The notes beneath the pieces are model-generated. The model had not been told where the DNA came from. It worked only from the letters and a program-made list of their open reading frames with translations, and searched no databases. A DNA stretch of 64,000 nt from Octopus vulgaris (lineage: Eukaryota). Below, piece by piece: positions 1-64,000 of the stretch. The position numbers were made by a program, and so were the translations under genes. Numbering within the stretch: position 1 is the first letter of the stretch; each line of letters opens with the position of its first letter. Location: NCBI GenBank assembly GCA_951406725.2, contig OX597843.1, forward strand, positions 20,894,001 through 20,958,000, read 5' to 3'.

Positions 1-93
1 AATTTTCTGCTGCTTTAAATAAAGCATATTACTCTACCAATTGTATTTGAGAACTCTTTTTTCCACCTTGTTTCACATTAATGTGTTTACTCC

Positions 94-95
<2 letters not shown>

Positions 96-178
<83 letters not shown>
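96..178. repeat. (TA)n microsatellite
   Basis: Pure TA run; explains the YIYIYI ORF at 41-400. Confidence 0.98.
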
Positions 179-184
<6 letters not shown>

Positions 185-599
185 ATATGTATGTATTGTA
201 CGCTCAAGTGGTCACACCTGTTTTATCCTGTTTTAAACACCTACATATTGGACTCACTACTGCCTGAACTTTCTGCACCTCTCCGATTCTACACCTCTCC
301 GATTGCCACTGGATATAATTATGGATCTCACGGGACACATCTGTTAATGAAAAGTCCCTCCAATACACTACAACTTTTAATCCTTTTTCAACTTCTGTGA
401 TTTCCTCATTTTCTTTACTTTTGAAGATCGTAGGGCCGAAACATAAAGCTCTTTCTCACTTTTCGGAGTGTCAAACTAATACACACCTTGTTCATATATC
501 TGTGTTCGTCTTTTGTTTTTCTGCAAATTTCAACTATGTATATATATATATATATATGTCTATAGATATATATATATATATAAATACAGTGTACATTTA

Positions 600-870
600 A
601 ACACATAAGAGGTATCCGTCATCCGTTCATTGCACGCTAGAAGGAACAGCTAAAATCCAAACCGCTATTAGGGATAATCATCGAAGGGAATGAAAATTAT
701 AAAACATTTACCTCTGTCTCCTAGACAACGGATTGAGACATTTTTTTAGCAAATATACTTATTTGCTAGGCGAAGTCTTCACCAGCAGGTACGCCTATAT
801 TAAAACATATAAGCATGAGGCAATCCAACATTGCCTCTTATGTGATACCTCTTATGTGTTTAATTATGTT
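600..870 (-). mobile_element. Penelope-like pseudo-LTR remnant with degenerate hammerhead
   Basis: Same layout as the 28091-28604 element (gaa..aacagc.aaa ... acatttacc). Minus strand has CTGGTGA followed by the hairpin tagcaaata-N4-tatttgcta (747-768); GAAA is lost. Confidence 0.45.
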
Positions 871-1026
871 TAAATGTGTTTAAACACATACGACGAATAC
901 CTCTTATGAGTTTGAATGTACACTGCATTTATATGATTAATATATAGGCTATTGACAATATTTTTACACATTAGGCCACTGGTAGTACAGATTCTAAGCT
1001 TTTTTATTACCCTGTTATTGTTAATT

Positions 1027-1091
<65 letters not shown>

Positions 1092-1107
1092 CAGATTGAT
1101 AGATAGA
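1027..1107. repeat. (TAGA)n microsatellite
   Basis: Visible tetranucleotide run directly abutting the 3' end of the Tx1-like LINE. Confidence 0.97.
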
Positions 1108-1108
1108 C

Positions 1109-2246
1109 ATGTTTCTTTACAAGCCACAAAGAGCTGCACACAGACGGGAAAGATTACAATGTAGAGCTTTTCTTTTTTTAGGAAATAAAAGGTGGGGTAG
1201 GTATTCGATAAAAAGAGATCGTAAAAGGGAAAGAAGAAGTTGAAAAAAGGAAAAGAAACAAAAGAAAAAAAACGAGTAGGGATCGTGTATCACAGTGTCA
1301 TGATGTATGGTGTAAAGGGGGAAGCAGATAAGGTTTAACCGTGGGAAGAAAAGCCCACGGAAAGACCACGGTAACCTCGGTCAATATTGTTACATGTTAC
1401 CACATTTGTTTTCAAGTAACCCTCTGTTTTAAATTTCCGGTTTCATAGGATTATGCTCAAGCTGGCTTCGTCATTCATTCGTGCCATCCTTGCTACATTC
1501 ACCCATCTTTTTTAAAACATTCGCTAGACAAAACTTGCCTCTCTGCTCTCACTTCCTTTTCAAGTGATACTTGAAAATGTTAATGAGAGATTGACCAGAG
1601 AGGAAAGTGTTTGTCTCTAATCCTTTCAGACGCGTCCACCAGATACATTCTTTCGCCATATGATGAAAATAGCTCTTCCTTCCTGTTTGAAGGACGGAGG
1701 CGTGACAATATTGACAATAGACTCGGCTGTTAAACCGACTCGTCCCACACGGGACAGCAGTTGTTCGACATAAGCCCACAAGTCGGTAATGGTTGGACAC
1801 TGCACGAAAGCGAGCAAAACGGTATCGTTGCTCTGACCCCATCTCGGGCTGGTCGTCCTCGTGTTCCTCGAGCCGTGTCTATAGAGCTTATCCTGAAGAG
1901 GTAGCGCTTCTCGGTAGCACTGCCAGGCCAAAGATCTCTGGATGTTGTCAATGGGCCCTGGCCCGAAAGTCGTCCTGAACATGCGGATCAGGTATTCCTC
2001 GTCAAAGTCAAGGTTGGCCCCGAGCTCGTCGTCGTACCTCACCTCCACTAATCCCCTATAGAATGCTTGGGTTGTGTTGAAGTCCCTCATGTTCGATCCG
2101 GGACGGCGGAGTTGCTTGAGAGCAACGTGACACGCGCGGTGCCATTCGCCCTTCCTCGGCCTCTTTTTGATCCACGACTACACCTGTTCACCGTCGTCTA
2201 CGTAGAGCCTGAGATATATCAGTCTCAGCGCGTGTCTGCGCATCAT
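1109..2246 (-). mobile_element. Tx1/L1-clade LINE, 3' part of ORF2 plus 3' UTR (pseudogenised)
   Basis: ORF 1626-2090 has the zf-RVT-like tail (SLAWQCYREALPLQDKLYRHG, decayed CxxC..HxxxxC). Near-identical to 35070-35945, which continues into an L1-type RT. Confidence 0.85.
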
Positions 2247-2309
2247 CGTCTATCGTCCATGGTGGAGAAAGTGTCAGCAGATGTTCACCATTACCTTTGG
2301 CCGGAGCCA

Positions 2310-2420
2310 CGTTGAGCTGAGGTGTTCAGCTCATAAACAAACATCTCATAATCTGAGATTCGAAACCGCGATCCCTCGAGCGCGAGACTGCTGCTCTAAC
2401 CACTAGAACTTGTGCCTCTC
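2310..2420 (-). mobile_element. tRNA-derived SINE head (Arg-like)
   Basis: Minus strand reads ctagtggttagagcagc...ggtttcgaatctc, matching pol III A and B boxes. Paralog at 38130-38240. Confidence 0.75.
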
Positions 2421-2447
2421 TCTCTATATATATATGCTCGTGTGCCT

Positions 2448-2500
<53 letters not shown>

Positions 2501-2569
2501 CGTATTTTTGCCATTTCAATATGGCTAACCCCTAAGGGTGGATGCTACTGTAGTTTTTATATATATATT

Positions 2570-3950
2570 GCTCGTGTTTTCCGTGTTGAAGTTAAACCCA
2601 CCTCTGGCCTTGTATTGAAATCTTCTATATTCCCTCTACCAACTGTTACCAATTAAGATGTTATATCTGATTCGGCAGGGATTTTATCCGCTTAACGCTT
2701 TCGACATATTCCTCCATACCGGACCGTCTGAAATCGCAGTGAGACGTTTGGGTGTACTTCGACACATTGAGAGTGATGTCTGTTTATTTCTTTCCACTTA
2801 ATGTCTCTCTCGGTACAAAATTGATCAGCGTGTCCACTCTCAGCAAAATCCGAAGAAAAGTGGTAAGGTTATGTCATAAAATAGAATCCATTTGACCATT
2901 TACATGAAAATATTCCATTGCCATTTAAATCTCAATACATCTTATAAATAATCGACGTTTCATATGTCGAAGTGCTTAATTTTACTCACTGTTCAATTTT
3001 CTTCAAAATCAGTTCATTATTTTATTGTGAATGATTTTGACGATTGCTGCCTTTCATCATTTTAATTTTAATTCTACTTCATGACTCCGGCCATAAATTT
3101 TACCTAAAAGTCAAAGTTTATCAAAATCGGATGAATTGTGTAAAAGTTACAGCATAATATACTAATCCTATGGGTAACTGCATACAAAAAGCCTATTGAT
3201 ATTTTAAAAGTCTCTCTCTCACACGCAGTTATCGATTTTTGTCAACTCTTAATGCTGATATCAACTAATGGACATGAACTGTAATCACGTGTAAAATTCC
3301 TACAAAATCGTTAAGAATGTCTGTAAAGAAATGCTTATGTACATTTGTACCCTTTTCAAGCTCTTTTGAATTAAATACATACATTTCCCATATCCCCCAC
3401 CAATCATTTACCTACACTTCATATTTCATTAAAATCGGATGAAAAATATGTAATTTACGGCCAAAAATAAAACCCCTATGGGTATTTGGACGCAAAACGT
3501 CTATTGATTCTATAAAACCACTGCTCCGGCCCAATTACCAATTTTTTTCTCAACGTCATATACTGAAATCAACTCACTGCCATGAGCCTTGCTCACTCAT
3601 CGATTTTCATTGAAATTGGACAAAAAATGCAAAAGCTGCTGGGAAAAAAACATCGTTATGGGAATATGCGAGGTTAATGAACACAATTTTAAAATGTCGC
3701 CATTGTTTTCAAATTACGTTTCACATTTTGTTTGAAAAAATGTGTGGATTACAATGGTGATCACCGATTTCCAAAATTTTTCATTCAAAACTTTTGTTAA
3801 TGCGTCGTTCAAAAGCATTGCCCAAAATCGGTACCGATTGGGATTGGGGATTTGAAAAAAATGAAAACACATTCAAACAATTTTTAAAGAGCTTCCTGCC
3901 ATCATTTCAAACGTTGAGGTGAAAAAAAATTTGAAAATCATCATCAGAAC
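2570..3950. repeat. Non-coding interspersed repeat with internal subrepeats (probable non-autonomous DNA transposon)
   Basis: Recurrent motif ttcat(c/t)aaaatcggatgaa...cctatggg. Copies at 38300-39585 and 52965-54140. No ORF. Confidence 0.7.
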
Positions 3951-3953
3951 GAG

Positions 3954-3989
3954 TGCAGGAGTGGCTCTGTGGTAAGTAGCTTGCTTACC
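3954..3989 (+). mobile_element. 5' head of a tRNA-derived SINE, split from its body at 7394
   Basis: gcaggagtggctctgtggtaagtagcttgcttacc matches the start of the uninterrupted SINE head at 52630. Confidence 0.8.
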
Positions 3990-6010
3990 TCATTGAGAAC
4001 GTGCGAAGCTGTAAAGACGTGTTTTTGAAGCCGTCTTAAATTGAATATTTTTGAAACTCAGCTGTAAGGTAAGACATCTTTGGGGGTCTAGTGGGGGCCT
4101 GTTGTCTGCCACAATTATTGTTTACAAACAAGACGTCCTCACTGGATTCTAGTCTACCTGTAGCTGAGTGAATATTTTTTCACTTAACTGTGAAAATTAT
4201 TGTTTTTGTGGGCGTATCCTACCGCAAAATTTTGTTTGAGAATCGTGTTTGTCCAGGAATAACACTGCGAATTTTTCAGAAAAAATTTCAACAATATTGT
4301 TCCTGTAAGGATTACCTATGAGAAGAAAATTGGAATGATTTGCGTTAAAATTTTGACCTGGAGTACCGAGTGGCCTTTGCTGTGTTTTGAACTACTGCTC
4401 TCTTTTCACCCCTCTTTTATTTAAAAAACGACTCTTTATTAATTTTTTCTTTTTTGTTTGAACTTTTTTCTCTTCCTTCTTTTTCCTTAATTATTTTGTA
4501 TTTTATGAGGTGTTTTTTGGACTTTTTTTAAAAAGAAACATGGCAAAGAACAATGGAAATTTGGTGGAGTGGGAATTTATACCACCCAAAAGATGATTAA
4601 AAGAACTTGAAAGTAAGACGGTGGTTTTGAGGACCTACTCTAGGATCCTCGACGCCATTGCCAATTTCAAAAAATATAATCGAAAGAGAGATGGCAGAAT
4701 TTAAGCCAGCTATTAAGTTTATCACTCGGAGGGTCAAATATGCAACCGTGTGGTTGCTGTTTGACTCCCCAGAAATGGATTGGGAATTTGCGAGCCAGCT
4801 CCTGGAAGGCAAGGACATTTTGTTTCTTCCCGCTTATTGTGGGAAGAAGTTGACGAGGGCTTGGGTTTGCGGCTTTCCACCCGGTGCTGAGCCCGAGTGG
4901 ATAGGAGATACTATCCGCCGGGGTCTTCGCGGCGCTAGCACCAAGCTCTTCAATGTAAATATTCTGCCTGCAGCTGACTGGGAGATGTCAAATGCCGTTT
5001 TGACCCTCTAGATCCAGTCAGCCGAAAGTCTGGTATTTCCAGACTTTTTAAGAATAGGCGGGTCGAAGAATCCGGTGATGCTTGAAGGGGCCCCCCCCCC
5101 AAGTGTCATCGGTGCCTGGAGCCTGGCCATATAAAGAAAGAACTGTCCTCAACGGCAAAGCAAAGTCCTGGAGCGGTTGACGGAGACCTCTGTAGAAGAA
5201 GGAATGAAGGCGGCCGAGGAGACAGAGGATGCCTCAAAGAAGAGCCGCAAAAGGAAGAAGGTGAGTAATAATGGGTGCTCACCGAAGGATTCTGGGAATG
5301 AGGGAAGGGAAGCACATGTCCTGGTCACGGAGGGGATGTACCCTCCCACAGTCAAAAGGAAAAAAGAGGAAGAGGAGAAACGGGATATTGCTGACAATCG
5401 GAGCCATGGAGCCTCATCGGTGGGTGGAGTGGGGGTCGTTCCACTGGTGGGGGTTGGCTTAGACACAATTGGTAAGAAGTGTGCCGCCAACGGTAGAATT
5501 GATTATCTCGGACCCGGAGGAGGAAGAACTGCTGGTCTTCTGTTATAGAGGGGGAGTTGTGGAAAAGGTAATAGAAGAACACTACAAGGGTTTACCTTTG
5601 GCCTTCGCACGGTAACCCGAATGACCTCCGCAGATAGCTGTGGAGTTCATAACGTGGCGCATGTTACATAGTCTGGGGGGACTAAAAGAGGAATATCGCT
5701 CGTGGCCGGGTGACGCCAACTTTGAGCATACCTTGATTTTAAAGCAAGCATGGGCTATGGTGCAGTACACGTACACAAGCGATGATGAGGATTGACAAGA
5801 GGTTGAAAAGCCTCAGTGTTATAATGTGTAAGAAGCTCAGTGCCTCATTTGTAAATGGACTAGTGTTGATTGTATATTGAATATTTTATTGTATATTATT
5901 GTATATTATTGTATGTTATTACTTGTTATGGACTATTAAGTCCAATAATTGTAAAAACTGTAGTGAGAGGTTCAATACCTCGTTATTTTTCTGTTGGGAA
6001 AAAAAGAAGA
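3990..6010 (+). mobile_element. ORF1 (Gag-like, CCHC knuckle)-only retroelement, L1/Tx1-like, disrupted
   Basis: Broken ORF about 4540-5795 with knuckle CHRCLEPGH (intact CYRCLEPGHIKSNC in the paralog at 40420-40830) and a Lys/Glu-rich region. A short UTR and A-rich end follow; no ORF2. Confidence 0.7.
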
Positions 6011-7393
6011 ATGTTTTAGAGAACCAGAACCAGATAAAGTCACGTGTTCTTGTTATCTTATTCCGATTGATAGGTTTATCCGAGTATATAAAGGGTTTTG
6101 AAAGTGCATACGGGTGTTGATATCGGCAGGCAGAAACAGGGTTAGTGTCAAGGGTCACCGAGTGGGGAGATTGTTTGTTAGATCATATACTACTTTAAAA
6201 TTTGGGAGAGTAGTAGTACGATGGGTTATGCGGGATATTTTTCGTTTCATCTGGAGGACGGGTGTATCCTTGGTTCCGTGTTTAGTGATGGGAGGCTTGT
6301 CCCACATGGATATATTCGATCAAATTCGTATGATCGTCGCGTTGTAGAGCGCAATTATAATATTCAGCGTATTGTTCGAATATTTCCTTACTGGCGGACG
6401 GTGATGAAATCCGTTTTGATACGATATCTACGATAGAGTTTAGGACAACCGGCGTTGTGGTTGGAGGAAAAGTTGACGTAGTTGAGGTTCTCCTCATGTT
6501 CATGACATGGGTAGAAAATTTGGCTTTGTAGATCTAGGGTGACATCTAGGAAATTAGAAGTTTTAAGGCTGCTACAAAAAGTGATGCAGAGGCCCACCTT
6601 TTTCAAAAGATATCTTAGTCTTTTTCTAATCTGTTCAATTCGGCGCTTGCGAGAATCCCGAATGTCTCTATTGGCCCAGAATTACCCAGTTTTATCATAT
6701 GTCGACGGGCGGCCAAGATGATATCAATATCGTCACAAGAGAGGTTAGATCGTATCATTGCAAACATGATGACTTTGTTGAGAAGGATAGGGGATACACT
6801 AGAGTAATTTGGTCTATGTCGATCTGGATGAATTTAAAAGTATGTTTAGGGCTTTAGGAATTAAACGACTGGACGGCTTGAGTAATTTCAGTCCATAGGT
6901 GTAGTGTGTACGTTGGATGCAGTTGGGGGTATAATCCTGTCTGATGAAATCTTGCTAATCTTACCTATATCTGAACTGAAGGGGCAAATGAGGCGAACGG
7001 AAGGGTTCTCGGCAAATTTTATTTTATGGTCTTCTACGTTAATATGAAGTGAGCGAGTTAAGGAACGTCCGGTCCTATCTTCTAATGCGCGTTTAAAAAC
7101 GAGATCACGATTCTTGATGTAAATGTCTGTTAGAACGGAGACTGGTACAATACGGTATCATTTATGTAGTTATTTGTGTATTAGCTCTCGGTATTTATCT
7201 AGAGGAGTATTATAAATTTGCCGGGTTTGACGGCTTGGAAGAGAATTTCAGAGTATTTTTGAAGACTCTTGAGGATATTATTGATTTTAGTTAGGTGGGG
7301 TTTTATTGTTATTTTTCTAGGTTGAAAATTGATGTTCTAAATCAGATTGGTAAGATGTTGCTCGAAATTATCTAGGTCACGCTTAGGAGGTGC
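6011..7393 (-). mobile_element. Penelope-like element fragment (RT, internally deleted)
   Basis: NFLDVTLDL and YVNFSSNH thumb motifs in ORF 6388-6606. Paralog at 12640-13826. Confidence 0.85.
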
Positions 7394-7527
7394 CTTGTTT
7401 ACCAACCACCTGTCTCCGGGTTCAGTCCCACTGCGTGCCACCTCGTGCAATTGTCTTCTACTATAGCCTCGGGCCGAGCAATGCCTTGTGAGTGGATTTG
7501 GTAGACGGAAACTGAAAGAAGCCCTTC

Positions 7528-7573
<46 letters not shown>

Positions 7574-7802
7574 GCGTTTGTGTTTGTGTGTCTGTGTTTG
7601 TCCCCCTAGCATTGCTTGACAACCGATGCTGGTGTTTTTATGTCCCCGTAACCTAGCGGTTCGGCAAAAGAAACCGTTAGAATAAGTACTGGGCTTACAA
7701 AAGAATAAGTCCCGGGGTCGAGTTGCTCGATCAAAGGCGGTGCTCCAGCATGGCCGCAGTCAAATGACTGAAACAAGTAAAAGAGTAAAAGAGAAAAGAG
7801 TA
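7394..7802 (+). mobile_element. tRNA-derived SINE body and tail with internal (TA)n
   Basis: B box gggttcagtccc; tail ccagcatggccgcagtcaaatgactgaaacaagtaaaagag shared with 23840-23972 and 55543-55977. Confidence 0.9.
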
Positions 7803-9132
7803 TAACAAAAGAGGCGTTGTATTTCCATGCAGAAAAGTATATAAGAAAATTTTTTGTTGAAAATGCCCCTAAATTTGAAAAAACATGTAATTGTTTTTAA
7901 ATAAATATATTTATATAAAATGGCGGCGCCCCAGCATGGCCACAGCTCGTGAGCTGAAACTAGATAATATAAAATAAAACAAATAAAAACAATATACCTA
8001 CCAAACTAGTTTCAACAATATTTTTTGTTTATCAATGGTAAAAATTTAAAATTATGAATTAGAAAAACATGTTTTTATGTTTATAAGTTTCGGTGAAATG
8101 AAGTATGATTTTAAATGTTCATAAATTTCAATAATATATAAAAAATGTGGATCATTTTGCTGAAATGCACAACATTCAATAGTGTTAGTAGTGATCGATA
8201 AGAAACGTGGGGTATCAAAGTTTCGGCCATACTGAGTTAAGGGGGAGAAAAACAAGGGAGAAATGAAGATAGTGAAAAAAGGGTTTTTGTTTACAGTTTC
8301 TGTGATTCTCTTACCGACATGTGCAAGATCTTTTGCTTGTAAAGGCGTTTTTTGGAATCCGGTGTATTTACGATTTTTTCCGTGAACGGATCTGATATTT
8401 GTTGATGTCTTATTTTTCTGGTGGTCAAGATTTTCATTCTGCCTGGTTGGCTTACCTGTGGGGAACGGTCATCAGCCATTCCAGTTGCTTGATTCTCTTA
8501 AAGGGTAATTTTGTTGTATTTGCTGAAGTTCGATTTTGATTGTAAGTCAAATTTCATTGTTCTGGAGTTAGGTGACGTCAGCAACTGGTATGTGTATGGT
8601 GATATTGTGTGGCGATTCGGATTTGCGATTTCGAAACCCGCGTGGAAATCTGTTACTAAAGCGTTTTGAATATCTGTTGTTGTATCTCGTTTGTTTTTTC
8701 TTTGTGGAGAAATTGTGTCTCTTTCATTTTTCGCTTTCGTGTTTGAACAGAGGTGAATAAGAGGGAATGAATTAAACGATATTCTTTATTCCATAATACT
8801 ACAATTGTTACTACATGATTTCACAACCATTGTACATGGTTCAGATGATGTAATTAATAAATTTTGTAATGCTTACCATCTATCAGAGGTGTAAAATATG
8901 CTTTTCAGGTGAGTATTTCAATAAGTCCTACGTTCCACCTTTAAGGAATTGTAGTGATGACACACGATGTAAATTATATGATCTCATCAAGAACTACGGA
9001 TGTGATGTGTAGACACAATTGCATTGATATAGAATAAAGAAAGTCGCTGAAACCATTCTCTTATTCTTCATTAGGTATATATGTATATATGCAAGTATGT
9101 ATGTATGTAGCAATATTCTCTCTTTTACTTGT

Positions 9133-10796
9133 GTCGTGTGGACGCCCCCAGACGATGAAGTAGGCTAGCTCAATACGTAGATATAGAGGGAGAAGTCTAG
9201 ACGTCGAAGTAGAGTCGAGTTGAGTAGAGAAGTTTGTAGTCGATAGGTGTTGTTTTTGAGGTCGAGTTGTTGAAGTTGAGTTGTATTTGTGAGTGGAACG
9301 TGAATTTATTGTTGGTTGTTGCTGTTGTTGATACCGTTGTTAATATCGTTAAAGTTTTGTTGAGTTGATTTTTCCCATTGAGGAAAATGGAGAAGGCGCC
9401 AGCGGGGGCTACTGGAGGAGAAGCGGGGAGAGAAGCATTGGAGACTTTTAAAGTAGAGGTCGAGGCCAGGAGGATGAAGGCTGGCGAGAGGCTGCTGAGT
9501 GGGGAAGGCGAGATGAAATTGACACCACCCGGGGAGCTGGTGAACAGCGTTATGAGGAAGACAGTGACATACAGGACTGTGAGGGTCGCTACAGGAAGGA
9601 TCGAGATGGCGACTGTGGTGGGGATCGAGAGGATGTTTGAAGGCATGAAAGGATGATAACCTTCGGAACAGGATACAGGGAGTATGCAACTGTGAATGTG
9701 AGTTTCACATCGGAGGAGGAAGCGATGAGGCATGCTACGGAGGCGGTCCGCTCAGAAGAATGGATTCTTCTGGCATCCTGTTGCGGCGGACGTGTGGTGA
9801 GGGTTTGGGTGAGCCAGATGCCCCCTGAGCTGGAGGAGGCATGGCTGATGACGGCCATTGTGTACAACATGGATGACGAGGCTGAAATATTGAGGGCCAC
9901 CAGAGCAAACAAGCTGCTGGGGCTGTGGGTTGGAACTAACAATCCAGGCTAAAGTGGAGGACTTGAACGGAATGGCAGAGGAAATAGTGTTGCACTGGGA
10001 GTGAAGGTGGAAGGCAGGCCGCTTGTGTGTTTCGAGTGTGGCGAGGAGGGACACATGAAGGCGAGATACCCACGGAGGGAGCAGAGAGAAACTGAAGAGG
10101 GTGTCGAGCAGGCATTGACAGTAGAGAATAATGAGAAAACAGCCGAAGAAGAATTCACGTTAGTGGAAAGAAAAAGGAGGAGCGGTAGGGTAAGCCCGCC
10201 ACAGACTTACCAGAAAAAGAAGAAAGAAGAGGTGGGAAGGAAAGAGATAACGAGAAAGAAAGATGATAAAAGTGAGGCGGAAAAGGAAAGTGAAAAAATA
10301 ATTAAGGTGTGTGACAATGAGTCAGAGAAGGAGGAAGTAAGTATGAAGATGACAGGTGAATTGACGGAAGATTCAGGAACTCAACTACAAGAGAGTGAGA
10401 TAGAGAAACTGAAGACAGAGAAAGAGAAGGTCTCAGACTCAGAGAAGTGTATAGAGGAACCTGTAATAAGAAAAGTAGTAAAAGAAGAAAGGAGAAGACC
10501 GAAAGGGGTAAGAACAAATGGAATTTTGTGACGTATTCTAAGAACAAGGAAGTGGAGAAACAAATCGTAAAGTTCATAAGGGTAAAGTTGTCCAACAACG
10601 TGTACCAAGAGAGTGTGAAGGTCATTGTGGTCGATACGGAAACCTATAAGAAACTTAGAGATATGTGCGGGGATTGAATTGACCCGGCCAGAGCGTTGAT
10701 GGAGTTCAACGTGCTGCCCCCAGAAATTGATCTGTTAGAACTGGAGCCGTATATGTGACGTTAACGGTGAAAAAAAGGAAAAAAAGAAAGGAAAAC
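9133..10796 (+). mobile_element. Second ORF1 (Gag-like)-only retroelement with A-rich tail, disrupted
   Basis: Broken ORF about 9388-10757 with knuckle VCFECGEEGHMKARYP and a KE-rich region. Stop codon lies about 12 nt before an A-rich tail. Absent from the paralogous block. Confidence 0.7.
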
Positions 10797-11127
10797 GTTT
10801 CATATTTGTGTTTTATTTCGCAAGTCGACTTTTCCGAAGGAAATGAAGTTATAACTCAGGTAGTATAAGTTACTTTTATTAAACGTAACTCGGCCGGGAA
10901 CTTTATGATACCACTTTGTATATATACGACAAGTTTCTAAGTTACCCTGTAACCAATTAACTAACATACACGGGTTTGTTCGGTTGAAGACCAGAGTACA
11001 CGCAGAGGGACAGAATACAGAAACAAAACTGCTATCACACAGCCATACCAACGTCTAAGCTTATACTCACACATACACACACACATACTCACACATGAGG
11101 GAAATGGAAAATTGATTTTACAAGATT

Positions 11128-11239
11128 CGTCAATCACTACGGCCGTTTCAGCCCGTCTTCAATCGGCCACTCACGGATGAGATAATGGTCCATTGTCCGC
11201 GGTGCATCTGTCTGTGCAGATGTTTTTCGTCAGTTGACG
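11128..11239 (-). ncRNA. Degenerate type I hammerhead ribozyme (PLE type)
   Basis: Minus strand: cgtcaa-CTGACGA ... GAAAC-GGCC-GTA-gtga-ttgacg, with the palindromic stem III loop typical of PLE hammerheads. Confidence 0.55.
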
Positions 11240-12319
11240 TTTCAAAAAGCACCTCGCTCAATAAACTCGGTTTCACTCGGTTCGATTATAATGTATTTCG
11301 TTATGTTAAGAAGAACAACAACAATAACACCAACAACAACAATAACAACAAAATCAGTAACAACGAGGAAGTCGATGATGAAGAAAAGATAGTAGCAAGA
11401 AAACAGACAAGATGGACAAGCAAAACAATTTGACAATTGCGAATGAGGATAGAAATGACAATAAAAATATATCAACGTAAGTAATATCATTACACATACA
11501 CACAAACGTACGAGGGACACACCAAACATTGTTTTATATTGTGGACGACTGACTACTCTAACATCCTTCCTAAAGAAATTGAAACGGCATAAGCAGCTAT
11601 CACAATGGACAGTTTGACCAAATTGCCCCAGCTGTAGCTCACTGTACAAATAGAAAATGACGACTACCAACTTCAGCACGTCATGTAATTGTAGAGTTTA
11701 AAATAATTCATATCAATGAAGCAGCATCTAAAAAAAAGTGAGAATGAATATATTTCGATACGTTCTTTTCTTTTCTTGAAGTGTATATAGATTTTTCAAG
11801 CGAACTCTGCATAAATATGTATTTCATAATATACCCACCTGTAGACACGAATACAAACATACATATTCTCATTCAATCGTACGCTCATACACAAAATATT
11901 AGATATCGATGCTGACGCATACAGACACCAACAATTGCATAGACTTTCATACACACTCCAACATGAATATGGTAGCGGAATATGCGTTAGAGATACAGAG
12001 AGAAAAAGAAAGATGAGAAGACATTAAGTTCCTAGAAAAATTTCGTAAATAAAATAATATCAAAAAAACTTAAGCAACTTACATTTTCTGTAAACTTGGA
12101 AGATTTTGAAAGACACCTTGTGGGATGGTTGTGATCTGATTGCCATAGAAATATCTGAAGCATAAAACACGGGTCAAAAGAAAAAGTATTAAAAAGATTT
12201 CTGATAAAATATTAAATCTTGTATCTTTAGAATCATATTAAGAAAAAAAGGACGATAAAGGAGAAAATGGCCGAGATGATGTTTATGTTGATGATGAAGG
12301 GGAGGATGATGGCGATATA

Positions 12320-13826
12320 ATGCTTAGCGTAGATGATCATAAACCATTTCAGATTACAAGAAATTGATTTATGTTGAAGTTTATGGATTAGTCGAGATAA
12401 ATAGGTAGTGTCAGACAATGCTTTGTCTTAAAGGGTCAGTGTTAGTAAGGAAGTTGAAGTGTGTTCTAGTTTTGTGGATATGAGGCTGGGGGTTCGGGTG
12501 AGTTATGTTATTATGATAAAGGTTGTATGTTTCAAAGTTCCTTATATGTTAACATTTCGGATTGGTCCAACAATTTCAGTGGTGGTGGAGTAGGAAATTG
12601 TTATAGATTGCGGGTTAAATATTTTGGTATAGGGGCTGGACATAGGGAGATGCTTCTCGTGTATGGTGAAGAAGAGCATGGGTACAAGGGGTCGGGTATT
12701 AAGAGGGAAGGGTGTATTCTTGGTTCCGAGGTTAGTTGAGGGAGGCTTGTTCCACATAGGGGTATATTCGATCGAATTCTTATGACCGGAGCGTTGTAAG
12801 GCGCAATTATAATATTCAGCGTATTGTTCGAATATTTCCGTACCGGCGGGCAGTGATGAAATCCGTTTTGATACGATATCTACGATAGAGTTTAGGACAA
12901 CTGGCGTTGTGTTTGGAGGAAAAGTTGACGTAGTGGAGGTTCCCCTTAAGTTTATGGCATGGGTAGAAAATTTGACTTTGTAGATCTAGGGTGACATCTA
13001 GGAAATTAGAAGTTTTAAGGCTGTTACAAAAAGTGATGCAGAGGCCCACTTTTTAAAAAATATATCTTAGCCTTTTTCTAATCTGTTCGATTCGGCAGTT
13101 GCGAGAATCCCGAATGTCTCTATTGGCCCAGAAGTACCCAGTTTTATCATATGATTATATCAATATCGTCACAAGTGAGGTTAGAGTGTATCATTGCAAA
13201 CATGAGGACTTTGTTGAGAAGGATAAGGGATACACTAGAGTGATTTGGTCTATGTCGATCTGGATGAATTTAAAAGCATGTTTAGGGCTTTAGGAATTAA
13301 ACCACTGGACGGCTTGAGTAATTTCAGTCCATAGGTGTAGTGTGTACGTTGGATGCAGTTGGGGGTATAATCCTGTCTGATAAAATCTTGTGATCTTACT
13401 TGTATCTGAAACGGAGAAGCAAATAAGGCGAACGGAATGGTCCTTGCCAAATTTTATTTTCTAGTCTTCTACGTTAATATCGAATGTGCGAGTTAAGGAA
13501 GGTTCAGTCCTATCTTCTAATCCGAGTTCGAAAACGAGATCACGGTTCTTGATGATGAGGTCTTTTCGAGTGGAACCGGTACAATATGGTAGCCTTTACG
13601 TAGTTGCTTGAGTATTAGCTCACGGTATTTATCTAGAGGAACGTTATAAAGGTTGCTGGTCTTGACGGTTTGAAGAGAATTTCAGAGTATTTTTGAAGAC
13701 TCGCGATGATAATATAAGTTTTAGTTAGGTGGGGTTTGATTGTTATTTTTCTGGGTTTCAATGTGATGTCTTTAACGAGATTGGTAAGATCTTGGTCGAA
13801 ATTATCTGGTTACGCTTACGAAGTGC
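12320..13826 (-). mobile_element. Penelope-like element fragment (RT plus GIY-YIG remnant)
   Basis: NFLDVTLDL in ORF 12816-13049; TTYLSRLIHKL..NLKW in ORF 12233-12418 resembles the PLE endonuclease. Confidence 0.85.
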
Positions 13827-13977
13827 ATATATAACGTTTCTCTCTTAGTCTGCGAATTATCTTACATTCAACAACATATAATACTTATGTATATATTGGT
13901 ATATTGTGCGTATATGTATGTATGCATATACATATGTTCGTTACCAATATGTATGCAGAATAATATTGACATAACTG

Positions 13978-16558
13978 GTGATAAGTCCATTCAGATTAGC
14001 GTAAGATATGGGCGCCACGGGACACCGCTGACGGTGGGAGGGACCTTCTTGTCTCATTGGTTAGCTACTGCCTACCTGAAGCAGGGCAGCCCCCAGTTAA
14101 TAAGTTGCTGACCCACCACAGGCCGCCTGCTTCATTGGGTTCTTGGGGCTAAGAGTTTGACTTGAAAAAACGGCCTGCAACATCTGCACCAGGCAAACAA
14201 CTAAAAGACAAGAAACCACCAGTCCTGCGGTTAGAAAACTGGGATGTCAGGACCATGTGCCCTGGAATATCTGATGATCTACTCAGGGTTGAAGACACAA
14301 GAAAGACGGCCATCATTGACCGTGAACTAGAGAGGCTTAACATAGACATTGCTGGGCTGCAGGAGCCAAGACTCCCCTCAAACGGGAAAGTCAAAGAACA
14401 GGATTTCACCTTCTTTTGGCAGGGAAGCGATCTAGAAGAACCTCGTCAGCATGGCGTTGGCCTTGCAGTGAGAAACTCATTACTCTCCTCAATAGAACCA
14501 CCATCAGGAGACACTGAGCGTATCCTCTCACTGCGCCTCTCGACTTCTTCTGTTTCAGTATATCTACTGAGCATCTATGCTCCCACTCTCTACAGCCCAG
14601 AGGAGACCAAGGACCAGTTCTACAAAGATCTCAACTGTGTCATTAAAAATATACCAACAAATGAAAACATCTACCTTCTAGGAGATTCGTGCCCCATTTA
14701 TGTTGGATACACTGATATTGGCAACATGAATGACAATGGTGAGAGACTACTTGAATTTTGCCCATACCATAACCTGGGCGTCACCAGCACATACTTTGCC
14801 AACAAGCCATCACACAAGGCATCTTGGAGACATCCAAGATCTCACCACAGGCATCAGATGGATCTCATCATTACACGAAGATCCTTTCTGAATTCTGTTC
14901 ACCTGACCCGTAGTTACCACACAGATCACTCACTAATTAGAAGCAGGGTGAGGATCCTGCCTAGAAAAGTCCATCACTCCAAGAAAAAGGGCCGATCACG
15001 CATTAACACTGCCAGAAGCTCGGATCCTACACAGCGAAAATGTTTTGCTGTTTCTATCAAGGTGCCCTCAGTAGTTGCCCAACCCCCTTTGCTGAAATTA
15101 GGTGGAATTATATCAGGGAAGCTTTGTATACCTCATCAATAGATACCTTCGGCATGAGAGAAAGGCAACACCCAGATTGGTTCAGTGATGGGCTCTTAGA
15201 GCTGGAACCAGTTATCGAAGCAAAGCATGCAGCTCTGATGCAATACAAGAGTGATTCTTCTACAAAATCACTCGAAGAACTCAGAAAGGCAAAAAATATA
15301 ACCCAACTGACAGCCAGATGCTGTGCAAATAGGTATTGGCAGGAAATCTGTCAGAGTATCCAGTCAGCTGCTGAGAGTGGCGATACCCGTGGGATGTATG
15401 CCGGTTTAAAGAAGGCCCTCGGTCCATCCGCAACCAAGTCAGCCCCTGTGAAATCAACTACTGGAGATATCATCAGGGATCAAGGCAAGCAAATGTATAG
15501 ATGGGTGGAGCACTACCAGGATCTCTATTCACGGGAGACTACAGTGGCTGAGGCTGCAGTCGTGAGTGTCAAGATCTTGCCAGTCATGTGCGAACTTGAC
15601 GGTGGGCCATCTATAGCAGAGCTCACCAAGGCTGTTGACTCCCTAGCAAGAAATAAGGCTCCGGGAAAAGACGGCATCCCCTCAGAGGTCATCAAAGCCG
15701 GCAAAAACACCATCCTGCTTCGGCACCATCATGAGCTTCTGTGTCAGTGTTGGGAAGAGGGTAGAGTCCCTCAGGATATGCAGGATGCTAACATCATCAC
15801 GATTTACAAAAACAAAGGTGACCGTGGTGATTGTAACAATTACCGTGGAATATCCCTTCTACGCACTGTTGGAAAGACCTTTGCCCGCGTTACCCTGGCC
15901 AGGCTACAACTACTTGCTTCTCGAATCTATCCGGAATCGCAGTGTGGCTTTTGAAGAAACAGATCAACTATCAATATGATATTCTCCATACGCCAACTTC
16001 TGGAGAAGTCCAGAGAGCAGAAAATGCCATTACATATGGCCTTCGTTTGTAAGTAGAAAAGGCCTCTTCATCCTGCTCCAAAAAATCGGATGTCCACCAA
16101 AGCTGCTGAGGATCATCAAATCTTTCCATGATGATATGCAAGGCACCATACAGCACAATGGTTCAACATCAGCTGCCTTCCAAATAAAAAACGGAGTAAA
16201 GCAAGGTTGTGTCCTTGCTCCTACATTATTTGGCATCTTCTTCTCGCTCTTACTTTCACATGCCTTTCAGACATCAGATGCTATTTGCTGATAATGCTGC
16301 TCTGGTATCACACACAAAAGAAGCCATACAAAGGCTCATCAACTGTTTTGAGCAGGCATGTAACGACTTTGGCTTAGCTATCAGCCTCAAGAAGACCAAC
16401 ATCATAGGTCCGGCTACACCGGACATCCCAAACATACATATTGGAGACCACAGATTACAGGAGGTTGAGACGTTTACCTATCTTGGCTCTACCGTCACCT
16501 ACAACCTATCCCTTGACGCTGAGCTCAATATACGCATTGGCGAGGCAGCTGTGGTGAA
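13978..16558 (+). mobile_element. RTE-clade LINE (APE endonuclease plus RT), pseudogenised and 3'-deleted
   Basis: WDVRTM, IDIAGLQE, SIYAPT (APE); NKAPGKDGIP, CNNYRGISLL, PESQCGF, GVKQGC, MLFADNAAL (RT). Confidence 0.93.
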
Positions 16559-16789
16559 GGCTCAAGATATACAACGGACTGGAAATAGAAGTGCTCTAAT
16601 GAGCTGTATACACTTTTTGTTTATATCCGAGGGGAGGCAATGCGAGCAACAACTACAGGAACATCGCAAAATCCACAGAAACACCAAATACATACAAATC
16701 TTCATATACTCATTTATATCTATAAAACCCGACATTTAAAAAATTTTAAATGTAGTAATATATAAATATATCACATAAAAATATAAATT

Positions 16790-19055
16790 TTGCTTATAAC
16801 ACCTTGAATCTAGGGAGGGGCAACGGCTTAAAATAGGCATTGCAGCCGGATGCACGATATCAGTCATCTTATTTGTGTTAGTCATTGGAAATGCTACTCA
16901 GATCTACAAACTGTGAGAAAGCTGTTACTAAGACACCATTAAGGGCTTTTATGGACGACGTAACTATATTATCAGAAAGTAGAGAAGCAGCAGAGGAAAC
17001 GTTAGAGCGGTTGGACGAACTGATAGGATGGGCATGGATGAAATTCAAAGCCAAAGAATCTCGAAGCGTGAAAGAAGGCAAGAAGTGAAATTCAGGATAG
17101 GAGGTGAAGACATACCAACGGCGAAAGAACAACAGGTAAAGAGTCTCGGCAGATGATCTATAAAGATTTATTAAATGATAAGAAGCAAGGAAAAGAAACA
17201 ACGAGTTAGTAGAACAAGGATTAAAGGCAATTGACAGAACAACGCTGCCGGGAAAATGTTGGATACTGCAATTTGGTCTGTCCCCAAGAATAATGTGGCC
17301 ATTACAAATGTACGAAATAGCCTCGAGTAGAATAGAAAGGATGGAGCAAAAATGCAGTGTGTTTATCAGAAAATGGCTTGGTCTGCCGAAACCACTGAAT
17401 ACAACTGCACTATATGGAAAAGCCGAGCTGCAACTACCAATAACATCAATCGCCGAAGAATATAAGGCAGGAAAGGCAAGGACAGTAATGATGCTAAGGT
17501 ATTCAAAAGACCAGAGTATCCGGGAAAACCCTTCAAAGGTACGATCAGGGAGGAAATGGAAGGCGGAAGAGGCAGTAAACAGGGTTATCGGAAAACTAAA
17601 GCACGCAGATATAGTCGGAGCGACGCAAGAAGCTACAACCAGCCTAGGGTCACAAAATTTCAGGCCATTTTGCAAGAGCAGTGTAAAAGAGATGAAAGAG
17701 GCATTGGTATACGAAGTGAGAAAGGAGGAAGAAGAAAGGCGAAATGTACATTTTGTGCAATGCAGTTAAAATGGACAATGCCTGAGATGGGAGGAATATA
17801 TGATCAACCGCAGAATATCATGGAAGGAACTTTGGGCTTGGGAACAAGCAAGAACATCCTTCCTGATCAAGTCTACCTCCGACTTCTACCCTCACCGGCG
17901 AACTTAATCCGGTCGAACATAAACAAAATTGATGATTGTAGATGCGGAGAGAAAGCGACGGTTAGACATGTTATGTCAAGTTGCAGACTAGCACTTGAAA
18001 GAAATACTTGGCAGCATAATCAAGTCCTCAGCGTCATAAGCGCAGCACTCAAGGATAAGATCGAGAGGTACAATTGGGGAGAGTACCTAAAAGTAGAAAA
18101 GCGCAGGAAGTATACTTCCACAAGGAGGGAAAAGGTTATAAAACCAGGCCTACAAGTAAAGTATACAAGATAGACGAAGGATGGAAGGGATACTTGGAGG
18201 TGGCCACGGACTTGGAAAGACAAGTAGTATTTCCACTAATAAAAACAACACAAAGACCGGACTTAGTTCTATGGAACAGAGACCAGGGAATGGGAATTTT
18301 AAGGTCTGACAGTACCTTGGGAAGAGAACATCGGCAATGAAACTAAAGGAGAAGAGATACGAAAAGCTAATCGAAGAATGCAGAGAACAGGGATTGAATG
18401 TCGAATATTATCACCTGGCAATGAGGGCTAGAGGCTTCTTTGAAAAGAAAATGACAACGCTTTTCAAAAGAAGATTTGTTTTTTGTAGCCCCGAGCTGCG
18501 TAAACTAATAAGGAGAGTACAGGAGGCGGTCGAAAAAGCCAGCTTCTATATATGGCTGAAGCGGGAAGACCGAAGATGGCTTGAAAGTCATAAACACGCC
18601 GACGGGAAGTAACATCATTAGGTGAAACTGGCTGACTGAATCAGCTTCGCTGACTGACAGGTGATGGTCGTTTAGAAAAAGCGCGGGCTAAAGCTACACA
18701 CCTTCTCTAGTCAGTTAAGGTGAGACAGTGCCACGTGACAAGTAGCTGGGGCTATGTAAAGAGCAGGTATTTAAAGAGAGAAATTTGACAAGACAGTCAG
18801 TCACCAGCTGACACTCGCTGACGATACATCGAAGAGGCCAGGGAAAAGAAGAAAGAAGAAGAACGGAGACATGTACCCAACACCAGAACTGAAGACACCT
18901 CCAAAAGGAGGGGTCCCGCCACGTCAAAACTGTAGAGGAGTAGGGGCCGAAACAAGACGTGGTTCCTCCAGACTATGTCTTGAGTTAACTGGATCCTATA
19001 AAGGAGCTGTTGGTGTAGCAGACCACGAAACACGGTTGTAATTCCTAAGTATAAA
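16790..19055 (+). mobile_element. HERO-type (R2-group, restriction-like endonuclease) LINE, 5'-truncated
   Basis: GIAAGCTIS, RAFMDD, RKWLGLP, C-x-C..H..C knuckle, WQHNQVL, RPDLVLW and a structured 3' UTR. Clade assigned from motifs. Confidence 0.85.
18892..18981 (+). ncRNA. HERO 3' UTR pseudoknotted hammerhead-like RNA, core-mutated copy
   Basis: All stems of the 62971-63059 fold are present, but CTGATGA is replaced by CAGACTA (18969-18975). Confidence 0.6.
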
Positions 19056-22000
19056 TTTGTTACAATAAGAGAAATAAATAGAATAATAATAAATAAAAAT
19101 AAAGCATACAATGGCAAATTAAAAGACGAATTAAAATTCTAGCGAAATGTACATAGAAGATAATAATTATACAATTTACAAAAATATAAGTTTACAAAGA
19201 TACAGAGAAGTCCCTCTACCGGCCGTTTCGGAGACGCGCCAATTAATATTAGTCAAATCATATACTTAAAATTGGCACACCCCTCATCAGGTAATCCTAT
19301 ACATACAACACATAGTAAACGTGAACAAATACACAATTACATACCGGCCATATTCAGAAACGAGACATTACGTACTCCCAGAAATTTTTCTCCGATCCTG
19401 AATGCTATTTTATATGCATATATTTCGATCAGCAGCCATAGTAAATGATATGCACACAGCGCCATCTGGACCATTTCACTTCTGCACTTATTTTATTTTA
19501 TTTTTCTTCAATCTGATAAGTTCTCACATACATGCAAAGCCACATATTCGGGTTCAAGTCCTTGACACATTTTATACTAATAGCTATTTTTTCTTTTAAT
19601 AATTACATTACTTTAGTTTTATTTCATTCACTTCTTACTATGCTTACTAAATTTAATTCAATTGTTATCGCTTAGCTCTAACTTTTATTGCTATTTCTAT
19701 TTCTAAATTTCTTATAGAACGTCGAGTGGATCTTATGCGTACACGCCGGTATTGCATCAGTGAACTTATTTAACACTGCGTTGTTGTAATTTTTCAATAT
19801 AGTATATGCTTCCCTTATGCATAAACCGCATCTAGTGGACCCAATTCTATAAGGGGAGGCATGCACAAGGATAGCCCATGATATTTTAAATTCAACATCC
19901 CTTTCCTTAAGGTCATTAACATGTAATGCCAATGTTGTAGAGGTCCTATATTTAGGATTGTTGAAAGAGCTCAGGTGGAACCGATACCTCTGCTTAAAGT
20001 CTACTGTGCTTCCAATATATATTTTTCTCTGGCCTCCTTGAGCCTCAACACTACATTTTCCTGGCGACAATTTCCGCTAATCGGACATACTGATGGGCCC
20101 CCTACAATTACATTTCTTCAACCTGCTACGGGGTCTCGTATTACTGATCACTCCGAAACCATGCCCCCTCCCAGTACTAGGATCCACCATATCATTTACA
20201 CCATCGTTCCTACTATTTTCCGGTATATGTATTGTTATATGTATATGTATTGTTATTCTTACTATTACAATCATTCTTATTTTTATTTTTACTAATATTT
20301 GTATTACCATTATCACTACAATTAACACTATTATTACCACCCTGATAATCATTATAATCACTAATATCAATCACCAACATCATTATTATGATTATCTCTA
20401 CTATTTGCATTATTTGTCATTCCAATACGCCCTTCATAATCGATTTCAGAAGACGTACTATTAATATTACTACTATCTTCTATGTCCTTAATGAATTTTC
20501 CATTAAAGCTTCTGTCATCATTTCTATCATTATAGCGCCTTATTTTACTTCTGTTCAACGAAGCAACAATAGATCCGACATTGGGAGTGTCTGAGTAGGC
20601 CACCTTGATTGTTGACTTGTTACATATTGAATAGTACTTATGATGTTTTGGGATATTTTCCTTCAATAACTTTAAAAATAGCTTTGGTAAACCTTTCACC
20701 CTTAATGAAAAGGGAGAGGCAAACCAAGTAACTTGACGAATCCTAGACTTAGTATTAATAATGGGATTACAATATGTTGCTTGACTTGATGTACTAAATG
20801 TAAAGCCATTCCTGTATCTATTAGTAATATTTATATTTTTATTTTTACTAACTATTAGTATTATTCTTATTCCTATTTTTCACCTTCACTAGAACTAAGC
20901 CCAACTTTAAACCTCAATTCACATTTATGACTCCTATTATTTGCAACCCCTTCCCTCCCGTTGCTGTTATCATCCATGGTACTTTCATCATTACAATTCT
21001 CATTATTAACCTTATTAACGTGGTTACCATTTACAAAACCAACCACATCACATTTAGTTCCCTTATTTCCAAATCCCATTTTATCAGCATAAATATTGGT
21101 CATTATCAGCTTGTTGCGAGTTCCTTGGGGATCATGAGGGGAGCCTCTGCTATCCGAAACCCGTTTCATACCGTCGCTGACCATGCTGGCCAACTTAATT
21201 TTTAATTTTGTATTGTGCATGTATTCAATATTATTTGTGAACCCACTCAATTTTAAGGCATGTTGTATATTGGGGCGTGTTGATTAAAAATGTTTTTTTC
21301 GCCGATAGGTTTGAGATTCTGATAGAAATTGCCAGTTATAATGCTATTGATGGTTGATTTGGGATGATTTGAGGAAACATTGATATATCGGGAAGTTTGG
21401 TTTGGTTTTCGGAAAGGGTAGTGTAAGGGAGTATTCAGATCGAGAGTGATGTCGAAGAAATCTGCCACTTTAGGATTATTCTCAAAAACGATGCTTAAAT
21501 TATAAAAGTCCTTGAAAAATTCTTTAAGGTCCTTCTTCATTCTTTCAATCTGAGGATTTGAATGATTAGAGACGATGAATAATGCGTCATCCCAGTAAAT
21601 CCCTCCGGATAGAGATGGAAAAAACCGCTTAAACTTGTCTAACAAAAATAGACCAACAATATCCGTTACTTGAGCCGAGTCCGATAATCCCATAGTGATG
21701 TCGAATAAATTAAAAGAATCCGATTTAGACAAGTGGTGCTTTCCATAATTTATCAGAGTCAGTCTTGCTGCTTGAATAATATCAATATCTAGATTCGATA
21801 TTTCAACAAAGTTCCCGGCTAAAACGATTGCTTTATTCAGTAAGATGGGAGAGATCGAGGAGTAGTAATTCGAAATATCAAATTGTACAAATGAAGATGA
21901 GTCATCACATTTAATTGTGTGAAACCAATATAAAACATCATTGGTAGATTCCCATAAGGGCAACATCGTCCTTTCACTTATCACTGGAATAATTCTATCC

Positions 22001-22420
22001 ACTATGGATTTGCTGATTCTACCCAAGTCAGATTTAGTTGGGCAAATTAATCGTATTGACAGTTTGGCAAGAAAATCTTTTTAATGGGCCTTTAGGGTGC
22101 AGTGCGGGGTCTTAGGATCATAAGGTTGCGTGCGGTCAAGGATTCCTAATTCAGAAATTAATTCGTCGTGTCTATTATTAATGTCGGTAAGAGCCGATTT
22201 CTTGGCGATTTTGTATTTAGCGTGCAGCTCTTTGGATATCAATTCATCATAAGTTTCATAAGGCACTGAATAAATATTGCCTGTTTTATCAGAAAGAATG
22301 TGTGGATTAGGATCTAAATGTTGGGCTTTATAGATATAAATGAGTATATGAAGATTTGTATGTGTTTGGTCTTTCTGTGGATTTTGTGATGCTCCTGTGG
22401 TTGTTGCTCCCATTGCCTCC
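19056..22420 (-). mobile_element. Naiad-type Penelope-like element (RT, Cys linker, GIY-YIG, pLTR), frameshifted
   Basis: RT ORF 21253-22026 (VQFDISNYY, FDITMG, GIYWDDAL, DFFDITLDL); linker CNCRGPSVCPISGNC across a 1-nt frameshift near 20100; EN ORF 19678-20070 (KIYIGST..FKQRY..CGLCIRE). Confidence 0.92.
19211..19300 (-). ncRNA. Minimal hammerhead ribozyme in the PLE pLTR
   Basis: Minus strand: CTGATGA, 14-bp stem II (ggggtgtgccaatt/aattggcgcgtctcc), GAAAC-GGCCG-GTA. Stem I pairs poorly. Confidence 0.7.
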
Positions 22421-22436
22421 CCGCGGATAAAAAAAG

Positions 22437-22471
<35 letters not shown>

Positions 22472-23393
22472 ATATGCGGAGCAAAACTGTATAAAAATTT
22501 GTTATTCACAATGCACCTAAATTTGGATTTTTAAAAAAATTACCTTATTTGAATTGTTTTTAAATAACCTTATTTACATACATACCAAACTAGTTTCAAC
22601 AATACTTAGAATAATGAACTAGAAAAACTTGTTTCAATGTTTATAAGTTTCAGTATTATGAAATATGATTTAAATATTCATAACATTCAATAATATAAAA
22701 ATGTGGAATATCTTGTTTAAAAGCATAAAATTCAAAAGATCGATTAGAAATGTGTATCATCAGAGTTTCGGCCATACAGGGTAAAGAAGAAGGAGAAAAA
22801 CAAGGGAGAAATTGAGATAGTGGAAAAAGGGAAATCTTTGAGCACAGTCCCTGTGAATCATTTTCCGTCGTGTGCAAGGACTTTTGCTTGTAACGGCCTT
22901 TTTGGGAATTGGATGTGTTTACAATTATTTCCGTGAACCATTCTGATATTTGATTCATTAAATTACAAGTGGCGTCTAGTTTTTCTGCTGGGCAAGGTTG
23001 TGGTTCTGCCTGATCGACGTCCCTGTGGGGGACGGTCATCAGCCATTCCAGTTGGTTGATTCTCTTAAAGCGTCACTTTGTTGTATTTGCTCAAGTTCGG
23101 TTCTGATCAGATGTAAAATTTCAATGATTTATGTGACATCAGCAACTGGTGTTTATATGGTGTTTTTGTATGGTGATTTGGATTTGCTATTTCGAAACCC
23201 GCGTTGATGACTGGTACTAAAGATTTTTGAATTATGTCTGTTGCATCTCGATTTTTTATTGTGGAAAAATTGTTTCTTTTTCATTTTTCTGTTTAGTGTT
23301 TCAACAGAGGTGAATAAGAGAGAATGAATTAACGATATTCTTTATTCCATAACACTACCATTGTATATTGTTCAGATGATGTAATTAATATAT

Positions 23394-23708
23394 AGTGCAT
23401 GGATCAGTGGTTAGAGCGTGGAGCTTACAATCATGAGGTTGTGAGTTCGAATCCCGGACCGGGCTGGGTGTTGTATTCTTGAGCAAGACCCTTTATTTCG
23501 CGTTGCTCCAGTTCACTCAGCTGTAGAAATGAGTTGCGACGTCACAGGTTCCAAGTTGTATCGGCAGTTGCCTTTCCCTTAGATAGAGAGGGGCGGCCGG
23601 TATGCATGGGTGACTGCTGTTCTTCCATAAACAAAACTGCCCGGACTTATGCCTGGGGGGGTAACTTTCTAGGTGCAATCCCACGGTCAGTAATGACCGA
23701 CGGCGGTC
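23394..23708 (+). mobile_element. tRNA-derived SINE
   Basis: cagtggttagagcg (A box) and gagttcgaatccc (B box). Same family as 60517-60848; absent from the paralog near 8860. Confidence 0.9.
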
Positions 23709-23839
23709 TCAACCATCTATCGTAGGTGTAAAATATGCTTTTATTTGAGTATTTCAAAAAGTTCTCCGTTAGATCATACTATCATTTCACAGACACATGT
23801 TCTACCTTTGACGAATGGCAGTGATCACACAAGAAATTA

Positions 23840-23972
23840 ACCCAGTATTAACCATACTGGTCTTACAAAGAATAAGTCCCGGGGTCGATTTGCTCGACTA
23901 AAAGGCGGTGTTCCAGCATGGCCGAAGTCAAATGACTGAAACAAGTAAAAGAGTAAAAGAGGGAGTAAAGAG
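23840..23972 (+). mobile_element. SINE 3' tail fragment
   Basis: gaataagtcccggggtcg...gactgaaacaagtaaaagag as in 7690-7802. Confidence 0.85.
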
Positions 23973-23974
23973 TA

Positions 23975-24400
23975 TTTGAAAGATGTTGGACTCTACTCCA
24001 TGGAGCGAAAACCGGAGATGTATTTAGTGATATGTGTGGAAGTTACTAGGGAAGCTGGTATCAAACTTTGGAATTCAGAATTATACCAAACCCCGAATTG
24101 GACGTCACTGCACTGTTCCAAAATTCCCGGCTCTCTCATTTAATATTAGGAGAATGTACTGCAATAGTTTGGAGTTCAAGTGCTCACAGATATTTTACAG
24201 ATCTGAAGAGTGGGTTTAGATGTTTCAACATACGACTTGACCTCTTGCTATACAAGTGAACCAATATCAGGGCAGGAAACTCAAAAGACTGCAGCGGTAG
24301 CGAACTCCGGCCAATCCCATAAACTCGGCCAGTCGAAAAGTGTTTATACTGGTGGGGCCCCAGCATCGACACAGCCTCAGGGTTAAAACATATAAAAGAA
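23975..24400 (+). mobile_element. CR1-group LINE 3' end remnant
   Basis: Translates across a frameshift as LKDVGLYSMER..WKLLGKLVSNFGI, resembling the LYSLERRR..WKI C-terminus of CR1-group RTs. Confidence 0.65.
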
Positions 24401-24584
24401 TAAAAGAATATATATATATATATATGAATGAAGGTTTGAAAATGCAATTTTAAAAGATGTTTATTTACTTGACCAGTTCCACTCTTTTAGAAAAAATATT
24501 GTCAAAAGTAACATGTAAAAGCTTTGTTGTGTTAGGTACTGGTGGTCTACAATACATACAGACATTATTTGATAATAATATGAA

Positions 24585-24745
24585 CATTTAGGTAGTATTT
24601 AAATGTACAATGAGGGAGATATGTTTAGTTTGAACTGACCTGATTCCGCATATTATCGTAAAAGCTTTTACGATAATATGGGGAATCAAGCCAGTTCAAA
24701 CTAAACATATCTCCCTCATTGTACATTTATATACTACCAAAATGT
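24585..24745. repeat. Near-perfect spacerless palindrome, about 160 bp
   Basis: Centre aaag|cttt at 24664/24665; arms of about 75-80 nt with a handful of mismatches. Confidence 0.95.
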
Positions 24746-25039
24746 AACCTTTTTGAACTTATAATTTTCTGTGTGTATATATACAGATACAATACCAATT
24801 TTCCTCTGAACTTTTTAATAATTCTTTCTGTAAACTGTTTTTAACATTCTCTTTTTATTATCAAAGAATGTATATATGTATTGTAATCTTTTGTACCCAA
24901 TATTTTAATGAACTTGTCAAATTTCTTTTATATTTTCCTAAGATTTTCCCTTGTAAACTGTGTTTAACATATTCTTATTATTATCAAAGAATGTATACAT
25001 GTATTGCAATACTTCGTGACAACCAGTACCTAACACAAC

Positions 25040-25690
25040 AAAGCGTTTACATATTGCTTTTGACAATTCTTTCTAAATAACTGAAACCGGTCAAACAAAT
25101 AAACATTTTTTAACATTGCATTTTCAAACCTTCTTTGATATATAATTCCACTCGTGCGGTACCTTACAACTCGAAACATTACTCTACGACAGTGGTTCTT
25201 ACGTAATGTTTCGAGTGTATGGGCGCACGAATAAATCACAGCTTCATCCAGAGCATGTTCATCATTTTATTCCGACAACCTCGGTATTGTGCATTGGGAG
25301 ATTATTCAGGGAGGACGTTTGGGGAAAATGACCGGATCTGGATTCGCGAAGTATTGAATTTTTCACGACAAAAATGCACCTATCACCTCACTCGTAAGTT
25401 TCTTGCCAAAAACAACATGCTATCGCTTCCGAATCTGCCCTATTCGCGAGATTTACCACCTGCTGACTTGCATCCGTTCCTCAAGATGAAAAATCAGCTC
25501 AGAGGTCGAGATCAAGAGCAAACTTAACATCATTGTCGAAATCTAGAGGTCCTCGACTCGCCTATGGAAAACTAAGTCCAGGCCGGATTTCAAAAGTGTC
25601 AGAAAAGCTGGGGCATTGCATTATTGCTCAGGTAACATGAGTTACTTTTATTAAACATAACTCGTTCAGGAACTTTATATATACGACGGG
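25040..25690 (+). mobile_element. Tc1/mariner transposase remnant (C-terminal)
   Basis: FLAKNNMLSLPNLPYSRDLPPADLHPFLKMKNQLRGR is a decayed mariner YSPDLAP motif. Confidence 0.8.
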
Positions 25691-25880
25691 TTTCCTTCAG
25701 TTACCGTGAACCCAAGTAACTAACATACACGAGTTTGTTCGGTTGGAGACCAGAGTACACGGAGAAGAACTGAATACACAAGCAAATTCTTATCACACAG
25801 CCATGCCAATGCCTACGCGAAATCACACACACACACACACACATACGTATGACGGAAATGGAAAATGAATTCTACGTGAT

Positions 25881-25994
25881 ACATTAATCATTACTGCTGT
25901 TTCAACCCGTCTTCAATCGGCCCCTCACGGATGAGATAATGGTCGATTGGCCGCGGTGCATCTTTATTTGAAGATGTTTCTCATCAGTTGACAT
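25881..25994 (-). ncRNA. Degenerate hammerhead ribozyme, paralog of 11128-11239
   Basis: Minus strand: CTGATGA ... GAAAC-AGCA-GTA. Confidence 0.5.
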
Positions 25995-26056
25995 TTAAAA
26001 AAGTACTCTACTCAATAAACTCAGTTTCACTTGGTTCCATTATAATGTATTTCGTT

Positions 26057-26060
<4 letters not shown>

Positions 26061-26118
<58 letters not shown>

Positions 26119-26270
26119 TTAAAAAAATAATAATAATGATAATAATAATAATTTTAGTACGAATAAGGTGAAGAAGAAGAAGAAAAAGGAGAAGGAGAAG
26201 GAGAAGAAGGTGAAGAAGAACAAAAACAATGACAACAACAACAATAATAACAACGAAGAAGTCGGTGATG
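26061..26270. repeat. (AAT)n / (GAA)n / (CAA)n microsatellite cluster
   Basis: Visible trinucleotide runs. Confidence 0.95.
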
Positions 26271-27459
26271 AAGAAAAAGTAATATGAGTAGCAAGAAAAC
26301 AGACAAGATGGACAAGCAAAACAATAACAAGAAAATTCGGGAATGAGGATAGAAATGATAATAAAAATATATCAACATAAGTAAAATTATCAGACATACA
26401 CACAGACACAAACGTACGAGGGACACACCAAACGTTGTTTTATGTTGTGGACGACTAGCTACATTAACATCCTTCCTAAAGAAATTGAAACGGAATATGC
26501 AGCCATCACACTGGACAGTTTGACTAAATTGTCCCAGCTGTAGCTCACTGTACAAAGAGAAAATGACGACTACCAACTTCAGCACGTCATGTAATTGTAG
26601 AGTTTAAAATAACTCATATTATTGAACCAGTATCTCAAAAGAGTGAGGATGAATATATTTCTATACTTTCTTTTCTTGAAGTGAGTATAACTCTGCATAA
26701 ATATATATTTCATAATGTACCCACCTATAGACACAAATGCAAACATACATATTCACGTACAATCATACAATCATACAGAAAATGTTAGACATTTATGCAG
26801 ACACATAGAGACACAAACACTCATAGACACCTTCATACACACTCTAACATGAAAATAGTAGCAGAACATTAGTTAGAGATAGAGAGAGAAAAAGGAAGAT
26901 GAGAAGACATTAAGTTACTAGAAAAATTTCTTAAATAAAATAATATCAAAAAACTGAAGCAACTTACATTTCGACTAAACTTTGAAGGTTTTGAAAGGAT
27001 CCTTGTGGGATGGTTGTCATCTTATTACTATTGAGATATCTGAAACATAAAACACAGTACAAAAGAATGAGTATTAAAAAGATTTCTTATAAAATATTAT
27101 TAAATCTTGTATCTTTAGAATCATATTAATAAAAAGAGGACGATAATGAAGAAAATGGCCGAGATGTTGATGATGATGATGAGGAGGAGGATTGCGATGT
27201 TGATTGTAAATGTTGTAATAATGACGGTGAGAAGGAAAAATGATGATGATTATTATCGAAAACGATGACAAACGCTACCGATTAATTGGTGATGACAACG
27301 TTGATTATTATGATGTTCATAACGAAGGTGATGACGATTCTGCATGCTAGAAATAGCAGAGTAAATGAGGGAAGGAAATAGTTATGATGACATGATAAAA
27401 TATAACGATTAGTGAATACAAAACTATGATTAGCAGGACTATGGATATGATAGCGCTGA

Positions 27460-28011
27460 AGATGATACTGATGATGATGATGATAATGATTATGATGATC
27501 ATGATGATCATGATCATGATGATGATGTTGATGATGATGATGATGATAATGATGATGATGATGATGGTGACGAAGATGACGATGATGATGATAATGATGA
27601 AAGATATGATGGAAAATTAGAAATTGATTAGAAACGAAGAAGGTGAAGGAAAATAAATCATCGAATTATAGATATAGAGAAGAAGAAGAAGAAGAAGAAG
27701 AAGAAAAAGAAGAAGAAGAAGAAGAAGAAGAAGAAGAAAAAGAAGAAGAAGAAGAAGAAGAAGAAGCGAAAATGATTCGTGAACAGAGGAGAAAGCAGTT
27801 GAAATAATTAAAAGCAGAAGAACCAGAAAATGATGAACAAGATGAATGTAGAGAAAAATTGTGAAGAAGACGATAAATGCAGGAAAAGAAGATATATTAA
27901 GACAAGAAAAATAACGTGGAATATCAGAATGGGGAAACACGTGGGAATAAAGGAATATTAATACAAATACTATAGTCACACATCAAACAAGCACAAATAT
28001 ATATACATATA

Positions 28012-28090
<79 letters not shown>
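27460..28090. repeat. (GAT)n, (GAA)n and (TA)n microsatellites
   Basis: Visible runs; source of the poly-M and poly-L ORFs. Confidence 0.95.
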
Positions 28091-28095
<5 letters not shown>

Positions 28096-28604
28096 AATCA
28101 AGGAACGGCCATAATAGGCCATTCACCCACTAGAAATAACAGCCAAAAGCTTTAGCCGCAAAATAACATCAATTCCGTAAACCAGGAGAAAATTTAAACA
28201 CATTTACCCTGTAATTTCTTATACGATGCACCGTTTCGTCTACTGTTTAATGGTAAACTAACCTGATTAAATTAAATCAAGCCAATCTACCATAGGCCCT
28301 TAGATTCATCAGTAAGAAATAGCCAAGTCGGAACAGATATTTTTCACGACGCATTCCCGTCCCTGCCTCGGCAATATCTGACCTAAAATTTTCAAATCAT
28401 CGCACTCGCGCCAAATTTATCGGCAGCAAATAAATATAAGCCGCCGATTCCATTACGGAATTAACCAGAAAATTCATAATTAATCAATATAGGGAGGCAA
28501 AAAAATTTTGTAGAATTTTTTTGCCACCAGCGGCCTAGTGGGAAAAAATTAAATAGTCATAGACCATTTTGAATGGCCTATTATGGCCGTTCCTTGATTG
28601 TGAT
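28091..28604 (-). mobile_element. 514-bp non-coding element with perfect 35-bp terminal inverted repeats and an internal hammerhead (probable solo PLE pLTR)
   Basis: atcacaatcaaggaacggccataataggccattca (28091-28125) and its reverse complement (28570-28604). Confidence 0.8.
28214..28320 (-). ncRNA. Type I hammerhead ribozyme
   Basis: Minus strand: atttctta-CTGATGA-atcta..long G.U-rich hairpin..tagac-GAAAC-ggtgcatc-GTA-taagaaat. Perfect 8-bp stem I and near-palindromic stem III; only the first stem II pair is mismatched (A.C). Confidence 0.85.
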
Positions 28605-29298
28605 GTTGAACCAGAGAAAGGGACAAATGGTACCAACAGATGAGACGATCTGCAACAGACTAAGAGCAACGCAAGGCATAATTGTTGTGAGAGAGAATGC
28701 GAGACCAAGGTAGAAGACAGGATGAGGAAGAACAAACACAGTACAAGGAACAACAAAGATTGATTTTTCAGCGGAGAATGGAAAACATGAATGATATGCA
28801 GTGTGCGCAGTATCAAGACCAACAGAAAAATGTTATGTAACAGAGAAGGGAGAATATGGATGATTTGGAAAGGGCTGCTTGTCTCCAAGGTCAAACAGAG
28901 AGACATCAAGATGGAATTGCAAGTATGAATGCTGAACAGGTGTTACGTTTGCGAGATGAACAGGTACAACGAAAGCGTGAAGGAAGACATGGACTACCAC
29001 TGAACTGACTCAATAATCCTAAACGAACCTATCGTATTGGTGATATGTACTTATATTGCGAGTATTGTGGAGCACTTAGCTTTAAATATGAAAACTTCAT
29101 GTTCAGTCACAATAAGAAAGTGAATTTTCCTCCACTGCAACTAAACCCTCAGACATTGAAGCGTTTGTCTGAGAAAATTACCAAGAGTCTGCTTCAATTC
29201 GAAAAAAACATCAGCAATTACAACTGCATATCTTCCTTTACGTCATTTGGTGTGAAACTCTCTGTGCCACAAGGAAGAGGTCTACATTGTTTCTGTAT
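28605..29298 (+). mobile_element. Helitron RepHel N-terminal remnant (left of the Gypsy insertion)
   Basis: IGDMYLYCEYCGALSFKYE, YNCISSFTSFG, GRGLHCFCI. Confidence 0.8.
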
Positions 29299-32200
29299 TG
29301 TTGTGGAAGGATTCCGACAACCTTCCAATTGACGAAAAGGGAACTGACACATTCCTATTAAATAGACAACTGTCGAGTCTTCAGTAATTAATTGGTAAAT
29401 AGTTCACTGTGAGCCATTGACAGAGAGTGTTGGGTAATCGATTCGCGTCGTGTAAATACTTCCTTTCCCCCTTGTTCCTTAAATTAACTCCACAGACAGA
29501 AGCAGAAGAATGCCAGGGAACACGACGCAGAAAAAGGGAAGAAAAAGATTGCTCTCATATTCCAGTGTCTCCACCGTAACGGATAAGAAATAAGAGAAAA
29601 AATGTCAAGAAGGAGACCATGTTGTGGTCTACATTTTAAAAGTAACTGCCCGTTTAAAATCCAAAAACGAAATTTTATCAAAACGTTTCAGTGAAAGAAG
29701 TTCTCTGCTAAATAGTTGAGGATAGTTTTATATTTTGTCCCAAAACATGAAGATTTCGTCACCTGTGCCGAGGCTGTTAACGGAAAGTGTAAATAATTCA
29801 AATTATATGTATTAAGATGCTGTTCAAATGCATATTTTTTGTTTAAGGCCTAAATGCAAGCAAAGATGGAAATATATGTTCACGGATGTCAACAAAATTA
29901 GAACTGAACAAAAAGTAACTCTACAAACAGAAGCAGAAAAATGTCAGGAAAAACGACACAGAAAAAAATGAAGAAAGCGACGCCCAAAACGAAATTGAAG
30001 AAAAAGATTGATCGCATATTCCAGTGTCTCCACCGTAACGGATAAGAAATAAGAGAAACAAATATGAATATCGAATCCATGTTGTGGGTGCGGTGGTCAA
30101 CATTTTAAAAGTAATTGCCCGTTTAAAAATATAAAAGGCGTCAAATGTGGCAAGAGAGATCATAAAAAAATGACACTGTAGAACAAACCTGGAAAACAGT
30201 TCAACAGAAAGAAAACACGAAAACAGGTTATCGGTGACCAAAAACCGAACAGCCTCAAAGGAAATTTGTGTACGTAAAGTTACAACTAGATAAGGGCAGT
30301 GATATCTCGATAATTAACACAGATACATAGAAAAAAGAGAGAAGACCTAGATTAAAAGACATTTCGAAAATTGCAGGTGGAAAATAATTACATTTTAATG
30401 GCGTAATGATAAATCACGTTCCATTTCGTGGGAAAACCTTAAAAACCAAAGTTTTTGTGTTGAATAATATCCCAAATTTATTCGGAACATTGAACAGAAT
30501 TGTTTAACTTATGGGAACTCCCCATAAATCTTTTCAGTAAAAATGTGAATGGTTTTCTTGCCAATACAAATGAATCGTCGGACGATTTGTAAAAATAATT
30601 TTAAAAGATTTTTCCTAAGTACTCTCTGATAAATTAGATCTCAGCATCACAACGAAAATGAAGTTCCAAGTAAAAGTAAATGCCAAACCGGTATTTAAAT
30701 ATAAACGAACTGTAACTTTGGCATCGTTGGAACAGATAAACTTTTGCATCGTTAGAAACAAATAATCAAAATCAGAGTGTATGCTGATTTTTTCCACTGG
30801 TTTAAATGAGTGTCTTAAAACGTTCCACTATCAGCTACCTACCCTGGGGGATATATTTGTAAAATTAGACGGTGGCAAGGTATATTCTTAATTCGATATC
30901 TCTGATGCGTCCCTACATCTTAGAGTAGACGATGAATGCTATAAATACCTAAACATTAACGCACATATATATATATATATATATACATATACACAACATG
31001 TTACTATGTGTCTGAAATGTCACACCGGTGATTTTTCAACAGCTTATGGATGCAGTGTTAGCGGATAGTGAATTTGCATTTCCATATCTGGATGATATAC
31101 TCATTAAAAGCGAATCACGGGATCAACATGTAGAGCACGTAATATATATGTTCGAAAAAATTAGGGATTACATTGAAAAAGAAAGCGTGAATTTTCTTCT
31201 TAACAAAAATAAAATTGGACAAACAATTGAAAGAAGTGGACGAGGACCAGATCCGTTGAAGGCAGACGCAATTAAATACATGCCCCCCCCCCGACAAATA
31301 TAATGACCTTACATGATTGCTTTGGCAAATTATTACCAAAATTATATTCTAAATATGCATAGGGTAAGTGTTACAGTAGATTATGTATTTAAAAAATGTC
31401 AATTGAAATTGCTCTGAAAATTGTCAAAGGGATTTCGACGAAATTTTAAAATATTAACATCTGATTTGTTGTTAGCACGCTTCGATTCTGTAGCGAAGAA
31501 TGTTGTAACTTCAGATGCCTCTGAATACTGTATCGGCGCAGTAATGCTACATAAATAAAAAGATGGTAACATGAAGGCGGTGGTTCTTGATATCAGCAGA
31601 AAATATTGCAGCCAAATCAAAAAGGAGGCTCTTGTAATTATTTTTGCAGTAAAAAATTGCATAGATTTTTACACGGCAGAAGTTTTTGAATACAGACAGA
31701 TCATCGTCCGTTATTATCAGTATATGATTCAAAGAAATAAATATCTAGCCGTACTGCTAATAGGCTGCAGCACTGGGGTAGTGTATTATTAAACTATGAA
31801 TTTAAGATAGAGTATATACCATCTAAAAAATTAGGACACGCTAATTGTTTATCAAAACCGAGTTCAGAAAATGCTGAACCATTTGAAGATACCGTGATTG
31901 ATACTTTGCGAGCGGAAAATGAAATTAAAAGCAAACTGTATAACTCCAAGCGCGAACTGCTATTTACGTTACAGGACATAAAATTACAATTGGGAAACGA
32001 TATATTCATTACAAAATGAAAGAAATGCAGAAGTGTTAAAGAGATAAAAGATATTCGAGCCTATCACGAGGTGTGACAATGTGCTGATGTATGCACAAAG
32101 AGTCGTAGTGCCAGCCACACTACAAAAGCAATTACTAAAGGAATTTCATATTGAGTCAAAGGGATTTCGATAATGAAATCGTTAATGAGAAGTTAGGTAT

Positions 32201-33102
32201 ACTGGCCAACAACGGACTGTAACGTTGAAGATATAGTGATAGTATGCAATACGCTGTTCTCTAGCTCCAAATACACCCGTCACGAAATGGCACCCGTGGC
32301 CAAAATCACTTAAGGTTTCACATCACTTCATTGTGGGGGAGTGTTTTTCAACGTGGTCTGAAGTGCATAAATATAGAAAGCCGACATCTCTGGTTACAGT
32401 GATATTCGATCTTTGTCAGAAAGATCAGATCCATCTTTGATCAGCCGATACCGTGTGAAAATATATAAAAAAAGGAACAATATTTCAAAATTCTTCAAGT
32501 TAGGTGACAATGTTTTTTAAAGACCTATAGATATAGTAAAGAAGGCTGGGAGGATGGTACAATTATTAAATAAATTGCAAGAATGATATTCCTGGTAAAA
32601 GGTAAAACAAATATCGAACATAAAAGACTTATTAACCAACTTAAAACCTGATTCAAGGAAAAATCAGACAAAAGAAGTGAATTTCTCATGAGAAAATTGC
32701 ACGACACGTTTGAGGTACCAACACAGAAACAATTTGTAATTACACGTTCTTGCACCAGAAAACGAAACGAATGGAAACACAAGAATTGAACCCTAAGCAT
32801 AAGAGATATTAAAACTCTGAGCGACTTTAATTCTCAAGTGGAGAATTTAGGGGAGACTAATTCTATAAAGGGGAGATGCTGTGGAAAGATTCTGACAACC
32901 TTCCAAGTGACTAAAAGTGGTCTGACACATTTCCATTACATGGAGAACTGTCTAGTCGTAAGCAATTGATTGTGAACAATTGACTGGTAAGCATTTCCCT
33001 ATGATCCGTTGGCAGAGAGCGTCGAGTCTCACGTAATAGTAATCGTATTGCGTCGTGTAAATAGCTTCGTTAAATTATATATCCAATACCAGGATATAGA
33101 AC
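29299..33102 (+). mobile_element. Gypsy/Ty3 (K02A2.6/Mag-like) LTR retrotransposon, heavily decayed, both LTRs present
   Basis: LTRs start TG at 29299 and 32877, the latter after PPT aaaggggaga. Protease LDKGSDIS (~30285), RT YLDDILI (31028-31303), RNase H SDASEY..SQIKKEAL, integrase-region VVVP..LLKEFH. GTAT flanks both ends. Confidence 0.9.
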
Positions 33103-33106
33103 GTAT

Positions 33107-34880
33107 TCAGGGCCAAACTTAGCACAACACTACGAACTGTCAATGGTCGCCTGCAGTACAGTCAGTTGTATATTATTAATGCATCACAGAGTGGAAGCAA
33201 GTCAGAACTCCCAAAGCTCTTCTCAAAGAATGGGTGTCATGTGCAACAAGTAAATCCTTAGGCTGAGTTATATGAGAACATGCACTTAATTGAACAACAA
33301 GAGGTTGGAAGTGCCAGTCGTGAATATGTACAATTACGAAAGTGTGAAATACATTTCAAAAGAACGGGATATATAAGGCGCTACAATTTTACCCCTAGCA
33401 ATGAAATAACTGCACCCTGAAAACCCTAATTGCCATGAGAGAGAAAATAATCTGCAGCGAAATAAGACTTTTGAAAACCGATATATCATTGGATTTCTGA
33501 AGGGTATGGTGGACAGACATGTATTTGGTGTAAGAGTAACTCATGTCCGTGTCATTGAGTTTCAAAAGAGAGGACTTCCACACTGCCATATGCTCGTAGA
33601 CAAAGTGAAGATCAGAGATGATATAGACAGAATGGTACCAGCAGAAATTTCTGATTCAAATGATGACCCCGTCTTACATGATTTAATTTTAAAAAATTCA
33701 TGAGACTTAGACCTTATGGTGTTGATAACCCCTCATCGCAATACATGGGGAATGGCTCTTGCCAAACAAAGTTTCCCAAGAACTACAGAAATGAGACACT
33801 ACTAAATATTAATGGATATCCAGTGTACAGGAGGCACAATAAAGGGATCACATCACAAGTTGGATGCCATTCTTTTAACAACTGGTATGTCGTTCCATTC
33901 TATGCTTACCTATTAAAGAAATTCCGAGCTCATATCAACGTTGAAGTTTGCTCATCTGTAAAAATGTCAAGTATATATGCAAGTATGTCTAAAACGGTCG
34001 TGATAGCGCTTCAGTTGAAGTAAGGAATGATGCAGTTGCAGAAGGTGGACAGACTCAGCAACCCCAAGGCTAAATCAGAAATTATTTTGCGTGTTGATAT
34101 GTTTCACCTTCTGAAGCCTTATGGAGAATGTCTACGTACAAGCTGCATGACTAGTCCCACACTGTCTACAGTTTAGCAGTTCACTCTCACTGCATGGTTC
34201 AAACTGAATGAGAACGATTAACGGAAGTACTTGTACCCTAACATTCCTATGCGTTATGTGTTTAATGAACGTCCAAAAGCCATGAACACTCAGGAGAAAA
34301 ATCAATACCATCGGCTGCAGAATGAACACAGTGAGTCCTAAGGACGTAAAAAAAATTTCATTTACGATTGCTATTTCGGATGTTCCAGGTGCTGAGCGCT
34401 TTGAGAAGTGAGCACTGTAGGAGGTGAAATCTATGCAACATTTAAAGATGCGTACATATGAGGGTTTGGAGCATACTATACTTGAAGCTACTGCGAATCG
34501 GATGCCATTTCAGTTGCGTATTACGTTTGCTGTCCTCTGCACCTATTCAAGTTCTTCCAATGTTCTTCGCCTGTGGAATACTGACAAGAATTCTATGATG
34601 GAAGATTATGCTCACCGAGGGCTGAATGCAGACTCTACACTTCATAAATTCTGTGTTAATTGAAAATGGCATTAGCTGGTTTAATATTAGCTTGCTTGAA
34701 CCAATTGGAATGTAACGGGTTGAGCAGAAAGATGACATGAAGCACCCACTCATTGCAACCCTTACCAACGAGCAGAAAGGGATCGCCGATGCAGTCATTA
34801 AAGCCATTGGTAAGAAAAGGTTGAGGTGAGATGCTGGGATCTTTCTTTTCTCTGCTGATTTTCCCGGAGGCTGTAACTTC
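33107..34880 (+). mobile_element. Helitron RepHel remnant (HUH Rep domain)
   Basis: VIEFQKRGLPHCHML (Rep motif 2); FPK..ET, GYPVYRRH, HINVEVCSSVK (motif 3 region). Confidence 0.9.
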
Positions 34881-35069
34881 ATAAATTCCAATTCAATCCG
34901 TACACTTCTGTAAATTTCTTATTTACTTTTGCAACGTTTTGTGTTTTCTTTTTGTTGTTGTTGAAGGAATTACTGATAAATGTAAGTTCATAATTTACTG
35001 CCAGGAGTAACTTCAAACACTTCACTTAAACCCGCGCACATAATTAATTTCCAAAAAAATTTCTTAATT

Positions 35070-37541
35070 ACCACATTTGTTTTCAAGTAACCCTCTGTTT
35101 AAAATTTCCGGTTTCATAGGATTATGCTTCGTCATTCATACGTACCATCCTTGCTACATTCACCCATCTTTCTTAAAACATTCGCAAGACAAAACTTGCC
35201 TCTCTGCTCTCACTTTTTTTTTCAAGTGATATTTGAAGGGATGATACAAGAAGATGTTGAGAGATTGACCAGAGAGGAAATTGTCTGTCTCCAATCCTTT
35301 CATACGCGTCCACCAGATACATTATTTCGCCATATAATGAAAATAGCTCTTCCTTTCTGCTTGAAAGAAAGAGGCGTGACAATATTGACGATAGACTCGG
35401 CTGTTTAACCGACTCGTCCCACACGTGACAGAAGTTGTTCGACATAAGCCCACAGTTCGGAAATGTTTGGACACTGCACGACTGCGTGCAGAACTGTTTC
35501 GTCATTCTAACCGCATCTCGGGCAGGTCGGCCCCGTGTTCCTCGAGCCGTGTCTGTAGAGCTTATCCCGAAGGAGTAGCGCTTCTCGGTAGCACTGCCAG
35601 GTAAAGGATCTCTGGATGCTGTGAATGGGCGCTGGCCCGAAAGTCGTCCTGAACAGGCGGGTCAGATATTCCTCGTCGACGTCCAGGTTCGCCCCGAGTT
35701 CGTCGTCCCACCTCCCCTCCACTAATCCCCTATAGAATGCTTTGGTTGTGTTGATGTCACTCATGGTCGACCCGGGACGGCATAGTTGCTTGACAGCAAC
35801 GGGACACTCGCGGTGCCATTCGCCCCTTCTCGGCCTCTATTTGATCCACGGCTTCAGTTCGGTCATGGAGATGAGTTCACACCTGTTCACCGTCGTCTAC
35901 GTAGAGCCTGAGATTTCGCAGTCTCAGCGCGTGTCTGCGCATCATAAAAAAAGGCATGGCCAGTCCTCCCCTTTAACGGGTGTTGACAGCAAATGGATCG
36001 CCTGACCATCGGGACGCATCCTTTCCTCAAGACGCGAAAGAGAATGCGTTCTAGTTTGGTGCTGGTAGGGTTGGGACAAGGCACGACGGTCAGGCGGTAG
36101 TAGATGACGTACGCGATGTACGAGTTCGCCACCTCCGCCCGACATTTTAGGGACAGTTTCTCTCGGCCCATTGCCGGGCGAGAGTGGCCACCCTGCTCAT
36201 TATCTCGTTCCACTTTTTCTCCATTTGGAGGTCTCGCCCAAACCAGACCCCGAGAAACTCGACCGGACCGTCGGTCCAGCGTCCCACGACGGAGGCGCTG
36301 GTGGACTGCATGGGCTTGCTTCTCCAGGTGCCGAATCGCAAGCCCACTGATTTATCCCGGTTGATTTTTGCTCCTGTCACCGCTACGTAGTATTTCAGTG
36401 TCTCGCCGACATGCTCGATGTGCTCGTGGCTAGACACTATGACGGTGTCGTCGTCCGCGTATGCCGACACGCTCGTCACGAATCCCAATTCTCGTGGGAT
36501 GACCCTCATATTTGGCAGCTTCCGTAATAATGGCTCGAGAGTCAATGCGTTCAGAAGCGACGAGAGGAGGCATCCCTGACGGACATAACGTGCAATGTCT
36601 AAAGGTTTCTATAGAAGTCCATTTACACGAATTACCGTACGGAGGCCTGTGTACAAAGCGGCTATCCAGCCGCGGAAGACGGGACCGAATCCAGCCGCTC
36701 TAAGGACAGCTTCCAAGTATCGATGGTCTACCCTATCGAAAGCTTTCCATTGATCCAAATTGATCTGCGCTCCACCCGTGCCAGATTCCTTAACTACCCT
36801 GTCTATGATGTAGCGCATCAGGTGGCGGTCGTCATGGATGCTCCGGCCCGGCACGGCGCACGTTTACGCCTTGTCGACCAGTTTCTCGATGACAAGCGCC
36901 AACCTCTTGGCTAACACATTGGCCAAAATTTTCAAGTCTGCATTCAGCAGAGTAATGGGCCCAAAGTTATCTATAACATTCCCCTTGTTTAGATCTTTCT
37001 TCAGCAGTGTTACGGCTCCTCGGATCACAAAACCAGGAATGCTCCAGTTTTGCTGCCAGTTGCAGTACACCGCTGCCAAGACGTCTCCAAAATGTCTGGC
37101 ATACAACTGTAAAGCTCGTGGTGTAGACAAACAAAACCCGTCGATTTGTCTCTCGAGCATTCTGCTATCGCGTCCTGCACTTCCGCCGCCCTGATGGCAC
37201 CTTCGCAGCGCCCTGCCTCTCTTGTCGAGAATCGTGGTAGGCTGTGTAGGTAGGTACCGAAGTCCACCCTAAGTTCTTGCTCGCCAATAGTCCCGAACAG
37301 TTGGGCAAAATGCTGTTGGAAGGCCTCACACATTTTACTTGGCTCGAGCAATTCGCGCCCCTGTTCATCTACCAGAGACTGAATGGTGCCATTTTGCCCT
37401 GTTGCGCCTCTGCCACCCGGGCTTCTCTCGCGGCTCTAACGCCTTCGATCATTAGAGCACGCATCATAGATCTGACAACACACCCTTCGTGTTTGTCGTT
37501 GAAGTGTTGGTCGAGGGCCAACCTCGCCGCCAAAACGTCGG
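35070..37541 (-). mobile_element. Tx1/L1-clade LINE ORF2 (RT), 5'-truncated and frameshifted
   Basis: PITLLNADLKILA, LDQWKAFDRVDH, VRQGCPP, VSAYADD, EFLGVWF. Confidence 0.92.
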
Positions 37542-38039
37542 ATAGATAGATAGATAATTTAGATAGAGCGAGAGAGACAGATAGAAACATACAAAGATAC
37601 ATACATACTTACTTATATATACATACATACTTAGATAAAAAGAATAATATTAAAAATCGGTATGCTAATCACGTAGCCATCTTCCGACATCAGGACACAA
37701 GCAAAGCTAAGTTCGCTGCCTATTCTTTATTAACATTTTGTAATCTTTCCAGCCCTTTAATTTAAGAACTAAAAAGGATTACACTTTCACCTTTTCTACT
37801 TTTTCATTTTTAGATTTTTGTGTTTTCATTTTCTTTTTTTTTTAACTTTCTACATTTTCTACATGCTATATTCTCAGTTTTCTCAAGTTTCTTCTCTTAT
37901 TCATTTTTCTTTAGTTCGTAATGATATGTTGTTTGTGCCTGGTGTATTTGTTTGAGATATCCCCCAACATATGAAACTGAACTTAAAGTCAGGTACTGTG
38001 TCTATTAAATTAATAAATAGTATATATATTGTTGTTTGT

Positions 38040-38240
38040 TCATTCTCGAGCCATGCCTGGATCATAAGGGACGGGGCACTGGACCTCTGCCGGTGAGCTG
38101 CTAGAAGTAGGAGGAAAGAGTGAGAGAATGTGGTGGAGCTGAGGAGTTCCGCTCATAAACAAACATCGCATAATCTGAGATTCGAAACCGCGATCCCTCG
38201 AGCGCGAGTCTGCTGCTCTAACCACTAGAACTTCTCCCTC
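38040..38240 (-). mobile_element. tRNA-derived SINE (Arg-like)
   Basis: A/B boxes on the minus strand; longer paralog of 2310-2420. Confidence 0.75.
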
Positions 38241-38299
38241 CATATATATATGCTCATGTGCCTCCATATATATATACATATATACACGATGTTGGGCCC

Positions 38300-39585
38300 G
38301 GCTTTACTCGTGTTTTCCGTTTAGAAGTTAAGCCCATCTCTGACCTTGTATTGAAATCTTCTACATTCTCTCTACCAACTGTTACCAATTAAGATGTTAT
38401 ATCTGATTCGGCAGGGATTTTACCCGCTTAACGCTTTTGACATACTCCTACATACTGGACCGTCTGAAATAGCAGTGAAACGTTTGGGTGTACTTCGACA
38501 CATTGAGAGTGATGTCTGTTTATTTCTCCCCCCTGAATGTCATTCTTGGTACAAAATTAAGCGGTGTGTCCAATCTGAGTAAAATCTAAAGAAAAGTGGT
38601 ACGGTTATGTCATAAAATAGAATCCATGTGACCATTTACATGAAAATATTCCATTGACATTTTAATCTCAATACGTTATATAAATAACCGACGTTTTATA
38701 TATTATAATTTTACACACTGGACAATTTTCTTCAAAATCAGTTCGTTATTTCATTGTGAATGATTTTGACGATTTCTGCCTTTCATCATTTTAATTTTAA
38801 TGCTACTACATGACTCAGGCCTTAAACTTTACCTAAAAGTCGAAGTTCATCAAAATCGGATGAATTGTGTAAAAGTTACAGCCTAAAATACTAATCCTAT
38901 GTGTGATTGCATACAATAAGCCGATTGATTTTTTAAAACGCAGTTATCGATTTTTTGTCAACTCTTCATCTGGTATCAACTAATGGACATGAACTGTAAT
39001 CACGTGTAAAATTTCTACAAAATCGTTAATAATGTCTGTATGCACATTTATCTACACTTCATATTTCATTAAAATCGGATGAAAAATATGAAATTTACGG
39101 CCAAAAATAAATCCCCTATGGGTATTTGCACGCAAAACGTCTATTGATTTTATAAAACCACTGCTCCGGCCCAATTACCTTTTTTTTCTCAACGTCATAT
39201 ACTGAAATCAACTCACTGCCATGAGCCTTGCTCACTCATCGACTTTCATTAAAATTGGACAAAAAATGCAAAAGCTGCTGGGAAAATAACATCGTTATGG
39301 GAATGTGCGAGGTTAATGAACAAAATTTTAAAATGTCGCCATTGTTTTCAAATTAGGTTTCACATTTTGTTTGAAAAAATGTGTGGATTACAATGGTGAT
39401 CACCGATTTCCAAAGCTTTTCATTTAAAACTTTTGTTAATGCCTCGTTCAAAAGCATTGGCCAAAACCACTACCGATTGGGATTGGAGATTTGAAAAAAA
39501 GAAAACACATTCAAACAATTTTTAAAGACCGTCCTGCCATCATTTCAAACGTTGAGGTGAAAACAAAAATGAAAATCATCACCAG
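38300..39585. repeat. Second copy of the 2570-3950 non-coding repeat
   Basis: Colinear high similarity including flanks. Confidence 0.8.
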
Positions 39586-39625
39586 GAGTGCAGGAGTGGC
39601 TCTGTGGTAAGTAGCTCGCTTACCT

Positions 39626-41493
39626 AATTGAGCATGTGCGAATCAGAGTTGTGTTTGATACTGAAACTATAAAGACGTGTTTTTGAAGCAGTCTTAAATT
39701 GAAGATATTTGAAACTCAGCTGTAAAGTAAGAATTTTTGTGGGTCTAGTGGGGACCTGTTGTCTACCGCAATTATTATTTGCAAACAAGTAGTCCTCACT
39801 GGATTCTAGTCTACCTGTAGCTGAGCGAATATTTTTTCACTTAACTGTGAAAATTATTGTTTTTGTGGGCGTATCCTGCCGCAAAATTTTGTTTGAGAAT
39901 CGTGTTTGTCCAGGAATAACTCTGGGAATTTTTAGAAAAGATTTCAACAATATTGTTCCTGTTAAGGATTACCTATGAGAAGAAAATTGGAATGATTTGC
40001 GTTAAAATTTTGGCCTGGAGTACCGAGTGTCCTTTGCTGTGTTTTGAACTGCTGCTCTGTCTTCACCCCTCTTTTATTTAAAAAAGACTCTTTATTGAAC
40101 TGTTAATTTTTTCTCCTTCCATTTTGTTTAGACTATTTTCTCTTCCTTCTTTTTCCTTAATTATTTTGTATTTTATGAGGTGTTTTTTTTTTCTTTTATT
40201 AAAAGAAACATTGCAAAGAACAATGGAATGTTGGTGGAGTGGGAATTTATACCACCCAAAAGATGATTAAAAGAACTTGAAAGTAAGACGGTGGTTTTGA
40301 GGACCTACTCTAGGATCCTCGACGCCATTGCCGTTTTCAAAAAATATTAACGAAAGAGAGATGGCAGAATTTAAGCCAGCTATTAAGTTTATCACTCGGA
40401 GGGTCAAATATGCAACCGTGTGGTACTATTTTACATCCCAGAAGTGGATTGTGATTTTGCGTGCCAGCTCCTGGAAGGCAATGAAATTTTGTTTCTTCCC
40501 ACTTATTGTGGGAAGAATTTGACGAGGGCTTGGGTTTGCGGCTTTCCACCCGGTGCTGAGCCCGAGTGGATAGGAGATACTATCCGCCGGGGTCTAGGTG
40601 GCAGTAGCACCAAGCTCTTCAATGTAAATATTCTGCCTGCGGCTTACTGGGAGGGGTCAAAAGCTGTTTTGACCCTCTGGACCAAGTCAGCCGAAAGTCT
40701 TGTATTTCCAGACTTTTTGAGAATCGGCTGGTCCAAGTATCCGGTGATGCTTGAGGGAGCCCCCTCCAAGTGTTATCGGTGCCTGGAGCCTGGCCATATA
40801 AAAAGTAACTGTCCTCAACTGCAAAGCTAAGTCCTGGAGCTGTTGACGGAGACCTCTGTAGAAGAAGGAATGCAGGCGGCTTATGAGACAGAGGATGCCT
40901 CAAAGAAGAGCCGCAAAAGGAAGAAGGTGAGTAATAATGGGTGCTCACCGAAGGATTCTGGGAATGCGGGAGGGGAGGCACATGTTCCGATCACGGACGA
41001 GATGCACCCTCCCCTAGTCAAGAAGCAAAAAGAGGATAAAGGAGAAACGGGATATTGCCGATAGTCGGAGACATGGAGCCTCATCGGTGGGGGTCGTGCC
41101 ACTGGCGGGGCGGCGTGGGTAGACACACTTGGTAAGAATTTTTCCGCCAATGGTAGGATTGATTACCTCGGACCCGCAGGAGGAAGAACTGCTGTTCTTC
41201 TGTTATAGAGGGGGAGTGGTGGAAAAGGTGGCGGTAGAACACTACAACGGAGTACCTTTGGCCTTCGCACGGTAACCCGAATGGCCTCCGCAGATGGCTG
41301 TGGAGTTCATAACGTTGTGCATATTTCATAGGGTGTGGGGACTAAAAGAGGAATATCGCTCGTGACCGGGTGACGCCAACTCGGAGCATACCTTGATTTT
41401 AAATGTAGCATGGGCGATGCTGGAGTACACGTACTCAAGCGATGAAGAGGATTGACAAGAGGTTGAAAAGCCTCAGTGTTATAATGTGTAAGA
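39626..41493 (+). mobile_element. ORF1-only retroelement, duplicate of 3990-5830
   Basis: CYRCLEPGHIKSNCP knuckle; same upstream SINE-head junction (39590-39625). Confidence 0.75.
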
Positions 41494-41663
41494 ATTTAAG
41501 AGATAAAAAGGGAGGCTAAGAGAAATGGTGGTAGTGGTTGTGGGTGTGGTGGTAGTTAGTATTTCAAATCCCCTATCACATAACGCATGCTCAGAAATGC
41601 AATTCCATGAAATATTCACACTTATATACAGTGCCATAGGTACGGCGTATATATATTTTACAA

Positions 41664-41707
<44 letters not shown>

Positions 41708-41708
<1 letters not shown>

Positions 41709-41991
41709 GAGGTGCAATGGCCTAGTGGTTAGGGCAGCGGACTTGCGGTCGTAGGGTCACGGTTTCGATTCCTTGTGAGTGTATATTGAGCGAAAACACC
41801 TAAAAGCACCACGAGGCTCCGGCAGGGGGTGGTGATCCCTGCTGTACTCTTTCACCACTCTTTCTCCCACTCTTTCGTCTGTTGACCTGCTCGCTTACCC
41901 AGCGGGGTGGCGTCATTTGAAGGCTAAAACAATGCGAACACATTGTGACCAGCGATGTGTAGCAACATCTGATGGTCTGGTCGGTCACATG
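41708..41991 (+). mobile_element. tRNA-derived SINE (Arg-like)
   Basis: tggcctagtggttagggc (A box) and ggtttcgattcc (B box), between microsatellites. Confidence 0.85.
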
Positions 41992-42010
41992 ATAATGATG
42001 ATGGTGATGA

Positions 42011-42048
<38 letters not shown>

Positions 42049-42049
42049 G

Positions 42050-44656
42050 AAAGTACCAGGAGTGTAAATGTACAATTGCAAAAGTGTGAACTACACTTCA
42101 GAAGAAGGGATTATATAAGGGGTTACAATTTTTCCACAAGCAATGAAATAGCTGCACCCTGGAAATAGAGACATTCTTGTCTATCCATGGAATACACATG
42201 CAGAGCGAATCTCGCAGACATAGTGCCATCTAGTCCCAATGAGTTATTCACTTCTATTACCTCATGGAAAGTCCGGATGGCACTGTGGGATTCTATATGT
42301 GGCGAAACGCAGAACATCCGCTCGCAGACGACTCACGATGTAATTTAGGGTTGCTGATTGCAGTACCTAGGGGACCATCAGGCCCAGTTGCTCGTAGAGC
42401 AGTACAGTGGTCTTATGGACTACATGCAGAGAGGAGCGTTGAAGAAGTGAACACTGTAGGAGGTGAAATCTATGCAAGATATAAAGATGCGTACATATGA
42501 GTTGGTCTCCTCCAAAATTATGTGATGTTGGAACATGCCATACTAAAGGTGCTGCATATCAGATGGCATTTCGGCCGCGTATCACGTTTGTTGTCCTTTG
42601 CACCTATTCAAATCATTCAAATGTCCTTCGCCTGAGGAACACTCACAAGAATACCATCATGGTAGATTATGCTCAGTGAGGTGTGAATGCATACTCTACA
42701 CTCTATAAATTCTATGCAAATTGAAAATGGCATTAGCTGCCTTAATATTGGCTTGTCTGAACCAGTTCGAGTGTAACGGGTAGGGCATAAACATGACATG
42801 AACCACCCCGGCATTGCAACCGTTACCGATGAGCAGAGAGTGATGGCTGAAGCATTCATTGAAGACAGTTGATAAGAAAAGGTGAGGTGAGGTGCTGGAA
42901 TGTTCCTGCTTCTATGCAGAGGTTCCTGGAGGTTGGGACAAGAATTACATATTTAATACGCTGATCTCACATCTACGAAGGAGAAACTATCAAGTGGTGC
43001 GTGCAGAGGCATAGCTTCACCATTGATGTCTGGTGGAGGGACGGTGCACAGTTTGCGCAAATTGCCCGTTCCTCTGTTGGAAAGTAGCTTTTGCAGTGTA
43101 CCACCCATCTCTGACCAGAAATTATTTGAGAAATTTGTATTTCATCATTATAGATGAAGCTTCCATGATCCCTCTTTATGCTTTTCATGCTAATGACAAA
43201 GCTCTGAAAGAAATCACTGGCAACAATGGTTTCGGTTGAAAAGTTGTGCTCATTGGTAGAGACTTCAGGCAAGTTCTGCCAATATTGCCAAGAGGAACTC
43301 GTGAGGCAGTAATTCAGATCTCCATTAAGAACTCTATTCTCTGGCTACACTTCAGACATTTATATGTTGAGCCAAAATAGAGCAATAACAGATCGAAGAG
43401 AATTTGCAACATGGCCACTACACTTTGACAATGGCACCACAGCTCTTTTGCAAGATCCAAGTGAGTCAGTGATGATGTAAACCTGCGACGTGATTCATGC
43501 TTTAATGGGTCGCTGATAAATGATGCTTTTTGGCAATGCCCCTCAAGAACAAAGAACAAGTAGATCGATCCACTCACCAAAAAGTTCAGACTGCTTAAAG
43601 ATAAACGAAGGGGTTATGGATAAACTCCAAGGTGACCAGTGTTTTTAATACAGCATGGATAACGTCTTCACAGATGACCTGCTGAAGCTGAGTGATATCC
43701 ACTGGAATTTCTGATTTCATGGTTACCACCTGGAATGCCACCTCCTAGATTGCATTTGAAACCTGACTCCATAATCATGCCCCTGAGGAATATTTCAATT
43801 GAAAATGGTCTCTATAACGGAACATGACTGGAAGTGGAGGCCTTCAATCAAAACTCGATTGAAGCCTCAATAATAAGTGGCACATTGATCGGGGGACGTA
43901 TTCTCATTCACAGAATAAGGCTGGCACTGAGATACCAAGCCCCGTTCGCTTGACAATTGCAATGACTATCAATAAATCACATGGGCAGATATTTGATAAA
44001 CTGGATCTATTCTCTCCTTAACTGCGTATTAATGTTCAGCTATATGTCGTTTCCCTAGGGCTCACAAACATTATCTGATATTAAGGTTAAAGTTATCAAC
44101 ACTGACAAACAAGGGAAAAGAAGAGGGAGAGGTTACGCGAACAACACAATCTGTAACGAAGTATTGGATTGAAAGGTGTACGCAAATTGAAATATATATA
44201 ATCTCTGATGCACCGCCTTTCTTATGAACTACCAACGATGTGGCTTTCAGACGATGCCATGTTGCATTAAATTTTCAACCCTATATTTTACCTATAAAAT
44301 CATTTTTTTACTATAATATTTTTGTTTTCTTGATATGAATTTGTGACCATGTAAAATTTAAAATGTAATTTTTTTCTCTGTATGGGGTAAATGGAAAAAA
44401 TATTAAATTTTTATTTTATGATTGCTGTGTATTAAGTCTATAACATCGTACATGATGTATATAAAGTACATATATACAGTGCATTAAGTAATCATCGTAT
44501 TTCAGTTTCCTTCAATTTTCATTGAATAGCAGATGAGAAACATTCTTTTCATACACACACAACACAGTCTACGCTTTCAGATTTTTTGGATAAATTTTTC
44601 AGGAGTCACCGAAAAGTTTTATTATTAATTTCGTGGAATATTCATGGATCCCGCTA
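42050..44656 (+). mobile_element. Helitron remnant with PIF1-like helicase and probable 3' end
   Basis: IIIDEASMIP, DFRQVLP, GMPP..LHLK, LYNGT, AMTINKSHGQ. 42080-42900 is similar to parts of 33340-34870. Decayed terminal hairpin plus CTA near 44630-44656. Confidence 0.88.
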
Positions 44657-44957
44657 CCGAAATAATAAATGCTGAGTATTAAGAATCAGATGAAGTGAGA
44701 AAAGAGGACAATGAGAGAGAAGGGTGAGACAATTATGACAATCAATATTATGATCGTGATGATGATGACGAAGATGATGATGATGATGATGACAGCGATA
44801 ATGTTGATCATAAAAACGGTGTTGAAGGTTGTTCTGATGATGAGGATGAATATGACGAGACAGAAGATGAGAATGTTGATATTGATATTATCACTGAATA
44901 TTCTAACAATTCAGATGTAAAAGAAGAGGAGGAGAACAATAGGATGAAGATGAAATG

Positions 44958-45490
44958 AAGAATTCCTGCAGATTACTCAATAGTTCAACGAAGGTATTTT
45001 CTGGTTCGTTGATCTTTAGCTTCATGTTAACATCCACTGGGCAGCTGATTTCCACAAGTTACACAGTTTCTCTCCTCAATCCCAAATCACCATGTCAGGT
45101 CTATTGTGTTTACATTTCATTGGGATTTCCACTGGGACATTCCGGCAGCACTCCATTTTATTGGTAGCAGTTTTATCTTGCACCATATTGTGGGATTTTA
45201 TTTCTTTATCTTTGGAATTAACCTTCCGACGGATTTGATTATACAGTGTCCTAGCTACATCATGTCACATCGGTAGATAATATCATGATGGCATTTTCGG
45301 ACAACTGCTTGTAATATGGGTGATATCTTCGGTGTTACCCCACGTAATCTGCATCGGCTGTCACGCTTTACTGTTTTGCCTGCACCTTTGTCCCTTTTGT
45401 GCATTAGGTATTTGGTTGATATTTCCTGTTCCTGGATTGCAAACGGATACCCTTCAAATTAGGAGATAGTAATCCGGTTTTTGGACCATG
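44958..45490 (-). mobile_element. R4/Dong-type LINE 3' remnant (RLE domain)
   Basis: Minus strand gives NVPVEIPMKCKHNRPDMVIWD and a decayed CRL..H..C knuckle. Confidence 0.7.
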
Positions 45491-45745
45491 TATATATGTA
45501 TGTACGGATGAACCTACCTTTTATCTCTTACCTGTACTAGCCAGTATACGGCGACCATACTGGAGTATCACAATTAAAAAGTATTACTCGAACAAATCGA
45601 ACTCATTACTTATTTTTATAAAGTTTACTACTTATTCTATCAGTCCCTTTTGCTGAAGCGTTAATTTGCAGAGACGCAAACAGACCACCACCTTTGAGCT
45701 TGTGTTTGTCCCCTACCATCTCTTGACAATATATATGTATATATA

Positions 45746-45960
45746 TCTAATACATCAAATCCGTCCTGTCTGTTTGTGCGCTTATAACTCGAGTATTTTT
45801 TATCCGATCGCACTGTAATTTTAAACATGGGCACATGAGAGAGCAGGGCGTTCTGTAATCTAAAAAGATTTTGAAAATTGCTGGTTTCAAAATAAGAATC
45901 GCTATTTTTGTAATCTTTTCGTCCTGTTTTTCCGCCATTAAAAGCAACGAACTTGTTCAG
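45746..45960 (+). mobile_element. Possible non-autonomous Helitron 5' end
   Basis: Starts A|TCTAATACAT followed by gtcctgtctgtttgt..ataactcg, a layout typical of small Helitrons. Confidence 0.4.
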
Positions 45961-46727
45961 AGAGCCAGCACATACCATTTAGCTAGCAACAAGTGGCGTA
46001 CATGATGACAGTCAGCCAAAACCATCGCTATGCTGTCTCTCGTCATTCCTCTCTCTGTCTCTCTTATGATGTCCGATTCCACTTGAAGTTGTATATATAT
46101 TGTGTTAAGATTCGTTTTCAATCATTTATCCTTATGGAGAAGAAACAGACAAAAGTAACCACCACATACAATAAAGAAACATCACCACTACTTTACACCG
46201 TCCAAGTTAACCCTCTTCACTTTTGCACATGGCATGAAAAACTACGCAAAAAAGAGAAAAGATCAATTGCTATTAAAACAGGTAAGATTTTGGGGTTAAT
46301 AACCTTAACCTTTAGTTACAGTTTCTCATTCAAACTACATAATGGGTAGGGTTTTTGAGGGAGATTTGGCTGCTATTTCACCTAGGTAAATTGTAGAGGT
46401 CTGCTTCATTGGCTCAAACATAAATATATACATACATATATACATAAAATCGAAATAAAATTCGTAAAGCAACAGATGTCAAATAGAAAAGCCAAGGTCC
46501 ATGCAGTGTCATGGGCCAAAAAATTTCCAACTTCTTGCCTAATGCGAGCCCAGAGCAATCTTTTATCTCTTACACTATTTCAGTATTACGTCTGTATTGT
46601 AATGCGAGATAATACTTTCAGTTTGAAAGAAGCCTATCCTATATATATTCCATATGCATTCCAAAACCGAATTACAGATTTTGACGTATGGGGTTTCACA
46701 TGTCACAGATAAATTCCTCTATTTACA

Positions 46728-49085
46728 TAATACTGGATGCGTTGAACACTGTTTTTCGATTTGGAAAGCGATCCAGGACGCCAAACAGAACAAGAAAACT
46801 CTGAACGTGGTAAGGCTCGACCTAGCTAACGCGTATGGTTCAGTGCCACACGAATTACTAATAACAGCCATGGACCACTTTCATATTCCTGACAAAGTGA
46901 TCAAAATAATGAGGATATACTATGACAGTTTCGAAATGAGGTTTACACCTGGAAATTGTACAACAAATTGGCACCGATGAGAGGTTGGCATTGCTGCTGG
47001 CTGTACAATATCTGTCACATGGTTTTTCTTGGTCATGGAGTTGATTTTAAAAGGTGTAGATTTTCCGGAACAAATCGCCCATGTACAATCGCCTAAGAAA
47101 GCCTTCATGGATGACGTGTCACTTCTAGCTACAGATAAACAAATCATGCAGAATGACCTCTTGAGATTAGACGAACTTGTAAGGTGGTCAAGGATGCGAT
47201 TTAGAGCAAAAAAGTCGTGTAGTCTGACATTTGTTAAGGGAGTCAGAAAGAATTTAAGTTCCGGATATCTGAAGAAAGCATTCCAACAGTCAAGGAAGAG
47301 CCCGTCAAGAGCTTGGGACGAGTATACGCTGGAACATTGTCAGACAGAAGTCATGGGATTGAAATTATGAAACAGGCCGAGGCTGGGTTATCAGCGATTG
47401 ATAATTCGAAGTTACCAGGTAAATATAAAATTTGGTGCTTGCAGTTCAGCTTGTACCCGCGACTTGCGTGGCCACTTTTAATATACGAAGTAGCATTGTC
47501 ACGAGTTGAAAGCATTGAAAAAAAATGTAATGTGTTCATTAGAAAGTGGCTAGGCCTACCTCGTATGTTGAACAACTCAGCTCTTTATCATAAAAGAGGT
47601 TCGTTGCAGCTACCAATAGCATCAATATTCGAACTATATAAGCTGGGGAAGATACGGACGGTCATGATGCTGAGAGAATCGAAGGATATGGAAATCAGGC
47701 GTAACCCACCAGAGATGAACACAGCCAGGAAGTGGAAAGTAGAAGCAGAAACTGACGACATTTTGTCTTCTCTTATACACAGAGATATGGTGGGAACAAC
47801 GCAGAATCATCGGAAAGGACTTGGTTTTGGCGCAGATCAATTCAGACCGTTTGCAAGCATGATGAGGAGTGAACGCAGATCTGTTGTTAGCAACAGCGTC
47901 AAAACAAGAGAAGCAGAGAGAAGAGATCTTCATTTGATCCGATGTGTTCATCAAGGTCAGATGACGAGATGGGAAGAACATGTTGTTGAGAGGAAGATAA
48001 GTTGGGTTGAGATGTGAAAGTGGACGACATCTCGGCTGAGTTTCCTGATTCGTTCATCTCGTGATGTTTTGCCATCACCTACGAATCTAGTAAGATGGAA
48101 CGTCTTAGAGAATGTGGAAAGGTCGGTACACTAAAACATATTCTTTCCAACTGTTCATTAGCATTGAACAGGTATACATGGAGGCACAACTTGGTCCTTA
48201 AGGTTATCTTCAATGCTATAAAGAACGAAATTCATCTCAACAACACTGAGGAAAAACCGTTGAAAGTACCATCAAGAGATTTCATTACCTTCGTGCGACC
48301 AGGTCAGCGGATCCGTTTCAAGAAGTATGGTCAAGAAACTTCCTGAGAAAAATGAAAAGTGGAACGGCTATTGGGAGGTAACTGCAGATTTACCTGGGTG
48401 CCAGGTTTTCTTTTCCATCCCAGTTTCGAAAAAAACATATATTTTGATGTGGTGTGAAAGAAAGAAAGTTGTAAATATAGTCGAGCTAACGGTTCCTCAT
48501 GAAGATAATATGAACGCCGCTCGGGCTCGAAAATTGAACCGTTATGAAAACCTCCTCGAGGAATGTGAAGACGCAGGCTGGAAAGTGGAACATTTTCCTA
48601 GCGAAGTCGGATGTAGAGGGTTTGTTGGATACAGCGTGAGACGACTGTTGTTATCGCTAGGCCTAACTCATCGTAAAGTCAATACCACTATGTCTGATAT
48701 CCAATCTACAGTGGAGAAGGCTAGCCACTGGATTTGGTTAACAAGAGACTATGAGCGATGGCTAGAAGTATATTGAGTTTAACTTCATAACCAGCTGATC
48801 TAGCAAGCGGGGCCTCATATCAGTGAGGGGGGCCGGTGCGAATTGATGCCGTCGAGAGGTAGGCCCCGAAACGGCGCGCATTCTCTCCTGATGACCCATA
48901 CACTTGCTAGCTTCCGGTATACGGAGCTTTCAACTGGTAGCACGAGCATGTGCAAGTTGTTTGCAAGACATATATATTCAAATAAATTCTCTCTCTCTGA
49001 TCCACAGATGCAGTTCACAGATCCTTGATGATCCTACTAATGGACAGTAAAGATACACGAAACCTAGAAAAAAACCTCTATGAAT
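46728..49085 (+). mobile_element. HERO-type RLE LINE, second (divergent) family, 5'-truncated
   Basis: GCVEH, LDLANAYGSVPH, GIAAGCTIS, KAFMDD, RKWLGLP, CGKVGTLKHILSNC, RYTWRHN, VELTVPHED, EVGCRGF. Confidence 0.88.
48800..48910 (+). ncRNA. HERO 3' UTR pseudoknotted hammerhead-like RNA, intact core
   Basis: GTC (48851-53), GAAA (48868-71) and CTGATGA (48888-94), with paired stems covarying against 62971-63059. Confidence 0.7.
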
Positions 49086-51788
49086 AAATTATGTAAATGT
49101 CCCGCCCTGTGATTTTTATTTGTTCCTCAAGATGAAGGAGTTGAAGGGGACTGTAACAGGGGTCCTGGAGACACTCCCTTTCAGATGAGATTTCAGCTTA
49201 GGCCTGTAGATTATTTTTCGAAAGCTGCACCGTGAGAGGTTCCACAGGTTAATGTGCCCCTTGGTTATCCAAACGGTAATCGATGCGAGATGAAGAACTG
49301 ATTTTAGTATAAGTCATTTACGCAATTCGGTAGCTTAATAACACCTACGTTTGATAGGTCCGAAGACGTCAGTAGTAATACTGTTTGGAAACATGGCGGT
49401 TCTGTCCACTGTCATGACAGAGGTTCCTCTGTCAAGCATCATGTCTATGTTACCGTTGGTGAATGAATGAGGTTCAAACTAAGACTACGCCTGTCATATT
49501 GTTTCATATGGCTTCAACTCTATGCGTAAATTGAATGAAGTATGGTTGTTATGCCTTGTCAAAGTGCAATCCGTGTTTGGTCCAGTGCAATGTTTTATCC
49601 ATATTAAGCATACTCAAACCCTAAACCTAACCCTATATTTAGAGGCTGCTCCCAATTCTATCACTTACAGTATACTCATATGCAACAACAAGCTATAGAA
49701 GAGTACCTCTCTGTTAAATAATTTTGCTGAATTCAAATGTGGAATCCATTCTTTAGGATTACGTCTAGATTTCAAGATACCCAAACCCTCAATTTTCACT
49801 ATTTTCCTCATATTTAAGGGGAAATATATTGGGAAATGTAGTACGAATGTCTATTATGGTTTATCGATTATTTTATTAAAGGTCTGGTGTAAACATCGGG
49901 TAATGAAATAATGGCCGCAGCGAGCATTAGTCCCAGGGTATTTTAATGTGAATGAACAGACTTTAGTTCAGCCGGAGAAAATCATCCAACATCCATGTCT
50001 TATCAAGGCAGATTGTAATTAAATACGATGCTGGGCTATTGAGGTTCAGCACTAATGAAAACCATTCGAACACAAATTCATGAAAAAATAGGCATGAACA
50101 ATAATGTAAACTGTCTGTAGAAATTTAGAGATATTTGCTAGCTTTTCAGTAGAAGTTCAAAACATCCTAGCTTTGAAGACAATGCAATTTCTATGTATAT
50201 TAGTACGTTCTTCATAAGCTGGTTTATTCGAAAACAAAACAAAGACATTCTCTGGATCCAGTATCTTACAATTCTGATGTGATCGTATTAAATTGATGTC
50301 CGTTTCGGATTCTGTGTGTCAAAAGGCTCCCAGTTCGTCTCCAGTTATTTCGTTCGCCTGACGATATTCCCAAATTATTGTCTTGAATAATGTTCAAATT
50401 GTTTATACACCAAGAACAGGGATTTATATTTTCATACCATTGGATTCTGACAGATTTCATATTTTCTTTCAAATAGGAGTAAAGCAGGCTTGAAACCGAT
50501 TCACAGGATGACCAAGTCTAGAAGGAAGGGGAAAAAATGATATTCTTCAACTGAAGAATGTTTAAGACAATATGGACTACACTAAAGGCACTTAAAATTA
50601 CTAGGTGGTGGTTTTGAACAGAGATGTGGTTTAAGACTACCATTGAAATAGATAATTAGAGACAGAGAAAGGATACAGCATAGCCGTGGACATGGTGTTG
50701 AAACACGGTCATTTGTAATGGGCTGAAGATTAGACAAGTGTCCTTCACAATCTTACTTGTAAACTTACACTTCGCTGAGCATTATTAGCAGTGAAGATCT
50801 TTCTTGGCGCAAGTAGATCCTTTGCATAGCTAGTACGGTATTTTAAAGTCCAATCCTTCTCTTTGCAGCCATAACTTCAGACTATTTACAATGCTCAAGT
50901 GAAGCACACAATGAAGAAATCTTTCTACATCTGGAAGGGTGATACACATCCGGGATTGCATCGAAAGAAGGGTGACGTGGCTAAATTTTACTCTATCCCT
51001 AACAGACATAATCTAACAGCTATCTCGCAGGCAGGATTTCTCTTCTCTTTGTTTTGCCACTGTCACTGTCATGCTACAGATTCTTGTAGGAGTTGGCTGA
51101 GCTCTTGACCCCACCAAGCACGTACTACCGACTCACTCATCTATTCCTTTGCTCCTCGATCTTAAACATCAGTTCGTTTTCAGTATGAACCTCTGTGCTA
51201 AACACTTCAAACCCTTCATCAATCCTGCAAATGTTTGCCTGTAGCAGCTTAAACGGAACGTTCATGGTATCTATCTCAGATTTCATTCAATTCGCGCTTA
51301 AATTATGAAAGATGAAAATATCTAACTTATTAAACAGAACATTGACTTTGCTATTCCACATCTTCAGATTTACGAGGTTTAAAGAATAACATTAAAAAAA
51401 CATTGCTATTTGATTTACATTAGGATTTCTCAAATGGTCAAAACGTTCCAAATTAGTTGACAAATGGGACTGATCGAACGAATCGATCCACTTTAGTATT
51501 TGAATATTTGATTAAAACTTGAAGTGATTAATGCTGTGTTGCGAAGAGCGAGAGAAAAGATGGAGTAGAGGGAAAAAGCGGGTAAGGTGAAGAGCGAGGG
51601 AAAAAGAGGCAGAGAGAAAAAGAGGGAGGCAAAAAGAGGGTAAGAGAAGCGTCTATGACGTGTGGTAGGGGGAACGTAATAGTTATTACGTGGTTAAAAA
51701 TGTTGGTTGAAGGTATTGATATAGAGGAGAGTGAGAAACAGAATTGTAGCAGAGGATTGATGTTCTGATGGTGAGATTAAAGGAAGGC

Positions 51789-51829
<41 letters not shown>

Positions 51830-52586
51830 GATGATGATGATGATGAATGTGTTTGTGGTGTTAGTGGTGGTGGTGGAGGTTGCGTTGGTGAGTGTGTGTG
51901 AAGAGTGTAATGTTTTAATTGATATATTTTTTAATACCACCTATTACTTGCTCGCTTGAAAAATGTTATTTGTTTATAAACCAAAGATGAGAGACGATGT
52001 AAGCGAACAACAGAAAGAATGAAACCAAATGGGCAATGGCGCCAAGAGAAGCAGAGGGTCTTATCCAGAACGACTGAAGGTGTTTTAAAACGACAATTAT
52101 GTAGAATATACAATTTATAAAGGAGCGCTAATTTTTATGTCTCCACATAAACTTACAACCATCTTAAAACTTTCGCATTTTCCGCGGAATTTCTACGGGT
52201 GCTGCTAATGTATTAAAGAATTACTCTGCTAATGCTGCTCCATCTCTCCAGACGTGAAATCTTTTAAAAACACTTAAAAATTACATAAGTTTTCAGGTGA
52301 ATCGAGACATATTCATCAGCAGAAACTTCACCTGAACTTGCATAATTCTTTAGGACTAATAATTGATACGTGTTTATTGTTTGTGATAACGTAAATTTCT
52401 CTTTTGACATTCTATTACAAATAAAATTTTCTTAAGTTGCTCATACAACACTTTTTCGCATTCTTCATTTACGTATTTTAAGAATTTGACAGTTTGAGCG
52501 CATCTCTTTATTATCTGCACTTTAAACCATCAGTTTAACTTTTAATTGCATAAATAATTATTTCTTCTCTCTCTCTTTGTCTCTCT

Positions 52587-52629
<43 letters not shown>

Positions 52630-52631
<2 letters not shown>

Positions 52632-52960
52632 CGTAGGAGTGGCTGTGTGGTAAGTATCTTGCTTACGAACCACATGGTTCCGGGTTCAGTCCCACTTTGT
52701 GGCACCTTTGGCAAGTGTCTTCTGCTATAACCTCAGGCCGATTTGTGAGTAGATTTCATTGACAGAAACTGAAAGAAGCCTGTCGTATGTAAGTATATAT
52801 ATATGTATGTGTGTATGTATATGTTTGTGTGTCTGTGTTTGTCTTCCCAACATCGCCTGACAACCGATACTGGTGTGTTTACGTCTTAGCGGTTCAGAAA
52901 AAGAAACCGATAGAATAAGTACTAGGCTTACAAAGAATAAGTTCTGAGGTCGATTTGATC
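52630..52960 (+). mobile_element. tRNA-derived SINE (3' tail missing)
   Basis: ggcgtaggagtggctgtgtggtaag...gggttcagtccc; same family as 7394-7802. Confidence 0.9.
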
Positions 52961-52964
52961 GATG

Positions 52965-54140
52965 TTTCTTTATCTCTCTCCCCTTAATACCACTCGCGGT
53001 ACAAAATTGATCAGTGTGTCCAATCTCAGCAAAATCCGAAGAAAAATGGTAAGGTTATATCATAAAACAGATTCCATGTGACCATTTACACGAAAATATC
53101 CCATTGACATTTAAATCTCAGTACATTATATGAATAACGGATGTTTCATACGTCGAAGTGCTTAATTTTGCTCACGGTTTAAATTTTCTTCAAAATCATT
53201 TCATTATTTTATTGTGAATGATTTGAGGATTTTTGCTTCTCGCTTGTTTAATTTTAATTCTTCTACATGTCTCCGACATTAAACTTTCCCTAAAAGTGAA
53301 AGCTCATCAAAATCGGATGAATTCTGTAAAAGTTACTGTATAAAATATTAATCCTATGGATGATTGCATGCAAAAACCCTATTGATTTCTTAAAATCCTC
53401 TGCTCACGCGCAGATATCGATTATTTGTCAACTCTTCATGCTGGCATCAACTAATACACATAAACTATAATCACGTATAAAATTTCTATAAAATCGATAA
53501 GAATGTGTCTAAGAATATGCTTATTTGCATTTATGCCTATTTCAAGCCATTTTGAATTAAATAAATACCTTTTCCGTCTCCCCCACCAATCATTTACCTA
53601 TATCTCAAATTTCATTAAAATCGGATAAAAAACATGAAATTTACGGCCAAAAACAAAGCCCCTACTGGTATTTGCACTCTAAACACCTATTGATTTTAGA
53701 AAACCACTGCCCTGGCGCAATTAGTGATTTTTTTCAACGTCATATACTGAGATCAACTTACTGCCGTCAACCTCGATCACTCATCGATTTTCATCAGAAT
53801 CGGACAAAAAATGCAAAAGCTGCAGGAAAATAACATCGTTATGAGAATATGAAAAGTTACCGAACAAACTATTTAAGATGTCGCCATTGTTCTCAAATTA
53901 CGTTTCACTTTTCGTTTGAAAAGAAAGAAAGTGTGGATTATAATGGTGGTCACTGAATTCCCAAATTTTTCATTCAAAACTTTTTTAAATGCGTCGTTCA
54001 AAAGCATTGGCCAAAATCGGTACCGATTGGGATAGGGGATGTGAATAAAATCAACACACATTAAAACAATTTCTAAAGAGCTTCCTGCCATCATCTGCAA
54101 CGTTGAGGTGAAAAAAATGGAAAATCCTCACCAGAACGCA
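52965..54140. repeat. Third, more diverged copy of the 2570-3950 repeat
   Basis: Colinear with about 2780-3950. Confidence 0.8.
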
Positions 54141-54199
54141 GAAAAGGTATCTTATGTGGGAATGCTGTACCAAAAGTATAACAAAATATTCTGTTGTGG

Positions 54200-55140
54200 G
54201 ATACGCTCGGCAACGAAGGGATATTTATCTAGAGTATATAGATATATGCGTATGTGTGTGTAGGGAATAGCGTAGACACAATACAGGCTACATAATCTTC
54301 ATAGCTAAGAGAACCACGAAAGTAGCATATTATCCTAACATGGGGTATACCACAAGCTACTCTTCAGTCAAAGGATATCTTGATTTTGTGAAGTTTACAT
54401 TCTCGTTAGAATCTCCGTGTAAACTCGTTGGGAATTTGATCAAAATGCAAAGAAAGAATAGTTCGGGAGGAAAACAGTTGAGCAGAAGGAAAATGCAAAT
54501 AAAATACCAGAAATCCTATGTATAAGAATGAGAACGTTTGTTACTGATTAAGGAGTGTACGAAGACAAGGTTTGATATGGAAATTGGCTGGCGAGATGCT
54601 TTATGCACGTATTCCGGGGTCATTCACGGGTCCGTTGTAGGATAGATAAGTAAACATATTGTAGCATTATATATAGCCATTTAAAACAGAATTAAAGGAT
54701 GAAGATATAGGTGTAGTATTTGAAGTGGATAGAGTGGTGTTTGAAGGAGAGGAAGGCGGAAGATAGTGTATTTACGTTGTAAAATAATAGACCACGGTTT
54801 GCTCGTCGAGTTGGTAGAACTAATTATGCTTTAAAATTTAAGGACATCATGTGAAGTGGGAGATAGTAGTAGTAGTAGTAGCTTTCGTCTGAGATTATTA
54901 TGTGTGTGCGTATTAGTTCACACGCGCGTATATGGTGTGCGTCTGTAGAATCTAGTAGCTGTGCACGCGTGCCTGGGTCTTTGTATATTATCATATACTG
55001 AGGAATATGTGTAGAGAGAGAAGAGTTAAGAAAATTTATGACGTATACACGATAAGGAAAACAGGTTGGGAATTAAAAAAGGAAAGAGTAAAATGTTTAG
55101 GAAATGTTTACCAATATGTATGCACAATAATATTGACATG
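54200..55140 (-). mobile_element. Highly decayed Penelope-like remnant
   Basis: Composition and weak endonuclease-like translation similar to the other PLE fragments; no intact motif. Confidence 0.35.
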
Positions 55141-55542
55141 ACTATAATAATTCTATGATATATTGATTGTAAAATTGATATACTTATATCTTTCATAAAC
55201 ATCTTTTATATATTATATTTATATTCTATATTTTAATTTTCATATACTATCTGTTGTGAATAGCAGAATACACCTAATCTAATATTAATAATAATAATAT
55301 TAGTAATAACTGAATATTATATATACTTATGGATGTAGATGTGTATGTATGTTTCAGTATATATTTATATATAGAGTGGATGTATACTCACAACATGAGG
55401 GCTAAACAGCGGTGGTGTAATTCCCTTACGGGACAGTTACGTTATGTTGACAGTATACAACCACTCCTTCGCTCCACCATCGCTCATGACTCTTCGAGAC
55501 ATTTAGAAATTTAATATTTCTGATATATATATGTATATATAT

Positions 55543-55744
55543 ACTCTTTTACTCTTTTACTTGTTTCAGTCATTTGACTGCGGCCATGCTGGTGCACCGA
55601 CTTTAATCGAGCAACTCGACCCCGGGACTTATTCTTTGTAAGCCGAGTACTTATTCGATCGGTCTCTTTTGCCGAACCACTAAGTGAGGGGACATGAACA
55701 AGCGATACAAGCGATACACAGACATACAAACACACGCGCGCACA

Positions 55745-55806
<62 letters not shown>

Positions 55807-55977
55807 CATATATACATATATACGTCGGGCTTCTTTCAGTTTCCATCTACCAAATCCACTCACGAGGCTTTGGTCGGCCCGAGGCTATAGTGGAAGACAC
55901 CCACCCAAGGTGCCACGCAGTGGGACTGAACCCGGAACCATGTGGCTGGTAAACAAGCTACTTACCACACAGCCACT
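55543..55977 (-). mobile_element. Near full-length tRNA-derived SINE
   Basis: Reverse complement of the 52630/7394 family from head (gtggctgtgtggtaag) to (gtaaaaga)n tail. Confidence 0.92.
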
Positions 55978-56001
55978 GTATATATATATTATTATGTATA
56001 A

Positions 56002-56059
<58 letters not shown>

Positions 56060-56644
56060 TTATGTATAACCATATATGTATGTATGTACGTATGTATATA
56101 TATATATATATATACATGTATGTATGTATAACCATATATGTATGTATGTATATACATTTACGTACATGAAACCCAGTTACAACTGCAGCCGTCTATTACC
56201 AGCAAAGGTTTTAGTTGCCAATTTGGTACAAGACATTGTAGATCTTTAGCTGGGCCAAAAAGTCACATTCGATCACAGCACCAGTAACAGTTAAGCTTCG
56301 TGTAATGGCCATATTCGATATCGAGAGGGCAGCCATAATATATATATATGTATTCAAATGTGTGTAGTTTGTTTATTTTATATTCATGTTTATATTTATT
56401 ATTGTACTTTATAATCTCTGAGGAACCCTGGAGATATATACAAGTACCTCATTGTCATCTGCCTATTACCTCAATACACTTGATTAATAAAGGCAGAATG
56501 AGATACTTTTATCTATGGGCTGAAACAGCTGCAAGTTATTTTACTAATTTATATTCATGTTGTTCAATAATTACTTGTATCCTTTTCTTATATGCTATAT
56601 GTATGTATGTTATTATAATTATGTATGTTATTATAATTAGTTTA

Positions 56645-59600
56645 GTGTTCGATTCGACAGTCTTCCGGCAGCTCCTGCAACCAAGCTGGTGCCAAACGTA
56701 ATGCTCTGCACTCCTTTGGACTACATCATCAAGGTCAAGAGAAGAATCCTGACGATTGGGCTACCCGGGATGTTCTTACTTCTAGCCGAGGCCTGCGCAA
56801 AACTGGAGAAGACACTTTAGTGCTGCTGTAAAAAGTGGCAGAAAAATACGGGAGGTAACAGTCACGAGTGATAAGTTCATTCAAATTGGTGTAAGATATA
56901 GGCGCTACGGGTCACCTCTGACGGTTGGAGGGGCCTCCGTGTCCCATTGGTTTGCGACTGCTCACCTCAAGATGGGCAGCCCTCAGTTAATAAGGTGCTG
57001 ACCCGCCACAGGCCGCCTGTTTCATTGGCGCTTGGAGCAAAGAGTTTGACTTGAAAAGCGCCCTGCAGCCTCTGCACCAGGCAAGCAGCTAAAAGACAAG
57101 AAACCACCCGTCCTGCGGTTAGCAAGCTGGAATGTCAGGACTACGTGCCCTGGAATATCTGATGATCTACTCAGGGTTGAAGACACAAGAAAGCCGGCCA
57201 TCATTAACCGTGAACAAAACAGGCTTAACATAGACATTGCTGGGCTGCAGGAGCCAAGAATCCCTTCAAACGGGAAAGTCAAAGAACAGGATTTCACATT
57301 CTACTCAGCATCTATGCTCCCACTCTCTACAGCCCAGAGGAGACCAAGGACCAGTTCTACATAGATCTCAACTGTGTCATTAAAAATATAACAACAAATG
57401 AAAACATCTACCTTCTCGGAGATTCGTGGCCCATTTGTGTTGGACACCTTGATATTGACAGCATGAATGACAATGGTCAGAGGCTACTTGAAATTTGCAC
57501 ATACCATGCGCATCACTAACACATTCTTTGCCAACAAGACATCACACAAGGCATCTTGGAGAAATCCAAGATCTCACCACAGGCATCAGATGGATCTCAT
57601 CATTGCACGAAGATCCTTTCTGAATTCTGTTCACCTGACCCGTAGTTACCACACAGATCACTCACTAATTGGAAGCATGGTGATGATCCTGCCTAAAAAA
57701 GTCCATCACTCCAAGAAAATGGGCTGACCACGCATTAACACTGCTAGAATCTCGGATCCTACACAGCGAAAATGTTTTGCTGTTTCTATCAAGGTTGCCC
57801 TCAGTAGCTGCCCAACCTCCTCTGCTGAAATTAGGTGGAATTATATCAGGGAAGCTTTGTATACCACATCAATAGATACTTTCGGCATGAGAGAAAGACA
57901 AAACCCAGATTGGTTCAGTGCTGGGCTCTCAGAGCTGGAACCAGTTATCGAAGCAAAGCGTGCAGCTCTGATGCAATACAAGAGTGATTCTTCTACAAAA
58001 TCACTCGATGAAATCTGAAAGGCAACAAATATAACCCAACTGACAGCCAGACACTGTGCAAATAGGTATTTGGCAGGAAATCTGTCAGAGTATCCAGTCA
58101 GCTGCTGAGAGTGGCGACACCCGGTGGGTGTATGCCGGTTTGAAGGAGGACCCTCGGCCCATCCGCAACCAAGTCAGCCCCTCTGAAATCAACTACTGGA
58201 TATCTCATCAAGGATCAAAGCAAGAAAATGGATAGATGGGTGGAGTACTACCAGGATCTCTACTCACGGGAGACCACGGTAGCTGAGGCTGCAATCGAGA
58301 GTGTCAAGATCTTGCCAGTCATGTGAGAACTTCACAGTCCACCATTTATAGCAGAGCTCAACAAGGCTATTGACTCCCTACCAAGTAACAAGGCTCCGGG
58401 AAAAGACGGCATCCACTCAGAGATAATCAAAGCCGGCTAAAACACCATCCTGCTTCGGCACCATCATGAGCTTCTGTGTCAGTGCTGGGAAGAGCGTACA
58501 GTTCCTCAAGATATGCGGGATGCTAACATCATTACGCTTTACAAAAACAAAGGTGACTCTGGTGAATGTAACAATTATCGTGGAATATCTCTTCCACGCA
58601 CTGTTGGAAAGACCTTTGCTCACGTTATCCTGCCCAGGGTACAACTGCTTGCTTCTCGAATTCATCCGAAATTGCTGTGTGGCTTTAGAAGGAGCAGATA
58701 AACTATTGACATGATATTCTCCATACGCCAACTTCAGGAGAAGTCCAGAGAGCAGAAATTCCATTACATATGGCCTTCATTGGTAAGTAGAAAAGGCCTC
58801 TTCATCCTGCTCCAAAAAATCGGATGTCCACCAAAGCTGCTGAGGATCATCAAATCTTTCCATGACGATATGCAAGGCACCATACAGCACAATGGTTCAA
58901 CAACAGCCGCCTTCCAAATAAAAAACGGAGTAAAGCAAGGTTGTGTCCTTGTTCCTACATTATTTGGCGTCTTCTTCTCGCTGCTGCTCTCACATGCCTT
59001 TCAGACATCAGATGATGGAGTGTTTCTGCAGAGTAGAAGTGACTGGAGACTGTTCAATCTTCACGCCTGCGTGGCAAGACCAAAATCAGAAGCGTCCTGC
59101 TCAGGGAAATGCTATTTGCTGATGATGCCGCTCTGGTATCACACACAGAAGAAGCCCTACAAAGGCTCATCAGCTGTTGTGAGCAGGCATGTAACGATTT
59201 TGGCTTAGCTATCAGCCTCAAGAAGACCAACATCATGGGTCGGGCTATACCAGACATCCCAAACATACATATTGGAGACCACAGATTACAGGAGGTGGAG
59301 AGTTTTACCTATCTTGGCTCTACCGTCACCTACAACCTACCCCTTGATGTTGAGCTCAATATACGCATTGGCAAGACAGCTGCTGTGATGGCCCAACTCT
59401 CGAAACGAGCATGGGTCAACATTAAGCTGACCAAGAACACAAAAATGAAGATTTACCAGGCATGTGTACTTAGCACTCTACTGTATGGAAGTGAGGCTTG
59501 GACGCCATTCACACGCCAAGAGCGTCGCCTAAATATCTTTCACCTGCGCTGCCTCTGGAAAAGCCTTCGCATCAAATAGCAGAATCATGTCCCCAACAAA

Positions 59601-60122
59601 GATGTCCTCAAGCAAGCTGGAATACTAAGCATGTTTGCACTCCTCACACAAAGACTTATGAGATGGCATGGACATGTTAGCCGTATGGGAGATGGCAGAA
59701 TCCCCAAGGACATATTCTACAGAGAGCTTACTAGGTGCACAAGGTCTGCAGGTAGACCGTTCTTACGATACAAGGATGTTTGCCAAAGGGACATTGAAAC
59801 ATTATTAGCATCTTGGAATCAGTTGCCAGCAACCGTGGAGATTGGTGTCGTACCGTAAAAGAAGGAATACAAAGTAGTAACGGAGAGTGAGAGAGGAGAA
59901 ATGGAAAGACAAGAAAAGATGTCAACAAGAAACTATGACATTACAACCAGCCAGGAAAAGTCTTCGCTACATTTGCAGCACCTGCCAGAGGAAGTGTTTG
60001 TCCAGGATACGACTACGCAGCCACAGCAGGAAATGTATTAGGACATGAAATGTAAAAAGCCGGACTAGATTATTTTATGCGCAACTCCATTGTCTCCCGA
60101 GACAAAAAGATGCCAACAACAA
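56645..60122 (+). mobile_element. Near full-length RTE-clade LINE (dead), duplicate of 13978-16558
   Basis: 5' UTR, APE, RT (GVKQGC, MLFADDAAL, FTYLGS, LLYGSEAW, MRWHGHV) and 3' end atgccaacaacaa. Confidence 0.93.
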
Positions 60123-60213
60123 TTAATTATCAGTTTAATAAATAAATAAGTTAACATTTTTAATGTCCTAAAGTTGATGAACCAACTATTGTTCTCCTCC
60201 ATTTTCTTATTTG

Positions 60214-60283
<70 letters not shown>

Positions 60284-60516
60284 ATATAATATAAAGTTAT
60301 ATCTTGAGTGACAACAACGCTCAAGATATACAACGGACTGGAAATAGAAGAGCTCTAAAGAGCTGTATACACTTTTTCTTATATCCGAGGCGAGGCAATG
60401 CGAGCAACAACTACAGGACCATCACAAAATCCACAGAAACACCAAATACATACAAATCTTCATATACTCATTTATATCTATAATGCCCGACATTTAAAAA
60501 TTAAAAAAAATTAGTA

Positions 60517-60848
60517 AGGGTAAAGACCCCCTTCGGTCATGAGTGACCATGGGATTGCACCTAGAAAATTACCCTCCTAGACACAAGTCCGGGCAAGATT
60601 GTTTATGGAAGACCAGCAGTCGCCCATTCATACCAGCCTCCCCTCTCCACGCCACCAGTGTTATCCAAGGGAAAGACAAAGGTCGATACAGCTTGGCACC
60701 AGTGACGTCGCAACTCATTTCTACAGCTGAGTGAACTGGAGCAACGTGAAGTAAAGTGCCTTGCTCAAGAACACAACACGCAGCCCGATCCGGGATTCAA
60801 GCTCACAACCTCAGGATCGTAAGCTCGACGCTCTAACCACTGAGCCAT
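60517..60848 (-). mobile_element. tRNA-derived SINE inserted after the duplication
   Basis: Same family as 23394-23708; empty site in the paralog at about 16757. Confidence 0.9.
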
Positions 60849-60879
60849 AATATATAAATATATCATATAAAAATATAAA

Positions 60880-63120
60880 TTTTGCATATAACACCTTGAA
60901 TATATGGAGTGGCAGCGGCTTGAAATAGGTATTGCAGCCGGATGCACGATATCAGTCATCTTATTCGTGCTAGTCATGGAAATGCTACTCAGATCTACAA
61001 ACTGCGAGAAAGCTGTTACTAAGACACCATTAAGGGCTTTTATGGACGGCATAACTATATAATCGGAGAGTAGAGAAGAAGCAGAGGAAATGCTTGAGCG
61101 ATTGGACGAACTGATAGGATGGGCAAGGATGAAATTCAAAGCCAAAAACTCTCGAAGCGTGGCTTTCGTGAAAGGAAGACAAGAAGTGAAATTCAGGATA
61201 GGAAGTGAAGACATACCAACGGTGAAAGAACAACCAGTAAAGTGTCTCGGCAGATGGTATAGAGATTTATTAAATGATAAGAAGCAAGGGAAATAAACAC
61301 ACGAGTTAGAAGAACAAGGATTAAAGGCAATTGACAGAACAACGCTGCTGGGAAAATTCAAATGTTGGATACTGCAATTTGGGCTGTACCCAAGAATAAT
61401 GTGGCCATTGCAAATGTACGAAATAGCCTCGAGTAGAATAGAAAGGATGGAACAAAGATGCAGTGTGTTTATCAGAAAATGGCTTGGTCTGCCGAAACCA
61501 CTGAATACAACTGCACTATATGGAAATGCCGTGCTGCAACTACCAATAACCTCAATCGCCGAAGAATATAAGGCAGGAAAGGCAAGGGCAGTAATGATGC
61601 TAAGGTATTCAAAAGATCAGAGTATCCGGGAAAACCCTCCAAAGGTACGAAAAGGGAGGAAATAGAAGGCGGAAGAGGCAGTAAACAGGGCGATAGGAAA
61701 ACTAAAGCACGCAGATATAGTCGGAGTGACGCAAAAGCTACAACCGGCCTAGGGTCGCAAAATTTCAGGCCATTTTGCAAGAGCAGTGTAAAAGAGATGA
61801 AAGAGGCATTGGTATACGAAGTGAGAAAGGAGGAAGAAGAAAGGCGAAATGTACATTTTGGTGATGCAGTTAAAGGACAATGCCTGAATGGGAGGAATAT
61901 GTGATCAACCGCAGAATATCATGGAAGGAACTTTGGGCTTGGGAACAAGCAAGAACATCCTTCCTGATCAAGTCTACCTTCCGACGTTCTACCTTCACCG
62001 GCGAACTTAGTCCGGTGGAACATAAACAAAATTGATGACTGTAGATGCGGAGAGAAAGCGACGGTTAGACATGTTCTGTCAAGTTGCAGACTAGCACTTG
62101 AAAGATATACTTGGCAACATAATCAAGTCCTCAGCGTCATAAGCGCAGCACTCAAGGAGAAGATCGAGAGGTACAATAGGGGAGAGTACCCAAAAGTAGA
62201 AAAGCGCAGGAAAGTATACTTCCACAGGGAGGGAAAAGACCTACAAGTAAAGTATACAAGATAGATGAAAGATGGAAGGGATACTGGGAGGTGGCCACGG
62301 ACTTGGAAAGACAAGTAGTATTTCCACTAATAAAAGCAACAAAAAGACCGGACTTAGTTCTATGGAACAGAGACCGGGGAATGGGAATTTTACTAGAACT
62401 GACAGTACCTTGGGAAGAGAACATCGGCAATGAAACTAAAGGAGAAGAGATACGAAAAGCTAATCGAAGAATGCAGAGAACAGGGATGGAATGTCGAATA
62501 TTATCACCTGGCAATGGGGGGTAGAGGCTTCTGTGAAAAGAAAATGACAACGCTTTTCAAAAGAAGATTTGTTTTTTCTAGCCCCGAGCTGCGTAAACTA
62601 ATAAGGAGAGTACAGGAGGCGGTCGAAAAAGCCAGCTTCTATATATGGCTGAAGCGGGAAGACCGAAAATGGCTTGAAAATCATAAACACGCCGACGGGA
62701 AATAACATCATTAGGTGAGACTGGCTGACTGAATCAGCTTCGCTGACTGACAGGTGAGGGTCGTTTAGAAAAAGCGCGGGCTAAAACTACGCACCTTCTC
62801 TAGTCAGTTAAGGTGAGACAGTGTCATATGACAAGTGGCTGGGGCCTATGCGGCAGGTACTTAAAGAGAGAAATTTGACAAGACAGTCAGTCACCGGCTG
62901 ACACTCGCTGACGATACGTCGAAGAGGCCAGGGAAAAGAAGAACGAAGACATGACCCAACACCAGAGCTGAAGACACCTCCGAAAGGGGGGTCCCGCCAC
63001 GTCAAAACGGTAGAGGAGTAGGGGCCGAAACCGGACGTGGTTCCTCCTGATGATGTCTTGAGCTTAACTGGATCCTATAAAGGAGCTGTTGGGGTAGCAG
63101 ACCACGAAACACGGTTGTAA
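60880..63120 (+). mobile_element. HERO-type RLE LINE, duplicate of 16790-19055
   Basis: GIAAGCTIS, AFMDG, RPDLVLW..LLELTVPWEE; same junctions as copy 1. Confidence 0.88.
62971..63059 (+). ncRNA. HERO 3' UTR pseudoknotted hammerhead-like RNA, intact core
   Basis: GTA (63010-12), GAAA (63027-30) and CTGATGA (63047-53); stems listed in findings. Confidence 0.7.
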
Positions 63121-64000
63121 TTCCTAAGTATAAATTTGTTACAATAAGAGAAATAAATAGAATAATAATAAATAAAAATAAAGCATACAATGGCAAATTA
63201 AAAGACGAATTAAAATTCTAGCGAAATGTACATAGAAGATAATAATTATACAATTTACAAAAATATAAGTTTACAGAGATACAGAGAAGTCCCTCTACCG
63301 GCCGTTTCGGAGACGCGCCAATTAATATTAGTCAATTCATTTACTTAAAATTGGCACTCCCCTCATCAGGATGTCCTATACATACAACACATAGTAAACG
63401 TGAACAAATACACAATTACATACCGGCCATATTCAGAAACGAGACATTACGTACTCCCAGAAATTTTTCTCCGATCCTGAATGCTATTTTATATGCATAT
63501 AATTCGATCCAGCGGCCATAGTAAATGATATGCACACAGCGCCATCTGGACCATTTCACTTCTGCACTTATTTTATTTTATTTTTCTTCAATCTTATAAG
63601 TTCTCACATACATGCAAAGCCACATATTCGGGTTCAAGTCCTTGACCCTTTTTATACTAATAGCTATTTTTTCTTTTAATAATTACATTACTTTAGTTTT
63701 ATTTCATTCACTACTTACTATACTTTCTAAATTTAATTCAATTGTTATTGCTTAGCTCTAACTTTTATTGCTATTTCTATTTCTAAATTTCTTATAGAAC
63801 GTCGAGTGGATCTTATGCGTACACGCCGGTATTGCATCAGTGAACTTATTTAACACTGCGTTGTTGTAATTTTTCAATATAGTGTATGCTTCCCTTATGC
63901 ATAAACCGCATCTAGTGGGCCCAATTCTATAAGGGGAGGCATGCGCAAGGATAGCCCATGATATTTTAAATTCAACATCCCTTTCCTTAAGGTCATTAAC
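63121..64000 (-). mobile_element. 3' end of Naiad-type PLE (GIY-YIG end plus pLTR), duplicate of 19056-19920; runs off the window
   Basis: Near-identical to 19040-19920. Confidence 0.9.
63290..63380 (-). ncRNA. Minimal hammerhead ribozyme in the PLE pLTR
   Basis: Minus strand: CTGATGA-ggggagtgccaatt..aattggcgcgtctcc-GAAACGGCCGGTA. Confidence 0.7.

What the first reader, a model, noticed from the sequence alone, without database searches (positions are those of the whole stretch)
48800..48910. Independent HERO family carries the same fold with different stem sequences
Seen just after the stop codon (48776) of a second, divergent family: ctagcaag-c-gggg | cctca-tatcag-tgagg hairpin | ggggcc | ggtgcg-aattga-tgccgT-C | gagag | gta | ggcccc | GAA-Acggcg-cgcatt | ctctc | CTGATGA | ccc-ataca-cttgctag. 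Compared with 62971-63059, stems change but still pair: stem I gagag/ctctc vs gagga/tcctc; stem III tgccgt/acggcg vs cggt/accg; distal III ggtgcg/cgcatt vs ccacgtc/gacgtgg, both with a 5'-side bulge; ggggcc/ggcccc vs ggtccc/ggggcc; ggg/ccc vs aagaca/tgtctt. The core motifs and a GTA linker are invariant. The predicted triplet is the canonical GUC. This covariation inside one window is the main evidence that the structure is selected.
Basis: partly seen in the sequence, partly recalled or inferred. Interest (0 to 1): 0.9.

Follow-up and report, generated by a model that had tools for sequence, protein, structure and literature searches.

The report
Rearranged hammerhead ribozyme in circular-copying retrotransposons
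A widespread group of jumping genes carries a self-cutting RNA folded in an arrangement not found in the papers searched; genomic copies begin exactly at its predicted cut site, and the longest copies look as if they were copied from an RNA circle.

Summary
It is a hammerhead with blocks in the order cleavage site, GAAA, CUGAnGA (type-SGC order, reported only from metatranscriptomes), but re-opened after CUGAUGA. Stem II's 5' strand comes from upstream, through a four-way junction, so it fails the published SGC pattern. A descriptor finds it after the ORF in 30 of 49 RLE-element loci from metagenomes, in 0 of 49 reverse strands and in 0 of 4,900 shuffles. A scan blind to core letters returns the hammerhead core. 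Genomic fossils indicate cleavage in vivo: 8 of 20 family-A 5' truncations near the site start exactly at G48854 (P about 1e-5), giving 117-nt insertions. The '3' UTR' is really a head-to-tail junction. Seven of 20 long copies exceed one 3.74-kb unit, at least 18 exact junctions exist, 3' flanks match the element's own 5' UTR, and the twin repeats share private variants. Best model: cleavage makes unit-length RNA, the clamped ends are ligated, and reverse transcription primes internally on the circle. Cleavage is untested in vitro; the circle and the HERO name are inferred.

The parts
46733..48969 (+). 5'-truncated, frameshifted copy of RLE non-LTR retrotransposon family A (RT C-terminal part, CCHC knuckle, RLE, tail)
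   Evidence: 94.5% to the intact unit in L245; tblastn of RT homologues; stop at 48776
48800..48807 (+). Closing stem, 5' strand (pairs with 48903-48910)
   Evidence: sequence; MFE
48809..48812 (+). Helix X 5' strand; pairs with the letters right after CUGAUGA (48895-48897; cccc in most family copies)
   Evidence: X and H together in 17 of 22 families, shuffled mean 0.8
48813..48828 (+). Hairpin H, one arm of the four-way junction inserted between A9 and G10.1
48829..48834 (+). Stem II 5' strand (Y), supplied from upstream; its first G pairs with C48867 as the G10.1-C11.1 equivalent
   Evidence: at least 5 bp in 19 of 22 families, first pair G-C in 20 of 22
48835..48840 (+).
   Evidence: at least 4 bp in 17 of 22 families, shuffled mean 7.0; analogy to HRIMA-1
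48847..48853 (+). Stem III 5' strand and GUC triplet; predicted scissile bond C48853/G48854
   Evidence: 8 of 20 nearby genomic 5' truncations start at the G
48854..48867 (+). Stem I 5' strand, 3-nt linker, stem II 3' strand
48868..48876 (+). G block (G12 A13 A14 A15.1) and stem III 3' strand
48877..48897 (+). Interaction helix 3' strand, stem I 3' strand, C block CUGAUGA (48888-48894), helix X 3' strand
48898..48969 (+). Closing stem 3' strand and tail up to the priming point (116-117 nt after the cut); in unit copies the 5' UTR follows directly
62971..63059 (+). Family B ribozyme, same architecture, GUA triplet, predicted cut A63012/G63013
60906..63125 (+). 5'-truncated family B element carrying that ribozyme
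   Evidence: 91.9% to L344
16814..19046 (+). Second 5'-truncated family B element; its ribozyme (18892-18981) has a broken C block and a damaged stem III
   Evidence: not hit by the descriptor

Best explanation
An active hammerhead ribozyme in a new connectivity that defines the RNA ends of an autonomous RLE-type (HERO-like) non-LTR retrotransposon copying itself through a unit-length circle. (1) Shown by comparison: the RNA pairs as stems I, II and III around a hammerhead core in S-G-C order. The chain is opened between A9 and G10.1 and clamped there by helices X and H, and the I-II interaction helix runs straight into stem III. (2) Strongly inferred: it cuts in vivo after the NUH triplet. 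(3) Shown: complete copies are longer than one unit, so a ribozyme stands both before and after the ORF. (4) Inferred: a transcript that starts upstream is cut at both sites into a 3.74-kb monomer. Its two ends carry the two halves of the ribozyme and re-pair through about 30 bp (closing stem, X, II, interaction helix, III). (5) Inferred: the ends are ligated by the reverse reaction or by an RtcB-type ligase. (6) Inferred: the RT primes about 117 nt downstream of the junction, using 2-9 nt of pairing with the 5' UTR start, and goes round the circle. This restores the more-than-one-unit form; unligated RNA gives the 117-nt insertions. My odds: active hammerhead 0.92; covalent circle as the normal template 0.6.
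For: Distribution: descriptor hits 30 of 49 metagenome loci, 0 of 49 reverse strands, 0 of 4,900 shuffles, and 0 of 85 viral or prokaryotic loci that match the primary motifs. Fold: helices not in the descriptor (II from upstream, X, H, interaction) are all present in 15 of 22 non-redundant sequences against a shuffled mean of 0.07 (max 2); a classical stem II of 4 bp or more occurs in 0 of 22. Core: a topology-only scan of the 49 loci gave 22 high-scoring folds, all with CUGAnGA (only position 7 varies), GAAA in 20, U16.1 in 22 and no G at position 17. Cleavage fossil: 8 of 20 truncations in a 19-position window start exactly at the site (P 7.5e-6), and adds two more. A downstream control window holds about 11 truncations over 14 positions (by eye). 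Unit structure: 7 of 20 long family-A loci run past a head-to-tail junction by 241-1974 nt, with no fixed 5' end; 18 exact junctions genome-wide; the same in family B locus L344 and in contigs L275, L277, L285, L317 and L291. Internal priming: 3' flanks match the 5'-UTR start for 2 nt or more in 51 of 57, the third base in 23 of 51 (P 2e-5) and the fourth in 14 of 23 (P 0.003), up to 9 nt in a long copy. One template copied twice: both repeats of a locus share variants absent from the other 19 loci (L245 1, L258 5, L259 3). Precedent: SGC hammerheads cleave in vitro (PMC10085705); retrozyme monomers are circularised by RtcB (PMC7229834).
Against: No cleavage, ligation or circular RNA was observed directly. 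The A9/G10.1 break has no tested precedent, and PMC10085705 assumed block C cannot be interrupted. In the hammerhead crystal structure the ends of stem III and of the interaction helix are far apart (same paper); here they are linked on both strands, so the monomer may be strained or need a dimer. Family B's hotspot is weak: 3 of 8 truncations, P about 0.05. The downstream control has a smaller pile of 3-4 at +25, so other causes can make piles. The twin repeats are not identical: the G-run differs in 5 of 6 scored loci, L259 has 11 one-sided differences, and 4 of 7 loci share no variant. Four of the 7 tandem loci were fetched because neighbouring hits hinted at tandems. Truncation classes were assigned by eye, 3 of 33 from the 35-letter match alone.
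Confidence: 0.6

Rival explanations
1. Active ribozyme, linear templates only. It trims the 5' end of element RNA from read-through transcripts of tandem source loci, as HDV-like ribozymes do for R2 and L1Tc, and long insertions come from uncleaved concatemers.
For: Explains the 117-nt insertions and the head-to-tail junctions. SGC hammerheads are slow, 0.007-0.19 per min (PMC10085705), so uncleaved RNA can persist. The twin repeats differ at several positions.
Against: No locus with two full units among the 20 long loci fetched (windows of 6-10 kb would miss some). A locus of one unit plus a part has 5'-UTR sequence after only its first priming site, so it cannot give long copies with 5'-UTR-matching flanks. 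Daughters would shrink each round. Private variants shared by twin repeats need a separate homogenised tandem source for each locus.
Confidence: 0.2
2. Active ribozyme, nicked circle. The monomer ends stay paired but unligated, and the RT jumps from the 5' end to the 3' end, as R2 RT does on non-continuous templates (recalled; cited in PMC6765202's reference list).
For: Some copies have indels or joins at the site: L181, L200, L141, L155. It explains more-than-one-unit copies and shared private variants.
Against: Most copies cross the site without a scar: 702 hold the exact 18-mer, while only 33 matched the disrupted-upstream filter. By the time the RT reaches the cut it has displaced the strands that clamp the other end (inference).
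Confidence: 0.1
4. A 3'-UTR self-destruct switch: cleavage separates the ORF from the tail to limit expression or mobility of single-unit copies.
For: In most genomic copies, including all three in the window, the motif lies only after the ORF. A recurrent deletion removes the upstream stem II strand in about 27 of 44 rows.
Against: Does not explain the head-to-tail junctions, the 5'-UTR-matching flanks or the lack of a fixed 5' end.
Confidence: 0.04

Closest known systems
Type-SGC hammerhead ribozymes (HRIMA-1 and variants; Eckert et al. 2023, PMC10085705; main text parts 2-6 of 8, supplement parts 1 and 8 of 42 and one term search read)
   Same: Block order S-G-C; stem I 5' strand joined to the stem II 3' strand by about 3 nt; a helix joining the other sides of stems I and II; that helix can follow stem III directly; the same core letters.
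   Different: In SGC, stem II's other strand follows CUGAUGA(U)G. Here it lies upstream of the cleavage site and the gap is bridged by helices X and H, so the published RNAMotif pattern cannot match. The paper found SGC only in metatranscriptomes and none in genomes of known organisms; this one sits in retrotransposons, in hundreds of copies in an animal genome.
Pseudoknot-containing hammerhead (Zhan et al. 2024, PMC11300833; part 1 of 6 read)
   Same: Helix II is formed with a strand brought from elsewhere, and the core still works.
   Different: There the partner is the loop of an added stem-loop and the connectivity is pistol-like. Here the order is S-G-C with a four-way junction and an interaction helix.
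Metazoan non-LTR retrozymes (Cervera and de la Pena 2020, PMC7229834; passages read) and Penelope-like elements with hammerheads in tandem repeats (PMC6765202; passages and part of section 11 read)
   Same: Hammerhead cleavage of tandem transcripts to monomers; circles shown for retrozymes and proposed for Penelope-like elements; tandem genomic copies.
   Different: Retrozymes are 170-400 nt, non-coding and use type I hammerheads. Penelope-like elements are a separate RT class with minimal type I hammerheads. This is a 3.7-3.9-kb autonomous RT plus RLE element.
R2 and L1Tc elements with 5' HDV-like ribozymes (PMC6765202, section 11)
   Same: A self-cleaving RNA ahead of the ORF of an autonomous non-LTR element, making an uncapped 5' end.
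   Different: Different ribozyme class; linear RNA with distinct 5' and 3' UTRs. Here one hammerhead sequence makes both ends and the priming site lies 117 nt downstream of the cut.
HERO clade of RLE non-LTR retrotransposons (Kojima and Jurka 2015, PMC4640811; passages read)
   Same: Single ORF with N-terminal zinc finger, RT, CCHC knuckle and RLE; dispersed insertion, often in microsatellites.
   Different: No ribozyme, head-to-tail unit or circle is mentioned in the passages read; clade membership is not tested by phylogeny here.

Membership tests
Hammerhead ribozyme | Core CUGAnGA, GAAA and NUH (H not G) | tested here: met
   Window copies; core-blind scan, 22 of 22 high-scoring folds with CUGAnGA and UH, 20 of 22 with GAAA
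Hammerhead ribozyme | Stems I, II and III around the core, with covariation and the G10.1-C11.1 pair | tested here: met
   Five pair types at stem I positions 1 and 2, four at stem III position 3; stem II of 5 bp or more in 19 of 22, first pair G-C in 20 of 22. Stems I and III were required by the descriptor.
Hammerhead ribozyme | Site-specific self-cleavage, lost in core mutants | not testable with these tools
   Indirect only: 8 of 20 truncations at the bond
Classical hammerhead types I, II, III (Rfam models) | Circularly permuted block order; covariance model match | tested here: not met
   Order is S-G-C; no hammerhead family among 47 Rfam hits
Type-SGC hammerhead | Block order S, G, C; short stem I-stem II linker; I-II interaction helix | tested here: met
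Type-SGC hammerhead | Uninterrupted block C: stem II strand directly after CUGAnGA | tested here: not met
   0 of 22 with 4 bp or more; published pattern. It works like SGC but is not a member.
RLE-encoding non-LTR retrotransposon | One ORF: zinc finger, RT, CCHC, PD-x-E endonuclease; 5'-truncated copies with a common 3' end | tested here: met
   1175-aa open frame with all four motifs; PF00078 on homologues; truncation series
HERO clade | Groups with named HERO elements in an RT phylogeny | not testable with these tools
   No named HERO sequence was obtained; the tree holds none
HERO clade | No fixed target gene; some microsatellite preference | tested here: met
   Unrelated flanks on many contigs, often AT repeats; feature from PMC4640811. 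Not unique to HERO.
Retrozyme | Non-coding unit of 170-1000 nt with a type I or III hammerhead | tested here: not met
   Unit 3,734-3,738 nt with an intact ORF
Retrozyme | Circular RNA intermediate | tested here: inconclusive
   Genomic signatures only

The most novel reading that the evidence does not exclude
A whole branch of autonomous RLE non-LTR retrotransposons, found in this animal genome and in dozens of divergent metagenome contigs, has no linear 5' and 3' ends. Its RNA is a protein-coding circle, cut and closed at a hammerhead whose new permutation splits the enzyme between the two ends of the monomer so that the ends rebuild the active site. Reverse transcription primes inside the circle and rolls round it, and the genome records both outcomes: 117-nt insertions from unligated RNA and more-than-one-unit insertions from circles.
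Probability: 0.55. Interest if true: 0.93.

Novelty: new variant of a known kind. Interest (0 to 1): 0.87.

Why it matters
It adds a hammerhead connectivity outside the six-permutation scheme of PMC10085705 and moves non-circularly permuted hammerheads from anonymous metatranscriptome contigs into cellular genomes, with a job. It offers genomic evidence of in-vivo cleavage at single-base resolution. If the circle is right, an autonomous target-primed retrotransposon uses a circular coding RNA with internal priming; in the papers read, circles were shown only for small non-coding retrozymes and proposed for Penelope-like elements. That makes the circle model directly testable in a young family with intact ORFs. 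It would also mean that consensus annotations of these elements put their ends in the wrong place. A one-ribozyme cut-and-close module is of interest for making circular RNA.

Tried and rejected
Rfam scan: no hammerhead match. MFE folding of single copies is uninformative for a pseudoknotted fold. Classical SGC stem II rejected (0 of 22). Reading the site-0 pile as CpG decay of a retained C: rejected because most flanks end in AT or TT, like other junctions, and only 2 keep C; either way the pile lies within one base of the bond. Target microhomology with GAG: rejected because the 3' flanks of these insertions begin AT, not GAG. Pattern scans of viral contigs (5 loci) and prokaryotic genomes (120 stretches, 80 fetched, scan stopped at its limit): none of the 85 passes the descriptor. 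Sequencing runs: no RNA holder listed, contigs only; laying 4 runs guessed to be RNA gave fragmentary cover, no piled ends and no contig bridging the junction by 31 letters on both sides, which is no evidence either way. Pfam on 7 window ORFs: only a weak endonuclease hit on an unrelated element. ARAGORN found no tRNA in 12 loci. The 19 descriptor-negative loci (14 read by eye): 8 carry the same motif with point defects, 3 are cut by the contig end, 6 belong to a clade whose ORF runs on into a ubiquitin-hydrolase-like domain (one, L290, has a weak hit further down), and 2 are outgroups; so the tree's 9 label changes (46 of 51 rows) do not show real losses. Earlier scan notes: nothing by place or sequence. 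Family B long copies: only 9 of 15 chosen stretches were examined, so its tandem rate (1 clear case, L344) is poorly measured. No 3D model could be built.

Full report
Verdict. It is a hammerhead ribozyme in a connectivity I could not find in the papers searched, carried by a broad group of RLE-type non-LTR retrotransposons. Genomic copies record cleavage at the predicted bond, and the element's structure points to a unit-length, probably circular, RNA template. Cleavage and the circle are inferred, not observed.

1. Observation. All quoted segments are at 48800-48910 and 62971-63059. A third, broken family-B copy lies at 18892-18981. The window comes from a 2.8-Gb genome in 227 contigs; the few named ORF homologues are from gastropod molluscs. 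The three host elements are 5'-truncated: A at 46733-48969, B at 60906-63125 and 16814-19046. Families A and B are 50.5% identical in protein. Family A has 702 exact copies of one 18-mer of the motif and many intact ORFs. One 1175-aa frame has a zinc finger, FMDDV, a CCHC knuckle and a PD-x-E endonuclease motif.

2. What the RNA is. The hammerhead blocks occur in the order cleavage site, GAAA, CUGAUGA. This is the type-SGC order of Eckert et al. 2023 (PMC10085705), who found it only in metatranscriptomes. As in their motif, stem I's 5' strand is joined to stem II's 3' strand by 3 nt, and a further helix joins the other sides of stems I and II. The difference is stem II. Their pattern needs its second strand right after CUGAUGA(U)G. 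Here the letters after CUGAUGA pair with an upstream strand X, a hairpin H follows, and then strand Y pairs with the letters before GAAA. So the SGC chain has been opened between A9 and G10.1, moved to the front and clamped by a four-way junction.

3. Comparative test. An alignment of 15 homologues fetched 78 metagenome loci. An ORF end could be placed in 55, and 49 had at least 150 nt after it. A descriptor needing only the core letters and stems I and III hit 30 of 49, against 0 of 49 reverse strands and 0 of 4,900 shuffles, and 0 of 85 viral or prokaryotic loci matching the primary motifs. The 30 plus the two window copies reduce to 22 at under 85% core similarity (window A dropped as redundant). 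Helices outside the descriptor then appear: Y of 5 bp or more in 19, X with H in 17, the interaction helix in 17, all together in 15 (shuffled upstream sequence: means 4.4, 0.8, 7.0 and 0.07). A classical stem II appears in 0 of 22. The first Y pair is G-C in 20 of 22, as G10.1-C11.1. To avoid circularity I scanned the 49 loci by helix topology and block lengths alone. Twenty-four gave a fold; 22 scored 70 or more, and all 22 read CUGAnGA with only position 7 varying, U at 16.1 and never G at 17; 20 read GAAA and 2 AAAA (not dereplicated). The 2 low scorers and 7 reverse-strand folds (49-59) show no core. Twenty-five loci gave no fold, 8 of them descriptor-positive.

4. Evidence of cleavage. 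If the RNA is cut in vivo, the RT should run off at the cut. A genome-wide exact pattern for copies whose upstream sequence is lost gave 33 matches. By eye: 2 unrelated, 8 intact or internally deleted, 2 joins to ORF sequence (L200 exactly at the site), 1 inversion, and 20 truncations into unrelated DNA. Of the 20, 8 start exactly at the G after GUC, 2 one base earlier and 10 at seven other positions. Under a uniform model with chance matches, P is 7.5e-6. One search adds two more at the site. These insertions are 117 nt long (one has an internal deletion). Controls: about 11 truncations over 14 positions downstream, with a lesser pile of 3-4 at +25; about 10 over 14 positions upstream. Family B is weaker: 3 of 8 at the site, P about 0.05.

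5. The element has no ordinary ends. Of 20 long family-A loci (picked from intact-ORF hits, 4 of them because neighbouring hits suggested tandems), 7 extend upstream through a precise head-to-tail junction into a further 241-1974 nt of the element's 3' part, ribozyme included. The unit is 3,734-3,738 nt. The other 13 stop at scattered points, so there is no fixed 5' end. The exact junction occurs 18 times in the genome (a lower bound). Family B locus L344 has the same form with a 3,916-nt unit (1 clear case in 9). The ribozyme precedes the ORF start in 4 of 30 metagenome contigs (most end too early) and stands at both ends of L291; such contigs may be collapsed repeats. The DNA after the apparent 3' end matches the start of the 5' UTR: 2 nt or more in 51 of 57 distinct flanks, the third base in 23 of 51, the fourth in 14 of 23, up to 9 nt. 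The first two bases could be endonuclease preference; the later ones suggest the template continued into the 5' UTR. In 3 of the 7 loci both repeats share variants seen in none of the other 19 loci (1, 5 and 3 variants); the other 4 share none, and one-sided differences exist in all.

6. Mechanism. A transcript starting upstream of the first ribozyme is cut twice. The monomer begins at the G after the triplet and ends in the triplet with a cyclic phosphate (established hammerhead chemistry). Its ends carry the two halves of the ribozyme and can re-pair through about 30 bp, where SGC holds the 5' product by stem III alone. That suits ligation, by the ribozyme or by RtcB, which circularised retrozyme monomers far better than self-ligation in PMC7229834. 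The RT primes 117 nt downstream of the junction and crosses it. A circle gives more-than-one-unit copies and renews the upstream ribozyme in each generation; an unligated RNA gives the 117-nt insertions. Translation would be cap-independent; PMC13725137 (passages) reports that self-cleavage can drive this. Confidence: ribozyme 0.92, whole model 0.6. Rivals: linear concatemers 0.2, template jump across a nick 0.1, non-catalytic docking fold 0.06, 3'-UTR attenuator 0.04.

7. Weak points. There is no biochemistry. The A9/G10.1 break is untested. Stem III and the interaction helix are linked on both strands although their ends are far apart in the crystal structure, so a dimer cannot be excluded. 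Junction classes were read by eye. No usable RNA data were found.

8. Novelty. Ten searches of the open-access library found type-SGC only in PMC10085705 and no paper linking a hammerhead, a head-to-tail unit or a circle to HERO or RLE elements. Repbase Reports, most subscription journals and 40 of 42 parts of the Eckert supplement (searched for four terms) were not read. One earlier scan note (e1-7941993) saw such a motif in another genome and judged it non-catalytic; the upstream stem II, the core-blind scan and the truncation pile argue otherwise. I rate it a new variant of a known kind, interest 0.87.

Noticed in passing
L296, L303, L317, L331, L332, about 70-100 nt upstream of the cut where it is placed: A tRNA-type B-box (with an A-box in three) lies between the ORF end and the ribozyme in 5 of 49 loci, all in one clade; ARAGORN finds no tRNA. 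It could be a Pol III-type promoter ahead of the ribozyme.
   Followed up: partly
L290, L294, L297, L301, L306, L308; P0083, P0085, P0088: An RLE clade whose ORF continues into, or is annotated with, a ubiquitin C-terminal hydrolase domain (PF00443). L290 has a weak ribozyme-like hit about 1.1 kb further down.
   Followed up: partly
family A, equivalent to window 48823-48837: Recurrent deletion of about 13 nt, with at least two different junctions, removes the hairpin's 3' arm and the stem II strand in about 27 of 44 rows.
   Followed up: no
L258, both repeats: Three of its five private shared variants are A to G within 50 nt; possibly A-to-I editing of the RNA template, untested.
   Followed up: no
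window 48911-48950 and 63070-63100; L265, L267, L273, L279, L286, L287, L334: A small TCC...GGA hairpin after the ribozyme is shared by families A and B and by 9 of 30 metagenome loci; a candidate RT-binding element near the priming site.
   Followed up: partly
L099; L209; L250: L099 has a tandem duplication of the family B ribozyme region. L209 has an inversion joined three bases before the cut. L250 holds two inverted family A segments.
   Followed up: no
window and G000:C30, about 19.4-21.1 Mb: The window's A and B copies recur with the same flanks many times on this contig, so the region is a local segmental duplication cluster.
   Followed up: partly
window 14153-16739 (+), 58300-59600 (+), 21253-22080 (-): Decayed ORFs of other retroelements: an endonuclease plus RT element in two copies (weak PF03372) and an RT-like frame that looks Penelope-like to me (recalled motif, no Pfam hit).
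   Followed up: no
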